Assembly (NCBI RefSeq): GCF_000982825.1
Contig: NZ_CP011047.1
Location: 1,398,690 to 1,462,689, forward strand
Origin: Cronobacter sakazakii
GTDB lineage: Bacteria; Pseudomonadota; Gammaproteobacteria; Enterobacterales; Enterobacteriaceae
Direction: 5' to 3'
DNA length: 64,000 nucleotides
The notes beneath the pieces were generated by a model. The model did not search any database, was not told where the DNA came from, and saw nothing but the letters and a program-made list of their open reading frames with translations. The translations under genes and the position numbers were made by a program. Positions 1 through 64,000 of the stretch are shown piece by piece. Within the stretch, counting starts at the first letter, position 1, and every line of letters starts with the position of its first letter.

Positions 1-135
1 CAGGTCAAACTTATCCTGAAGGACGCGAAGGCGATCGCTGTTGGTATCGACAACGGTAATGTCGTTATTCTCGCCCACCAGGTTTTCCGCCAGGGTGCCG
101 CCCACCTGACCGGCACCCAAAATGATAATTTTCAT
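1..135 (-). CDS. trkA: TrkA potassium uptake protein, N-terminal 45 codons only; the gene runs off the window edge
   Basis: The reverse complement translates to [45 protein letters not shown]. This is a Rossmann GxGxxG N-terminus and matches E. coli TrkA from memory. Confidence 0.85.
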
Positions 136-174
136 TGTTGTGCTTCACCCATGCGGGGCCGCCAGCGGGCCCGG

Positions 175-1464
175 TTACTTTTTAATTAGCTTAGCGTAAA
201 AGAAGCCGTCGCCTTCGGTTGCGCCTGGTAGATTCTGAATGCCGGGCGTTTGTGTCGATCCCGTACCGTCCAGCTGCGCATCCGGCGTCCGGGATAAAAA
301 TGCCCGGATCTGTTCGCTATTTTCTTCCGGTAAAACGGAGCAGGTGGCATACAGCAATGTACCGCCTGGTTTCAGATGCGGCCAGATAGCGTCGAGAATT
401 TCAGACTGTAATTGCGCCAGTTCACCGATATCAGAATCACGACGCAGCCATTTAATGTCAGGGTGACGCCGAATTACGCCGGTGGCAGAGCAGGGCGCAT
501 CAAGAAGGATCCGGTCGAATTGCGTATCGCCGCACCAGGTTGACGGGAAACGACCATCACCCACTTTAACGTCGGCTTTCATCTTCAGGCGTTTGAGGTT
601 TTCATAGACGCGGGAAATACGCTGGGCGTCCACATCGACGGCCATTACGCTGGCCTGCGGCGCGGCTTCCAGAATATGCGTGGTTTTACCGCCAGGTGCA
701 GCGCACAGATCGAGAATCGTCTCACCGTTTTGCGGCGCTAACAGCTCGACGCAGCCCTGTGCCGAGGCGTCCTGCACCGTAACCCAGCCCTGTTCAAAGC
801 CAGGCAGCGCGCTCACAGGCGCCGGTGCATCAAGGCGTACGGCGTCCGGGTAACGCGGGTGGATATGCCCCGTCATTCCGTTTTCTTCCAGCAGCTTAAG
901 CCATTCGTCGCGGGAATGATGTTGACGGTTGACGCGCAGCCACATCGGCGGCCGTTCGTTATTGGCTTCCGCAACGGCTTGCCACTCTTGCGGCCAGGCG
1001 ATTTGCAGTCTGTTCAGCAACCACATCGGGTGTAACCAGCGGGCATCCTGACCGGAAAATTCAGCCAGTAATTCATCTTGCTGGCGCTGGAACTGACGCA
1101 GCACACCATTAATCAGCCCTTTAAACTGCATGCGCTTGATAGCGACTGCGCCTTCTACCGTTTCAGCCAGCGCCGCATGCGGCGGGATACGGGTATAAAG
1201 AAGCTGATACAAGCCCACCATAATCAGATAATGAATGGTGCGTTGCTTACCCGTCATCGGGCGTGACATCAGTCTATTGATAAGCCATTCGAGCTGCGAG
1301 AGCGTGCGAAGCACGCCGAAACAGAGTTCCTGCAAAAGCGCTTTGTCTTTATCAGAGACTTTATGCTGGAGCGGCGGCAGAACGGTACTGAGGGACTGGC
1401 CTTTTTCGACTACCTGTTCGATAGCCTGCGCCGCCAGACTGCGGAGATTAATGGATTTTTTCAT
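175..1464 (-). CDS. rsmB: 16S rRNA m5C967 methyltransferase RsmB (Sun)
   Basis: The ORF-track protein from [25 protein letters not shown] onward matches E. coli RsmB over its full length. I chose the start at the MKK ATG at 1464, which gives 429 aa. The longer upstream ORF start is an extension. Confidence 0.9.
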
Positions 1465-1532
1465 AGCCATGGGCAGGTTAACCTGCGTCTGAAATAAAAA
1501 GGCCCGGAAAACCGGGCTGTTAATGCCGACAC

Positions 1533-2480
1533 TCAGGCGAGAATGGCGCCTGGCGTAAACCACTCCCGGCGGGAGTTTAAAAGATCCTGTGCTGACATCG
1601 GTTTTTTACCGGCAGGCTGGAGTGATTCCAGATTGAGGATACCGTCCGTCGTCGCGACCTGGATACCCTGTTTACCGGCATCAAGGATGGTGCCAGGCGT
1701 TGCATGGCTCTGCTGATGGATAACTGACGCCTTCCAGACTTTGACAGGCTGCTCATCAATCATGAAAAAGCTGACCGGCCACGGGTTAAACGCACGAATA
1801 CAGCGTTCAAGCTGAGCTGCAGAAAGCGTCCAGTCGAGGCGTGCCTCTTCTTTACTGAGCTTGTCTGCATAGGTCGCCTGTGCATCATGCTGCTTTTCAG
1901 GAACCACGCGGCCCGCTGCCAAATCCTCAAGCGTGGCGAGCAGCCCCTGCGGGCCGAGCTGTGCCAGCTTGTCATACAGCGAGGCGCTGGTGTCTTCATC
2001 GGTAATTGGGCAGGAAAGCTTACGCAGCATATCGCCGGTATCAAGTCCTGTGTCCATCTGCATGATAGTCACGCCGGTTTCGGCATCGCCCGCCCATAGT
2101 GAGCGCTGAATAGGTGCCGCGCCGCGCCAGCGTGGAAGCAACGAGCCGTGTACGTTAATACAACCCAGGCGAGGCATGGCGAGCACTGCTTCCGGAAGAA
2201 TCAAACCGTAAGCAACGACCACCATGACATCGGCATTCAGCGAGGCCACAAGCTCCTGGTTCTCCGCAGGACGCAGAGATTTCGGCTGAAAGACCGGAAT
2301 GTTGTTTTCCTGTGCCAGCACTTTTATCGGCCCGGGCATCAGCTTTTTGCCACGGCCCGCCGGGCGGTCTGGCTGAGTGAACACGCCGACCACCTGGTGC
2401 GAAGAGGACAACAGCGCGTCGAGATGACGCGCTGCGAAATCCGGCGTACCGGCGAAAATAATGCGAAGTGACTCAGACAC
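1533..2480 (-). CDS. fmt: methionyl-tRNA formyltransferase
   Basis: 315 aa, [24 protein letters not shown]..., colinear with E. coli Fmt. It sits directly downstream of def. Confidence 0.95.
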
Positions 2481-2498
2481 GTTATTCCCTGTCTTTAT

Positions 2499-3014
2499 TT
2501 AACCTGCGGCTTTCGCCTTCATGCGATCCAGTTTTTCAACTTTCTGGCGAATACGCTGACGCTTCATCGGCGACAGATAATCGATAAACAATTTACCGAC
2601 CAGATGATCCATTTCATGCTGAATGCAGATGGCCAGCAGGCCGTCGGCTTCCAGTTCAAACGGCTTCCCGTCGCGGTCAAGCGCGCGGATTTTGACTTTC
2701 TCGGCACGCGGTACAAAAGCGCGTTGCTCCGGGATAGACAGGCAGCCTTCTTCAATGCCGGTTTCGCCGGACTGTTCGAGCAGCTCAGGGTTAATAAGCA
2801 CCAGGCGCTCATCACGGTTTTCAGAAACATCAATCACGATAATGCGCTGATGAATATCCACCTGCGTTGCGGCAAGCCCAATGCCTTCTTCGGCGTACAT
2901 CGTGTCGAACATATCATCAACGATACGCTGAATATCTGCATTAACTTCTTTAACCGGTTCAGCGACGATGCGAAGCCGCTCGTCCGGAATATGTAATACC
3001 TGCAAAACTGACAT
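2499..3014 (-). CDS. def: peptide deformylase
   Basis: 171 aa, [15 protein letters not shown]... It carries the [13 protein letters not shown] and HEMDHL motifs. Confidence 0.95.
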
Positions 3015-3143
3015 AAATTTCCAGAGCTGTATTCAAGAGTTGAAAGGATCTTACCTTCTATTCTAGACAAATCCCCCTTTGATTGACAGCATCAGCAACG
3101 AATCACAGGGATTAGAGAACGGCGGCTGGCGGGGGATAGCGCG

Positions 3144-4154
3144 ATGTCACCAACGGAGATTTGGTTACGCCTGATGGCGGTGTATAGCCTCGGCGGCGAA
3201 GTTATGGTTCGGGCTTTCCAGTGCCTGCAAAATATACCCGGCGATCCCACGGATGCCTTACGGCTGGCGGGGCTTAATAGTAAGCAACGGGCACTCTTTT
3301 TTTATTACCCGCAGGCCAAGCTTGAGGCTGCTCTGCGCTGGCTTGAAATGCCGGAGCATCATCTGCTTACCGCGCTATCGCCTGAATATCCCGTTGCTCT
3401 GCGCGCGATCGAGTGGTTTCCTGGTGCGTTGCTGGTGGCAGGCGATCCCAGGGCGCTGTCCCGCCCGCAACTGGCCGTCGTCGGGAGCCGTCATCATTCG
3501 TGGTATGGCGAACAGTGGGGAAGCAAACTCTGCTATGCGCTGGTGGAAAGCGGCCTCGTCTTAACCAGCGGGCTTGCACTAGGCATAGACGCTGTTGCGC
3601 ATCGCAGCGCGCTGAAGGCGCAGGGGAAAACCATCGCGGTGCTGGGCAACGGCCTTGCGCAGGTTTATCCGGCGCGCCACCGTAAACTGGCGGAGGAGAT
3701 CGTAGAACGGGGCGGCGCGCTGGTGTCCGAGTTTCCTTTTGAGGCGCAGCCGCGTCCGGCGCATTTCCCGAGACGTAATCGCATTATTAGTGGCTTGAGC
3801 GTTGGCGTGCTGGTGGTCGAGGCGGCCTTACGCAGCGGCTCGCTGGTCACGGCCCGGTGCGCACTGGAACAAGGCCGGGAGGTTTTCGCGCTCCCTGGGC
3901 CTGTTGGTAATCCCGGTTGTGAAGGCCCGCACTGGCTGATTCAGCAAGGCGCTGTCGCCGTTACGCATCCTCAGGACATTATCGATTATTTACAAAATGA
4001 GCTGCCCTGGCTCACGACTGCGAATTATTCACCGGATCAAGAGGAAGGTGCATTGCCATTTCCCGAGCTGTTGGCTAACGTAGGAGATGAGGTTACACCT
4101 GTTGACGTCGTCGCTGAACGTGCCGGCCAACCTGTGCCATTGACGGTAGCCTAG
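3144..4154 (+). CDS. dprA: DNA-processing protein DprA (Smf), ending at an in-frame amber codon. The same frame stays open to a TGA at 4254-4256
   Basis: 336 aa, matches E. coli Smf/DprA (EIWLRLM..., LAVVGSR, FPRRNRIISGLS, LVVEAALRSGSLVTAR). At 4152-4154 a TAG replaces the Gln codon of the conserved ...PVPxVVTQLLELELAGW... C-terminus. The downstream 33 codons still encode [33 protein letters not shown] in frame. Confidence 0.85.
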   Translation: MSPTEIWLRLMAVYSLGGEVMVRAFQCLQNIPGDPTDALRLAGLNSKQRALFFYYPQAKLEAALRWLEMPEHHLLTALSPEYPVALRAIEWFPGALLVAGDPRALSRPQLAVVGSRHHSWYGEQWGSKLCYALVESGLVLTSGLALGIDAVAHRSALKAQGKTIAVLGNGLAQVYPARHRKLAEEIVERGGALVSEFPFEAQPRPAHFPRRNRIISGLSVGVLVVEAALRSGSLVTARCALEQGREVFALPGPVGNPGCEGPHWLIQQGAVAVTHPQDIIDYLQNELPWLTTANYSPDQEEGALPFPELLANVGDEVTPVDVVAERAGQPVPLTVA

Positions 4155-4227
4155 CTACTCGAACTGGAGTTAGCAGGATGGATCGCAGCTGTACCCGGCG
4201 GCTATGTCCGAGTGAGGAGGGCAGGCC

Positions 4228-4701
4228 ATGTTCGACGTACTAATGTATTTGTTTGAAACCTATATCCATAACGAAGCTGAAATGCGCGTTGACCAGGATA
4301 AGCTGACGCGGGACCTGACGGATGCGGGTTTTGATCAGGAAGATATCTTTAATGCGCTGTTATGGCTGGAAAAGCTGGCGGATTATCAGGATGGTCTTTC
4401 CGCGCCGATGCAACTGGCGTCGGATCCACTCTCGATGCGTATTTATACCGCAGAGGAGTGCCAGCGGCTGGACGCCAGCTGTCGGGGGTTCCTGCTGTTT
4501 CTGGAACAAATTCAGGTGCTGAATCTCGAAACTCGTGAAATGGTTATCGAACGCGTCATGGCGCTGGATACTGCCGAGTTTGATTTAGAAGATCTCAAGT
4601 GGGTCATCCTGATGGTGCTGTTTAACATCCCCGGATGTGAAAACGCCTATCAACAAATGGAAGAACTGCTCTTTGAAGTGAATGACGGTATGCTGCACTG
4701 A
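4228..4701 (+). CDS. smg: Smg protein (DUF494)
   Basis: 157 aa, [19 protein letters not shown]... Its start overlaps the ancestral dprA 3' end, as it does in E. coli. Confidence 0.9.
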
Positions 4702-4724
4702 TATTTTCAGCGCAGTGGTGAATT

Positions 4725-5282
4725 ATGGCAAGGTCAGCACTCTTTTCAGTGCCCAAACACGAGCCCTGCCCAAAATGCGGGGCTGAACTTCTTATCCGTT
4801 CCGGGAAGCATGGTCCTTTCCTGGGATGTTCGCATTATCCTGAGTGTGATTACGTTCGCCCGCTGAAAAGCCAGGCGGACGGTCATATTGTCAAAGTGCT
4901 CGAAGGTCAGCAATGCCCGGCATGTGATGCGACGCTGGTGCTACGGCAGGGGCGTTTTGGGATGTTTATCGGCTGCAGCCGTTATCCTGAATGCGAACAT
5001 ACCGAGCAAATCGATAAACCTGACGAAACCGCATTGGGCTGCCCGCAGTGTAGCGACGGTCATCTGGTTCAGCGTCGGTCGCGTTTTGGCAAAACCTTCT
5101 ATTCCTGCGATCGCTATCCGGAATGCCAGTTTGTGATTAATACCAGACCGGTGGCGGGCGAGTGCCCGGAATGCCATTATCCCCTCCTTACCGAAAAGAA
5201 AACCGCGCAGGGCATAAAACGCTTTTGCGCCAGTAAACAATGTGGAAAGCCGGTAACGGCGGAAAAAGACAGTGAAGAATAA
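4725..5282 (+). CDS. yrdD: YrdD, a topoisomerase-IA-type zinc-ribbon protein
   Basis: 185 aa with four CxxC...CxxC zinc-ribbon repeats (CPKCGAEL..., CPACDATL..., CPQCSDGH..., CPECHYPL...). Confidence 0.85.
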
Positions 5283-5844
5283 TCAGCCTGCGGACGCGAT
5301 ATCGTCTATCGTCGACGTCCTTAAAAAAGAACAAGTCATCGCTTATCCAACTGAAGCCGTATTTGGCGTCGGGTGTGACCCCGACAGCGAAACCGCTGTA
5401 AAACGCCTGCTTGAATTAAAGCAACGCCCGATGGAAAAAGGACTCATCCTGATTGCGGCTAATTTTGATCAACTTAAGCCTTATATAGATGACGCCGCGC
5501 TGACGCCCGAACAGCGTGAGGCGGTGTTCGCCCGCTGGCCAGGGCCAGTGACGTTTGTTTTCCCGGCGAAACCGTCGACGCCACGCTGGCTGACAGGCCG
5601 TTTTGACTCACTGGCGGTGCGTGTGACCAATCATCCGCTGGTAATCGCACTGTGCGAGGCCTTTGGCAAACCACTGGTCTCGACGAGTGCAAATCTCTCC
5701 GGGGTTGAGCCATGCCGCACGGCGCAGGAAGTGCTGGCGCAGTTCGGTGATGATTTTCCTGTGCTGCATGGCGCAACAGGTGGTCGCCAGAATCCTTCCG
5801 AGATCCGTGATGCGCTGACGGGTGAACTTTTCCGACAGGGGTAA
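5272..5844 (+). CDS. tsaC: L-threonylcarbamoyladenylate synthase TsaC (YrdC/RimN)
   Basis: 190 aa with [19 protein letters not shown] and [11 protein letters not shown] motifs. It overlaps the yrdD end by 11 nt. Confidence 0.9.
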
Positions 5845-5847
5845 CGC

Positions 5848-6666
5848 ATGGAAACCTACGCTGTTTTTGGTAATCCTGTCTCGCACAGTAAATCGCCGTT
5901 TATTCACCAGCAATTTGCGCAGCAGTTACAGATTGAGCATCCGTATGGCCGCGTGCTGGCACCGCTCGATGATTTTGTGAAGACGCTGGAGGACTTCTTC
6001 AGCGCAGGCGGTAAAGGCGCAAACGTGACGGTGCCTTTTAAAGAACAGGCGTTTGCTCGTGCCGATGAACTGACGGAAAGAGCGGCGCTTGCCGGTGCGG
6101 TTAATACGCTGAAACGGCTCGAAGATGGTCGTTTACTGGGCGACAATACGGATGGTATTGGGCTTTTAAGCGATCTGGAACGTCTCGGTATGATCCAGCC
6201 GCGTTACCGGATCCTTCTGGTGGGCGCAGGCGGCGCAGCACGGGGCGTCTTGTTGCCTCTGCTGTCGCTGGATTGCGCGGTAACTATTACTAACCGCACT
6301 TTTGCCCGCGCGCAGGAACTCGCAACGCTCTTTAGTCATACCGGCAACGTTAACGCCGTCGCGCTTGCGGATCTGGTTGGCCATGAGTTCGATCTCATTA
6401 TTAATGCCACTTCCAGTGGGATTCACGGCGAGATCCCGACTCTTCCGTCTTCTCTGCCCGGTAAAAAAACGGCGTGCTATGACATGTTCTACCAGAAAGG
6501 GCTAACGCCATTCCTTTCATGGTGTCAGGCGCAGGGGGCAACGCAACTGGCTGACGGTATCGGGATGCTGGTGGGGCAGGCGGCGCACGCGGTTCTGCTC
6601 TGGCATGGCATCCTGCCGGATGTTGTGCCCGTTATTGATAAGCTCAGACAGGAGCTGGCGCAATGA
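5848..6666 (+). CDS. aroE: shikimate 5-dehydrogenase
   Basis: 272 aa, [20 protein letters not shown]..., with a [12 protein letters not shown]-binding loop. Confidence 0.95.
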
Positions 6667-6920
6667 ATCAGGCGATTCAGTTCCCTGATCGCGAGCACTG
6701 GGATGAACAGCGGCAGGCCGTTTGTTTTCCGGCGCTGGTCAGTGGGATGGTGCTTACCTGTGCTATTGCGCAGCCTGTGCTGGTGGCTCGCTTCTCAGGC
6801 ACGTCGCCCGAAGAATGGATAGCCGCTTTTCGTCAGCACCGTTGGGATCTGGAAGAAGAGGCTGAGCAGCTGATCGCTGCTCAGGCCGAAGACGATCAGG
6901 GTTGGGTCTGGCTCTCCTGA
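6663..6920 (+). CDS. yrdB: YrdB (DUF1488) small protein
   Basis: 85 aa. It follows aroE with a 4-nt overlap, matching E. coli synteny. Confidence 0.8.
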
Positions 6921-7453
6921 GCCAGATACTCATCTTTCCACTTCACATAGTTGTTCGCCGAGTAGCGCAGCCCTTCGCGCTCGGTATCTTTTAACGGGCG
7001 AATCTGTTTTACCGGGCTGCCGAGATAAAGATGGCCGCTTTCCAGACGCCTATTCTGCGGCACCAGACTTCCCGCCCCTATCATCACGTCATCTTCTATA
7101 ACGGCACCGTCAAGCACGATCGAGCCCATACCGACCAGTACACGATTGCCAATAATGCAGCCATGCAGCATCACTTTATGCCCAACGGTAACGTCTTCCC
7201 CAATCACCAGTGGATTACCCTCGGGGTTATAAGAAGATTTATGAGTCACGTGCAATACGCTGCCATCCTGAATGTTGGTGCGCGCGCCAACCGCAACGTA
7301 ATTAACGTCGCCCCGAATCACTACCAGCGGCCAGATGCCGACATCATCAGCCAGTCTCACATCGCCAATCACCACGCTTGAGCTATCGACCATCACGCGC
7401 TGGCCTGTGGTGGGAAAGGTATTTTTATAAGGACGTAACACAGAAGAAGACAT
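6896..7453 (-). CDS. yrdA: YrdA, a gamma-carbonic-anhydrase-like hexapeptide-repeat protein
   Basis: 185 aa with left-handed beta-helix hexapeptide repeats (VIGDVRLADDVGIWPLVVIRGDVN...). In E. coli this gene sits immediately upstream of rrnD. Confidence 0.85.
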   Translation of the reverse strand: MSSSVLRPYKNTFPTTGQRVMVDSSSVVIGDVRLADDVGIWPLVVIRGDVNYVAVGARTNIQDGSVLHVTHKSSYNPEGNPLVIGEDVTVGHKVMLHGCIIGNRVLVGMGSIVLDGAVIEDDVMIGAGSLVPQNRRLESGHLYLGSPVKQIRPLKDTEREGLRYSANNYVKWKDEYLAQESQTQP

Positions 7454-7606
7454 AGTCGCCTCGGTTTCTTATCAATCGTAAGAAGACTTTGGTTGGATTC
7501 AGGCGGCTGTGCAAGCGCAAATGTGTTTGTTCGTTGAGCAGATCGCGCGGGATCGCAGCAATAAGAATGAAAAAACAGCAGTTGAAAGAAAAGATCGAAA
7601 AAAGGG

Positions 7607-7634
7607 TTGTGCTGAAAACTGAGATCCCTATAAT
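7607..7634 (+). promoter_or_regulatory. rrn P1 promoter: TTGTGC, 16-nt spacer, TATAAT, followed by GCGCC. An A-rich UP/FIS region lies upstream
   Basis: It is near-identical to the E. coli rrnB P1 core (CCCTATAATGCGCC). The A-tract-rich UP-element region at 7560-7606 precedes it. Confidence 0.8.
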
Positions 7635-7712
7635 GCGCCTCCATCGAGACGGCAATGTGAAGCACTTCACGAAATGGCCGGCGCGATGAGAGAAAAATCC
7701 TGAAATTAAGGG

Positions 7713-7740
7713 TTGACTCTGAAAGAGGAAAGCGTAATAT
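7713..7740 (+). promoter_or_regulatory. rrn P2 promoter: TTGACT, 16-nt spacer, TAATAT
   Basis: TTGACTCTGAAAGAGGAAAGCGTAATATACGCCACCTCGCGACAG is the E. coli rrn P2 sequence almost verbatim. Confidence 0.85.
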
Positions 7741-7780
7741 ACGCCACCTCGCGACAGCAGGCTGAATGCCGCGTCGCACC

Positions 7781-7799
7781 GCTCTTTAACAATTTATCA
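7781..7799 (+). promoter_or_regulatory. boxA antitermination element in the rrn leader
   Basis: GCTCTTTAACAATTTATCA matches the rrn boxA consensus TGCTCTTTAACAA. Confidence 0.75.
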
Positions 7800-7929
7800 G
7801 ACAATCTGTGTGGGCACTCGGGGCACTGATATCTTAACGTCTACGGACGATAAACGAATATCAAGTCTCAAGTGAACAACAGTTAATTCATTACGAACTA
7901 ACAGTTTAATTCTTTGAGCATCAGACTTT

Positions 7930-9471
<1,542 letters not shown>

Positions 9472-9549
9472 CCTGAAAGATACAACCTCGCGTGCTCACA
9501 CAGATTGTCTGATAGAAAGTAAAGAAGCAGGGTTGTCTGCGAAAGCGAA

Positions 9550-9625
9550 GTCCCTTTCGTCTAGAGGCCCAGGACACCGCCCTTTCACGGCGGTAACAGG
9601 GGTTCGAATCCCCTAAGGGACGCCA
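9550..9625 (+). tRNA. tRNA-Glu (UUC) in the 16S-23S spacer
   Basis: GTCCCTTTCGTCTAGAGGCCCAGGACACCGCCCTTTCACGGCGGTAACAGGGGTTCGAATCCCCTAAGGGACGCCA. 76 nt with an encoded CCA. It is near-identical to E. coli tRNA-Glu. Confidence 0.95.
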
Positions 9626-9827
9626 CCTGCTGGTAATGAGTGAAAGGCGTTACCGATTGATATCTCAAAACTGACTGTAAAGTCGCGTTTGAGATATTTG
9701 CTCTTTAACAATCCGGAACAAGCTGAAAATTGAAACAGACACGCTGCTGTATTTCTCCGTAATAAGAAATGCGCGGTGTGTCAGAGTCTCTCAAACTCGC
9801 AGCACGAAGACTTCTTCGGGTTGTGAG

Positions 9828-12728
<2,901 letters not shown>

Positions 12729-12818
12729 TACAACGCCAAAGAAGTCTGGCGAGTAGAGAGACAATTCAGCTTGTGACGGATAAACGTTCATGGCGGAAGC
12801 GGTGAACGGAACAGAATT

Positions 12819-12938
12819 TGCCTGGCGGCTGTAGCGCGGTGGTCCCACCTGACCCCATGCCGAACTCAGAAGTGAAACGCCGTAGCGCCGATGGTAGTGT
12901 GGGGCCTCCCCATGCGAGAGTAGGGAACTGCCAGGCAT
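12819..12938 (+). rRNA. rrf: 5S ribosomal RNA
   Basis: TGCCTGGCGGCTGTAGCGCGGTGGTCCCACCTGACCCCATGCCGAACTCAG...GGAACTGCCAGGCAT, 120 nt. Confidence 0.95.
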
Positions 12939-12951
12939 CAGATAAACGGAA

Positions 12952-12981
12952 AAGCCTCATGCGAAAGCATGGGGCTTTTTT
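12952..12981 (+). terminator. rho-independent terminator of the rrn operon
   Basis: AAGCCTCATGC GAAA GCATGGGGC followed by TTTTTTG. Confidence 0.75.
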
Positions 12982-13268
12982 GTATGCCGGTCAGCAATGA
13001 CGCGCGCCTGCGGGCAGAGTAAACCCGGTGCAGACAGACTGGATCGTCCCGCAACGGTAACGGGCCGGGACCCGCCGGCAGGACGTCTGTCCTTTACCAC
13101 CAGATGCCAGCGAAAAGCCCCCGCTTTTGTTCTGCTGCACTTCAAAAATCTCGCCCCAAATTCCCTTCCATACCCTTCATTACACCCAGCCCTCTTCCCC
13201 GTGAAACATTTTCACCTTTCGTACTCCTGCTCGACATTCTCGCCATTCCTGGTTATTGTTGGCTGTCT

Positions 13269-13292
13269 GGATGTCTAAACGTATAAACGTAT
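13269..13292 (+). promoter_or_regulatory. tandem MetJ boxes (metA operator)
   Basis: GGATGTCTAAACGTATAAACGT sits immediately upstream of the metA RBS. It is 2-3 imperfect repeats of the met-box consensus AGACGTCT. Confidence 0.6.
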
Positions 13293-13310
13293 GTTGTGAG
13301 GAAAAAGGTT

Positions 13311-14240
13311 ATGCCGATTCGGGTGCCTGATGAGTTACCAGCCGTCAACTTTCTGCGTCAGGAAAATGTCTTCGTGATGACAACATCACGCGCCAGCGTT
13401 CAGGAGATCCGTCCGCTTAAGGTGCTGATCCTGAATCTGATGCCCAAGAAAATCGAAACGGAAAATCAGTTCCTGCGCCTTCTTTCCAACTCACCTTTGC
13501 AGGTGGATATCCGTCTGCTGCGCATAGACAGCCGTGAGTCACGCAACACGCCTGCGGAGCATCTCAATAACTTCTACTGTAATTTCGAAGATATCTGCGA
13601 CGAAAACTACGATGGTCTTATCGTTACCGGCGCGCCGCTGGGCCTCGTTGAGTTTAACGATGTTGCGTACTGGCCGCAGATCCAGCAGGTGCTGGAGTGG
13701 GCAAAAGAGCATGTTACCTCCACGCTTTTTGTCTGTTGGGCCGTCCAGGCGGCGTTAAATATCCTCTATGGCATCCCCAAGCAGACGCGCCAGGAGAAAA
13801 TCTCCGGCGTTTACGAGCATCACATTACGCAGCCACATGCACTGCTGACAAAAGGGTTTGACGATACTTTTCTGGCACCGCATTCACGCTATGCCGATTT
13901 CCCGGCAGCGCTCATTCGTGACTACACCGATCTTGATATTCTGGCCGAATCGGAAGAGGGAGACGCCTACCTGTTCGCCAGCAAAGACAAACGTATTGCG
14001 TTCGTTACCGGCCACCCGGAGTACGACGCCCTGACCCTTGCCGGCGAATATTTCCGCGATGTTGAAGCAGGTCTGGCACCGCGCGTGCCGTATAACTATT
14101 TCCCGAATAACGATCCGACCAAAACGCCGCGCGCCACCTGGCGCAGCCACGGCAATCTGCTCTTTACTAACTGGCTCAACTACTACGTGTATCAGATCAC
14201 GCCATACGATCTGCGCCATATGAACCCCACCCTCGAGTAA
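13311..14240 (+). CDS. metA: homoserine O-succinyltransferase
   Basis: [29 protein letters not shown]... is colinear with E. coli MetA (309 aa). The RBS is GAGGAAAAAGG. The ORF-track GTG at 13296 is an upstream extension. Confidence 0.93.
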
Positions 14241-14284
14241 TCTCCCGCGTACGCGATCCTTAAGCGTTTCAGCATACTTTATAA

Positions 14285-14307
14285 GGCACCTTCGGGTGCC
14301 TTTTTTA
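14285..14307 (+). terminator. metA terminator
   Basis: GGCACC TTCG GGTGCC followed by TTTTTTATTT. Confidence 0.8.
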
Positions 14308-14383
14308 TTTCCGAAAACCTCTTCATTATCAAAAATGACTTTAATTGTATTTTAATCAAAAACTTATACTGATAAAGAAATTA

Positions 14384-14410
14384 AAATGGAAATTGTTTTT
14401 GATTTTAGAA
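14384..14410 (+). promoter_or_regulatory. IclR operator in the aceB promoter region
   Basis: AAAATGGAAATTGTTTTTGATTTTAG resembles the E. coli aceB IclR site (TGGAAATNATTTCCA-like). The AT-rich 14310-14500 region is the aceBAK promoter. Confidence 0.55.
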
Positions 14411-14512
14411 AAAGAATGAGTAGTCTTAATTGTGCTGTACGAAATCTGAACGTAAGAGATCGCGTACGTCTGCTATGGGGAATCTTTTGGATCAAAACCG
14501 AGGAGCGCTGCT

Positions 14513-16111
14513 ATGAATCAACAGGCAATTACCGCAGAACTGGCTTTCAGCCAGCCTTTTGGCGAGCAGGAACGGCAGATCCTGACGCCGGAGGCCGTCG
14601 AGTTTCTTACTGAACTGGTGGCGCGTTTCACGCCACAACGTAACGATCTGCTCGCCGCACGGCAACAGGTGCAGAAAGAAATTGATGGCGGAAAGCTGCC
14701 AGACTTTCTTTCGGAAACAGCTTCCATAAGAAACAGTGACTGGAAAATTCGCGGCATTCCTGAAGATTTGCAAGACCGCCGCGTCGAAATCACCGGCCCG
14801 GTCGAGCGCAAAATGGTCATCAATGCGCTGAATGCTAACGTCAAAGTATTCATGGCGGATTTTGAAGATTCCCTGGCACCCGCCTGGAACAAAGTCATCG
14901 AAGGGCAGATCAACCTGCGTGATGCGATAAAGGGCACAATTACCTGGACCAACGAGGCGGGCAAAATTTATCAGCTCAAGCCTGACCCTGCTGTGCTTAT
15001 CTGCCGTGTACGCGGCCTGCATCTGCCTGAAAAACATGTTACCTGGCGCGACGAACCCGTGCCTGGCAGCCTGTTTGATTTCGCGCTCTACTTCTTCCAT
15101 AACTATAAAAATCTGCTGGCCAAAGGCAGCGGCCCCTATTTCTACCTGCCGAAAACGCAGTCCTGGCAGGAGGCGGCCTGGTGGAGCGACGTCTTCAGCT
15201 ATGCCGAAGATCGCTTTAACCTGCCGCGCGGCACCATCAAAGCCACGCTGCTTATTGAAACGCTGCCTGCCGTTTTCCAGATGGACGAGATCCTGCACGC
15301 GCTGCGTGACCATATCGTCGGCCTCAACTGCGGCCGCTGGGATTACATCTTCAGCTATATCAAAACCCTTAAAAATCATCCCGACCGCGTCCTGCCGGAC
15401 AGACAATCCGTCACCATGGATAAGCCTTTCCTGAGCGCTTATTCGCGGCTGCTCATTAAAACCTGTCATCGCCGGGGCGCGTTCGCGATGGGCGGCATGG
15501 CCGCGTTCATCCCGAGCAAAGATACCGAGCGCAATAACTGGGTGCTTAACAAAGTGAAGGCGGATAAAGAGCTGGAAGCCGCGAACGGTCACGACGGCAC
15601 CTGGATTGCTCACCCCGGTCTTGGCGATACGGTCATGGCGGTTTTTGACGCCGCGCTGGGCGAGCATAAAAACCAACTGCATGTATTGCGTGAAAACGAC
15701 GCGCCCATCACCGCCGCGCAACTGCTTGAGCCATGCCCTGGCGAGCGCACGGAAGAGGGAATGCGCGCCAATATTCGCGTGGCGGTGCAGTACATCGAAG
15801 CCTGGATTTCCGGCAACGGCTGCGTACCGATTTATGGCCTGATGGAAGATGCCGCGACGGCGGAAATCTCACGCACCTCCATCTGGCAGTGGATACACCA
15901 CCAGAAAACGCTCAGCAACGGCAGCACAGTCACCAAAGATCTGTTCCGCCAGATGCTGGCCGAAGAGATGCGTGTCATTCAGGAGGAGCTTGGCGAGCAG
16001 CGCTACAGCCACGGCCGTTTTGACGAGGCCGCGCGCCTGATGGAGCAAATCACCACGTCTGATGAACTCATCGACTTCCTGACGCTGCCGGGCTATCGCC
16101 TGCTGGCCTGA
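14513..16111 (+). CDS. aceB: malate synthase A
   Basis: 532 aa, near-identical in length and sequence to E. coli AceB (…[11 protein letters not shown]…, ends TLPGYRLLA). Confidence 0.95.
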
Positions 16112-16145
16112 CCCTACACCACCACAACAACACGGAGCATCTGCC

Positions 16146-17453
16146 ATGACAACAACACGTACCCAACAGATTCAGCAGTTAGAGCAGGAATGGACAAACC
16201 CGCGCTGGGAGGGCATTCGCCGCCCTTATAGCGCGCAGGATGTGGTGAAATTACGCGGTTCGGTCAATCCGGAATGCACGCTGGCGCAGCTTGGCGCGGC
16301 GAGAATGTGGCGTCTGCTGCATGGCGAGTCGAAAAAGGGCTACGTCAACAGCCTGGGCGCGCTGACCGGCGGGCAGGCATTGCAGCAGGCGAAAGCGGGG
16401 ATCGAGGCGGTCTATCTCTCCGGCTGGCAGGTCGCGGCGGACGCCAACCTTGCCGCCAGCATGTATCCGGACCAGTCGCTCTATCCGGCGAACTCCGTGC
16501 CTGCGGTGGTTGAGCGGATCAACAACACGTTTCGTCGCGCCGATCAGATCCAGTGGGCTGCGGGCATTGAGCCTGGCGATCCGCGTTATGTCGACTATTT
16601 CCTGCCGATCGTGGCCGATGCCGAGGCGGGCTTCGGCGGCGTGCTGAATGCCTTTGAGCTGATGAAAGCGATGATTGAGGCTGGCGCTGCGGCGGTTCAC
16701 TTTGAAGATCAGCTCGCCTCGGTGAAAAAGTGCGGTCATATGGGCGGCAAAGTGCTGGTGCCCACGCAGGAAGCTATTCAGAAACTGGTCGCCGCACGGC
16801 TCGCGGCAGACGTTATGGGCGTTCCGACGCTGCTGATTGCGCGCACCGACGCCGATGCGGCGGATCTCATCACCTCCGACTGCGATCCGTATGATAGTGA
16901 ATTTATTACCGGCGAGCGTACCAGCGAAGGCTTCTTCCGTACCCGCGCGGGCGTCGAGCAGGCGATCAGCCGCGGGCTCGCCTATGCGCCGTATGCGGAT
17001 CTGGTGTGGTGCGAAACCTCCACGCCGGATCTCGATCAGGCAAGACGTTTCGCCGAAGCTATCCACGCGCGCTTCCCCGGTAAGCTCTTGGCGTATAACT
17101 GCTCGCCGTCGTTCAACTGGAAGAAAAAGCTCGATGACAAAACCATCGCGTCTTTCCAGGAGGAGCTGTCGGCGATGGGGTACAAATACCAGTTCATTAC
17201 GCTCGCGGGCATTCACAGCATGTGGTTCAACATGTTCGATCTCGCCCACGCCTACGCCCAGGGCGAAGGGATGCGGCATTACGTCGAGAAAGTGCAGCAG
17301 CCGGAATTTGCCGCGGGTAAAGAGGGCTACACCTTTGTGTCGCACCAGCAGGAGGTGGGCACCGGTTACTTTGATAATGTCACGACCATTATCCAGGGCG
17401 GCGTGTCATCCGTGACGGCGTTAACCGGCTCGACCGAAGAAGCGCAGTTCTGA
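16146..17453 (+). CDS. aceA: isocitrate lyase
   Basis: 435 aa, matches E. coli AceA, including the KKCGHMGGK active-site motif. Confidence 0.95.
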
Positions 17454-17461
17454 CGCTGCTT

Positions 17462-17690
17462 TAAGCGCAGCGCATGCACCGGTTGCCAGCGGCGGGTGCG
17501 CGTTGCTTACCCGCCCTACAGTCCACTGGATTTTGTGTAGGGTGGATAAGCGCAGCGCATCCACCGATTGTCAGCGGCGGGTGCGCGTCGTTACCCGCCC
17601 TACAACCGCTTTGATCCTGTGTAGGGTGGATAAGCGTAGCGCATCCACCGATCGTAGGCTGTGGGTGCGCGTGACTTATCTGCCATACCT
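17462..17690. repeat. REP/BIME cluster in the aceA-aceK intergenic region: four full REPs in alternating orientation plus a partial copy
   Basis: GCGGCGGGTGCGCGTTGCTTACCCGCCCTACA and the inverted partner TGTAGGGTGGATAAGCGCAGCGCATCCACC alternate, giving a ~108-bp unit repeated twice. E. coli also has REPs at this position. Confidence 0.8.
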
Positions 17691-17716
17691 TTTATTTTCA
17701 CACACGGAGCCTGCCT

Positions 17717-19507
17717 ATGCCGCCGCGTGGACTGGAGCTACTCATCGCCCAAACCATCCTGCAGGGGTTTGACGCGCAATATGGTCGTTTTCTGGAAATT
17801 ACCGCGGGCGCGCAGCACCGCTTCGAGCAGGCCGACTGGCACGCCGTCCAGCAGGCGATGAAAAGCCGTATCCATCTCTACGATCACCATGTCGGGCTGG
17901 TGGTGGAGCAGTTGCGCTGCATTATGGAAGGCAAGGCTACCGACCCCGATTTTCTGCTGCGCGTGAAGCGTCACTACACCGACTTGCTTCCCGATTATCC
18001 ACGCTTTGAAATCGCTGAAAGCTTTTTTAATTCGGTCTATTGCAGGCTTTATGATCACCGCTCGCTGACGCCAGACAGGCTGTTTATTTTCAGCTCCCAG
18101 CCCGAGCGACGTTTTCGCACCATGCCGCGACCGCTCGCGAAAAATTTTTTCCCGGAGCAGGGCTGGCAGCCGCTTCTGACCACCTTACTCACCGATCTCC
18201 CGCTGCGCCTGCCGTGGCAGGATCTGGCGCGCGACGTGCGCTACATCATCGCGCATCTCAATGAGACTCTCGGCCCGGCGCGCCTTGCGCAGGCGCATCT
18301 GGAAGTGGCGAACGAACTTTTTTACCGCAACAAAGCCGCGTGGCTGGTGGGCAAACTGCGCCTGCCTGACGCCACGCTGCCTTTTCTGCTGCCTGTCCAC
18401 CGCAGCGACGACGGCGAACTGTTTGTCGACACCTGCCTTACCGGCAGCGCCGGGGCGAGCATCGTTTTCGGCTTCGCCCGCTCTTATTTCATGGTGTATG
18501 CGCCGCTGCCCGCCGCGCTTGTCGAATGGCTGCGCGAAATCCTGCCGGGCAAAACCACGGCTGAGCTCTATATGGCGATTGGCTGCCAGAAACACGCCAA
18601 AACCGAAAGCTACCGCGAATATCTCCACTATCTGCGTCACGCCGACGAGCAGTTTATCGAGGCGCCAGGCATTCGCGGCATGGTGATGCTGGTCTTCACG
18701 CTGCCGGGGTTTGATCGCGTCTTTAAAGTCATCAAAGACCGCTTCGCCCCGCAAAAAGAGATGAGCGAAGCGCATGTGCGCGCCTGCTACCAGCTGGTCA
18801 AAGAGCACGACCGCGTCGGGCGCATGGCGGATACTCAGGAGTTTGAAAACTTCGTCATTGAAAAACGCCGTATCAGCCCGGAACTGATGGCGCTGCTGCA
18901 ACAGGAGGTCGGGCAGAAGCTCACCGACATGGGCGATAAAATCTCCATCAGCCATCTCTATATTGAGCGCCGGATGGTGCCGCTCAATATCTGGCTGGAG
19001 CAGGCGACGGGCCAGCAGCTGCGCGACGCCATCGAAGAGTATGGCAACGCCATCCGCCAGCTCGCCGCCGCCAACATCTTTCCCGGCGACATGCTGTTTA
19101 AAAACTTCGGCGTCACGCGCCACGGGCGGGTCGTGTTCTACGATTACGACGAGATCTGCTACATGACCGAAGTAAACTTTCGCGATATCCCGCCGCCGCG
19201 CTACCCGGAGGACGAGCTCAGCGCCGAGCCCTGGTACAGCGTAGCGCCCGGCGACGTCTTCCCGGAGGAGTTTCGCCACTGGCTCTGCGCCGACCCGAAA
19301 ATCGGCCCGCTGTTTGAGGAGATGCATAGCGATCTGTTCAGCGCCAGCTACTGGCGCGCGCTACAGACGCGCATTCGTGAAGGGTATGTGGAGGATGTGT
19401 ACGCGTACCGCCGCCGCCAGCGCTTTTGCGTGCGCTGGAAAAACCACAACGGCCACCCGGAGGCAGCCGTTTCAGCGATTGCGCCCTCTGCGGTGGGCGA
19501 AGGCTAA
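17717..19507 (+). CDS. aceK: isocitrate dehydrogenase kinase/phosphatase
   Basis: 596 aa, [25 protein letters not shown]... It is colinear with E. coli AceK. The last ~25 residues diverge. Confidence 0.93.
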
Positions 19508-19513
19508 AGCGAA

Positions 19514-19540
19514 GGCGTCAGAAGGAGAACCTCTGACGCC
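19514..19540. terminator. bidirectional stem-loop between the convergent aceK and iclR genes
   Basis: GGCGTCAGA AGGAGAACC TCTGACGCC, a 9-bp stem. Confidence 0.6.
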
Positions 19541-19550
19541 CGCAGGCCAT

Positions 19551-20387
19551 TTAACGAACGCCGCCGAAAGCCTGCGTCACTTCTTTTGCCGCGCGGATCA
19601 CCATCGCGCCTAACTCCGTCACGCGATCGTCCGTCATGCGTGAAATCGGGCCGGAAATAGAGATCGCGGCGAACGCCTCGTGGTGCTCGTCGTAAATGCA
19701 GGCCGCCACGCAGCGCAGGCCAAGCGCGTGCTCTTCATCATCAAACGAATAGCCGCGCTTGCGCGTCTGGGCGAGATCGTCTTTCAGATGCGCAGGTGCC
19801 ACCAGCGTCGCGTGCGTATAGGCTTTCAACCCCTGACGATGCAGCAGCGCGGAGACATCTTCATCGCTTAACTGCGACAAAAACGCTTTACCGGCACCGG
19901 ACGCGTGCATCGGCAGCTTGCCGCCAATCGGCGCGGACATACGCATCAGCTGGGTACACTGGACCTGGTCGATAATAATGGCCTGATGGTCGCTCTTATC
20001 CAGCACGGCGAGGTTCACGGTTTCGCCGGACTCTTCCATCAGTTTGCGCAGAATCGGGTGGACAATCGCCAGCAGGTTGCGGCTTTGCAGAAAACTGCTG
20101 CCGATAATAAAGGCGTGCGCGCCGATGGCCCAGTGGCCTAAATCGCCGACCTGGCGCACAAAGCCCAGCTGCTGCATAGTCGTCAGCAGGCGGTGAGTGG
20201 TGGAATTCGGCAATCCGGCTTGCTGCGCCAGCTCCGTCAGCGCCACGCTACCCTGCGATTCAGCTATCCACTCCAGCAGTTTCAGGCCGCGCGTAAGCGA
20301 CTGCACCTGGCCCGTTGCCTGCGGGGCGGCAGCAGCGGCGGCGTTGCGGGGCTTTTTGCCACGTTTAGCGGGTACGGTAGCGACCAT
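19551..20387 (-). CDS. iclR: glyoxylate-bypass repressor IclR
   Basis: 278 aa, …GQVQSLTRGLKLLEWIAES.GSVALTELAQQAGLPNSTTHRLLTTMQQ…, colinear with E. coli IclR. Confidence 0.93.
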   Translation of the reverse strand: MVATVPAKRGKKPRNAAAAAAPQATGQVQSLTRGLKLLEWIAESQGSVALTELAQQAGLPNSTTHRLLTTMQQLGFVRQVGDLGHWAIGAHAFIIGSSFLQSRNLLAIVHPILRKLMEESGETVNLAVLDKSDHQAIIIDQVQCTQLMRMSAPIGGKLPMHASGAGKAFLSQLSDEDVSALLHRQGLKAYTHATLVAPAHLKDDLAQTRKRGYSFDDEEHALGLRCVAACIYDEHHEAFAAISISGPISRMTDDRVTELGAMVIRAAKEVTQAFGGVR

Positions 20388-20584
20388 AGCGGCCTCCTTT
20401 TCTGTATCGTGGAAATCATTTTCGTTTTATTTGGCGATAATGCAACCGCCAGGCAACTCATCGGAGCAGTCAATAATGAACATGTCTCAAGTTGCCGTCG
20501 CTCGCCTTCCCCGGCCGATCGCTTTATGCCAGTATGGTTTGCTGGCCTTTCCGGCCTGGGTTTTGTCGAGTATCAGGAGCACAT

Positions 20585-23500
20585 GTGAGTAGCAAATCTG
20601 AACAGCTGCACCGGCAATTAGCGGAACGCATTATGGTGCTGGACGGCGGTATGGGCACTATGATCCAGAGCTACCGTCTGGATGAAGAGGATTTCCGCGG
20701 CGAGCGTTTCGCCGACTGGCCGTGCGATCTTAAAGGTAACAATGACCTGCTGGTACTCACTAAGCCAGATATCATCGCCGCTATCCACTACGCCTACTTT
20801 GAAGCGGGCGCCGATATCATCGAGACCAATACCTTTAACTCGACGACCATCGCGATGGCCGATTACCAGATGGAATCGCTGTCGGCGGAAATCAACTACG
20901 AAGCCGCGAAGCTGGCCCGCGCCTGCGCCGATGAATGGACGGCGCGCACGCCGGAAAAACCGCGTTACGTGGCAGGTGTGTTAGGGCCTACTAACCGTAC
21001 AGCGTCGATTTCTCCTGATGTTAACGACCCGGCCTTCCGTAATATTACTTTTGATCAGCTGGTGGAGGCTTACCGCGAATCCACGCGCGCGCTGATTGAG
21101 GGCGGCGCAGATCTGATTCTCATCGAAACGGTCTTCGATACGCTTAACGCCAAGGCCGCGATTTTCGCCGTGAAGGCGGAGTTCGAGGCGCTCGGCGTCG
21201 AGCTGCCCATCATGATCTCCGGCACAATCACCGACGCCTCGGGCCGCACGCTGTCGGGCCAGACCACCGAGGCGTTTTATAACTCGCTGCGCCATGCTGA
21301 CGCGCTCACCTTCGGCCTTAACTGCGCGCTGGGCCCGGACGAGCTGCGCCAGTACGTGGCGGAGCTGTCGCGCATCGCCGAGTGCTACGTCACCGCGCAC
21401 CCCAACGCGGGCCTGCCCAATGCCTTCGGGGAATATGATTTAGACGCTGACGTGATGGCCGCGCAAATCCGCGAGTGGGCGCAGTCAGGATTTCTGAATA
21501 TTGTCGGCGGCTGCTGCGGCACCACGCCGGAGCATATCGCAGCGATGAGCCGCGCGGTGGAAGGTTTACCGCCGCGTAAACTGCCGGATATTCCCGTCGC
21601 CTGCCGTCTGGCGGGCCTTGAGCCGCTCAACATCGGCGACGATTCGCTGTTTGTGAACGTCGGCGAGCGTACCAACGTCACCGGCTCGGCCAAATTTAAG
21701 AGGTTGATTAAAGAAGAGAAATACAGCGAAGCGCTGGACGTGGCGCGCCAGCAGGTCGAAAACGGCGCGCAGATTATCGATATCAACATGGATGAGGGGA
21801 TGCTCGACGCCGAAGCGGCGATGGTGCGTTTCCTCAACCTTATCGCGGGTGAGCCAGACATCGCCCGCGTGCCGATTATGATCGACTCCTCGAAATGGGA
21901 CGTTATCGAAAAAGGCCTGAAATGCATTCAGGGCAAAGGCATCGTTAACTCGATCTCCATGAAAGAGGGCGTCGAGGCGTTCGTGCATCACGCGAAGCTG
22001 GTGCGCCGCTATGGCGCGGCGGTGGTAGTGATGGCGTTTGACGAAGTGGGCCAGGCCGACACCCGCGAGCGTAAAATTGAAATTTGCCGCCGCGCTTACA
22101 AAATCCTCACCGAAGAGGTCGGCTTCCCGCCGGAAGATATTATCTTCGACCCGAACATTTTCGCGGTCGCGACCGGCATCGATGAGCACAACAACTACGC
22201 GCAGGATTTTATCGGCGCGTGTGAAGACATTAAACGCGAGCTGCCGCATGCGCTGATCTCCGGCGGCGTCTCTAACGTCTCGTTCTCGTTTCGCGGCAAC
22301 GACCCGGTGCGCGAGGCGATCCACGCCGTGTTCCTCTACTACGCCATCCGCAACGGCATGGACATGGGTATCGTTAACGCCGGGCAACTGGCGATTTACG
22401 ACGATCTGCCCACCGAGCTGCGCGACGCGGTAGAAGACGTCATCCTTAACCGCCGTGCCGATGGCACCGAGCGGCTGTTGGCGCTTGCCGAAAAGTACCG
22501 CGGCAGCAAAGCGGATAACGCGGCAGATGCCCAGCAGGCGGAATGGCGCACGTGGGATGTCAAAAAGCGCCTTGAGTATTCACTGGTCAAAGGCATTACC
22601 GAGTTTATCGAGCAGGATACCGAAGAGGCGCGCCAGCAGGCGGCCCGCCCGATTGAGGTCATTGAAGGCCCGCTGATGGACGGCATGAACGTGGTCGGCG
22701 ATCTGTTCGGCGAGGGCAAAATGTTCCTGCCACAGGTGGTGAAATCGGCCCGCGTGATGAAACAAGCGGTGGCGTATCTTGAGCCGTACATCCAGGCCAG
22801 TAAAGAAGTGGGCAAGAGCAACGGCAAAATCGTGCTTGCGACCGTGAAAGGCGATGTCCACGACATCGGCAAAAACATCGTTGGCGTGGTGTTGCAGTGC
22901 AACAACTACGAGATTATCGATCTCGGCGTGATGGTGCCGACGGATAAAATCCTCAAAACCGCGCGTGAAGTGAACGCCGATATTATCGGGCTTTCCGGGC
23001 TCATCACGCCGTCGCTTGATGAGATGGTCAATGTGGCGAAAGAGATGGAGCGTCAGGGCTTTACGCTGCCGCTGCTCATCGGCGGCGCGACCACCTCGAA
23101 AGCCCATACGGCGGTGAAAATCGAGCAGAACTACAGCGGGCCGACGGTCTATGTCCAGAACGCCTCACGTACCGTGGGCGTGGTCTCTGCGCTGCTCTCA
23201 GACACGCTGCGTGACGATTTCGTCGCACGCACCCGCAAAGAGTATGAAACCGTGCGCATTCAGCACGGGCGCAAAAAACCGCGCACGCCGCCGGTGACGC
23301 TCGCCGCCGCGCGTGAAAACGATCTGGCGTTTGACTGGCGAAGCTACACGCCGCCCGCCGCGCACCGTCTGGGCGTCGAAGAAGTAACAGCAAGCATCGA
23401 GACGCTGCGCAACTACATCGACTGGACGCCGTTCTTTATGACCTGGTCGCTCGCCGGGAAATACCCGCGCATTCTGGAAGATGAGGTTGTGGGCGAAGAG

Positions 23501-24268
23501 GCGCAGCGCCTGTTTAAAGACGCCAACGAGATGCTCGACAAACTGAGCGCCGAAAAATCCCTGACGCCGCGCGGCGTGGTGGGGCTTTTCCCGGCGAACC
23601 GCGTGGGTGACGATATCGAAATCTACCGCGACGAGACCCGCACGCATGTGTTGTCAGTAAGTCATCACTTACGTCAGCAGACCGAGAAAGTGGGCTTTGC
23701 GAACTACTGTCTGGCCGATTTCGTCGCGCCAAAACACAGCGGCAAAGCAGACTACCTCGGCGCGTTCGCCGTGACCGGCGGGCTGGAGGAAGACGCGCTG
23801 GCGGAGGCCTTCGACGCGCAGCATGATGATTACAATAAAATCATGGTTAAAGCGGTGGCCGACCGTCTGGCGGAAGCGTTCGCCGAGTATCTGCATGAGC
23901 GCGTGCGTAAAGTGCTGTGGGGCTACGCGCCGTATGAAAACCTTAGTAATGAGGAGCTCATCCGCGAAAATTATCAGGGCATTCGCCCGGCGCCGGGTTA
24001 TCCCGCCTGCCCGGAGCACACCGAGAAATCGGTTATCTGGGATCTGCTGGACGTGGAAAACCGCATCGGCATGAAACTCACGGAGTCCTACGCCATGTGG
24101 CCAGGCGCGTCAGTCTCCGGCTGGTATTTCAGCCACCCGGAAAGCAAATATTTCGCCGTGGCGCAGATCCAGCGCGACCAGGTGGAAGATTACGCGCAGC
24201 GCAAAGGGATGAGCGTGAGCGAGGTAGAGCGGTGGCTCGCGGCGAACCTTGGTTACGACGCCGATTAG
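20585..24268 (+). CDS. metH: cobalamin-dependent methionine synthase
   Basis: A GTG start preceded by AGGAG gives 1227 aa, the same length as E. coli MetH. The protein is colinear with it ([28 protein letters not shown]...). The 1258-aa ORF-track version is a 5' extension. Confidence 0.95.
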
Positions 24269-24297
24269 TTTCGGATTAGGCCTGTAAGACGAACACG

Positions 24298-24625
24298 CCG
24301 GTGGGTGCGCACGGCTTACCCACCCTACAACTGAAGCGTAGGGCGGGTAAGCGCAGCGCACCCGCCGTTCCCGTCATTATCCAACAACCACCATTTCCGC
24401 GATCCTCAACGCGCTGGTGGGTGCGCGTTGCTTACCCACCCTACAACTGAAACGTAGGGCGGGTAAGCGTAGCGCACCCGCCGTTCCGTCATTATCCAAC
24501 AACCACCATTTCCGCGATCCTCAACGCGCCGGTGGGTGCGCACGGCTTACCCACCCTACAACTGACGCGTAGGGCGGGTAAACGCAGCGCACCCGCCGTT
24601 CCGTCATGATCCAGCACCCATCATT
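24298..24625. repeat. tandem BIME array: ~116-bp unit, about 2.8 copies. Each unit is an inverted REP pair plus a conserved ~55-bp spacer
   Basis: The unit CCGGTGGGTGCGCACGGCTTACCCACCCTACAACTGAAGCGTAGGGCGGGTAAGCGCAGCGCACCCGCCGTTCCCGTCATTATCCAACAACCACCATTTCCGCGATCCTCAACGCG recurs at ~24298, ~24415 and ~24530 with a few substitutions. Confidence 0.85.
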
Positions 24626-24758
24626 CCCGCCTAATTCAACTCCCGGTTGACCCTTCATATACCCACCCGCCAATACTTCCTCCGGTTAATTACTTATACT
24701 CATCAAAGGAGCGGCATCGCGCCTGCTTCTTAGGAAAACACAACGATAAGGAGAAGCC

Positions 24759-26390
24759 GTGTTAACGCTGTTACACCTGCTTTCTGCTGTGGCGCTGCTC
24801 GTCTGGGGCACTCACATCGTGCGTACCGGCGTCATGCGCGTCTTCGGCGCGCGCTTAAGAAGCGTGCTCAGCCGCAGCGTTGAGAAAAAACCGCTCGCCT
24901 TCTGCGCGGGCATTGGCGTGACGGCGCTGGTGCAGAGCAGCAACGCCACCACGCTGCTTGTCACCTCGTTCGTCGCGCAGGATCTGGTGGCGCTGACGCC
25001 CGCGCTCGTCATCGTGCTTGGCGCGGATGTCGGTACGGCGCTCATGGCGCGCGTGCTCACCTTCGATCTCTCGTGGCTCTCGCCGCTGTTGATTTTTATC
25101 GGCGTCATCTTCTTTCTGGGCCGTAAACAGAGCCGCGCCGGCCAGCTCGGGCGCGTCGCTATCGGCCTCGGGCTGATTTTGCAGGCGCTGGAGCTCATCG
25201 TGCAGGCGGTTACGCCCATCACCAACGCCTCTGGCGTACAGGTGATTTTCGCCTCGCTCACCGGCGATATCATGCTCGACGCGCTGATAGGCGCGGTGTT
25301 CGCGGTCATCAGCTACTCAAGCCTGGCGGCGGTTCTGCTCACCGCGACGCTCACCGCCACGGATGTCATCTCCTTTCAGGTGGCGCTCTGTCTGGTGATT
25401 GGCGCAAACCTCGGCTCCGGCCTGCTCGCGATGCTCAACAACGGTGCCGCCAGCCCGGCGGCGCGGCGTGTGGCGCTCGGCAGTCTGCTGTTTAAGCTGG
25501 TGGGCAGCGTGCTGGTACTGCCTTTCGTGCCGCTGCTGGCGCAATCCCTGCACAGGCTGCCGGTAGAGGAATCGGAGCTGGTTATCTATTTCCACGTCTT
25601 CTATAACCTCATCCGTTGCCTGGTGATGGTGCCCTTCGCGGGCATGATGGCGCGTCTCTGTCAGCGCATCATCCCGGACGCCCCGGAAACCGATCTGCGC
25701 ATGAAGCCCCGGCATCTTGACCCGAGCGCGCTGGACACGCCAGCGCTGGGCCTCGCCAACGCCGCGCGCGAAACGCTGCGCATCGGCGACGTGCTGGAGC
25801 AGATGCTGGAGGTCTACGGCAAAGTGATGCATGGCGAACCGCGTCAGGAGAAGACACTGCGGCGGCTCGCCGACGACGTGGATGTGCTCTACACCGCCAT
25901 TAAGCTTTATATGGCGCGCATGCCGAAAGAAGATCTGGCGGAAGATGAGGCGAAGCGCTGGGCGGAAATCATTGAAATGTCGCTAAATCTTGAACAGGCG
26001 GCGGATATTCTGGAGCGTATGGGCAGCGAAGTGGCGAATAAATCGCTGGCCGCGCGCCGCGCGTTTTCACCAGAAGGCGTGAAAGAGCTGGATACGCTGC
26101 TGGAGAAACTGACCGCCAACCTGAAGCTCAGCCTGTCGGTCTTTTTCGCGGGTGACGTACAAAGCGCTCGCCGCCTGCGACGCCATAAGCACCGTTTTCG
26201 CATTCTCAACCGCCGTTACGCGCACGCCCATGTGGACCGGCTGCATCAGCAAAACGTGCAGAGTATCGAAACCAGCTCGCTGCATCTGGGGTTGCTTGGC
26301 GATATGAAGCGACTCAACTCGCTGTTCTGCGCCGTGGCCTACAGCATCCTCGAACAGCCGGATGACGATGAGGAGCGGCTGGAAGAGTAG
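24759..26390 (+). CDS. yjbB: YjbB, a Na+/phosphate cotransporter (PNaS family) membrane protein
   Basis: 543 aa. GTG start after TAAGGAGAAG. The N-terminal half is polytopic and hydrophobic, and the C-terminal half is a soluble PhoU-like domain. Same length as E. coli YjbB. Confidence 0.85.
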   Translation: MLTLLHLLSAVALLVWGTHIVRTGVMRVFGARLRSVLSRSVEKKPLAFCAGIGVTALVQSSNATTLLVTSFVAQDLVALTPALVIVLGADVGTALMARVLTFDLSWLSPLLIFIGVIFFLGRKQSRAGQLGRVAIGLGLILQALELIVQAVTPITNASGVQVIFASLTGDIMLDALIGAVFAVISYSSLAAVLLTATLTATDVISFQVALCLVIGANLGSGLLAMLNNGAASPAARRVALGSLLFKLVGSVLVLPFVPLLAQSLHRLPVEESELVIYFHVFYNLIRCLVMVPFAGMMARLCQRIIPDAPETDLRMKPRHLDPSALDTPALGLANAARETLRIGDVLEQMLEVYGKVMHGEPRQEKTLRRLADDVDVLYTAIKLYMARMPKEDLAEDEAKRWAEIIEMSLNLEQAADILERMGSEVANKSLAARRAFSPEGVKELDTLLEKLTANLKLSLSVFFAGDVQSARRLRRHKHRFRILNRRYAHAHVDRLHQQNVQSIETSSLHLGLLGDMKRLNSLFCAVAYSILEQPDDDEERLEE

Positions 26391-26406
26391 CCTTACAAAG
26401 CCGCTT

Positions 26407-26682
26407 TTATGATTTAACCGTTAAACCGAGACCCAACGCTTTCATCACTGCCAGCGTGGTTTTAAGCGTTGGGTTGCCTTTATCACTGAAAGAACGGTAC
26501 AGCTGTTCACGCGACAGCCCTGTCTGAGCGGCGATATGCGACATGCCTTTAGCGCGCGCGACGACGCCCAGCGCCTTTGCAATATGTCCGGCGTCGCCAG
26601 TTTCGAGCGCGTCCGCCATAAAGAAGGCGATCTCCTCATCATCTACCAGCGCCGCTGCGGGATCGTATTCGGTCAGCTTCAT
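26407..26682 (-). CDS. type II antitoxin, an HTH antidote protein of the HigA/COG3636 type
   Basis: 91 aa, MKLTEYDPAAALVDDEEIAFFMADALETGDAGHIAKALGVVARAKGMSHIAAQTGLSREQLYRSFS... RBS is GGAGATAATGTG. It is translationally coupled to the upstream toxin gene, whose stop lies inside this RBS. Confidence 0.75.
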   Translation of the reverse strand: MKLTEYDPAAALVDDEEIAFFMADALETGDAGHIAKALGVVARAKGMSHIAAQTGLSREQLYRSFSDKGNPTLKTTLAVMKALGLGLTVKS

Positions 26683-26686
26683 CACA

Positions 26687-26992
26687 TTATCTCCACTGGT
26701 TCTCTGGCAGGTCAGCCAGCATTTTCGCAAGAAGAATGTCTTTATCCTGCGTGTGCTTATCACCACCACAAAGCAAAATGACAATCACCTCGCCGTGTTG
26801 TTTGAAATAAATCCGGTCACCCGCGCCGTAGTGAATACGCAGTTCACTGATGCCTGCGCCGACGGGCTTAACATCACCAGGCAAACCATTAGCCAGCCGA
26901 AAAAGCCGCGCGGCAATCATCGTTTTTACCCGCTGGTCTTTCAGACTGGCTTGCCAACGGCGGAATACCTCAGTTTGAAAAATATGCTTCAT
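26687..26992 (-). CDS. type II toxin, RelE/ParE superfamily (addiction-module killer, HigB-like, placed upstream of its antitoxin)
   Basis: 101 aa, MKHIFQTEVFRRWQASLKDQRVKTMIAARLFRLANGLPGDVKPVGAGISELRIHYGAGDRIYF... It follows the conserved pattern of killer proteins that pair with COG3636 antidotes. The toxin-first gene order is HigBA-like. Confidence 0.7.
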   Translation of the reverse strand: MKHIFQTEVFRRWQASLKDQRVKTMIAARLFRLANGLPGDVKPVGAGISELRIHYGAGDRIYFKQHGEVIVILLCGGDKHTQDKDILLAKMLADLPENQWR

Positions 26993-27208
26993 AACGCTCC
27001 CTGTATTTTAAAAACTACATGCGAATTCTACAAGTCTGCTCAGGGAGAATAAGTTTCATAAAAAAGGGAACAAAGGCGTCAGTAATGAATCTGGAAGACA
27101 TGCCGAAAGATGCCAAAAAACCTCGCTGATGGCGGGGTTTTTTATTTTATCGTGAAAGCTGGACGCTGTTTTTTATACCCATAAAGGTATAATCAGAGGG
27201 AACGCAAC

Positions 27209-27559
27209 ATGATAAAACCGTTGTTTTGGGTCGGGCAGGCCAGAAAAGATCTTCAGGCGCTGCCGGAGGATGTACAGGATCTTTTTGGCTATGCGCTTTA
27301 TCTGGCGCAGCAGGGTAGACGCCATCCGCAGGCCAGGCCGCTTAAAGGTTTTGGCGGCGCGGGTGTACTTGAGGTGGTGGAGGATTATCAGGGGAATGCC
27401 TTTCGGGCGGTCTATACCGTGTGCCTGAAAGATGCGATTTATGTCCTGCACGTATTCCAGAAAAAATCCTCTTCCGGGATTGCCACGCCCCGCCCGGAGA
27501 TGGAAAAAATTGAACAACGACTGAAAGCCGCGCAACGCCACGCCGGAGGGCTGAAATGA
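27209..27559 (+). CDS. type II toxin, RelE/ParE superfamily (Gp49/DUF891-like HigB-type)
   Basis: 116 aa, MIKPLFWVGQARKDLQALPEDVQDLFGYALYLAQQG...AVYTVCLKDAIYVLHVFQKKSSSG... This is the phage-Gp49-like toxin fold signature (VYVLH.F.KKS). An ATGA overlap joins it to the next ORF. Confidence 0.7.
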   Translation: MIKPLFWVGQARKDLQALPEDVQDLFGYALYLAQQGRRHPQARPLKGFGGAGVLEVVEDYQGNAFRAVYTVCLKDAIYVLHVFQKKSSSGIATPRPEMEKIEQRLKAAQRHAGGLK

Positions 27560-27879
27560 CAGCAGACATTGAACGCAGTAACGGAAATGTGTATGACGAT
27601 CTCGGGCTTATCGACGCCGAAGAGATGCAGCTAAAAGCGCAGCTCGCTATGGCCGTTAGCGACATTCTTAAAGCGCGCGGCTTAACCCAGCAGGAGGCGG
27701 CCCGTCTTCTGGGCATGACCCAGCCAAAACTTTCTTTATTACTTCGCGGCCAGTTTCGCGGGATCAGCGAAACGAAAATGATGGCCTGCCTGATGCTCCT
27801 CGGGCGGGATATCAGTATCGTCGTCGGCGAAGCACAACAGGCGCGCGGAAAAATGCGCCTGATTTATGAGCCAGCCTGA
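27556..27879 (+). CDS. type II antitoxin, XRE-family HTH (HigA-like)
   Basis: 107 aa. It has an HTH, ...LTQQEAARLLGMTQPKLSLLLRGQFRGIS... Its start overlaps the toxin stop by 4 nt. Confidence 0.7.
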   Translation: MTADIERSNGNVYDDLGLIDAEEMQLKAQLAMAVSDILKARGLTQQEAARLLGMTQPKLSLLLRGQFRGISETKMMACLMLLGRDISIVVGEAQQARGKMRLIYEPA

Positions 27880-27905
27880 CACAGGACAGCGCTCGTGGCT
27901 GCGCG

Positions 27906-28178
27906 TTAACGCCGTCCCCGCACGGGCGTGCTGGCGGACCATGAAAAGGTCGCGTCGCTGTCCGGTTTATACGCCTGCGCTTTTTTCTGTTTGCGCGTCT
28001 GCTTCGCCGCCTGTTCGCGCTGCGCCATCAGCTTGTCGATATACTCTTTTTTGACGTGGTTGGCTTCGGAATTGGTAAGCGGGCGGCCATGGGCGATGCG
28101 GGCGCGGTCGAGCAGGGTTTTTAATTCGCGCTGTTCGCTTTCCGTCATCTCTTTCTGGGTCAGTCGGGGCAGGGACAT
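27906..28178 (-). CDS. yjbD: YjbD (DUF3811) small protein
   Basis: 90 aa, MSLPRLTQKEMTESEQRELKTLLDRARIAHGRPLTNSEANHVKKEYIDKLMAQRE... I matched it from memory to the E. coli YjbD that lies next to lysC. Confidence 0.6.
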   Translation of the reverse strand: MSLPRLTQKEMTESEQRELKTLLDRARIAHGRPLTNSEANHVKKEYIDKLMAQREQAAKQTRKQKKAQAYKPDSDATFSWSASTPVRGRR

Positions 28179-28268
28179 AGTGGCGACTCCTCAGGGGGTG
28201 AGCCGCCAGTGTAACGCAACGCCGCCGCTAACTCAGTAAATAAGCCCGGTTTCGCCGGGCTTATTTGG

Positions 28269-29204
28269 TTAGCGTGCTGTACGCCGCGCGTTTTTGTCGA
28301 CCGGTTTGCCGGACCAGTAGCCCGCGAGCAGCGAGCCGGAGAGGTTATGCCAAACCGAGAACAGCGCGCCGGGCAGGGCCGCGAGCGGCGAGAAATAGAG
28401 TTTGCCGAGCGCGGCGGCAAGCCCGGAGTTTTGCATCCCGACTTCAATCGCCAGCGTCCGGCAGGTGGATTCGTCAAAGCCGAAGAGACGCCCGCCCCAG
28501 TAACCGCCGAGCAGGCCGATACTGTTATGCAGAATCACCGCCACAATCACCATCAGCCCGACCGACGCGATATGCGAGGCGGAACCCGCCACCACGGCGC
28601 TGATAATCGCCAGAATACACACCATGGAAAACGCGGGCAGGTAAGGCTCCACCGCTTTCACCACACGCGGGAACAGGTGATGCACGATAAGCCCGAGCGC
28701 AATCGGGATCACCACGATTTGCAGAATGCTCAGCAGCATCCCCATCACATCGACCTGAATATGCGCGTCAACATAGAGGCGCGTCAGCAGCGGCGTGGCG
28801 ACCACGCCTACCAGCGTTGAGACCGACGAAATGGTCACCGACAGCGCCACGTCACCTTTCGCCAGATAGATCATGACGTTAGACGCCGTACCGCTCGCCA
28901 CGCTCCCCACCAGCACCATACCGGCGGAGAGATCCGGCGGCATATGAAACAGCATCGCCAGCAGCCAGGCGGCCAGCGGCATTACCAGATAGTGCAGGAA
29001 AATCCCTGCGGCCACCGGCGCGGGGCGCGACAGCACGCGTTTGAAATCATCGAGTTTCAGGTGTACGCCCATACCAAACATAATCAGCATCAATAACGTG
29101 CTGACCCACGGGCCGATGGGCGTAAACGTGGCGGGCGTGTAATACGCAATAACCGAGAGCAGCAGCGCCCAGAGCGGGAACAGCCGGGTGAGTGTCGCGA
29201 GCAT
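28269..29204 (-). CDS. bile acid:sodium symporter (BASS) family transporter
   Basis: 311 aa from [18 protein letters not shown]... with an AAGGAA RBS. It has ~10 TM segments and the BASS-family motifs ([18 protein letters not shown]). The 346-aa ORF-track version adds a non-hydrophobic N-terminal extension that overlaps a hairpin. Confidence 0.8.
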
Positions 29205-29344
29205 CGTGTTTTCCTTGCACCCCGTGGCGAACCGTCGTCGTAACGCGGCATCGCCGGGGAGAATGTTGTGTTGTGTCGTTATAAACAGGCCGGGATCGAG
29301 CCCGGCCATTGGTATTGTTTATCGTGCGAGGGAAAGTTATTCAA

Positions 29345-29382
29345 ACAAATTATGATGAAAAGCCCTCATTCAGGGGCTTTAA
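29345..29382 (-). terminator. rho-independent terminator of rtcR, overlapping its stop codon
   Basis: On the minus strand: AAAGCCCC TGAATGA GGGCTTTT followed by CATCATAATTTGTTT. Confidence 0.65.
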
Positions 29383-30958
29383 CCTGCTCCCAGCTCAGCC
29401 CAAAACGCGCCAGATATTTACGCAGCCGGTCGGCGTCGTTCGGGTTGGCTTTCTTCTGGCGCGAAACCGCAAACAGCGTGCGTCCGGCCTCAGAGAGCGA
29501 GGCGCTACGCCTGCACACGGCAACAACCGCCGCCAGCTGATCCTGGTCGAAGAGATCGAGCGTTGCGGTATCAACAGGCAGCGCGGCGGCAGGGTCTGCG
29601 AGCGGCCGCCAGCTCGCGGTAAGACGGCCGATTTCTTCCTCGACTAACGCGTCGGTAATGCGTCCCTGTTCGGCAAGCGTCGCCATGCGTGCCACCGAGC
29701 TGCCCAGTTCGCGAAAGTTGCCCGGCCAGCGCGCCTGCGGCGAGCAGGCGAAGGCGAGATAATTTTCGCGCGCCGTTTTATCAAAGCGGATCTGCGTCTG
29801 CTGCTGCGCCGAGAAGCGCTGTAGCTCATACTCCACGTTTGGCGCGATATCCTCGCGGCGCTCGGCGAGGCCCGGCAGCGCGAAGGCCCACATATTAATA
29901 CGCGCAAAGAGATCTTCACGAAAGCGGCCTTCGGCGACCCATCGCGCCATGTCGCGGTGCGTACCGGCGATCAGCTGAAAATCGCTCTGCACTTCTTTAT
30001 CCGCGCCGAACGGGAAAAAGGTCTTTTCCTCAATAGCTTTCAGCAGCATCGCCTGTTCATCGAGCCCCAGCTCAGCGATTTCATCCAGAAACAGCACGCC
30101 GCCGTCGGCCTCGCGCAGAAGCCCTGGCCGCGCCTGCTGCGCGCCGGTAAACGCGCCCTTCACGTGGCCAAAGAGCGTCGACATCGCGTTATCGCCGCGA
30201 AGCGTCGCGCAGTTCACGGAGACCAGTTTTCCCTGCACCAGATGCCGCGCCTGGCGCAGCTGGAAAATGCGCTTTGCGAGAAACGATTTCCCCGCGCCGG
30301 TCGGCCCCGTCAGCAGAATCGGCGCGGTGGATCGCAGCGCCACGCGCTCGATCTGGTCGATCAGACGGTTAAACGTGGCGTTACGGGTGTCGATGCCGGA
30401 TTTGAGGAACGACACCGACTGCTGCTGCTCGCGCTGGAAGCGGCTGGTCAGCGTCGCATAGCGGCTTAAATCGAGATCGATGACCGACGTCGTGCCGATG
30501 GTTTTCTGCGCTTCATCGTCGCCCTGACGATCGGGGCTGGTCTGTAACAGCGCCGCCGGGAGATACCGCGCTTCGGTCAGCAGGAACCAGCAGATCTGCG
30601 CCACGTGCGTGCCTGTTGTGATATGCACCAGATACTCTTCGTTATCGGTATCAAAGGGATAGCGCGTGGCGAAATCCAGCAGCGCGGCGTACACCTCCTC
30701 GAAATCCCACGGATCGTCCATCACCACGGTGTGCGGGCGTACTTCGGTATGCGGCGAGACGGCGGCGATATCTTCTGTGACCCGCTCTGCGAGCGACGCG
30801 TCGCGCGCCTGGTACAGCAGTTCAAAGCGGTCGACAGGCAAACCGGGCTGCTGGCACAGCGCGACGGACGGACGCCATTTATTCCAGCGGTTGGCGCGCT
30901 TACCGCGCCGGTCCAGTACGGTGCCCAGCATGCCAATCACCACGCGACGCTTTTGCAT
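29366..30958 (-). CDS. rtcR: sigma-54-dependent transcriptional activator RtcR (CARF sensor domain plus AAA+ domain)
   Basis: 530 aa. It is colinear with E. coli RtcR: the N-terminal CARF (…VGTVLD…WRP…HITTGTHVAQICWFLL…), the central AAA+ sigma-54-interaction domain (GPTGAGKSF, GAFTGA, ESELFGH-like FGHVKGAFTGA), and the C-terminal ...DADRLRKYLARFGL. Confidence 0.9.
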   Translation of the reverse strand: MQKRRVVIGMLGTVLDRRGKRANRWNKWRPSVALCQQPGLPVDRFELLYQARDASLAERVTEDIAAVSPHTEVRPHTVVMDDPWDFEEVYAALLDFATRYPFDTDNEEYLVHITTGTHVAQICWFLLTEARYLPAALLQTSPDRQGDDEAQKTIGTTSVIDLDLSRYATLTSRFQREQQQSVSFLKSGIDTRNATFNRLIDQIERVALRSTAPILLTGPTGAGKSFLAKRIFQLRQARHLVQGKLVSVNCATLRGDNAMSTLFGHVKGAFTGAQQARPGLLREADGGVLFLDEIAELGLDEQAMLLKAIEEKTFFPFGADKEVQSDFQLIAGTHRDMARWVAEGRFREDLFARINMWAFALPGLAERREDIAPNVEYELQRFSAQQQTQIRFDKTARENYLAFACSPQARWPGNFRELGSSVARMATLAEQGRITDALVEEEIGRLTASWRPLADPAAALPVDTATLDLFDQDQLAAVVAVCRRSASLSEAGRTLFAVSRQKKANPNDADRLRKYLARFGLSWEQVKAPE

Positions 30959-31094
30959 CTCTTATCCTTAAAGATAAATAACGATATTAAAAGATAAATC
31001 ATACGCCTTTCTGTTATAGCCGTCGCGTATCGAATAAAAAATTTATCTCTTAATAATCAACATATTAAAAATTTATTTTCACCTTAAACGAAAC

Positions 31095-31110
31095 TGGCAC
31101 GCATCTGGCA
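31095..31110 (+). promoter_or_regulatory. sigma-54 (-24/-12) promoter of the SPFH-rtcB-NTase operon
   Basis: CTGGCACGCATCTGGCA. The GG and GC are correctly spaced (TGGCAC N5 TGGCA, against the consensus TGGCAC N5 TTGCA). It is divergent from rtcR, which is the expected arrangement for an RtcR target. Confidence 0.7.
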
Positions 31111-31433
31111 ATTATCACTTCGTCAGCACGCTGGGTATGCAGGGGTTTATAGCCCCGCCGGCGCACCGGGAACGGTAACACGTTATCCAGGGGGCGTTCC
31201 GCCAGTGCAATGACGTGGAAAACGTTCGGTTTATCAGGTTCGACTCCTGAACTTTCTTTCTCCTTCCAGAGAAACGTTAAAAGCAGTACCCCGGCGGTTG
31301 AGTCGTTAGCGACCGCCACACACTGACGCCGGTAACGGCGCCGGGCGGCAGGCAGAAAAGACCGGAACAGAGGTGGCTTCCCCCTCCCGCTTCGCGCCGT
31401 TATCCGCGTCAGCCACAACAGTAAGGGAAAAAA

Positions 31434-32567
31434 ATGAATAACAAAGTGACGATTCGTAAGGGCCAGCTGGGTTTACTGGCAAAACAGGGTGATTTTTATC
31501 AGGTGCTGGAAGCGGGCGAGCATCGCCTGCCGTGGTTCAACAAACCGGATGTGACGCTGGTGGAGATGAACAGCGGTGACGTCGCGCCGGCGCTGACCGA
31601 CTATCTGCGCCGTTTTCAGCCAGAATGGGTAGAGAAATATTGCCTGGCGGTTGATACCGCCGATAACGAAACCGCGGCGCTGTGGCGTAACAACGTGCTG
31701 GTGGAAATTATCCCGCCGGGTGCGCGGCGTCTCTTCTGGCGCGACGGCGACAGCCTGCGCGCCGTGCGTATGGATACCCGCGACGTGCAGGTGCCGACGG
31801 AGATAATGGCCGCCGTGTTACAGCCGCGCGGCCGTGATGTCGTAGTGAAAGGGCGCGACGCTATCCTGACCGTTAACGTGCCCGCCTGGCATGTGGGCGT
31901 GCTGAAAATCGACGGCGTTACGCAGCCGCTGCTGCCGCCAGGCTTAAGCGCGTACTGGAAAATCAACCATCTGGTGGAGGCGGAAGTCGTGGATACGCGC
32001 CTTCAGGCGATGGAAGTCTCCGGGCAGGAGATCCTGACCAAAGATAAAGTGAACCTGCGCATTAATCTGGGGGCCAACTGGCGCTATCAGGACGTGTTGC
32101 AGGCGTACAGCCAGCTTGCCAAACCGCTGGAGCATTTATACCGCGAGCTGCAGTTTGCGTTGCGAGAGGCGGTCGGCACCCGCACGCTCGATGAGCTGCT
32201 GGAAAATAAACAGATCATCGACGATGTGGTGAGCGCGCAGGTTATCGCCCGTATGGCACCGTTTGGTATCGACGTGGCGTCGACCGGCGTGAAAGACATC
32301 GTGCTGCCGGGCGACATGAAAACGATTTTGTCGCGGCTGGTGGAGGCGGAGAAATCCGCGCAGGCGAACGTGATTCGTCGCCGTGAAGAGACCGCCGCGA
32401 CCCGTTCGCTGCTGAACACCGCAAAAGTCATGGAAAACAATCCGGTCGCACTGCGACTGAAAGAGCTCGAAACCCTGGAAAAAGTGGCGGAGCGTATCGA
32501 TAAGATCTCCGTATTCGGCGGCCTGGATCAGGTGCTGCAGGGGCTGGTACAGATTAAAGGGGTATAA
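31434..32567 (+). CDS. SPFH / band-7 (stomatin-prohibitin, slipin-like) domain protein with no evident N-terminal TM anchor
   Basis: 377 aa. It carries the SPFH signature (TKDKVNLRINLGANWRYQDV…LREAVGTRTLDELLENKQIIDDVV…GIDVASTGVKDIVLPGDMKTILSRLVEAEKSAQANVIRRREETAA). It is the first gene after the sigma-54 promoter and is 2 nt from rtcB. Confidence 0.75.
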   Translation: MNNKVTIRKGQLGLLAKQGDFYQVLEAGEHRLPWFNKPDVTLVEMNSGDVAPALTDYLRRFQPEWVEKYCLAVDTADNETAALWRNNVLVEIIPPGARRLFWRDGDSLRAVRMDTRDVQVPTEIMAAVLQPRGRDVVVKGRDAILTVNVPAWHVGVLKIDGVTQPLLPPGLSAYWKINHLVEAEVVDTRLQAMEVSGQEILTKDKVNLRINLGANWRYQDVLQAYSQLAKPLEHLYRELQFALREAVGTRTLDELLENKQIIDDVVSAQVIARMAPFGIDVASTGVKDIVLPGDMKTILSRLVEAEKSAQANVIRRREETAATRSLLNTAKVMENNPVALRLKELETLEKVAERIDKISVFGGLDQVLQGLVQIKGV

Positions 32568-32569
32568 CA

Positions 32570-33796
32570 ATGAAAGAGAATCACTATCAGACGCTGGCGC
32601 AGGCTAACGGCGCGCCGGTAAAAATGTGGACCCACGGCGTGCCGGTAGAGCCGGAAGCGCGTGAGCAGCTGCTGAAAACGGCGAAAATGCCGTTTATTTT
32701 TAAACACCTGGCGGTGATGCCGGATGTGCATCTCGGTAAAGGCTCGACCATCGGCAGCGTGATCCCGACCAAAGGCGCGATTATCCCGGCGGCGGTGGGC
32801 GTGGATATCGGCTGCGGGATGATCGCGGTGCGCACGTCGCTCGTGGCGCGCGATCTGCCGGATAACCTGAGCGGGCTGCGCAGCGCCATCGAACAGGCCG
32901 TCCCGCACGGGCGCACCACAGGGCGCGGCCAGCGTGATAAAGGCGCGTGGTCGAACACGCCGCAGGATGTGGACCACCACTGGGCATCGCTTGCGCCGCG
33001 CTTTAAACGCCTGACGGATAAATATCCCAACCTGTTGAAGACTAACAATCATCAGCATCTGGGAACGCTCGGTACGGGTAACCACTTTATCGAGATCTGC
33101 CTTGATGAACAGGAGCGCGTGTGGGTGATGCTGCACAGCGGATCGCGCGGCGTGGGTAACGCCATCGGCACCCATTTCATCGGGCTTGCGCAGAAAGATA
33201 TGCAGCGCCATATGGCGAATCTGCCGGACCGCGATCTCGCCTATTTTGAAGAGGGCAGCAAGCACTACGCCGATTACATCGAGGCGGTGGAGTGGGCGCA
33301 GGATTTCGCGCGCCAGAACCGCGAAGTGATGATGAACCGCGTGCTGGCGGCGCTTTCCTCGATTATCACGAAGCCGTTTATGACGCAGCAGGAGGCCGTG
33401 AACTGCCACCATAACTATGTGCAGAAAGAGACGCATTTTGGTGAAGAGATCCTGGTGACGCGCAAAGGCGCGGTGTCGGCGCAAAAAGGCCAGATGGGCA
33501 TCATTCCGGGCTCCATGGGTGCCAAAAGCTTTATCGTGCGCGGGCTGGGAAACGAAGAGAGTTTTTGTTCATGCAGCCACGGCGCAGGGCGCGCGATGAG
33601 CCGTACCGCGGCGAAAAAACGCTTCACGGTGGAAGATCAAATCCGCGCCACGGCGCACGTGGAGTGCCGTAAAGACAGCGATGTCATTGATGAGATCCCG
33701 ATGGCGTATAAAGACATCGACGCCGTGATGGCCGCGCAGTCGTCGCTGGTGGAAATTGTGCATACGCTGCGTCAGGTCGTGTGCGTGAAAGGATAA
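32570..33796 (+). CDS. rtcB: RNA-splicing ligase RtcB (3'-phosphate/2',3'-cyclic-phosphate RNA ligase)
   Basis: 408 aa. It is colinear with E. coli RtcB (KMWT.GVPVE, PDVHLGKGSTIGSVIPT, GNHFIE, CHHNYV, SCSHGAGR). Confidence 0.93.
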   Translation: MKENHYQTLAQANGAPVKMWTHGVPVEPEAREQLLKTAKMPFIFKHLAVMPDVHLGKGSTIGSVIPTKGAIIPAAVGVDIGCGMIAVRTSLVARDLPDNLSGLRSAIEQAVPHGRTTGRGQRDKGAWSNTPQDVDHHWASLAPRFKRLTDKYPNLLKTNNHQHLGTLGTGNHFIEICLDEQERVWVMLHSGSRGVGNAIGTHFIGLAQKDMQRHMANLPDRDLAYFEEGSKHYADYIEAVEWAQDFARQNREVMMNRVLAALSSIITKPFMTQQEAVNCHHNYVQKETHFGEEILVTRKGAVSAQKGQMGIIPGSMGAKSFIVRGLGNEESFCSCSHGAGRAMSRTAAKKRFTVEDQIRATAHVECRKDSDVIDEIPMAYKDIDAVMAAQSSLVEIVHTLRQVVCVKG

Positions 33797-33809
33797 TTTT
33801 TAAGGAAAA

Positions 33810-34598
33810 ATGATGGAACTGAACGGGGTGGATGCCGCTATGCGCGAGCGCGTGCGGCAGGTGTTAAACGAGGTGCAAACAAAGTATGGCGTGAAGGTGC
33901 TTTACGCCTGTGAATCGGGCAGCCGGGGCTGGGGCTTTGCCTCGCCGGACAGCGACTACGACGTGCGCTTTCTCTATGTGCATCCGCCGGAGTGGTATTT
34001 ACGGGTCGATGCGCCGCGCGATGTCATCGAACTGCCCATCGACGACACGCTTGACGTCTGCGGCTGGGAGTGGCGCAAGGCGCTCGGGCTGCTCAAGCGG
34101 GCAAACCCGACGCTTATCGAGTGGCTCGACTCTCCCATCGTCTACCGGCAGGATGAAACCGCCATCGGCGCGCTGCGCGACCAGGTGCCGCTCTGGTTCT
34201 CCGCTGAGCGTGCGCGCTGGCACTACTACTCGATGGCCCGCAAAAACTTTCACAGTTATTTGCAGGGCGAGACGGTGCGGCTGAAGAAATATTTCTACGT
34301 GCTGCGCCCGCTGCTGGCGGTGCGCTGGGTGGAAGCGGGTAAGGGCGCGCCGCCGATGCGCTTTCGCACGCTGCTGGAGGGTACGGTGAACGATCCGCTG
34401 CTGCGGGCGGAAATCGACACGTTGCTTGCCGCCAAACAGCGAGCGGGTGAGGCCGAGTACGGCGCACCGATGCCGCGGATACACGCGTTTATCGCTGCAG
34501 AGCTGGCGCGCGGCGAAACGCCGCCGGAGCTGCCGCAGAGTGAAAAGGCGCAGGCGAGTCTGTTAGATAAGCTGCTTTATGAAACGGTGATGGCCTGA
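33810..34598 (+). CDS. minimal Pol-beta-superfamily nucleotidyltransferase (pfam10127-like), RtcB-associated
   Basis: 262 aa. The NTase motif is ...LYACESGSRGWGFASPDSDYDVRFLYV... (the GS plus DxD pattern). It sits 13 nt after rtcB in the same operon. The family assignment is from memory and has not been searched. Confidence 0.55.
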   Translation: MMELNGVDAAMRERVRQVLNEVQTKYGVKVLYACESGSRGWGFASPDSDYDVRFLYVHPPEWYLRVDAPRDVIELPIDDTLDVCGWEWRKALGLLKRANPTLIEWLDSPIVYRQDETAIGALRDQVPLWFSAERARWHYYSMARKNFHSYLQGETVRLKKYFYVLRPLLAVRWVEAGKGAPPMRFRTLLEGTVNDPLLRAEIDTLLAAKQRAGEAEYGAPMPRIHAFIAAELARGETPPELPQSEKAQASLLDKLLYETVMA

Positions 34599-34618
34599 CA
34601 ATGTCAGGCCATTTTTTT
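34592..34618 (+). terminator. terminator hairpin at the NTase stop codon; it may also serve the convergent lysC
   Basis: GGCCTGACA A TGTCAGGCC followed by ATTTTTTTGG. Confidence 0.7.
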
Positions 34619-34621
34619 GGC

Positions 34622-35974
34622 TTACTCGAAGAGATTGTGGTGCAGCTTCTGGACGACCTGTTCGGCATCGTTGCCCGGCACCAGGAAGCAGAGGTTATAG
34701 CTCGACGCGCCGTAGCAAATCATGCGGATGTTAAACGGCTCCAGCACGCCAAACACCTCTTTGCCGACGCCGCAGGCTTTGGAGAGGTTATTGCCAATCA
34801 ACGCCACCAGCGCCAGGTTTTCTTCCACCTCCACGCGGCAGAGCGAGGAGAGCTCGGTCAGCAGCGCCTGCGTCAGCAGCGTATCGCCGGTTGACGTGGA
34901 GCCGGTCGTGTCGAGCGTCAGCGCCACGCTCACTTCCGACGTGGTAATGAGATCGACCGAAATATTATGGCGCGCCAGGATGCTGAACACTTCCGCGAGG
35001 AAACCGCGCGAGTGCAGCATGTTCAGGCTGTGGAGCGTCAGCAGCGTCTGCTTGCGGCGCAGCGCCAGCGCGCGGAACAGCGGCGGGTTGGTGGTTTTGT
35101 TGCACACCAGCGTGCCGCCTGCTTTAGGGTCTTTGCTGGAGCCGACAAACACCGGAATATCGCTGCGCACGGCCGGCAGCAGCGTCGCCGGGTGCAGCAC
35201 TTTCGCGCCGAATGTCGCCATCTCGGCAGCTTCTTCAAAGGCGATTTCATCAATGCGTTTCGCGGCGGGCACCACGCGCGGATCGGTGGTGTAAATGCCC
35301 GGCACGTCGGTCCAGATATCCACGCGGCGCGCTTTCAGCGCCTCGGCGAGCAGGGCGGCGGTATAGTCGCTGCCGCCGCGGCCAAGCGTAGTGGTGCGTC
35401 CTTTGGCTTCGCTGCCGATAAAACCCTGGGTGATAACCAGCCCTTCCGCCAGGCGCGGCGCGAGCTGCTGCGTACAGAGTTCGGCGAGCGCCGCGACATC
35501 CGGCTCGGCGCGGCCGAAGCGGTCGCTGGTGCGCATCACTTTACGCACGTCAAACCACAGCGCGTCCACGCCGCGCTCGCGCAGGATCTCGACAAACAGC
35601 AGGGTGGACATCAGCTCGCCGTGGCTGACCAGCTCATCGGTAAGCGCGGTGGAGGTCGCAAGCGACGCGGCTTCGGAAAGCGTGGCGATGTTTTCCAGCA
35701 GGCGATCAATCTCTTCGCGGATAACCGTCGGGTTTTGCAGGCGTTCCAGAATGTCGTACTGAATTTTGCGGATGGTGTCGAGCTTTACATAGCGCTCGGT
35801 CGCTTCGAGCCCTTCAGCCAGCGCCACCAGCAGGTTGGTGATCCCGGCGGAGGCGGAAAGCACCACGAGACGGACGTGAGCGTCGTCCAGGACGACATTG
35901 GCGCTGCGGTTCATGGCGTCGAAATCCGCCACGCTGGTGCCGCCAAATTTAGCGACCACTAAAGAATCTGTCAT
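34622..35974 (-). CDS. lysC: lysine-sensitive aspartokinase III
   Basis: 450 aa, colinear with E. coli LysC (KFGGTSVADFDAMNRSA..., ends QKLHHNLFE). Confidence 0.95.
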   Translation of the reverse strand: MTDSLVVAKFGGTSVADFDAMNRSANVVLDDAHVRLVVLSASAGITNLLVALAEGLEATERYVKLDTIRKIQYDILERLQNPTVIREEIDRLLENIATLSEAASLATSTALTDELVSHGELMSTLLFVEILRERGVDALWFDVRKVMRTSDRFGRAEPDVAALAELCTQQLAPRLAEGLVITQGFIGSEAKGRTTTLGRGGSDYTAALLAEALKARRVDIWTDVPGIYTTDPRVVPAAKRIDEIAFEEAAEMATFGAKVLHPATLLPAVRSDIPVFVGSSKDPKAGGTLVCNKTTNPPLFRALALRRKQTLLTLHSLNMLHSRGFLAEVFSILARHNISVDLITTSEVSVALTLDTTGSTSTGDTLLTQALLTELSSLCRVEVEENLALVALIGNNLSKACGVGKEVFGVLEPFNIRMICYGASSYNLCFLVPGNDAEQVVQKLHHNLFE

Positions 35975-35999
35975 AACAACCTCGTGTCAGGGCGCCATT

Positions 36000-36220
36000 C
36001 ATCATGTATGGCGGAATCTGTTCAGCCTGGGCACAAGGAAAGCGCAGTAAAGGGGCGGACGCAGGAGTATAAAACCAACGTTACGATACACCCAGAAGCG
36101 CTCCACCTTGCGAAACGTTCGACTGCCGTCGTTTCGGGTGACAGCCCAGGGGATTCAGCCCCTGCAGCCGATGACGCGCCTTACCAGACAGCGCGCCATC
36201 TCGGCGTCGTTCCCCCTCGC
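36000..36220 (-). promoter_or_regulatory. lysine riboswitch (L-box) in the lysC 5' leader
   Basis: The minus-strand leader reads ...GCCGAGATGGCGCGCTGTCTGGTAAGGCGCGTCATCGGCTGCAGGGGCTGAATCCCCTGGGCTGTCACCCGAAACGACGGCAGTCGAACGTTTCGCAAGGTGGAGCGCTTCTGGGTG... This is nearly identical to the E. coli lysC L-box aptamer. The boundaries are approximate. Confidence 0.75.
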
Positions 36221-36290
36221 GTGTGGTCGTAGGACGGGTTCCTCGCACACGTTACCTGGCCGACGCGCCTCTTCCGGTTTTCCTTCATAT

Positions 36291-36523
36291 TTCAGGCTGT
36301 GGCGGCGTTGGTTGCGCTTGCTCACCCCAGTCACATACTTTTGCATGCTCCTGGGGATTCACTCGCTTACCGTCTTGCCACATCCCGAACTATTTTGGAA
36401 AACAATGATTTTCGTCCTGTTTGTGGCTACTTCGCTGCGTCGCCGCCTTCGCGTAACCCCAAACCGTTTGAAAATCGTGTTCTCTTTCTTTCTCAGGCTA
36501 TGGCGGCATTGGTTGCGCTTGCC
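36291..36523. repeat. pair of ~30-bp direct repeats (TCAGGCTRTGGCGGCRTTGGTTGCGCTTGC) at 36291-36320 and 36493-36522, with extended homology. Function unknown
   Basis: The two copies differ at 2-3 positions. A second shared block, CATMCCGAACTMWTYTGRAAAAC, follows each copy (36381-36403 and 36523-36546). Confidence 0.5.
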
Positions 36524-36908
36524 ATACCCGAACTCATCTGAAAAACGCTGACGCCGTGCTGCTGTTTTATTGCCGTAATGCGCAAAACCCTAAGCGGGCG
36601 TCAGAGGCGGCTTCAGGTTGCGTAAGCAAGTAACTAAAGCCGCAGAAAAAAACAGGCCAGGCGTGCGCAGGGCGCGTCGGGCCGGTACTTATTCATAAAT
36701 AAAGGGTTGGCCGGGGGATTGTCAACGATACGGTCATGGGGATTTTTCATATTACGCAGGCTGCCAGGAAAATAACTTATAACGACTATACTTTTCTCTT
36801 GTCGCCGGGGAGGCTGGCGTCCGGCCTTATGATAAAAATCATCACAATTTCAGCGACTGGCGCTACAATCGACCGCAGTCACAATTCTCAAATCACAAGA
36901 GTATTGCT

Positions 36909-38558
36909 ATGAAAAACATCAACCCAACGCAGACTTCTGCCTGGCAGGCACTACAAAATCACTTCGACGCGATGAAAGAGGTCACCCTCGCGGAACTCTT
37001 CGCGAAAGACGCTGACCGCTTCGGTAAATTCTCCGCCACCTTCAACGATCAGATGCTGGTGGACTACTCCAAAAACCGCATCACGGAAGAAACCCTCAGC
37101 AAGCTGCTGGACCTGGCAAAAGAGACCGATCTGGCGGGCGCCATTAAATCGATGTTCTCCGGCGAGAAGATCAACCGCACTGAAGACCGCGCCGTACTGC
37201 ACGTCGCACTGCGCAACCGCAGCAATACGCCGATTCTGGTAGACGGCAAAGATGTGATGCCGGAAGTGAACGCCGTGCTGGAGAAGATGAAAAAATTCTC
37301 CGAGGCCATTATCTCCGGCGAATGGAAAGGCTATACCGGCAAGCCCATCACTGACGTGGTAAACATCGGTATTGGCGGATCTGACCTCGGCCCGTTCATG
37401 GTGACCGAAGCGCTGCGCCCGTACAAAAACCACCTCAACATGCACTTTGTTTCTAACGTCGACGGCACCCACATCGCCGAAGTGCTGAAAAAGGTGAACC
37501 CGGAAAGCACCCTGTTCCTGGTGGCGTCCAAAACCTTCACCACCCAGGAAACCATGACCAACGCTCACAGCGCGCGTGACTGGTTCCTGAAAACCGCCGG
37601 TGACGAAAAACACGTGGCGAAGCACTTCGCGGCGCTCTCCACCAACGCCAAAGCGGTCGGCGATTTCGGCATTGATACCGCCAATATGTTTGAGTTCTGG
37701 GACTGGGTCGGCGGCCGTTACTCCCTGTGGTCGGCGATTGGCCTCTCCATCATTCTGTCCGTGGGTTACGACAACTTTGTTGAGCTGCTCTCCGGCGCGC
37801 ACGAGATGGACAAACACTTCTCCACCACGCCGTTTGAGAAAAACCTGCCGGTGCTGCTGGCGCTGATTGGCATCTGGTACAACAACTTCTTTGGTGCCGA
37901 AACCGAAGCGATTCTGCCGTACGACCAGTACATGCACCGTTTCGCGGCGTACTTCCAGCAGGGCAATATGGAATCCAACGGCAAATACGTTGACCGCAAC
38001 GGCAACGCCGTGGATTACCAGACCGGCCCGATTATCTGGGGTGAGCCGGGCACTAACGGCCAGCACGCGTTCTATCAGCTGATCCACCAGGGCACTAAAC
38101 TGGTGCCGTGCGATTTCATCGCACCGGCGATTACGCATAATCCGCTCTCTGATCACCATCAGAAACTGCTCTCGAACTTCTTCGCCCAGACCGAAGCGCT
38201 GGCGTTCGGTAAATCCCGCGACGTGGTGGAGCAAGAGTTCCGCGACCAGGGGAAAGATCCGGCTCAGCTGGAAAACGTGGTGCCGTTCAAGGTGTTTGAA
38301 GGCAACCGCCCGACCAACTCTATTCTGCTGCGTGAAATCACTCCGTTCAGCCTGGGCGCGCTGATTGCGCTCTACGAGCACAAAATCTTCACCCAGGGCG
38401 CCATCCTGAACATCTTCACCTTCGACCAGTGGGGCGTGGAGTTGGGTAAACAGCTTGCTAACCGCATTCTGCCGGAACTGGGTGATAACAAAGAAATCGC
38501 CAGCCACGACAGCTCCACCAACGGCTTAATTAACCGTTATAAAGCCTGGCGCGGTTGA
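36909..38558 (+). CDS. pgi: glucose-6-phosphate isomerase
   Basis: 549 aa, [19 protein letters not shown]..., full-length match to E. coli Pgi. Confidence 0.96.
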
Positions 38559-38588
38559 TTTTAAATAAGCGTGTCAAATAAGCGTAAT

Positions 38589-38617
38589 GATGCCGGCAAT
38601 ATGCCGGCATTTTTTTC
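38589..38617 (+). terminator. pgi terminator
   Basis: ATGCCGGCAATATGCCGGCAT followed by TTTTTTT. Confidence 0.85.
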
Positions 38618-38939
38618 TCAGATAAATCTTGTTGTTCGCCCACGTCCCGCTACTCTTTAATCTTGAGGTTAATCCGAAAATCGCCGTGCCCGTCTTCTGC
38701 ACGCCTGAAATGTTTCAGATAAACCGGATTTCCATTTTGCAGGGATATATTATAACAAGTTGAAAAACAGGCGATTTATATAAAATCTATTACGCCATCC
38801 TGCGCCATTTGTCTAATTATCCTAAAACCCTGTGCCTATTTCCCTGTGTCGTAAACCGGCAGGGGTTGTTGTGTATACTCGGAAGCGCCTGAAAAGCTTT
38901 TCAGGTAAATCTCCATTCATTCAATGAAGGGAAATTGAT

Positions 38940-39188
38940 ATGAAGAAAATCCTTAGTGGCGTTTTCGCCATTGCAGCGCTTGGCGCTGTCTCAGCCCAGG
39001 CTGCACCGGTTAGCGTCGGTGAAGCGGCAGGCTCGGCAGCGACCTCCGTGTCGGTTGGCAGCTCCAGCGCCACCGCGTCAAGCACTGTAGGGTCGGTTGT
39101 TGGTGTGGCGCTTGCCGCCACCGGCGGCGGCGATGGTTCCAACACCGGGACCACGACCACCACCACCACCAGCACTGCCACCCAGTAA
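38940..39188 (+). CDS. yjbE: YjbE, a secreted Ser/Thr/Ala-rich low-complexity protein; first gene of yjbEFGH
   Basis: 82 aa with a signal peptide ([21 protein letters not shown]). The [24 protein letters not shown] and [18 protein letters not shown] stretches match E. coli YjbE. Confidence 0.8.
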
Positions 39189-39256
39189 ACCCTTCGGGGG
39201 CTTTAACCATAACCACACTACGGTGTGGTTATTTTGACTTTTTTTGGGGAAATATC

Positions 39257-39892
39257 GTGAAGCGACTCGCGATTGTGTTGATGTGCCTGATGATTCAGGC
39301 CTGCTCCACCACGACCAAGGGACTCGGCAATTCACTCAGGCAAAGTATTTTCGGCCCGGATGGCGTGCAGCTCACGGATGACGATATCCAGAACATGCCC
39401 TACGCCAGCCAGTACATGATGCTGAATAACGGCCCGCAGCTTTTTGTGGTGCTCGCTTTTTCTGAAAACGGCCAGCAAAAATGGGTGACGCAGGACCGCG
39501 CGACGATCGTGACGCAGCATGGCCGCGTCGTGAAAACCTTAAGCCTCGCCGATAACCTGATAGACATTAACAATCTGGCGGCCGATCCGCTGGCGCACGC
39601 AAATCAGATTATCGACGGCGCAAGCTGGACGCGCACGATGGGCTGGACGGAACGCCATCAGGTGCGTTACGCCACCGCCCGCTCCACCTTTACCTGGGAT
39701 GGTACCGATACCCTGAAAGTGGGCAGCGACATCACGCCGGTGCGCATTCTGGATGAAGAAGTGACCACAGAAGCCGCCACCTGGCACAACCGCTTCTGGG
39801 TGGACAGCGATGGGCAGATTCGTCAGTCAAAACAATATCTGGGTGCGGGGTATTTTCCGGTCACCACCATTCTGTTGAAGGCAGCGAAATAA
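39257..39892 (+). CDS. yjbF: YjbF lipoprotein (GfcB family)
   Basis: 211 aa. GTG start. The lipobox is LMIQAC. Confidence 0.8.
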   Translation: MKRLAIVLMCLMIQACSTTTKGLGNSLRQSIFGPDGVQLTDDDIQNMPYASQYMMLNNGPQLFVVLAFSENGQQKWVTQDRATIVTQHGRVVKTLSLADNLIDINNLAADPLAHANQIIDGASWTRTMGWTERHQVRYATARSTFTWDGTDTLKVGSDITPVRILDEEVTTEAATWHNRFWVDSDGQIRQSKQYLGAGYFPVTTILLKAAK

Positions 39893-40626
39893 TGAAAACC
39901 ACACTTATCGCTTCGCTGATTTTTAGCCTCGGCAGCTTTTGCGCTTTCGCCGACGGCACCATTACCGTTTATCGGGACCATGCACAGCCGCTAAAAGTCT
40001 CCGGCGCGAAACATCTCGCCGATCTGGTTTCTCAACCGCAGTTAGCCGGCAGCTGGTGGCTGGGTGCGGTTATCAGCGAACGTCAGGCAAGCGTTGAGGC
40101 GCAGGCGCAGCATCAGGTGCTGTTAAATCGCCTCGCGTCTCTTGCCGCCGAAGAGGGCGGCGATGACGGCGCGGCGATTAACCGCGTGCGCCAGCAGTTA
40201 CAGGCCATCAAAGTGACAGGCCGTCAGAGAGTGATCCTCGACCCGGACCGCGTGCGGGTGCGTCCGCACAACAACCCGCCGCTGGAAGGCGATTACGAGC
40301 TGTGGGTGGGCCCGCAACCGTCCACCATTACGCTTGTCGGGCTCGTCAGCGCGCCGGGCAAAAAAACGTTTACGCCCGGCAAACCGGTGACCGATTACCT
40401 GGACGACGTCAGCCGTCTGAGCGGTGCCGAGCGCAGCTACGCGTGGCTGATTCAGCCGACCGGGCGCGTGGAAAAGGTGCCGGTGGCGTACTGGAATAAG
40501 CGCCACGTAGAGCCGATGCCCGGCAGCATTCTGTATGTCGGCTTCGCTGACCATACGTTTACCTCAGCGTATGACGGGCTGAACGAGCAAATCATCTCTT
40601 CTCTGACGCATCGGATACCGGATTAA
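39892..40626 (+). CDS. yjbG: YjbG (GfcC family) periplasmic protein
   Basis: 244 aa with a signal peptide. Its start overlaps the yjbF stop. Confidence 0.8.
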
Positions 40627-42722
40627 TGAAAAAACATTACTACTTCAGCCTGCTGGCGCTGGCGGTCGCTTCCGCCTGCCATGCCGAAACGTATCCGGCA
40701 CCGGTGGGCCCTTCGCAGTCAGATTTCGGCGGCGTCGGCCTGATGCAGACGCCGACGGCGCGCATGGCGCGCGAGGGCGAGCTGAGCCTGAACTATCGCG
40801 ATAACGATCAGTATCGTTACTACTCCGCGTCCATTCAGCTCTTTCCGTGGCTGGAAACCACGCTGCGCTACACCGACGTGCGCACCCGCGAATACTCCAA
40901 CGTGGATGCGTTCTCCGGCGACCAGACCTATAAAGATAAAGCGTTCGATCTCAAGCTGCGCCTGTGGGAAGAGGGCTACTGGCTACCGCAGGTGGCGGTG
41001 GGCGCGCGCGATATCGGCGGTACGGGGCTGTTTGACGCCGAATATCTGGTCGCCAGCAAAGCCTGGGGGCCGTTTGATTTCTCGCTCGGTCTCGGCTGGG
41101 GCTATCTCGGTACGAGCGGCAACGTGAAGAACCCACTCTGTCAGTACGACGATAAATTCTGCTACCGCGACCCGAGCTATCAGCGCGCGGGCTCCATTGA
41201 CGGCAGCACCATGTTCCACGGACCGGCGGCGATTTTCGGCGGTATCGAATACCAGACGCCGTGGCAGCCGCTGCGCCTGAAGCTGGAGTATGAAGGCAAC
41301 AACTATACCCAGGACTTCGCAGGCAAAATCGATCAGAAAAGCAAATTCAACGTGGGCGCGATTTACCGCGTCGCCGACTGGGCGGACGTTAACCTGAGCT
41401 ACGAGCGCGGCAACACCGTGATGTTCGGCTTTACGCTGCGCACCAACTTTAACGATCTGCGCCCGTCCTATAACGATAACCGTCGCCCTGAGTATGATCC
41501 GCAGCCGCAGGACGCGGTGTTGCAGCACAGCGTGGTGGCGAACCAGCTCACTTCGCTGAAATACAACGCCGGGCTTAACGATCCGCAGATTCAGGTGAAG
41601 GGCGATACGCTTTACGTGACGGGCGAGCAGTATAAATACCGTGATTCGCGTGAAGGGATCGAGCGCGCCAACCGCATCATCATGAATGACCTGCCGCAGG
41701 GCGTGAACCGTATCCGCGTGACCGAAACGCGCCTTAACATGCCGCAGGTCACAACAGAAACTGACGTGGCGAGCCTGAAGCGTCATCTGGAAGGTGAGCC
41801 ACTCGGTCATGAGACGCCGCTCGCACAGCAGCGCATGACGCCGGTCGTTGCCGAGAACCCGGAACAGGGCTGGTATATTGAGAAATCACGCTTTAATGTC
41901 GCGATAAACCCGGTGCTGAACCAGTCCATCGGCGGCCCGGAAAACTTTTACATGTACCAGCTGGGCCTGATGGGCACCGCCGACTGGTGGATGACCGACC
42001 ATCTGCTGACGTCCGGCAGCGTGTTTGTGAACCTCGCGAATAACTACGACAAGTTCAACTACACCGACCCGAAAGATAATTCGCCGCTGCCGCGCGTGCG
42101 TACCCGCGTGCGTGAATATGTGGAGAACAACTATTACGTTAACAACCTGCAGGCGAACTACTTCCAGCATCTGGGCGGCGATTTCTACGGCCAGATCTAC
42201 GCGGGCTATCTGGAAACCATGTATGCCGGCGCGGGCGCGGAAGTGCTGTGGCGTCCGGTGGACAGCAACTGGGCGTTCGGTATCAACGGCAACTACGTGA
42301 AACAGCGCGACTGGACCAGCCCGCAGAATATGATGAAATTCACCGATTACAGCGTGAAAACCGGTCATCTGACCGCGTACTGGACCCCGCCGTTTGCGCA
42401 GGATGTGCTGATTAAAGCGAGCGTCGGGCAGTATCTGGCAGGCGATAAGGGCGGCACGCTGGAAGTCGCGAAACACTTCGACAGCGGAATTGTGGTGGGC
42501 GCGTACGCGACTATCACTAACGTGTCGCCGGAGGAGTACGGCGAGGGCGATTTCACCAAGGGCGTGTATGTATCGGTGCCGTTTGATCTCTTCACCACAA
42601 GCCCGACCCGCAGCCGCGCGGCGATCGGCTGGACGCCGCTCACCCGTGACGGCGGCCAGATGCTGGGCCGTAAGTTTGATCTCTATAGCATGACCAGCGA
42701 TAAGAGCCTGAATTTCCGGTAA
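40626..42722 (+). CDS. yjbH: YjbH (GfcD family) outer-membrane lipoprotein/beta-barrel
   Basis: 698 aa. Signal peptide and lipobox (LALAVASAC). Ends ...LNFR. It is the fourth gene of the yjbEFGH operon. Confidence 0.85.
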
Positions 42723-42761
42723 TCGTGCGGTGGTTCCGGTTACGGAGCGGTGGGGGTTATG

Positions 42762-42953
42762 TGGGATGGTGGGTGCGCTGCGCTTACCCACCCTACGGGT
42801 GATTCATGTTAGACGGTGGGTGCGCTGCGCTTACCCACCCTACGGGTGATTCATGTTAGACGGTGGGTGCGCTGCGCTTACCCACCCTACGGATGGCTTA
42901 TGTTTAACGGTGGGGTGATATTTTGTAGGGCGGGTAAGCGCAGCGCACCCGCC
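42762..42953. repeat. REP cluster: three direct ~47-bp REP units plus one inverted REP
   Basis: GATGGTGGGTGCGCTGCGCTTACCCACCCTACGGGTGATTCATGTTAGAC occurs three times, followed by the inverted TGTAGGGCGGGTAAGCGCAGCGCACCCGCC. Confidence 0.85.
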
Positions 42954-42967
42954 ACACGATTTCATGC

Positions 42968-43438
42968 TTACAATCGCCGCAACAACCGCGCCGGGTTACC
43001 GGCGTAAACGCCTTTCTCGGTAATCGACTTCGTCACCACGCTGCCTGCGCCAATCACCGCGCCGTCGCAAATCGACACCGCGAGAATGGTCGCATTGCTG
43101 CCAATCGACACGCCATTACCAATCACAATCCGCCCCCAATTCTCGCTGTCCGGGTCCGGCTTGCCGTCGCGAAACATATCGTTGGCGAACATCACCCCGT
43201 GGCCGATAAAACACGCTTCGCCGATGGTCACGTACTCGCAAATAAACGTATGCGACTGCACCCGCGTACCGCGACCGATGCGGGAATGGCGCTGGATCTC
43301 CACAAACGGGCCGATAAACACTTCATCGTCCAGCTCGCAGCCATACACGTTGGCGGGCTGATAAATCACCACGTCGCGCCCGACGGTCACATCGCGCACG
43401 GCCACTTCACGCCATTCCGGCACGGGATTCGTCATCAC
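42968..43438 (-). CDS. hexapeptide-repeat (LbH) acyl/acetyltransferase
   Basis: 156 aa with left-handed beta-helix repeats (IGRGTRVQSHTFICEYVTIGEACFIGHGVMF...IGNGVSIGSNATI...GAVIGAGSVV). Confidence 0.75.
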   Translation of the reverse strand: MMTNPVPEWREVAVRDVTVGRDVVIYQPANVYGCELDDEVFIGPFVEIQRHSRIGRGTRVQSHTFICEYVTIGEACFIGHGVMFANDMFRDGKPDPDSENWGRIVIGNGVSIGSNATILAVSICDGAVIGAGSVVTKSITEKGVYAGNPARLLRRL

Positions 43439-44076
43439 GCACGCTCCCGCGCAATACGCGCGGCAATCTGCGCCAGCGCGGCGCGCGGGCTGGTGAGCAG
43501 TTTAGGGTGGCTGAAATAACGCTCCGCGCCCGCCATCGAAGCCTGCGCCAGCGCCACGCAGCCCGCGCCGCGCGCGAAGGCCTGCTGAGCGGCTTCGGCG
43601 ACGCGCTGGTGAAAGGCGTCATGCTGGCCGCTCTCAAACAGCGCCCAGGCGTCGGGAATAAGCTCAACACCGAGCGGCGTGGTCTGCGGGAGTGTTGCAC
43701 GAAACAGCGCGGCGGTCGGGTGTAGCGTGGTTGGCGCGGCGCAGAGCACCACGACAGGCTGTCCGGCGGTCACCGTCGCCTGCGCCAGCGCGCGGTCGAC
43801 ACGCATAATGCCCGGGTCCTGCGCGAGGAAATCGGCGGCACCGCCGAGCGTAGAGCAGGTGAGCAGCACCACATCGGCGTCGGTACGCAGATCCGCGAGC
43901 GCCGCTATCGTCTCTTTTTCAATCTCAGGCGTGACGCCACCTGCGGCTTGCGCCTGTTCGAGCAGGTGCGGCATCACTTTATGGGTTAAGGCGTCTTGCG
44001 GGAGATCCAGCGCACGGGCGGCCTCATCAAAAATCGCCACGTTGCTTTGCGCCGTATGCAGGCAGGCTATTTTCAT
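43435..44076 (-). CDS. Asp/Glu/hydantoin racemase-superfamily protein (arylmalonate-decarboxylase-like)
   Basis: 213 aa. It overlaps the downstream acetyltransferase by 4 nt, so the two are probably an operon. The ...VVLLTCSTLG... and ...AGCVALAQASM... motifs are typical of this fold. The assignment is from memory. Confidence 0.55.
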   Translation of the reverse strand: MKIACLHTAQSNVAIFDEAARALDLPQDALTHKVMPHLLEQAQAAGGVTPEIEKETIAALADLRTDADVVLLTCSTLGGAADFLAQDPGIMRVDRALAQATVTAGQPVVVLCAAPTTLHPTAALFRATLPQTTPLGVELIPDAWALFESGQHDAFHQRVAEAAQQAFARGAGCVALAQASMAGAERYFSHPKLLTSPRAALAQIAARIARERA

Positions 44077-44196
44077 CTTCTTTCCCTGTTATCAGTAAGC
44101 GTTACGGTGCCAGCCTCTCGCGGGCCGGGCAAAACCTGAACCTTTAACTATAGACGCTCGCTGCGTTTTTAGTCTTGCCACAGCCCGAGCGCCCAT

Positions 44197-44226
44197 AAAA
44201 AAAGGCGGCCCGCGGGCCGCCGAAAA
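44197..44226 (-). terminator. terminator of the malEFG operon
   Basis: On the minus strand: GGCGGCCCGCGGGCCGCC followed by TTTTTTTATGGG. Confidence 0.8.
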
Positions 44227-44283
44227 CAACTTCTTAGTCAGGGATACAATGGTACTACAGTGGCAAAATAACGATGAAGAGAC

Positions 44284-45174
44284 TTAACCTTTAACCCCGC
44301 CTGCCGTGAGGCCGCTTACCAGCCAGCGCTGCGCCAGCAGGAAGACCACGGTAATCGGGATAGCTGACAGCACGGCCGCCGCCGCGAAATCGCCCCACAG
44401 GTAGTTTTGCGGGTTGAGATATTGCTGCATGCCGACCGCCAGCGTGTAGCTGTCGACATCGCGCAGCAGCAGCGAGGCGACCGGCACTTCGGTAATCGCG
44501 CCGATAAACGAAAGAATAAACACTACCGCAAGGATAGGCACCGACAGCGGCAGGAGCACCAGCCGGAACGCCTGCCACGGTGTCGCGCCATCCAGCGCCG
44601 CCGCTTCTTCAAGCGATCCGTCGATCGTTTCGAAATAACCTTTGATCGTCCAGACATGCAGCGCGATGCCGCCCAGATAGGCGAAGATCACGCCGCCGTG
44701 CGTATTAAGCCCGATAAACGGAATGTACTGGCCGAGACGATCAAACAGGGCGTAGAGCGCCACCAGCGACAGCACCGCCGGGAACATCTGGAAAATCAAC
44801 ATGCCTTTCAGCAGCGCGCCTTTACCCGGGAAACGCATACGGGCGAAGGCATAGGCGCAGGTAGTTGAGAGCGCCACGATGCCTGCCGCAGTAATACCCG
44901 CGATTTTCACGGAGTTCCACAGCCACAGCAGCACCGGGAACGGCGGCGGCGTGACGCGGCCGTCGGCGTGCTCCACGCTGAAACCGAGCGCCAGCCGCCA
45001 GTGCTCCCAGGAGATTTGATCCGGGATGAGGCTACCGGTCGCGAAGTTGCCGGGGCGCAGCGAAATCGCCACGACCATCAACAGCGGGAACATAATGGCG
45101 GCGATAAACGCCAGCAGCAGCAGGTGAGTTGCCAGCAGACGCAGCTTTTGCGATTTGGGTTGCACCATAGCCAT
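44284..45174 (-). CDS. malG: maltose ABC transporter permease MalG
   Basis: 296 aa, colinear with E. coli MalG, with an EAA loop ([17 protein letters not shown]). Confidence 0.95.
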
Positions 45175-45185
45175 GTGGGATCTCC

Positions 45186-46730
45186 TTAATCAAACTTAAT
45201 GCGCGTGGCTTTGAGGTTCACGACCGCCAGCGCACCCACCAGCAGGAAGATAAGCGTGGCGATAGCCGCCGCGAGGCCAAAGTCCTGACCGCCGCCGCCT
45301 TCAAAGGCGATACGCCAGGTGTAGCTCACCAGCAGGTCGGTATAGCCCGCAGGCGTGGTGGTGCCGATGCGGTCCGGGCCGCCGTTGGTCAACAGCAGGA
45401 TCAGCACGAAGTTATTAAAGTTAAACGCGAAGCTTGCGATCATCAGCGGCGTCAGCGGCTTGATAAGCAACGGGAACGTGATTTTAAAGAAGTTCTGGAA
45501 CGGGCCGGCGCCGTCCATCGCGGAAGCCTCATAGAGATCGTCCGGAATCGCTTTCAAAAGCCCCATGCAGAGGATCATCATGTACGGGTAGCCAAGCCAG
45601 GTGTTGACGATGATGATCATGGTGCGCGCGGTGGTCGGGTCGGTAAACCACGCCGGTTTGATGCCAAACAGCGCGCTCAGCATCATGTTGATTTCACCAA
45701 AGCTCTGGTTAAACAGCCCCTTGAAAATCAGAATGGAAATAAACGACGGCACCGCATACGGCAGGATGAGTAGCACGCGGTAGATGGCTTTACCCTTCAG
45801 CGATTCCCACTGCACCAGGCATGCCAGCACCATGCCGACCGCAACCGTCAGCACGACGGTCAGCGCCGCGAAAACAACGGTCCAGACGAAGATGGCCATG
45901 AACGGTTTCTGGATGCCTTCATCGGCAAAGACGCGCAGGAAGTTATCCCAGCCGATCGTCACGGTATAACCCGGGCTCAGCTTCTCATCGCCCCACTGGC
46001 CGTCGGCGTTCACCGCCTGATAAAAGCCGATGTCGTTATTCGGGCGGTATTTCACGCCGCTTTGGTTATTAGTGAGCGTGCCGTCATCGGCGAGCGTATA
46101 GAGCGGACGGGTGCCGGAGAACTGGCGCAGCGAGCTCATAACGAGCTGGCTTTCGTCCGGCAGCTCGGCGGTGATCTGGTTCAGCGCCTGGCGATTCTGG
46201 GTGATAACACGCAGGCTGGCGCGTTCGCCTTCTGGCAGGGCAGGGGCGGCGGAAAGCTTCAGTTTCTGCTCGCCGCCAAATTTAAACGGTTCAGAGACAT
46301 AATAGTTGCCGCTGGCGCCGTCCGAGAGGGCGAGACGCCACTGATCGCCTGCGGGATACAGGCCAAAGGTGTAGCTTTCGCCTGCCTGATATTTACGATC
46401 CATCAGCACTTCACGCGCGCGCTCCTGCGTGAGCTGGTTGGTGCTGCTGTAGTTGGTAAAGGCGATGGCGATGGTGCAGGCGAGCGGAAAGAGCACGAAC
46501 AGCCCCATACCCGCGAGACCCGGATAAACATAACGCCACGCGTAGGCGCGGCGATTCGCGAAAATGTAGAGGCCAATTGAGCTTAAAATCAGCGTCATGA
46601 TGGCGAACAGGTATTCCCCCTGTGCGTACATTAAAACGACAAGGTAACCCACCAGTAAGCCCAGCAGACCAATCGCCGACCATTTCAGCGCGTCGCTTTG
46701 CCACCAGTGTTTCTTTTTAATGACATCCAT
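45186..46730 (-). CDS. malF: maltose ABC transporter permease MalF
   Basis: 514 aa from [17 protein letters not shown]..., identical in length to E. coli MalF. The ORF-track 545-aa form is a 5' extension. Confidence 0.95.
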
Positions 46731-46794
46731 GGGGATAATCCTCAACAACGATGAAAACGTAGGTGTGGCCGTGCCACGGTGTAATGCCTTACAG

Positions 46795-47057
46795 GGTGTG
46801 GTGGGTGCGCTAAGCTTACCCACCTGCTTTTTTTTGTGGGGGCGCGTCGCTTACCCACCCTACATGGTGTTTGTGGGTGCGCTTCGCTTACCCACCCTAC
46901 ATGGTGTTTGTGGGTGCGCTTCGCTTACCCACCCTACATGGTGTTTGTGGGTGCGCTTCGCTTACCCACCCTACATGGTGTTCGTGGGTGCGCTGCGCTT
47001 ACCCACCGTAACTCTCTGAGAATGGTGTTGTAGGGCGGGTAAGCAACGCGCACCCGC
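46795..47057. repeat. REP tandem array in the malE-malF intergenic region: five direct copies (the first divergent and interrupted by a T-run), then an inverted REP
   Basis: The ~46-bp unit GTGGGTGCGCTTCGCTTACCCACCCTACATGGTGTTTGTGGG repeats head to tail. The terminal TGTTGTAGGGCGGGTAAGCAACGCGCACCCGCC is in inverted orientation. malE-malF is where REPs were classically first seen in E. coli. Confidence 0.9.
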
Positions 47058-47069
47058 CATTAACAACCG

Positions 47070-51129
<4,060 letters not shown>

Positions 51130-51150
51130 TCACGCGTTAGTGTTGTAACA

Positions 51151-51170
51151 AGAGGGGCGAAAGCCCCTCT
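51151..51170 (+). terminator. stem-loop after lamB; a weak terminator or attenuator before malM
   Basis: AGAGGGGC GAAA GCCCCTCT. The T-tract that follows is poor. Confidence 0.4.
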
Positions 51171-51253
51171 TAACCCTCATTGAAAAGTACAGATTTGCGG
51201 GAAGCGCGCTATTGCCTGGCTACCGTTTCCCTCTCCACCCGAGGTAATAAAAA

Positions 51254-52195
51254 ATGAAAAAACGTCTCGTCGCATTATGCTTAAGCGCAGGGCTGCTCGC
51301 AGGCCTGCCCGCCGTCAGCTTCGCTGATGTGAATATCGTGCCGCAGAACACTGCCGCTGCACCATCCATTCCGGCCGGTGAATTACAGCGCCTGACCTGG
51401 ACGCCCGTCGCGCAGTCGCAAACCCAGACCACCGATCTCGCCGCCGTGGGGCAAACCCTCAACGTACCGGGCATTAGCGGTAAAGTCGCCGCGTATAGTG
51501 TGCCGGCCAATATCGGCGAATTAACCATTACGCTCACCAGCCTTGCGAACAAACAGACCGGTATTTATGCCCCGAACGTGCTGGTGCTGGATCAAAACTT
51601 AACGCCTGCCGCGTACTTCCCGAGCAATTACTTTACCTATCAGGAGCCGGGCGTGGTCTCTGAAGACCGCCTCGAAGGGGTTATCAAGCTGACCCCTGCG
51701 CTGGGGCAGCAGAAACTGTACCTGCTGGTTTTCACCACGCCGCAGGATCTGCAGAAGACCACCACCATGACCAACCCGGCGAAGGCATACGCCAAAGGCG
51801 TGGGTAACGCTGTGCCAGATATCGCCGATCCGGTGGCGCGCCACACGCCTGACGGCAAGCTTAAACTGAAAGTAAGCACGAACTCCTCTTCCAGCGTTCT
51901 GGTCGGCCCGCTGTTTGGTTCTTCTGGCCCGTCGTCTGTGACGGTCGGCAACACCGCAGCACCAGCCACGGCCTATACCGCGCAAGCGCCTGCCGCACCG
52001 GCGGCTGCGCCCGCTCCTGCCGCGAAGCGCGAGCCGGTGCTTAACGACACCGAAGCCTATTTCAACCGCGCCATTAAAGAGGCGGTCGCGAAAGGCGATG
52101 TCGATAAAGCGCTGAAACTGTTGGATGAAGCGGAGCGTCTCGGCTCCACTACGGCACGTAAGACTTTTATCAGCAGCGTAAAAGGCAAGGGGTGA
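51254..52195 (+). CDS. malM: maltose operon periplasmic protein MalM
   Basis: 313 aa with a signal peptide (MKKRLVALCLSAGLLAGLPAVSFA). It is the last gene of malK-lamB-malM. Confidence 0.85.
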   Translation: MKKRLVALCLSAGLLAGLPAVSFADVNIVPQNTAAAPSIPAGELQRLTWTPVAQSQTQTTDLAAVGQTLNVPGISGKVAAYSVPANIGELTITLTSLANKQTGIYAPNVLVLDQNLTPAAYFPSNYFTYQEPGVVSEDRLEGVIKLTPALGQQKLYLLVFTTPQDLQKTTTMTNPAKAYAKGVGNAVPDIADPVARHTPDGKLKLKVSTNSSSSVLVGPLFGSSGPSSVTVGNTAAPATAYTAQAPAAPAAAPAPAAKREPVLNDTEAYFNRAIKEAVAKGDVDKALKLLDEAERLGSTTARKTFISSVKGKG

Positions 52196-52377
52196 CTGTC
52201 TCCCCACGCTGCTGATGTTTGCAACACCTGGTGCGCTTGCGCGCACCTTTTTTCCTGGCGCAGCATGCCGTCCTGTTGCACCCATGTTGCGCTTTTGTTC
52301 GTACTCCTTGTTTCCCCGCCCCCGTTTTGCTGGTTCTGCGTTACAATACGTCCACTTTTGGCCCCGGAGAGTCACGC

Positions 52378-52887
52378 ATGTCCCATCCCGCGCTGAGACA
52401 ACTGCGCGCGTTGTCCTTTTTTGACGATATCAGCACGCTTGATAGTTCGCTGCTCGACTGGCTGATGCTGGAAGATTCCATGACCCGCCGTTTCGAAGGC
52501 TTTTGCGAGCGCGTGACGGTCGACATGCTGTTTGAGGGCTTTGTCGGCCCCGAGGCGCTGGAGGAAGAGGGCGAGTTTTTGCCTGATGAGCCGCGCTACT
52601 GGCTGCGCGAAATCCTGCTGTGCGGCGACGGCGTGCCGTGGCTGGTTGGGCGCACGCTGGTGCCGGAGTCTACACTTTGTGGGCCGGAGCTGGCGTTGCA
52701 GCAGCTCGGTACCACGCCGCTGGGCCGTTATCTGTTTACCTCATCCACCCTCACGCGTGATTTTATCCAGCCGGGCCGCAGCGACGAACTCTGGGGACGC
52801 CGCTCTCTGCTGAGGCTTTCCGGCAAACCGCTGCTGCTGACTGAACTGTTTTTACCTGCATCACCCTTGTACGGAGAGGAAAAATAA
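52378..52887 (+). CDS. ubiC: chorismate pyruvate-lyase
   Basis: 169 aa from [15 protein letters not shown]...; ...[13 protein letters not shown] matches E. coli UbiC. GGAG RBS. Confidence 0.9.
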
Positions 52888-53759
52888 TGGAGTGGAGCCT
52901 GACGCAGAATAAGCTGCTCGCCTATCACCGCCTGATGCGCACCGATAAGCCGATCGGCGCGTTGCTGCTGCTCTGGCCGACGCTGTGGGCGCTCTGGGTG
53001 GCATCGCCCGGCGTGCCGCCGCTGTGGATACTCGCGGTATTTGTGGCGGGCGTCTGGCTGATGCGTGCCGCAGGCTGCGTGGTGAATGATTACGCCGACC
53101 GCAAATTTGACGGGCACGTGAAGCGCACCGCGCACCGGCCTCTGCCAAGCGGCGATGTCACCGAAAAAGAGGCGCGAAACCTGTTCGTCATCCTGGTGCT
53201 GCTGTCGTTTTTGCTGGTGCTGACGCTGAATGTGAAAACCATTCTGCTCTCTGTGGCGGCGCTGGCGCTGGCCTGGATGTATCCGTTTATGAAGCGCTAT
53301 ACCCATCTGCCGCAGGTGGTGCTGGGCGCGGCGTTTGGCTGGTCGATTCCCATGGCGTTTTGCGCGGTGAGCGAGTCGCTGCCGTTAAGCTGCTGGCTGA
53401 TGTTTTTCGCCAATATCTGCTGGGCGGTGGCGTATGACACGGAATATGCAATGGTCGATCGGGACGACGATGTGAAAATCGGCGTGAAGTCGACAGCCAT
53501 CCTCTTCGGGCGTCACGACAAGCTGATAATCGGACTGCTGCAGATAGCCGTGCTGGCGCTGCTTGGCACAGTCGGCTGGCTGAACGGTCTCGGGGCGTTT
53601 TACTATGCCGGTCTCGCAGGCGCGGGCGTGCTGTTTATCTGGCAGCAAAAAATCATCGCCGGGCGCGATCGCGACGCCTGTTTCCGCGCGTTTTTGAATA
53701 ATAACTACGTGGGATTGCTGGTGTTTATCGGCCTGGCGCTAAGTTATCTGAAGTTCTGA
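52887..53759 (+). CDS. ubiA: 4-hydroxybenzoate octaprenyltransferase
   Basis: 290 aa with the NDYADRKFD prenyltransferase motif. Its start overlaps the ubiC stop. Confidence 0.93.
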
Positions 53760-53760
53760 T

Positions 53761-53785
53761 AAAAGCGGGGAAACCCGCTTTTTTG
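53761..53785 (+). terminator. ubiCA terminator
   Basis: AAAAGCGGG GAAA CCCGCTTTTTTG. Confidence 0.85.
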
Positions 53786-53799
53786 TTATTAGCGGCGGT

Positions 53800-53952
53800 G
53801 GAGTGACGGCGGGTGCGCTACGCTTACCCGCCCTACATTTTTTCGGCGAGCAAGGTTATGAGTAGAGTGGGTAAGCGCAGCGCACCCGCCGTGTTAAAGG
53901 CATGCCAGCCGGGGCTAATTCTGTAGGGTGGGTAAGCGAAGCACACCCACCA
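53800..53952. repeat. REP cluster: three REPs, one direct and two inverted
   Basis: GACGGCGGGTGCGCTACGCTTACCCGCCCTACA, then AGTGGGTAAGCGCAGCGCACCCGCC, then TGTAGGGTGGGTAAGCGAAGCACACCCACC. Confidence 0.8.
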
Positions 53953-53992
53953 CTCGCATTGTTATCAGCCATTACCCCTGTTTTTCGCCAAT

Positions 53993-54020
53993 AAAAAAGG
54001 CGGGTTTCCCCGCCTTTTTA
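53993..54020. terminator. bidirectional terminator in the convergent ubiA/plsB region
   Basis: AAAAAAGGCGGG TTTCC CCGCCTTTTT. Confidence 0.75.
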
Positions 54021-54040
54021 CTGTCAGTGACCAGACCCTG

Positions 54041-56467
54041 TCACGCGCCCGCTTGTGCCGCCGCGCTCTCGATAGTCAGCCTCACATCGGAGGTCATCAG
54101 CTCTGCCAGCATCTGGTAAACCTTCATAGTTTCCGCCGGTTCGGCATCGCCCGTATCGCTGATATAGCCTTCATCACGCAGCGTCAGCACCAGCGTTGAG
54201 AACACCGCTTTATCGAAGAACTCCGGCGCGTTAATGCCGTGCAGTACGGAAAGACGCTGCGCCACCGTGCGGCTCTCTTTCTCAAGCGTACCGCGGTTGA
54301 TGGACGGATTGGCGCTCAGCAGCCAGAAGGTAATCGCGTAGCGTTGCAGCGTTTCGCGCACGCCAGCGGCAAGCAACTGCAGCGTGCGGGAGCGCGCCGG
54401 GTTCACCTGCAGCCATTCGTCGTCAGCAAGGATCAGCCCCTGTTGGGCCAGCTCGTTTACCAGCGCGTCAACCACCGCTGGCACTTCTTCTTTCTCCCAG
54501 CGCAGGAACAGCTCCGTCTTCAGCATCGGGAACAACAGTTCTACCTGCTGCTGCACCGCCTCACGGCTGATGCGACGATGCTGGGTGACGATAGCCGCGA
54601 TAAGTGAAGGCAGCACCAGCATATGCATGATGTTATTGCGGTAGTAAGTCATCAGCACCGCTTGTTCACGCGGCAGCACGATGATGTCGCCGATGGTGTC
54701 TTTCTCGACTTCAAACTTATTCATCTGCAGCGCGTGCTCAATGAGCTGCGTCGCCGTGGCATCCGGCACCGTGGCGTCTGCGGCGTAAGGCACGTTACGC
54801 AGCAGGCTCAGGTAGCAATCAAGCTGTTCGGTTAACTGCTCGCGCGTTAACGAACGCTGGCGCGAGGCCAACAGCGCGGTACAACAGAGGTTCATGGCGT
54901 TAGCCGCGCCCGCGTTGTTGATACGCACCATCAGCTGGGCGGCAATCTCGTTGACCGTCGGGGTCAGCCACGCCGGGCGTACCGCTTCGATAGGATCGAT
55001 AGCATCGCGCCACTCCGGTACGTGCTGGTTCAGGAAGGTCATCAGCGGCAATGGTTCACCGAAGTTCACATAACCCTGACCGAGATTACGCAGTTTGCTT
55101 AAGCCGCGCAGCATCTGCAGCAGGCTCTCTTTCTCTTTGGTGGCGCCGCGCAGCTCTTTGGCGTACGTGCCCACTTCCATCACGTGCTCATAACCGATGT
55201 AAATCGGCACCAGCGTAATCGGGCGGGTGCCGCCGCGCAGCATGGCCTGAATGGTCATGGAGAGCGTGCCGGTTTTCGGGTCAAGCAGACGGCCAGTACG
55301 TGAACGCCCGCCTTCCACGAAATATTCCACCGAATAGCCACGGCTGAAAAGTTCGCCGAGATATTCGCGAAACACCGTCGAATAAAGCTTATTACCCTTA
55401 AAGGTGCGGCGGATAAAGAACGCGCCCAGACGGCGGAAAATCGGCCCGGCGGGCCAGAAGTTCAGGTTGATGCCCGCGGCGATATGCGGTGGCACAAGCC
55501 CCTGATGATAGAGCACATACGAGAGTAGCAGATAGTCCATATGGCTGCGGTGGCAGGGCACATAGACAATTTCGTGGCCGTCGTGCGCAAGCTGGCGCAC
55601 ACGCTCGGCGTTATGCACGTTAATGCCCTGGTAGAGGCGGTTCCAGGTGAAACCAAGCACGCGATCGGTAATACGAATCGCCTCGTAGGAGAAGTCGGCG
55701 GCGATCTCTTCCATCAACGCGACAGCATTCTGCTGGGCTTTCTCGTGCGAGATTTTTTTAGTGCGCGCCTCGTCTTCGACGGCGCGGGCAATCGCTTTTG
55801 ACGAGAGCAGTTTATTAAAGAGATCCTGGCGCGCAGGCAGGCGCGGGCCGACGGCGGCGAGGCGCTGGCGGGCGAAGTGCATGCGCGCCACGCGGGCCAG
55901 TTTCTGGGCGATACGCTTGTCGGTGCCGTGCTCGGTCGCCATACGGCGCAGCGATACGGGCGGTGAGAAGCGCACAAAGCTGTCGCGGCCAAGCCACGAG
56001 ACCGCGAAGAATTTCTGAATGCCGTTCAGCATGCGCAGCGGCGGGTTTTCCTCGCCTTTTTCGCGGCCTGGTGAGCGGCCAAACATAACCGACACCGGCA
56101 CCATCTGGACATCGAGATCCGGGTTGCTGCGGTGCAGATCGAGATAATTGTGGAACAGTTTGATCGATTCTTCTTTCGGCGTGTAGTAGGTGAACACGCG
56201 GGGGCCGCCATGGATAAACACATAGCGCGGCAATTCGGTGCCGTCGATGACCAGCGGATCCAGCGGATCGGGCAGATCGTGCTCCAGGCACTGCGCGCGT
56301 AGCGTCAGGAGATCCGCCTTCGAGTTATACGGCAACACATACATGATAGGGCGTGACGTATCGAGCCCAAGTTCGGGGCAGGGCGCCGCCGGGATGGACT
56401 TGCTTTTTACCAGCACGCTTAATGGTAAATTAAGTAATTTGTAGTAAATTCGTGGCCAACCGGACAT
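54041..56467 (-). CDS. plsB: glycerol-3-phosphate 1-O-acyltransferase
   Basis: 808 aa, [22 protein letters not shown]..., colinear with E. coli PlsB, including the HRSHMDY acyltransferase motif. Confidence 0.95.
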
Positions 56468-56599
56468 AAACGATGTAAAGCCTCTGGTTAATAATGCAAT
56501 TGCGGCGCAAGAATATCAGAAACTCCGTAGAATTTCTGTGGTGCTTCTTTATCGAAGCGCATTAGCATTGACGCCTGAATTTAAAAAAGGTTTCTTGTC

Positions 56600-56968
56600 A
56601 TGGCCAATAACACCACGGGGTTAACCCGAATTATTAACGCTGCCGGCTATTCCTGGAAGGGATTACGCGCCGCCTGGAAAAATGAAGCGGCGTTCCGCCA
56701 GGAAGGGGTCGCCGTGATAGCGGCTATTCTTATCGCCTGCTGGCTGGATGTCGATCCGATCACGCGCGTGCTGCTGATTGGCTCCGTTACGCTGGTAATG
56801 ATTGTCGAAATTCTCAACAGCGCCATCGAAGCGGTGGTAGATCGCATCGGCCCTGAATTTCATGAGCTTTCAGGCCGCGCCAAAGATATGGGCTCCGCCG
56901 CCGTTCTGCTGTCGATTATCCTCGCGCTGGTCGTGTGGGTCACGCTGCTCTGGCAGCATTTGCGATAA
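56600..56968 (+). CDS. dgkA: diacylglycerol kinase
   Basis: 122 aa, MANNTTGLTRIINAAGYSWKGLRAAWKNEAAFRQE... Confidence 0.93.
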   Translation: MANNTTGLTRIINAAGYSWKGLRAAWKNEAAFRQEGVAVIAAILIACWLDVDPITRVLLIGSVTLVMIVEILNSAIEAVVDRIGPEFHELSGRAKDMGSAAVLLSIILALVVWVTLLWQHLR

Positions 56969-57031
56969 GTTTTCCAGAAATCGCGAAAGAAGCGCTTTTT
57001 TAACCGGTTATGGTTTTAAAATCACCTTTAG

Positions 57032-57068
57032 CTGTATATACTCACAGCATCACTGTATATGCACCCAG
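57032..57068 (+). promoter_or_regulatory. two LexA (SOS) boxes in the lexA promoter
   Basis: CTGTATATACTCACAG at 57032-57047 and CTGTATATGCACCCAG at 57053-57068. Both fit CTGT-N8-ACAG and both sit at the same position as in the E. coli lexA promoter. Confidence 0.85.
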
Positions 57069-57076
57069 GGGGCGGA

Positions 57077-57685
57077 ATGAAAGCATTAACTACCAGGCAA
57101 CAAGAGGTGTTTGATCTCATTCGGGATCACATCAGCCAGACCGGCATGCCGCCTACGCGTGCGGAAATCGCGCAACGTCTGGGTTTCCGTTCGCCGAACG
57201 CGGCGGAAGAGCACCTTAAAGCGCTGGCGCGTAAAGGGGTGATTGAGATTGTCTCCGGCGCGTCGCGCGGTATTCGTCTGTTGCAGGAAGAAGAAAACGG
57301 GCTGCCGCTGATAGGGCGTGTGGCGGCGGGTGAACCGCTGCTGGCTCAGCAACATATCGAAGGGCATTATCAGGTTGATCCTGGCCTGTTTAAGCCAAAC
57401 GCCGATTTTCTGCTGCGTGTAAGCGGGATGTCGATGAAAGATATCGGAATTATGGACGGCGATCTGCTGGCGGTTCATAAAACGCAGGATGTGCGTAACG
57501 GCCAGGTCGTCGTCGCGCGCATTGATGATGAAGTAACGGTAAAACGCCTGAAAAAACAGGGTAATACCGTTGAGCTGCTGCCGGAAAACAGCGAGTTTAA
57601 ACCGATCGTTGTGGATCTGCGCGAGCATAACTTCTCTATCGAAGGTCTGGCGGTCGGCGTTATCCGCAACGGCGAATGGCTCTGA
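57077..57685 (+). CDS. lexA: LexA repressor
   Basis: 202 aa from [37 protein letters not shown]... It has the Ala-Gly cleavage site and the Ser/Lys dyad (GMSMKDIGI...KRLKK). Confidence 0.95.
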
Positions 57686-57810
57686 GCCCTTTTCCGGCTC
57701 ACTGACGCCGCATTACCGTAACTGGCCCGCCCCGGTTACGGTAATGACCTCTCCCGTCTGCTAAAGACTGCATATTTTTTCATCTTCGCGTAACGGCATC
57801 GGAACGCCAT

Positions 57811-59118
57811 ATGCCCTTTCTCACTTCTACCGATAAAGCTCTCTGGCGCCTCGCGCTGCCAATGATTTTCTCAAATATCACCGTGCCGCTCTTAGGCCTG
57901 GTGGATACCGCCGTTATTGGTCATCTCGACAGCCCCGTCTATCTGGGCGGCGTCGCGGTGGGCGCTACCGCCACCAGTTTCCTGTTTATGCTGCTGCTCT
58001 TTTTACGCATGAGCACCACCGGGCTAACCGCGCAGGCGTTTGGCGCGCGCGATCCGGTAGCGCTGGCCCGCGCCCTGGTGCAACCTATGGCGCTGGCGCT
58101 GATTGCCGGCGTGCTGATCATCGCCCTGCGCGAGCCGCTGATACAGCTGGCGCTGCATGTTACCGGCGGCAGCGACGCGGTGCTGACGCAGGCCCGACGG
58201 TTTCTCGAAATCCGCTGGCTCAGTGCGCCCGCCTCGCTCGCTAATCTGGTGTTGCTTGGCTGGCTGTTAGGGGTGCAGTACTCCCGCGCGCCGGTGATCC
58301 TGCTGGTGGTCGGCAATCTGCTTAATATCGTGCTCGATCTCTGGTTCGTGATGGGGCTTGGCCTTAACGTCCAGGGCGCGGCGCTGGCGACGGCGCTGGC
58401 AGAGTACGCGACGCTTGGTATCGGTCTTGTGATGGCGGCCCGCGTGCTGCGCCTGCGCGGTATTACCCTTTCGATGCTGAAAACCGCGTGGCGCGGCGGC
58501 GTTGGCAGGCTGCTTGCGCTTAACCGCGACATCATGCTGCGCTCGCTGCTGTTGCAACTCTGCTTCGGTTCCATCACGGTGTTTGGCGCACGGCTCGGCA
58601 GCGATATCGTCGCGGTGAACGCCATTCTGATGACACTCCTGACCTTCACCGCCTATGCGCTTGATGGCTTCGCCTATGCCGTAGAAGCCCATGCCGGGCA
58701 GGCCTTCGGCGCGCAGGATAAATCGCAGCTGAGCAGCGTCTGGCGCGCGGCATGCCGACAAGCAGGGATGGTGGCGCTGGCGTTCGCGCTGCTGTATGCC
58801 GTGGCGGGGCAGTACATTGTGTCACTGCTCACGTCATTACCTTCGCTTCAGGCGCTGGCGAAGCCCTATCTCTTCTGGCAGGCCATCCTGCCGGTGGTCG
58901 GCGTCTGGTGTTATCTGCTGGATGGTATGTTTATCGGCGCGACGCGCGGGGCGGAGATGCGTAACAGCATGGCCGTCGCGGCGCTCGGTTTTGGCCTGAC
59001 GCTGCTCACCTTGCCAGAGCTTGGCAACCACGGCCTGTGGCTGGCGCTCACCGTTTTCCTGGCGCTGCGTGGGTTGTCGCTCGGCTATTTATGGCGCCGG
59101 GGGCGTCTTTTGCACTGA
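57811..59118 (+). CDS. dinF: MATE-family efflux protein DinF
   Basis: 435 aa, 12 TM. MPFLTSTDKALWRLALPMIFSNITVPLLGLVDTAVIGHL... matches E. coli DinF. It lies downstream of lexA, as in E. coli. Confidence 0.9.
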   Translation: MPFLTSTDKALWRLALPMIFSNITVPLLGLVDTAVIGHLDSPVYLGGVAVGATATSFLFMLLLFLRMSTTGLTAQAFGARDPVALARALVQPMALALIAGVLIIALREPLIQLALHVTGGSDAVLTQARRFLEIRWLSAPASLANLVLLGWLLGVQYSRAPVILLVVGNLLNIVLDLWFVMGLGLNVQGAALATALAEYATLGIGLVMAARVLRLRGITLSMLKTAWRGGVGRLLALNRDIMLRSLLLQLCFGSITVFGARLGSDIVAVNAILMTLLTFTAYALDGFAYAVEAHAGQAFGAQDKSQLSSVWRAACRQAGMVALAFALLYAVAGQYIVSLLTSLPSLQALAKPYLFWQAILPVVGVWCYLLDGMFIGATRGAEMRNSMAVAALGFGLTLLTLPELGNHGLWLALTVFLALRGLSLGYLWRRGRLLH

Positions 59119-59325
59119 ATATCTCTGATACAGCGCCTCAACAGTAAAAGAAAATTTGTCGGTGTCAGCGCTTCGTTATGGTTAAAGATTCTGAATATCC
59201 CGCCAGGGTTAAAATTGACGTCTAAAATGAGTAGTACGTTCAGCAAATGATGAAGATGACTCGGGCTGAACCCCCACAGGAAAACCTGTGAGACTGATTC
59301 ACTACCGAATGTTAAGGAGACGTCT

Positions 59326-59535
59326 ATGAACAGAGATGAAGCTGGCGGTAACTGGAAACAGTTTAAAGGTAAAGTGAAAGAGCAATGGGGTAAATTAACC
59401 GACGATGATATGACCATCATCGAAGGGAAACGTGACCAACTGGTAGGTAAAATCCAGGAACGTTACGGTTACGCGAAAGATGAAGCCGACAAGGAAGTGA
59501 CTGACTGGGAAAGCCGCCACGATTACCGCTGGTAA
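59326..59535 (+). CDS. yjbJ: CsbD-family general stress protein YjbJ
   Basis: 69 aa, MNRDEAGGNWKQFKGKVKEQWGKLTDDDMTIIEGKRDQLVGKIQERYGYAKDEA... Confidence 0.9.
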   Translation: MNRDEAGGNWKQFKGKVKEQWGKLTDDDMTIIEGKRDQLVGKIQERYGYAKDEADKEVTDWESRHDYRW

Positions 59536-59614
59536 TCGGGCCACCACCTCAAACGGTATTTTCCCTCTGAGGCTGCCCTGCCCACCGGTACAAGGATGTA
59601 CCACCCAACCTGAT

Positions 59615-60136
59615 TCAACGTCCTTTCTTTTTCACCGTAATGCTGTGGTCGTGACCACACTGTCCCTGATGGCGACACGCCTCAACTTCTGCACACGCCG
59701 CACACAGCCCATGCGCTTCAATCACGTTATGACGCAGCGCAAAGCCCATTCTGGCTGCCAGCGCATGCATAATATCTTCCACACCTTCCGCTGCCTCTTC
59801 TTTTACCACGCCGCATCTGTCGCAGATAAACATCGCGGAAGTATGCGCCGGGTTATCAAATAAGTGGCACAGCACATAGCTATTGGTGGACTCCACCTTA
59901 TGCACGAACCCCTGCTCCAGCAGAAAATCAAGCGCGCGGTAAACGGTGGGCGGTTTCGCCTGCGGTTCGCTTTCGCGTAATAAATCGAGCAGATCATAAG
60001 CGCTTATCGCGCCCGGCTGGATGGTCATCAGGCGCAGCACTTCGAGGCGCTGCGGAGTCAGGCGCACATTACGTTGCTGGCAGAGCTTTTCAGCCTGCGC
60101 CAGAACTTCCTGCGAAATCGTCGTATCCATCGGCAT
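59615..60136 (-). CDS. zur: zinc uptake regulator Zur (Fur family)
   Basis: 173 aa with ...VRLTPQRLEVLRLM... and a C-terminal Cys/His cluster. It is colinear with E. coli Zur. Confidence 0.9.
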   Translation of the reverse strand: MPMDTTISQEVLAQAEKLCQQRNVRLTPQRLEVLRLMTIQPGAISAYDLLDLLRESEPQAKPPTVYRALDFLLEQGFVHKVESTNSYVLCHLFDNPAHTSAMFICDRCGVVKEEAAEGVEDIMHALAARMGFALRHNVIEAHGLCAACAEVEACRHQGQCGHDHSITVKKKGR

Positions 60137-60239
60137 CCTCTATGAATCGTGTTGATGTCATCACTTTATCATGAACTGGCTGAAACACCGACATCCCGCC
60201 TGTGTTATACCTTTCAGTGAACATTAACCGGGGGTTTAT

Positions 60240-60746
60240 ATGCATACGCGGCCTGAATGTATTTGTCACTGGCAGGAAGTCGAAGGCAACGATGACGCCT
60301 GTTACCCGGACAGCGACGAACTGATGTCCATCGGCGCGCCGCTGGCGAAGCGTACCGGGCTCACGCGGCTCGGCATTCATCATGAGCGCCTGCCGCCGGG
60401 GCGTCGCACGTCTTACCCGCATGCGGAAAGCAGCGAAGAAGAGTTTGTTTATGTGCTCGAAGGGTTTCCGGATGTCTGGCTCAACGGCGAGCTGTGGCCG
60501 TTAAAACCGGGCGACAGCGTCGGCTTCCCGGCAGGCACCGGCCTTTGCCACACCTTTATCAATAACACCGACAGCGAAGTCCGGTTACTGGTGGTGGGCG
60601 AGGCGAACAAACCGGAAAACCGCATTTACTATCCGCTTAACGGCCCTTACGCCGCCACGCGCCCGGATCGCTGGATAGACCACCCGCCACAATTTTTTGG
60701 CCCACACGACGGCTTACCTACACGAATTAAGAACCCTAATCTATAA
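60240..60746 (+). CDS. cupin-domain protein
   Basis: 168 aa with a GGGGG RBS. The two-His cupin motifs are ...GIHHERLPPGRRTSYPHAESSEEEFVYVLEG... and ...GDSVGFPAGTGLCHTF... Confidence 0.55.
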   Translation: MHTRPECICHWQEVEGNDDACYPDSDELMSIGAPLAKRTGLTRLGIHHERLPPGRRTSYPHAESSEEEFVYVLEGFPDVWLNGELWPLKPGDSVGFPAGTGLCHTFINNTDSEVRLLVVGEANKPENRIYYPLNGPYAATRPDRWIDHPPQFFGPHDGLPTRIKNPNL

Positions 60747-60894
60747 ATAATGAGGGCGATCACGAAACGAGCCCGGTAGTGCCGTTGAGCTTTTAGCCTC
60801 AACCTCTGGCGTAGTGCGTTCTTCACAACAGAAATCGTCTCTGTCATGAACTGACAGAGGATGTCATTCATGTCGCTAATAAGCAGGGTAAACA

Positions 60895-62175
60895 GTGAAA
60901 AATATAATCAAACCTTCAGTGGCAGCCGTCGCCCTTTCTCTGGTGATGGCCAATCAGGCGAGTGCAGCCAATACCTGGGCGCAGGCGCGTAACGATGCGA
61001 TGGGCGGCACCGGCGTGGCGTCAGCCGATTACGGCAGCGGCGCGTTAATTAACCCGGCATTACTGGCACGTTCACAGCCAGAAGATGACATTACGGTAAT
61101 TTTGCCGGCATTACAGGCGCAAATTACCGATAAAGACAACCTCGAAGATGAGATAGACCATATCAGCGACCGCGTCGATTATTATCGCGATGTGGTCAAC
61201 AGCCTGACGCCGGGCGATATCGCGGCGAACCCGATTGGCACGCTGCGCCAGTTCCAGGGCGCGGCGCGTGAACTGGGCGACGAGCTGGAATACCTGCGCG
61301 GTAAAACGGCAAGCGCACGTGCGGCGGGCGGCATCGCGGTGAGTATTCCAAACGACGTGCTGGCGGTGGCGTTTGTGGCGAAAGCCTATGCGCATGCGCG
61401 TGTCAGCACCCGTGTGGATCAAAGCGATATCGACTATCTGCGCCGCATTCAGAACGATGATATTTACGCAGGCACACAGATCATCAACGCTGCGATTAAC
61501 GGCTCTGACGCTATCACCGATCGCCTGACGTCTACCGCGTTTGGCCGCGCGGCGATCGTTTCTGATTACGGCGTGGCGTTTGCGCATCAGTTCCAGGTAG
61601 GCGACGTGCCGGTTTCCGTCGGCGTTACGCCGAAGCTGCAGAAAACCTGGCTCTATAACTACACGGCTTCGATTTATAACTACGACAGCAGCGACTGGAA
61701 CAGCTCGCGCTATCGCAACGATGACACTGGCTTCAACGTTGATGCGGGTGTGGCAGCGGATTTCGGCCCGAACTGGACCGTGGGCGTGAGCGGGCAGAAC
61801 CTGATGTCGCGTGATATCGATACCAAAGAGGTTAACGGGTATAAAGATACTTATCAGATCTCGCCGCTGGTGACGGCGGGCGTGGCCTGGCATAACGATC
61901 TGGTGACCCTGAGCGCCGATGGCGATCTGACGGAAACCAAAGGTTTTAAGAGCGAAGAAAACTCGCAGTTCGTCGGCGTGGGTGCCGAGGTGCGTCCGCT
62001 TAGCTGGCTGGCGGTGCGCGCCGGTTATCGCGCGGACGTGAAAGATAACGAGAGCAACGTGTTTACTGCGGGCGTCGGTTTCGCGCCGTTTAACCGCGTG
62101 CATCTCGATCTGACCGGCATCGTTGGTGAAGACGAAACCTGGGGCGCAGGCGCGCAGTTGAGCCTGACCTTCTGA
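60895..62175 (+). CDS. outer-membrane beta-barrel protein of the chromosomal TraF-like family
   Basis: 426 aa. GTG start. Signal peptide MKNIIKPSVAAVALSLVMANQASA. The alternating amphipathic pattern ends in a C-terminal ...GAGAQLSLTF, which is the aromatic terminus typical of OM barrels. Confidence 0.55.
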   Translation: MKNIIKPSVAAVALSLVMANQASAANTWAQARNDAMGGTGVASADYGSGALINPALLARSQPEDDITVILPALQAQITDKDNLEDEIDHISDRVDYYRDVVNSLTPGDIAANPIGTLRQFQGAARELGDELEYLRGKTASARAAGGIAVSIPNDVLAVAFVAKAYAHARVSTRVDQSDIDYLRRIQNDDIYAGTQIINAAINGSDAITDRLTSTAFGRAAIVSDYGVAFAHQFQVGDVPVSVGVTPKLQKTWLYNYTASIYNYDSSDWNSSRYRNDDTGFNVDAGVAADFGPNWTVGVSGQNLMSRDIDTKEVNGYKDTYQISPLVTAGVAWHNDLVTLSADGDLTETKGFKSEENSQFVGVGAEVRPLSWLAVRAGYRADVKDNESNVFTAGVGFAPFNRVHLDLTGIVGEDETWGAGAQLSLTF

Positions 62176-62180
62176 CCATG

Positions 62181-62201
62181 TGCAGGGGCGCAATGCGCCC
62201 C
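62181..62201 (+). terminator. stem-loop downstream of the TraF-like gene
   Basis: CAGGGGCGCA ATG CGCCCCTG, an 8-9 bp stem. The downstream U-tract is weak. Confidence 0.45.
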
Positions 62202-62265
62202 TGCCTGAAGTTTGTGCTATAGTAGCGCCCCTTTTTCAGCCCGAACTTCGACTCGCTTAGCTATT

Positions 62266-63261
62266 ATGACGTCCACATCCCGTAACGCTTTTCCCGCCCA
62301 TCGTTTTTCCATCGCGCCGATGCTCGACTGGACCGATCGCCATTGCCGCTATTTCCTGCGCCAGCTCTCATCGCAGGTGCTGCTCTATACCGAAATGGTG
62401 ACGACCGGCGCGATCATTCATGGCAAAGGGGATTACCTCGCCTATAGCGAAGAGGAACATCCGGTGGCGTTACAGCTCGGCGGGAGCGATCCGGCGGCGC
62501 TGGCGCACTGCGCGAAGCTTGCCGAGGCGCGCGGCTATGACGAGATAAACCTTAACGTCGGCTGCCCGTCCGACCGTGTCCAGAATGGCCGCTTCGGCGC
62601 CTGCCTGATGGGCGAGGCGCAACTTGTCGCCGATTGCATTAAGGCGATGCGCGACGTGGTCTCCATTCCGGTGACGGTGAAAACCCGTATCGGCATCGAC
62701 GACCAGGACAGCTACGAATTCCTCTGCGATTTCGTCGGCACCGTGGCGGAGCAGGGCGGCTGCGACACCTTTATTATTCATGCGCGTAAGGCGTGGCTCT
62801 CCGGCCTGAGCCCAAAAGAGAACCGCGAAATCCCGCCGCTGGATTACCCGCGCGTTTATCAGCTCAAGCGCGATTTTCCGAAGCTTACGATGTCGATTAA
62901 CGGCGGCATCAAAACGCTGGATGACGTGAAAACGCACCTTGAACATATGGATGGCGTGATGGTGGGCCGCGAGGCGTATCAGAATCCGGGGATCCTAGCG
63001 TCGGTCGATCGCGAAATCTTCGGGCTTGATGTGCCGGATACCGATCCGGTGGCGGTAGTGCGCGCCATGTATCCGTACATTGAGCGTGAGCTGGCGAAAG
63101 GCACGTATCTGGGTCACGTCACTCGCCATATGCTCGGCCTGTTCCAGGGCATTCCCGGCGCGCGGCAGTGGCGCCGCTATCTCAGCGAAAACGCCCATAA
63201 GCCTGGCGCGGATATTAACGTGCTGGAGCAGGCGTTAAAGCTGGTGGCCGACAAACGTTAA
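62266..63261 (+). CDS. dusA: tRNA-dihydrouridine(20/20a) synthase DusA
   Basis: ...[22 protein letters not shown]...[38 protein letters not shown]... is near-identical to E. coli DusA. The start is uncertain. The ORF-track TTG at 62212 lies inside the preceding hairpin, so I chose the ATG at 62266 (MTSTSRNAF...). It has no good SD. Confidence 0.85.
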
Positions 63262-63288
63262 GTTCACCAGAATATCGTCAATTTCACT

Positions 63289-63323
63289 AACGCCCCGGAT
63301 GACATACCGGGGCGTTTCTTTTG
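63289..63323 (+). terminator. dusA terminator
   Basis: AACGCCCCGG ATGACATA CCGGGGCGTT followed by TCTTTTG. Confidence 0.85.
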
Positions 63324-63341
63324 AATTCAGTAAGTTAAATC

Positions 63342-63357
63342 TGGCACGAAACTTGTA
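63342..63357 (+). promoter_or_regulatory. sigma-54 promoter of pspG
   Basis: TGGCACGAAACTTGTA, with GG at -24 and a TTGT -12 element. E. coli pspG is a PspF/sigma-54 target. Confidence 0.7.
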
Positions 63358-63391
63358 AAAGCAGGGCATAACGTTTTTAAGGAGAACGAGA

Positions 63392-63652
63392 ATGTTTGAA
63401 CTGCTGTTTGTGGTGGCTTTCTTTCTGATGCTGCTGGCGACCGGCGTGTCGCTTATCGGGATTATCGCCGCGCTGATGGTGGCAACGCTGGTGATGTTTT
63501 TCGGTGGCGTGTTCGCGCTGATGATTAAAGTGTTGCCGTGGCTGCTGCTGGCAGTGGCGGTGGTGTGGGTGATCCGCAGCGTGAAGGCCCCGAAAGTGCC
63601 CGAGTATCGTCGCACCTCACGTTACAGCCGGACGAATCGCTGGCGTTACTGA
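63392..63652 (+). CDS. pspG: phage shock protein G
   Basis: 86 aa, MFELLFVVAFFLMLLATGVSLIGIIAALMVATLVMFFGGVFALMIKVLPWLLLAVAVVWVI..., matches E. coli PspG. Confidence 0.9.
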   Translation: MFELLFVVAFFLMLLATGVSLIGIIAALMVATLVMFFGGVFALMIKVLPWLLLAVAVVWVIRSVKAPKVPEYRRTSRYSRTNRWRY

Positions 63653-63654
63653 TA

Positions 63655-63693
63655 AGTTGCGGGGTTGATCACAACCTCGCAACTTTCCATGTT
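63655..63693 (+). terminator. hairpin after pspG
   Basis: AAGTTGCGGGG TTGATCACAA CCTCGCAACTT followed by TCC. The T-tract is weak. Confidence 0.45.
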
Positions 63694-63799
63694 ACTTTGC
63701 GCGCTAAGCCATGTTTTTTAACGGGCCTGTCTGGCACTATGTCAGCCGTGTTACCGAATTCATCAGCGCTGTACCCTACATATAGCGCAAACAATAAAA

Positions 63800-63830
63800 A
63801 GAAAGGGCTTCCTGCGGGAAGCCCTAATTC
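63800..63830 (-). terminator. qorA terminator
   Basis: On the minus strand: AGGGCTTCC CGC AGGAAGCCCT followed by TTCTTTTTATTG. Confidence 0.8.
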
Positions 63831-63832
63831 TT

Positions 63833-64000
63833 TCAGGGAATCAACAGACTGGAGCCTTGCGTGCAGCGGCTTTCCAGCGTCTTATGGGCGCGCGCGGCGT
63901 CTTCGAGCGCAAACTTCTGGCTCTGCGCCACCTCCACTTTAATCACCCCGCTGGCGATAAGCGAAAAGAGCTCGTTACTGGCTTCTTCCAGCTCGGCACG
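63833..64000 (-). CDS. qorA: quinone oxidoreductase QorA, C-terminal fragment; the gene continues past the window
   Basis: The reverse complement translates to ...RAELEEASNELFSLIASGVIKVEVAQSQKFALEDAARAHKTLESRCTQGSSLLIP*, matching the E. coli Qor C-terminus. Confidence 0.85.
   Translation of the reverse strand, partial: RAELEEASNELFSLIASGVIKVEVAQSQKFALEDAARAHKTLESRCTQGSSLLIP

Follow-up and report, generated by a model that had tools for sequence, protein, structure and literature searches.

Two probably independent chromosomal type II toxin-antitoxin operons of the RelE superfamily between yjbB and yjbD of Cronobacter sakazakii

Two pairs of short genes stand back to back between yjbB and yjbD in the chromosome of Cronobacter sakazakii, and the rtc operon lies about 1.5 kb away from them. 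The question raised by this locus is whether the four genes form one compact acquired cassette with a functional link to Rtc, as the original prediction suggested, or two separate toxin-antitoxin (TA) operons. Here we analyzed the genes, their intergenic region and their distribution in related genomes. The window is the whole stretch of DNA that was analyzed (64,000 nucleotides of contig NZ_CP011047.1), and all coordinates refer to it. The reading preferred here, to which we give a probability of roughly 0.85, is that of two independent chromosomal type II TA operons of the RelE superfamily, each with the toxin before the antitoxin, in a TA hot-spot slot of the Enterobacteriaceae. The genes are as follows, the four TA genes being taken from the ORF list and profile matches.

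24759-26390, plus strand: yjbB, Na/Pi cotransporter family, left flank, convergent with A1
26407-26682, minus strand: A1 antidote, 91 aa
26687-26992, minus strand: T1 toxin, 101 aa
27209-27559, plus strand: T2 toxin, 116 aa
27556-27879, plus strand: A2 antitoxin, 107 aa
27906-28178, minus strand: yjbD, DUF3811, right flank, convergent with A2

The layout described in the original prediction was reproduced. The coordinates of both modules were exact in the ORF re-check, the ATGA overlap of T2 and A2 was found at 27556-27559, both outer junctions are tight (A1 comes within 16 bp of the yjbB stop, A2 within 26 bp of the yjbD stop) and 216 bp lie between the two modules. All four ORFs are full length, and their profile matches (E 1e-22 to 3e-36) all lie above the curated cut-offs, so they are not chance ORFs. 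The Pfam search that had been proposed as a check was run, and together with the TIGR models it placed all four in TA families. ORFs, profiles and fold agree on two divergent type II modules with the toxin first, and profile searches and structure models agree on RelE-superfamily and Gp49 toxins with HTH antitoxins; both toxins are small, adjacent to and co-oriented with the partner gene, and of RelE/HigB fold. The NCBI annotation of these exact proteins also gives type II TA components, the toxins being named only 'RelE/ParE family toxin'. The modules thus belong to known, already annotated TA families, and in this respect they are ordinary. A megablast search of 5,426 E. coli genomes with this region as query gave no match; the PADLOC-DB v2 models gave none for T1, A1 or T2 and only weak HTH matches for A2 (E 5e-4 to 2e-3), and the ten PCR primers for the five toxin genes of Finkelstein et al. 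2019 had no match in the window at up to 3 mismatches.

The toxin of module 1 is a member of the upstrm_HI1419 family (COG3657) of the RelE superfamily (TIGR02683, E 5.6e-35, 119.6 bits against a cut-off of 62.85), and A1 is an HTH protein of dnstrm_HI1420 type (COG3636; TIGR02684, E 3.3e-36, 123.3 bits against 53.7) which also matches PF21716 (E 3.1e-24). Both TIGR matches cover the full model length, and the toxin lies directly upstream of the antidote, the order that defines the HI1419-HI1420 pairs named after the Haemophilus influenzae genes. These two models are 'hypothetical equivalogs' of NCBI, that is, they describe a family by the conserved pairing of its genes rather than by a tested function, and no characterised member was found in the literature searched. 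T1 also matches phrog_3445 'toxin'. Against PF05973 it scores 20.1 bits, under the cut-off of 23.9, and therefore it falls short of Pfam-level membership, although PF05973 is present in several close homologs. Searched by sequence against PDB, T1 and A1 gave noise only; a likeness of A1 to CopA(SO), the antitoxin of ParE(SO)/CopA(SO) in Shewanella, was considered, was unsupported by this search and was dropped. The gap between T1 and A1 is 4 nt, and the A1 Shine-Dalgarno GGAGA overlaps the final two codons of T1, right before its TAA stop, an arrangement by which A1 is probably translationally coupled to T1.

In module 2, T2 is a Gp49/Tad-type toxin of the RelE superfamily (COG4679; PF05973, E 9.7e-23, 80.5 bits against a gathering threshold of 23.9) and A2 is an HTH_37/XRE antitoxin of the Ata/COG5606 type (PF13744, E 3.9e-26, 91.1 bits against 27). 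A2 matches PDB 2O38 (E 3.5e-16); T2 gave only noise in the PDB sequence search. The pairings COG4679-COG5606 (Tad-Ata) and COG3657-COG3636 have both been catalogued (PMC2701414). The closest known systems to module 2 are tad-ata of Paracoccus aminophilus pAMI2 and gp49 of phage N15, which have the same toxin-first Gp49 gene with an overlapping XRE/HTH_37 gene (about 107 aa); the likeness extends to the palindrome upstream and the RelE-superfamily fold. Module 2 differs from them in being chromosomal, in a fixed yjbB-yjbD slot. Phage records gave no match to module 2 at 60% identity or more. The canonical HigB families PF05015 and PF09907 gave no match to T1 or T2 at E <= 0.01, so the common ground with canonical HigB is the HigBA-type gene order only.

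The AlphaFold model of T1 (pLDDT 89.6) has its best PDB matches in HigB2, HigB1 (TM 0.72) and RelE, and the model of T2, of moderate confidence (pLDDT 73.9), in HigB2 and ribosome-bound HigB1. For both toxins the best structural matches are thus M. tuberculosis HigB1 (Rv1955; 7AWK, 7NBU) and V. cholerae HigB2 (5JA8, 5JAA), which are themselves ribosome-dependent mRNases whose genes precede those of HTH antitoxins; T1 and T2 share only 13-25% identity with them in the aligned parts, and the sequence search of PDB gave no hit to them. That the toxins are ParE-like gyrase poisons instead of mRNA endonucleases is very unlikely. The NCBI name leaves room for ParE, and ParE structures do occur among the weaker fold matches, but they rank below HigB2, HigB1 and RelE, the ParE family PF05016 gave no match to T1 or T2 at E <= 0.01, and the characterised toxins of the Gp49 family degrade RNA (PMC5906591, PMC11980606).

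Family membership and fold were computed; all other steps of the following scheme we infer. T1 and T2 would be small endoribonucleases of RelE/HigB fold, and free toxin would cut mRNA in the ribosomal A site and halt translation. Each would be neutralised through tight binding by its own HTH antitoxin, of HI1420 type for A1 and of HTH_37 type for A2, translated by coupling from the transcript of the toxin (across the 4-nt gap in module 1 and the ATGA overlap in module 2). The antitoxin, alone or with the toxin, would repress its own promoter at an operator at 27002-27019 in module 1 and at 27173-27192 in module 2. The Gp49 family has been reported to consist of ribosome-dependent mRNases with toxin-antitoxin gene order (PMC11980606), and a Gp49-type HigBA of A. 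baumannii is an RNase system autorepressed by its antitoxin (PMC5906591). The elements of the intergenic region are listed below.

27002-27033, minus strand: candidate T1-A1 promoter, -35 TTGTAG at 27033-27028, 17-nt spacer, -10 TAAAAT at 27010-27005
27019-27002, minus strand: candidate T1-A1 operator, imperfect palindrome TGTAGTTTTTAAAATACA, overlapping the -10 TAAAAT
27090-27143, plus strand: putative degenerate version of a conserved motif specific to this locus (TCTGGAAG...CCTCGC), with the hairpin at its end
27115-27143, bidirectional: terminator-like hairpin AAAAAACCTCGC-TGATG-GCGGGGTTTTTT, from the terminator scan and inverted repeat I3
27173-27192, plus strand: candidate T2-A2 operator TTATACC-N6-GGTATAA, overlapping TATAAT at 27188-27193, 15 nt upstream of the T2 ATG

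It is plausible that each operon has a palindromic operator overlapping its -10-like hexamer. For module 1, the palindrome TGTAGTTTATAAA(A/C)TACA is kept upstream of T1 orthologs at 8 other loci in at least 6 genera; it is perfect over 16 nt at one locus (L003), and a TTGnnn hexamer 17 nt upstream of a -10-like hexamer was read at 4 of those 8 loci. This site, whose function we infer, was unmentioned in the original prediction and is better conserved than the T2 palindrome. The palindrome that had been proposed for T2 is a plausible and conserved operator, with coordinates that needed a shift of about 1-2 nt. When the 216 bp were shuffled 1000 times with dinucleotides preserved, 18% of the shuffles had as many or more perfect 6-nt inverted repeats, so this palindrome alone is not beyond chance; what lends it weight is that six genera conserve it, TATA(C/T)C...G(G/A)TATAAT being kept upstream of T2 orthologs in 5 others. 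A transcript start about 7 nt after TATAAT would land inside the T2 Shine-Dalgarno, so the -10 role of this hexamer is uncertain. In both operons the -10-like hexamer stands 3-4 nt from the Shine-Dalgarno, which means either wrong promoter assignments or very short leaders of the toxin mRNAs.

The two operons were also said to share one promoter region of 216 bp. Instead, the two candidate promoter/operator sites lie about 170 bp apart with the terminator-like hairpin between them, and a common promoter would not be expected. This hairpin, with 13 pairs and then a T run, is the strongest terminator-like hairpin of the area. The element is kept in five Cronobacter loci; in a C. turicensis strain that has no module 1 (locus L082) it stands directly after the yjbB stop, where it would be placed as the yjbB terminator, and an Enterobacter locus (L029) has this CCTCGC/GCGGGG stem after the yjbB stop as well. 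An absence of terminators, claimed for the whole locus, therefore holds for the two outer junctions and fails in the central region. A 14-codon ORF at 27086-27130 was considered as a small gene and rejected, its start codon missing in C. turicensis, and likewise as an old C-terminal tail of YjbB, a protein that stops at one and the same position in all genera.

The history of the locus was followed by comparing the interval among relatives. Its position corresponds to pepE-rluF in E. coli K-12, in agreement with the original prediction, and the yjbB-yjbD interval, which it had advised to compare, is variable among relatives and empty in Salmonella. The scan of genomes by YjbD had no Cronobacter locus among the matches listed, so the comparisons within Cronobacter use five contigs found by exact-protein look-up. 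The idea of one compact acquired cassette found no support in the comparison. In an hhalign comparison of profiles T1 and T2 are barely related (E 0.023), and A1 is unrelated to A2. Each module occurs without the other at the orthologous slot elsewhere: among the matches listed, T1-A1 adjoins yjbB in at least 7 loci and T2-A2 lies upstream of rluF in at least 5, and the tight junction of yjbB and A1 is kept across genera. Synonymous sites are saturated between genera, so an old horizontal transfer into the same slot would look the same as vertical descent. Module 1 is lacking in one strain of C. turicensis, as given by blastn break points and the sequence of that locus.

26390-27087, 698 bp: segment with T1-A1 and its promoter, absent from C. 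turicensis GCA_044734315.1

The 8-nt sequence CTGGAAGA is present at both edges of this segment (26379-26386 and 27091-27098). Franconibacter retains a 32-aa remnant of A1, and the direction of the change, loss in C. turicensis as against gain elsewhere, is set by parsimony from this one remnant and not by phylogeny. In the history that would follow, module 1 occupied the pepE slot and module 2 the slot upstream of rluF, as their orthologs do separately elsewhere, and the disappearance of pepE and rluF from the locus in Cronobacter would have left the modules back to back.

The cassette idea has a wider form, in which the four genes were acquired recently as one mobile unit functionally tied to Rtc, the toxins supplying the ends that RtcB repairs or RtcR senses. 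Tight junctions, the nearness of the rtc operon and the frequency of both toxin families on plasmids (420 and 920 plasmid records) favor it, and RelE-type ends are ligatable by RtcB in principle, RtcB acting on tmRNA, a substrate that RelE cleaves (PMC9650030). Against it stand the separate occurrence of the modules at orthologous positions with a conserved yjbB junction, and dS values similar to those of the flanking genes within Cronobacter; the ORF list and repeat scan found no integrase, transposase or cassette-wide terminal repeats in the interval. The link to Rtc fares no better. Many genomes have TA modules without rtc at the locus, or rtc without TA modules, and across 62 species, which are not phylogenetically independent, rtc and the TA modules were distributed independently of each other (Fisher P 0.19, 1.0 and 0.76). 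In Salmonella, deletion of RelE-type toxins, including the rtc-adjacent YafQ cassette, leaves rtc induction unchanged, and what RtcR binds as its ligand is not an mRNA fragment but the 5' half of a tRNA with a terminal 2',3'-cyclic phosphate (PMC7790460). Salmonella Typhimurium likewise has back-to-back RelE-family modules near rtc, the divergent HigB/HigB2 modules and the YafQ cassette (Hughes et al. 2020, PMC7790460). The TA families differ, and whereas a LexA site was proposed as shared by the Salmonella pair (PMC7790460), no LexA box CTGT-N8-ACAG was seen by inspection of the Cronobacter intergenic region. We regard the recently acquired, Rtc-linked cassette as extremely improbable; the position beside the rtc operon is probably coincidental.

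Within the preferred reading of two resident operons, the present activity of module 1 deserves a separate look. In this strain residue 59 of T1 is Asp (codon GAC, plus-strand 26816-26818), a change that sets this allele apart in the HI1419-HI1420 family; the residue is Tyr or Phe in all 29 aligned T1 homologs and adjoins an invariant Arg, and the equivalent aromatic-Arg pair is kept in the T2 family too. As Y59D falls on a nearly invariant aromatic residue, T1 may be attenuated in this strain. It is possible, although we think it unlikely, that one or both modules, and chiefly module 1 here, are decaying remnants without toxin activity whose antitoxins are kept only as regulators. Besides Asp59, decay at the locus elsewhere fits this view: a fragment of A1 in Buttiauxella, an orphan A2 in Pseudescherichia vulneris and a 77-aa T1 in C. 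malonaticus, together with the Franconibacter and C. turicensis cases given above. Yet the ORFs here are full length, the candidate promoter and operator motifs are intact, and the usual C. sakazakii allele of T1 has Tyr59 (at least 1000 contigs). T2 and A2 are under purifying selection, with dN/dS against C. turicensis of 0.13 and 0.07 and dS similar to that of the flanking genes. For A1, comparison with orthologs of other genera gave pN 0.07-0.10 and pS 0.64-0.86.

The surroundings of yjbD are rich in TA genes. In 41 of the 80 species listed, yjbD has a TA toxin gene no more than 10 kb away, with five families represented, and CcdAB, RelB-YafQ and a second Gp49/HTH_37 type fill the same slots elsewhere. 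A bolder proposal, which we hold to be doubtful, is that the slots around yjbD (yjbB-rluF, the place of pepE in K-12, and panS-yjbD) are a dedicated TA exchange site, marked by a motif, throughout the Enterobacteriaceae. In such a site at least five unrelated type II families may replace one another, and a chromosomal motif of about 45 nt, (A)ATCTGGAAAGCGCCTCGCAG-N12-18-GTGAC, found 85-154 nt upstream of the slot content, might serve in recombination or regulation, directing or driving the modules that come in; the Cronobacter element at 27090-27143 would then represent a degenerate form of this motif. Other identities of the motif were tried. A sigma-54 promoter fits the GG-N10-GC spacing and is yet judged weak, because 12 of the 66 counted matches to the motif, about 20 of them still in coding sequence, carry T in place of the first G of GG; the real sigma-54 promoter of rtc (31094-31109) differs from it in look. 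As part of a mobile cassette it was rejected, being essentially absent from 72,556 plasmids, and Rfam gave no matching family.

As it stands the finding is of small weight, both families having been catalogued since 2009 and the proteins already named as type II TA components by NCBI. Its value is partly corrective: the nearness of Rtc should not be read as functional, and what looked like a cassette is better seen as two independent residents of a hot spot. For specialists of TA systems it offers a lead, a single chromosomal slot with five TA families across genera, and the natural Y59D allele of the HI1419 type could be a ready-made attenuated control for studying that family.

Two toxin-antitoxin (TA) modules lie between yjbB (24759-26390, plus strand) and yjbD (27906-28178, minus strand), with panS and rtcR as further neighbours in the window, and the ORF list together with the raw sequence reproduced exactly the ORFs, overlap and gap sizes of the original prediction. 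The last two codons of the module 1 toxin (T1) are overlapped by the Shine-Dalgarno (GGAGA) of its antitoxin (A1). Module 1 stands 16 bp from the yjbB stop, module 2 (toxin T2, antitoxin A2) stands 26 bp from the yjbD stop, and the inner gap between T1 and T2 is 216 bp.

Genes and candidate regulatory sites of the two modules
26407-26682, minus strand: A1, 91-aa ORF, 4 nt after T1
26687-26992, minus strand: T1, 101-aa ORF
27002-27033, minus strand: candidate T1-A1 promoter/operator, conserved palindrome with hexamers
27173-27192, plus strand: candidate T2-A2 operator, TTATACC-N6-GGTATAA
27209-27559, plus strand: T2, 116-aa ORF
27556-27879, plus strand: A2, 107-aa ORF, ATGA overlap with T2

The TA interpretation is right, as all four ORFs matched TA families above the cut-offs in the HMM search: T1 matched TIGR02683 upstrm_HI1419, 'type II TA system RelE/ParE family toxin' (E 5.6e-35; 119.6 bits, cut-off 62.85), A1 matched TIGR02684 dnstrm_HI1420 (E 3.3e-36; 123.3 bits, cut-off 53.7) and PF21716 (E 3.1e-24), T2 matched PF05973 Gp49 (E 9.7e-23; 80.5 bits, cut-off 23.9), which T1 reached at 20.1 bits, under threshold, and A2 matched PF13744 HTH_37 (E 3.9e-26; 91.1 bits, cut-off 27). 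PHROGs agreed (T1, phrog_3445 'toxin'; A1, phrog_4268 'transcriptional repressor'), and no PADLOC model matched T1, A1 or T2. The PDB sequence search gave no chain similar to T1 or T2, and A2 is similar to the structural-genomics HTH proteins 2O38 (E 3.5e-16) and 2A6C. Structure models of the toxins were made from 30-sequence alignments (pLDDT 89.6 for T1, with secondary structure beta-alpha-alpha-beta4-alpha, and 73.9 for T2), and their best Foldseek matches in the PDB were V. cholerae HigB2, M. tuberculosis HigB1 and E. coli RelE, ahead of ParE structures; the T1 model superposes on HigB1 with a TM-score of 0.72 and an rmsd of 2.2 A, the ribosome-bound form 7NBU being among the matches.

Exact-sequence matches of the four proteins are Cronobacter sakazakii proteins (e.g. 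AKE94303-AKE94305) that already carry the names 'type II toxin-antitoxin system RelE/ParE family toxin', 'addiction module antidote protein' and 'XRE family transcriptional regulator'; C. malonaticus, C. turicensis and C. universalis have relatives of at least 90% identity. The modules are near-universal in C. sakazakii, since at least 1000 contigs carry A1 and at least 1000 the commonest T1 allele. COG4679-COG5606 (Tad-Ata system) and COG3657-COG3636 were catalogued by Makarova et al. 2009 (PMC2701414), PF05973 comprises according to Gerdes and colleagues about 22,000 ribosome-dependent mRNA-degrading toxins in toxin-antitoxin gene order (PMC11980606), and one Gp49-type HigBA, from Acinetobacter baumannii, acts as an RNase that is neutralised and autorepressed by its antitoxin (PMC5906591). 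Both modules are members of known, already annotated families, and their interest is therefore low.

The T1 of the window differs from the commonest C. sakazakii allele solely by Y59D (codon GAC, plus-strand positions 26816-26818), which is a lineage variant and no sequencing error because D59 is present on 32 contigs. Residue 59 is Tyr or Phe in 29/29 other members of the 30-sequence T1 family alignment, adjoins the invariant Arg of the motif GxG(Y/F)RIYF and, in the profile alignment, matches the aromatic-Arg pair that T2-family toxins conserve; the substitution may weaken the toxin.

The window proteins, PepE and RluF were mapped onto 80 yjbD loci, one per species. The predicted correspondence with the pepE-rluF site of E. 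coli K-12 was borne out by the K-12 gene order, metH-yjbB-pepE(-)-rluF(+)-yjbD(-)-lysC. Most relatives, like K-12, have pepE and rluF between yjbB and yjbD, and rluF adjoins yjbD in nearly all genera of the set; neither gene was found anywhere in the 64 kb of the window, the orthologous Franconibacter interval is also without both, and Salmonella enterica has 26 bp between yjbB and yjbD. T1-A1 orthologs (58-74% and 74-90% amino-acid identity, respectively) occupy the pepE slot directly at the yjbB 3' end, with rluF kept, in Atlantibacter hermannii, two Leclercia, Enterobacter bugandensis, Enterobacter genomosp. O, Trabulsiella and Yokenella, and Franconibacter, the closest genus in the set, has an A1 remnant of 32 aa in this position. 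T2-A2 orthologs (72-75% and 59-67%) were located upstream of rluF in two Kluyvera, Pseudocitrobacter, Citrobacter sp. FP75 and Enterobacteriaceae UBA7338, and Pseudescherichia vulneris has A2 without T2. Among the loci compared, T1-A1 and T2-A2 occur together in Cronobacter only. Leclercia, Enterobacter, Trabulsiella and Cronobacter all have the 3' end of A1 straight after the yjbB stop, so the tight junction, being shared across genera, is an old common feature and no mark of recent arrival. The profiles of T1 and T2 have a remote likeness only (hhalign E 0.023) and A1 and A2 are unrelated; the pair is no duplication, and cross-neutralisation between the modules is unlikely on this comparison. 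A single acquired cassette, as originally proposed, is thus unsupported, the modules being separate in other genera and unrelated to each other, and the yjbB/A1 junction being conserved.

Within Cronobacter, four further C. sakazakii contigs have the identical architecture and the 216-bp inner region. C. turicensis GCA_044734315.1 (locus L082) has yjbB, 119 bp, T2-A2 and yjbD with module 1 absent, the window having 698 additional bases (26390-27087) relative to it; loss of module 1 in C. turicensis would be the more parsimonious reading because Franconibacter keeps the A1 remnant. Between the two species dN/dS is 0.13 for T2 and 0.07 for A2, and dS (0.26 and 0.49) is similar to that of yjbB (0.29) and yjbD (0.35), consistent with vertical inheritance in Cronobacter. 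Between genera the synonymous sites are saturated, and pN is still far below pS for all four genes. On the other side of yjbB, tandem REP-like units at 24300-24700 (metH-yjbB) show up on both strands as recurring short ORFs whose translations are nearly identical, and the number of units appears strain-variable in C. sakazakii because the metH-yjbB distance is 536 bp in one locus (L086) and 235 bp in two others (L087, L088).

Upstream of the T1 orthologs the palindrome TGTAGTTTATAAA(A/C)TACA, missed in the original prediction, is conserved in 8 other loci, A. hermannii having a perfect 16-nt version; a TAAAAT hexamer overlaps the palindrome, with TTGnnn exactly 17 nt upstream in 4/8 of these loci. 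Upstream of the T2 orthologs TATA(C/T)C-N5/6-G(G/A)TATAAT is conserved in five other genera, the window's own palindrome (27173-27192) by itself having no statistical excess over chance. A -10-like hexamer lies 3-4 nt from the Shine-Dalgarno in both operons, so either the toxin mRNAs would have very short leaders, which might, speculatively, keep toxin translation below antitoxin translation, or the hexamers would be operator parts with the true starts elsewhere. Positions 27030-27165, which separate the two sites and for which no counterpart was found outside Cronobacter, hold a terminator-like hairpin (27115-27143) kept in 5/5 Cronobacter loci. With separate T1 and T2 sites and this hairpin between them, the claim that the promoters share the 216-bp region was not upheld. 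In C. turicensis L082 the hairpin is 29 nt past the yjbB stop, where it would be a predicted yjbB terminator, and an Enterobacter locus (L029) has the same CCTCGC/GCGGGG stem 3' of the yjbB stop.

A functional tie to the neighbouring Rtc RNA-repair locus had also been suggested.

Features of the rtc locus (29366-34598)
29366-34598: rtc locus, with rtcR divergent from the other rtc genes
31094-31109: canonical sigma-54 promoter, TGGCACGCATCTGGCA
31434-32567: SPFH/Band_7 protein, divergent from rtcR
32570-33796: RtcB, same operon as the SPFH/Band_7 gene
33810-34598: RlaP nucleotidyltransferase, 'RNA repair pathway DNA polymerase beta family', after RtcB

No match to rtcA was found in this operon. 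The four-gene rtc block between panS and lysC is present in some genera and absent in others, and across 62 species with both flanks visible, which are phylogenetically non-independent, the presence of rtc genes in this interval was independent of T1-A1 (Fisher P 0.19), T2-A2 (P 1.0) and any RelE-type toxin (P 0.76). The activator of RtcR is tRNA 5' halves with a 2',3'-cyclic phosphate end (Hughes et al. 2020, PMC7790460), and deletion of three S. Typhimurium RelE-family toxins, including an rtc-adjacent YafQ cassette and a divergent HigB/HigB2 pair, left tRNA-fragment accumulation and rtc operon activation unaffected in the same study (PMC7790460). The Rtc link is unsupported on both counts. 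A general biochemical connection is conceivable because tmRNA, which RelE can cleave, is an RtcB substrate (PMC9650030); nothing ties it to this neighbourhood. Rfam also located a complete rRNA operon (16S, tRNA, 23S, 5S) at 7930-12936, a lysine riboswitch upstream of lysC at 36088-36281 and the sRNA STnc430 at 38579-38738 of the window.

The two toxin families are also frequent on plasmids (420 and 920 records). The closest plasmid-borne T2 homolog (74% identity) is at about 267-272 kb of NZ_CP151862.1 (Citrobacter freundii, 425 kb). No other plasmid record gave a good match to the conserved chromosomal motif described below; this one, labelled a plasmid, may contain a copy of the chromosomal region or be a misassigned replicon.

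The yjbB-yjbD region is a hot spot of TA modules. At least one toxin gene lies less than 10 kb from yjbD in 41/80 species, with five families by toxin-gene matches, and two modules together are seen also in Pseudocitrobacter and Citrobacter sp. FP75. Where rluF alone is kept, the additional 600-900 bp that separate rluF from yjbB also encode TA modules (Pfam): CcdA/CcdB in Atlantibacter, Enterobacter and Franconibacter, RelB/YafQ in Siccibacter and Enterobacter sp. kpr-6, and a second, distant Gp49/HTH_37 type (27-41% identity to T2) in Enterobacter and Pseudenterobacter, which is also located between panS and yjbD in Klebsiella, Kosakonia and Citrobacter. Slots with other TA families are L001 10322-10875, L004 11250-11860, L011 11245-11866, L037 11202-11893 and L016 9133-9824. 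A conserved non-coding motif of about 45 nt, (A)ATCTGGAAAGCGCCTCGCAG-N12-18-GTGAC, recurs in this region (L008, L016, L018, L022, L029, L031, L037, L061, L069, L083 and others), with a degenerate copy in the window at 27090-27143. It matched no Rfam family, is all but absent from the plasmids searched and has a sigma-54-like GG-N10-GC spacing in which the GG varies. Its upstream distance is 98-99 nt for T2 orthologs, 105-154 nt for the distant Gp49 toxin genes (two different sites) and 85-87 nt for rluF where the locus has only T1-A1; in Enterobacter the motif comes directly 3' of the yjbB stop. It is solely this hot-spot pattern and its conserved motif that provide leads with any novelty.

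Follow-up and report, generated by a model that had tools for sequence, protein, structure and literature searches.

A Band-7 (SPFH)-type RNA-repair operon with a structured leader RNA and predicted RtcR/sigma-54 control in Cronobacter sakazakii

The RNA ligase RtcB occurs in several described gene systems. Burroughs & Aravind 2016 (NAR 44:8525; as reported in 10.1101/312249 and PMC12776372) described RtcB beside a Band-7 protein, a tRNA-like non-coding RNA (b7a-tRNA) and the nucleotidyltransferase RlaP. An example is the P. aeruginosa locus, with the layout rtcR | SPFH - rtcB - rlaP - rtcA, where the SPFH gene is PA14_60630 (PaFlo8), which PMC13086221 places in the rtc locus. In Salmonella, the RtcR-controlled operon rsr-yrlBA-rtcBA combines RtcB with a Ro60/TROVE scaffold and the Y RNAs YrlA/YrlB, which follow the protein gene. 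Halves of tRNAs that end in a cyclic phosphate activate RtcR, and its activation in some Salmonella backgrounds requires RtcA (PMC7790460); the CARF domain is also a binding site for RtcA and RtcB in E. coli (PMC9650030). A 2025 preprint reconstituted in vitro the addition of 1-2 NMP to RNA 3'-OH ends by RlaP, demonstrated for the P. fluorescens and P. aeruginosa enzymes only, and reported that RlaP is associated with RtcB and also accompanies 5'-phosphate ligases (PMC12776372). The operon type has thus already been predicted by comparative genomics, and the arrangement, called non-canonical in the initial annotation of the locus studied here, is not unrecognised. That annotation rightly regarded the three-gene system as a whole as experimentally unproven.

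We analysed a 64-kb window of C. sakazakii DNA (the window being the whole stretch examined). Four open reading frames were verified, and the Pfam and NCBIfam matches agreed with the earlier coordinates and identities. The gene rtcR (29366-30958, minus strand, 530 aa) encodes a CARF-domain, sigma-54-dependent AAA+ activator. [quoted passage not shown] No sigma-70-like promoter was found inside the operon, and a terminator scan located an intrinsic terminator (34589-34613; 11-bp stem and T-run) that serves both rlaP and the convergent lysC gene; the sequence therefore supports a single operon, as had been proposed. The short gaps had also been read as co-translation of stoichiometric partners. 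They do suggest translational coupling, but they do not show partnership.

The regulator matched the full Pfam RtcR CARF profile (2.4e-85, positions 1-183/183), the Pfam Sigma54_activat profile (9.6e-49) and the NCBIfam RtcR equivalog (844 bits, cut-off 650), and shared 62% amino-acid identity with E. coli RtcR. It faces a predicted sigma-54 promoter (-24 GG / -12 GC), TGGCACGCATCTGGCA, at 31095-31110 on the plus strand. This is the only TGGCAC-N5-YKGCW match in the window; its TGGCACG and TGGCAA cores are invariant in an alignment of eight enterobacterial genera, and the E. coli rtcBA promoter CTGGCACG...GCAATTATCA is its homologue. The promoter and, as judged from the layout, the control of the operon by RtcR and sigma-54 that the initial annotation proposed are thus supported. 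Beside the rtcR start, TTATCC...GATAAAT / CGATATT...GATAAAT repeats (30962-30999) are putative RtcR upstream activating sites. Their TTAT/ATAA columns are invariant over the 8 enterobacterial genera, E. coli has a similar ATCCTTA..AAAGA..CGATATT upstream of rtcB, and Pseudomonas loci have a TTATC...GATAA counterpart.

RtcB matched its Pfam profile (3e-133) and was 74% identical to E. coli RtcB. It keeps the counterparts of all ten residues checked (E. coli D75, C78, N167, H168, H185, R189, H281, H337, R341 and R345), which are catalytic or metal-binding residues according to Shuman-lab work, and its active site is intact by sequence. RlaP covered positions 1-248 of 249 of the Pfam RlaP/PF10127 profile (4.9e-95, 318 bits) and carries the Pol-beta GS...DxD motif GSRGWGFASPDSDYD at residue 37; a sequence search retrieved no solved structure for it. 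It shares the full-length PF10127 domain, the GS...DxD motif and the position directly after rtcB with Pseudomonas RlaP, and by this relationship would add nucleotides to 3'-OH ends. Pseudomonas rlaP, however, lies between rtcB and rtcA, whereas Cronobacter rlaP is the last gene, with no rtcA after it. A tblastn search with E. coli RtcA found no match in the 64-kb window (best E 0.85), as had been stated.

The SPFH protein matched Pfam Band_7 (7e-26) at residues 148-319. It consists of two N-terminal beta-rich repeats (residues 1-140), the SPFH domain and long C-terminal helices, an SPFH fold followed by a coiled-coil as in SPFH/stomatin membrane scaffolds. In place of the N-terminal membrane anchor of those scaffolds it has the two soluble repeats, and no transmembrane segment was detected (maximum 19-residue Kyte-Doolittle score 1.2), in line with the cytoplasmic location assigned initially. 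The structure prediction, a model of the monomer only, resembles the cage-forming proteins stomatin, HflK/C and prohibitin, and the protein probably assembles into a ring or cage, like all solved SPFH proteins. It belongs to one 90%-identity cluster across C. sakazakii, malonaticus, turicensis and dublinensis, and shares 42-66% identity with its relatives from other genera and classes.

A conserved structured leader RNA of about 320 nt (31111-31433, plus strand) separates the promoter from the SPFH start codon and folds better than shuffled sequences (z -3.8). This leader, absent from the initial annotation, is the most distinctive part of the locus. Its 5' domain (31118-31220) is a three-way junction, identified by RNAalifold and by two covariance models (R1, 92 bits; R3, 80 bits). 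It comprises a closing helix CGCTGG/CCAGTG (31129-31134 / 31202-31207), a hairpin (31139-31158), a long arm (31159-31201) and a weaker outer helix CGTCA/TGACG (31121-31125 / 31211-31215). Compensatory changes occur in 16 of the 23 pairs (RNAalifold, 8 enterics). Across 54 sequences 92.6% of cells were paired, compared with 37-50% when the partners were slid, and none of 500 shuffles reached the observed values. In 54 of the 83 sources the domain precedes the SPFH gene, exactly once and on the plus strand, and it does so even where RtcR and RtcB are missing. The covariance-model search did not find it in the canonical E. coli rtcR-rtcBA locus, and Rfam searches matched no family to it.

One or two T-loops come directly after the 5' domain in 52 of the 54 related leaders, and most related loci carry tandem tRNA-like genes between this domain and the SPFH gene, the units being complete and some having a CCA end. 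In the Cronobacter leader, ARAGORN found no tRNA and the Rfam tRNA model gave no match at E<=10. Of a model (R2) built from 41 b7a-tRNA-like units, only the T-arm (positions 47-65) fits (13.1 bits, E about 0.09). The fitting element is a T-arm-like hairpin, TCAGG-TTCGACT-CCTGA (31234-31250, plus strand), in which GGTTCGAYTCC is invariant and the stem covaries among enterics. By sequence comparison, this lone T-arm is the remnant of the two tandem tRNA-like units of most relatives; the full unit of the Band-7/b7a-tRNA systems is absent. Further 3' lies a short hairpin, TTTCTC-CTTCCA-GAGAAA (31257-31274, plus strand), judged by eye and without statistics, which has counterparts of differing sequence at the same position in enterics and Pseudomonas/Burkholderia. 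The 3' domain is a long irregular hairpin (31323-31412, plus strand; RNAalifold) with 25 pairs, of which 16 show compensatory changes in the 8 enterics, and with the conserved unpaired segments GGCA(A/G)AA, TTCCCC and CTTCGC. An alternative long-range pairing from the whole-leader fold was rejected, as it is not conserved in Citrobacter.

Compared with the described systems, the locus most closely resembles the Band-7/b7a-tRNA/RtcB type: it shares with the P. aeruginosa example RtcB, RlaP and a divergent RtcR, an SPFH protein that belongs to one full-length family with its P. aeruginosa counterpart, lacks a transmembrane segment and is encoded next to RtcB, and, ahead of the SPFH gene, a non-coding RNA with a common 5' domain, a membership mark derived in this analysis. 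It differs in lacking rtcA and in the reduction of the tRNA-like partner to a T-arm. With E. coli rtcR-rtcBA it shares homologous RtcR and RtcB and a predicted divergent sigma-54 promoter, but E. coli has RtcA, a leader of about 45 nt, and neither SPFH nor RlaP, and its locus lies at glpR-malT rather than yjbD-lysC. Like the Salmonella operon, it would be RtcR-controlled and accompany RtcB with a predicted RNA-binding scaffold and a tRNA-like structured RNA. The Cronobacter scaffold, however, is an SPFH protein (no operon protein has a Pfam TROVE match), and its RNA precedes the protein gene and matches no Y-RNA family in Rfam.

A neighbourhood census covered 80 species-level loci encoding this SPFH protein. 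Divergent rtcR was found in 32 of these, rtcB in 37, rlaP in 19 and rtcA in 15. The fetched flank lacked rtcA in 22 of the 37 loci with RtcB; its absence, which the initial annotation listed among the non-canonical traits, is common and ordinary in related RtcB loci. The yjbD-lysC location had been taken as a sign of an acquired module. It does differ from the E. coli site, but this argument is weakened because related modules of Citrobacter amalonaticus and Klebsiella lie between the same flanking genes, and in E. coli 6EVA, the one strain examined, yjbD and lysC likewise flank the SPFH gene. Of the 5426 complete E. coli genomes, 1631 (about 30%) carry a related SPFH gene; 6EVA has it together with a sigma-54 promoter, the leader RNA and rlaP, and both rtcR and rtcB are missing from its vicinity. 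Furthermore, rtcR|SPFH-rlaP occurs without rtcB in Superficieibacter, Klebsiella oxytoca, Klebsiella sp., Lonsdalea and Mangrovibacter. Because leader, SPFH and RlaP occur in E. coli 6EVA and Klebsiella without adjacent rtcB, SPFH and RlaP are not strictly ligase accessories. These loci, together with the pairing of RlaP with 5'-phosphate ligases, would fit a functional core of leader RNA, SPFH and RlaP that works with any ligase or regulator encoded elsewhere, RtcB and RtcR being interchangeable add-ons, so that SPFH and RlaP would not be partners of this RtcB. We regard this as possible but rather unlikely, as Cronobacter rtcB is tightly inserted between the SPFH gene and rlaP, and rtcB adjoins the SPFH gene in 37 of the 80 related loci.

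The leader might instead act solely in cis as a 5' UTR (an attenuator, an SPFH autoregulation site or a tRNA-fragment sensor) that sets the level of SPFH, RtcB and RlaP. It lies physically within the mRNA from the predicted transcription start, accompanies the SPFH gene even in loci that lack RtcR and RtcB, and is not separated from that gene by an intrinsic terminator, the only terminator-like match being the T-arm with a weak T-tract. Yet the two complete tRNA-like genes that most relatives carry at this position have the arrangement known from stable RNAs encoded in operons (yrlA/yrlB, for example), the long hairpin ends 10 nt upstream of the ribosome-binding site and leaves it unsequestered, and the alternative pairing lacks conservation, which makes a purely cis-acting role unlikely. 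Very improbable is a decaying remnant that, having lost rtcA and nearly its whole tRNA-like RNA, is heading towards inactivation. The single T-arm, the missing rtcA and the loss of rtcB or rtcR in relatives agree with decay, but the four reading frames are intact with catalytic motifs, the SPFH cluster spans four Cronobacter species, and the reduced RNA is conserved with compensatory changes over eight genera.

We consider it fairly likely that the locus is an RtcR-controlled repair operon combining a leader RNA-SPFH ribonucleoprotein with RtcB and RlaP. Several observations count against this explanation. The RlaP product ends in a 3'-OH, which RtcB cannot use, an incompatibility raised by the RlaP authors (PMC12776372), and the operon encodes neither a kinase nor a cyclase to bridge the two activities. 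Also against it are the missing rtcA, given that RtcA is needed to activate RtcR in some Salmonella backgrounds (PMC7790460) and binds the E. coli CARF domain (PMC9650030), the reduction to a T-arm of the tRNA-like RNA by which the published system is defined, and the leader-SPFH-RlaP loci of E. coli 6EVA and Klebsiella. Finally, a mutant lacking the homologous P. aeruginosa SPFH gene (paFlo8) had no phenotype in growth, virulence, motility, biofilm or oxidative-stress assays (PMC13086221).

[quoted passage not shown] The transcript would comprise the ~320-nt structured RNA, SPFH, RtcB and RlaP, and end at the intrinsic terminator. By their relationship to studied enzymes, RtcB would join 5'-OH ends again to 3'-phosphate or 2',3'-cyclic-phosphate ends, and RlaP would give back one or two nucleotides to 3' ends trimmed after cleavage. 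By analogy with Ro60 and Y RNA in Salmonella rsr-yrlBA-rtcBA, the leader RNA, whole or processed, may bind the SPFH protein, and the resulting ribonucleoprotein may serve to recruit, or to organise, either the repair enzymes or the tRNAs they act on. The sequence evidence thus presents the C. sakazakii locus as a genuine Band-7 (SPFH)-type operon for RNA repair, predicted to be under RtcR/sigma-54 control.

The four open reading frames of the locus had been placed exactly in the initial annotation, and each identity was upheld by Pfam. In RtcR (29366-30958, minus strand), a complete RtcR domain of the CARF type (2.4e-85) is combined with a sigma-54 AAA+ domain, and the protein scores as an RtcR equivalog in NCBIfam. 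On the plus strand, residues 148-319 of the SPFH protein (31434-32567) match the Band_7/SPFH domain (7e-26), RtcB (32570-33796) matches the Pfam RtcB family (3e-133), and the nucleotidyltransferase (33810-34598) matches PF10127 over its full length (4.9e-95). The current Pfam name of PF10127 is RlaP, "RNA repair pathway DNA polymerase beta family", and its GS...DxD motif is present. RtcB and RtcR share 74% and 62% identity with their E. coli counterparts, respectively, and the metal-binding and guanylylation residues of RtcB are conserved. The SPFH protein has an identical record in Cronobacter sakazakii, and its 90% cluster covers four Cronobacter species. With E. coli RtcA as query no match was found in the whole 64 kb, in agreement with the earlier observation that the window lacks rtcA. 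A PDB sequence search with RlaP gave no match, and PADLOC listed RtcR alone.

A toxin-antitoxin pair is located about 1.5 kb from rtcR (27209-27879, plus strand). It consists of a Gp49/HigB-like toxin (PF05973, 1e-22) and an overlapping HTH_37 antitoxin (4e-26), and could give rise to RNA damage locally. The window also holds an rRNA operon (16S, tRNA-Glu, 23S and 5S; 7930-12936), a lysine riboswitch upstream of lysC (36088-36281, minus strand) and the sRNA STnc430 downstream of pgi (38579-38738, minus strand).

The arrangement had been regarded as uncharacterised. In the papers cited here, however, the class is already recognised as a computational prediction, and RlaP has been characterised in vitro. 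The prediction is that of Burroughs & Aravind (2016), taken here as related by Wang et al. and Carruthers et al. PF10127 was named RlaP for its linkage to RNA ligases by Carruthers et al. (PMC12776372), who describe rtcR divergent from rtcB-rlaP-rtcA in P. fluorescens and P. aeruginosa. They show addition of one or two NMPs by RlaP to 3'-OH ends of RNA, with a preference for damaged RNA, and propose a role in restoring nucleotides that "smart" ribotoxins, for instance RloC, have excised. The SPFH protein PaFlo8 of P. aeruginosa lies within the rtc locus, and its deletion had no phenotype in general assays (PMC13086221, 2026). The Band-7-associated tRNA-like RNA (b7a-tRNA) is described by Wang et al. 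(10.1101/312249) as strongly resembling authentic tRNA and as not yet validated experimentally. Thus, one enzyme of the class is characterised in vitro, while the whole system is untested. The Cronobacter locus is a variant of this known, predicted system, so that the initial observation is confirmed and its interpretation partly supported. It differs from the Band-7/b7a-tRNA class by the lack of rtcA and by a tRNA-like RNA reduced to its T-arm, and from the E. coli rtcR-rtcBA locus by a 5' RNA domain that is absent there. The most useful new points are this covarying, conserved RNA domain outside Rfam and a related SPFH gene that is widespread in E. coli.

The sequence TGGCACGCATCTGGCA at 31095-31110 was the sole match to the sigma-54 pattern in the window, which proves little because about 0.45 matches per window are expected by chance. 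Yet the TGGCACG and TGGCAA promoter cores are invariant over eight enterobacterial genera, and together with its flank the element (CTGGCACG...GCAATTATCA) shows clear homology to the rtcBA promoter of E. coli. This conservation is stronger evidence for the predicted sigma-54 promoter than the match count. The interval 30900-34700 contained no sigma-70-like promoter, and at 34589-34613 a strong terminator separates the operon from the convergent lysC. The gaps of 2 and 13 nt between the three genes are real, and rtcB and rlaP each have their own Shine-Dalgarno sequence. This spacing supports a single predicted operon and perhaps translational coupling of its genes, but not the earlier conclusion that the SPFH protein and the nucleotidyltransferase are stoichiometric partners of the ligase.

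The distance from the promoter to the first gene is 320 nt to the SPFH start codon in Cronobacter, versus about 45 nt to rtcB in E. coli. This leader folds better than shuffled sequence (z -3.8) and is conserved in Cronobacter, Citrobacter, Superficieibacter, Klebsiella, Mangrovibacter, Lonsdalea and Providencia. The initial annotation had missed this structured leader RNA. Its 5' domain (31118-31220, plus strand) is a three-way junction of a closing helix, a short hairpin and a long arm, with compensatory changes in 16 of 23 predicted pairs among eight enteric sequences. A covariance model built from these eight sequences matched solely upstream of SPFH genes, in 22 sources. The second-round model gave one match per locus in 54 of 83 sources, always on the plus strand and upstream of the SPFH gene, and no match in the canonical E. 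coli rtcR-rtcBA locus. The carriers include beta-proteobacteria and cyanobacteria without RtcR and RtcB.

Over the 54 sequences, 92.6% of the cells in the 5' domain pair, versus 37-50% with partners slid by 1-3 columns, and doubly changed cells number 227, versus 27-58 in the slid controls. None of 500 shuffles attained any observed pairing measure. The alignment was fitted to the model, which somewhat inflates these pairing figures, although the margin is large. Rfam 15 contained no family matching the 5' domain or any other part of the leader, at gathering and permissive thresholds alike. A long-range pairing from the whole-leader fold (31123-31135 with 31291-31302) was dropped as it is not conserved. 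In Burkholderia, the conserved 5'-domain motif CC(C/T)GC(C/T)GGTGC is found a second time some 230 nt further on, within the leader's 3' part (5531 and 5759 in locus L012; 5549 and 5778 in L019). The corresponding positions in the window are 31154 and about 31288, with a looser echo of the motif (ACCCCGGCGG). The second copy may represent a binding site that is repeated, or offer an alternative partner for pairing.

Downstream of the 5' domain, the leader contains a T-arm hairpin (TCAGG-TTCGACT-CCTGA; 31234-31250), a short hairpin (31257-31274) and a long irregular hairpin (31323-31412) that ends just ahead of the ribosome-binding site, all on the plus strand. The long hairpin shows compensatory changes in 16 of its 25 pairs. 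T-loop motifs occur at about +55 and +125 nt after the 5' domain in 41 of the 54 relatives; a single T-loop is seen in 11, including all enterics (+2 to +20), and none in the other two. The T-loops of Pseudomonas, Burkholderia and many others are parts of two tandem tRNA-like genes with canonical D- and T-arms and variable acceptor stems, in many cases with an abnormal anticodon loop that is often a UUCG-type tetraloop. Some of these units score as tRNA in Rfam. In the window leader, neither ARAGORN nor the Rfam tRNA model detected a tRNA, and a model of 41 tRNA-like units matched the T-arm positions alone (13.1 bits, E about 0.09). The enteric lineage thus retained the 5' domain and only one T-arm, the remainder having been lost.

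A possible acceptor-like stem around the T-arm (GGAAA/TTTCT in the window, GCGAA/TTCGC in two further genera) was considered but not adopted; Citrobacter and Klebsiella lack it, and it competes with the conserved hairpin downstream. The T-arm hairpin was flagged as terminator-like and is followed by a T-rich tract (ACTTTCTTTC; region 31234-31260), and Citrobacter and Klebsiella likewise have a T-rich tract at this place. If termination here were partial, a short transcript of about 135 nt could result. At seven loci, mostly from Burkholderiales and gammaproteobacterial MAGs (L016, L025, L027, L037, L044, L058, L063), an array of 6-25 ordinary tRNA genes lies directly upstream of the tRNA-like unit(s) and SPFH gene, on the same strand. 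RtcB is often downstream, and the 5' domain was detected at all but two of these loci (L058 and L063). Such arrays may provide a reserve of tRNAs linked to a repair module.

The full-length SPFH family comprised 526 clusters (50% identity) below 1e-30. Across 80 species-level SPFH loci (tblastn), rtcR was found in 32, rtcB in 37, rlaP in 19 and rtcA in 15. All four genes occurred together at nine loci, rtcR and rtcB at eight, rtcR and rlaP without rtcB at five, rtcR, rtcB and rtcA at five, and rtcR alone at two. The window's combination of rtcR, rtcB and rlaP was found at three (Citrobacter amalonaticus, a Burkholderia and a truncated P. entomophila contig). Ten loci had rtcB only, one had rtcB, rlaP and rtcA, one had rtcB and rlaP, and 36 had none of the four. 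In this neighbourhood census, rtcA was missing from 22 of the 37 loci with rtcB. Its absence is thus common and fits the gene shuffling typical of such systems. At the five loci without rtcB (L004, L005, L006, L007, L045; Superficieibacter, Klebsiella oxytoca, a Klebsiella sp., Lonsdalea and Mangrovibacter), rtcR is divergent from leader, SPFH gene and rlaP; the SPFH/RlaP pair is thus retained where no ligase gene is adjacent. In longer relatives of the SPFH protein (500-660 aa), the N-terminal beta-rich repeat is present in extra copies (loci L009, L023, L036, L053, L072; proteins P0122, P0125 and others).

In C. amalonaticus, the same operon is again flanked by this SBF-family transporter gene and by lysC-pgi, and in Klebsiella oxytoca and a Klebsiella sp. 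rtcR is divergent from SPFH-rlaP with the same flanking genes. Megablast of the locus against E. coli gave no match; relatives surfaced in the 'distant' search mode only. Among 5426 complete E. coli genomes, 1631 carry a related "slipin family protein" gene with about 72% DNA identity. In E. coli 6EVA (NZ_CP138428.1, 243603-254697; locus L084), the single strain examined, the orphan module lies between yjbD and lysC at about 4520-6895 within the locus. Its SPFH gene is preceded by a sigma-54 promoter (CTGGCACGATTCTCGCA) and a leader with the 5' domain (52.8 bits), T-arm and long hairpin, and is followed by genes for RlaP and a zeta toxin; no rtcR or rtcB is nearby. Citrobacter, Klebsiella and E. 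coli 6EVA therefore identify the yjbD-lysC interval as a shared home of the module in Enterobacteriaceae. The contrast with the glpR-malT site of E. coli had been taken to indicate an acquired module, but with relatives sharing the site this contrast alone is no argument that the acquisition was recent. RtcR from the glpR-malT site may, in such E. coli strains, act in trans on a second operon.

By homology, the CARF domain of RtcR would sense 5' tRNA halves with 2',3'-cyclic phosphate ends, as reported for RtcR activation (PMC7790460), and activate the promoter; RtcB would seal RNA breaks and RlaP would rebuild trimmed 3' ends. The leader RNA and SPFH protein, in analogy to Ro60 and Y RNA, might form a scaffold for enzymes or substrates. 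The anatomy of the locus is what was observed here, and these roles are inferred. Several difficulties arise. The 3'-OH product of RlaP is not a substrate of RtcB, and the operon encodes no bridging enzyme. Moreover, RtcA is important for RtcR activation in Salmonella (PMC7790460) and binds the CARF domain in E. coli (PMC9650030), yet is absent from the window locus. Finally, relatives without rtcB show that the trio of RNA, SPFH protein and RlaP can stand alone. A broader reading, which we consider possible but rather doubtful, is that the 5' domain (31118-31220) is an undescribed, widespread RNA family whose true partner is an SPFH protein that is soluble and forms rings. With tRNA-like modules, the two would make up a ribonucleoprotein of the Ro/Y-RNA kind by which tRNA repair is organised. 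In E. coli strains with the orphan operon of leader, SPFH gene and rlaP, of which one was examined, the distant RtcR would then have a second operon under its control in trans.

Pairs of a scaffold and an RNA accompany bacterial RtcB repair, as Ro60 with Y RNA and Band-7 with b7a-tRNA. The locus brings the experimentally untested Band-7 branch into tractable Enterobacteriaceae (Cronobacter, Citrobacter and Klebsiella), and about 30% of complete E. coli genomes have a related SPFH gene. It also defines a compact, strongly covarying RNA that is open to deletion, tagging and pull-down. Two puzzles thereby become testable: how the 3'-OH product of RlaP relates to the requirement of RtcB for a 3'-phosphate, and how RtcR is activated without an operon-encoded RtcA.
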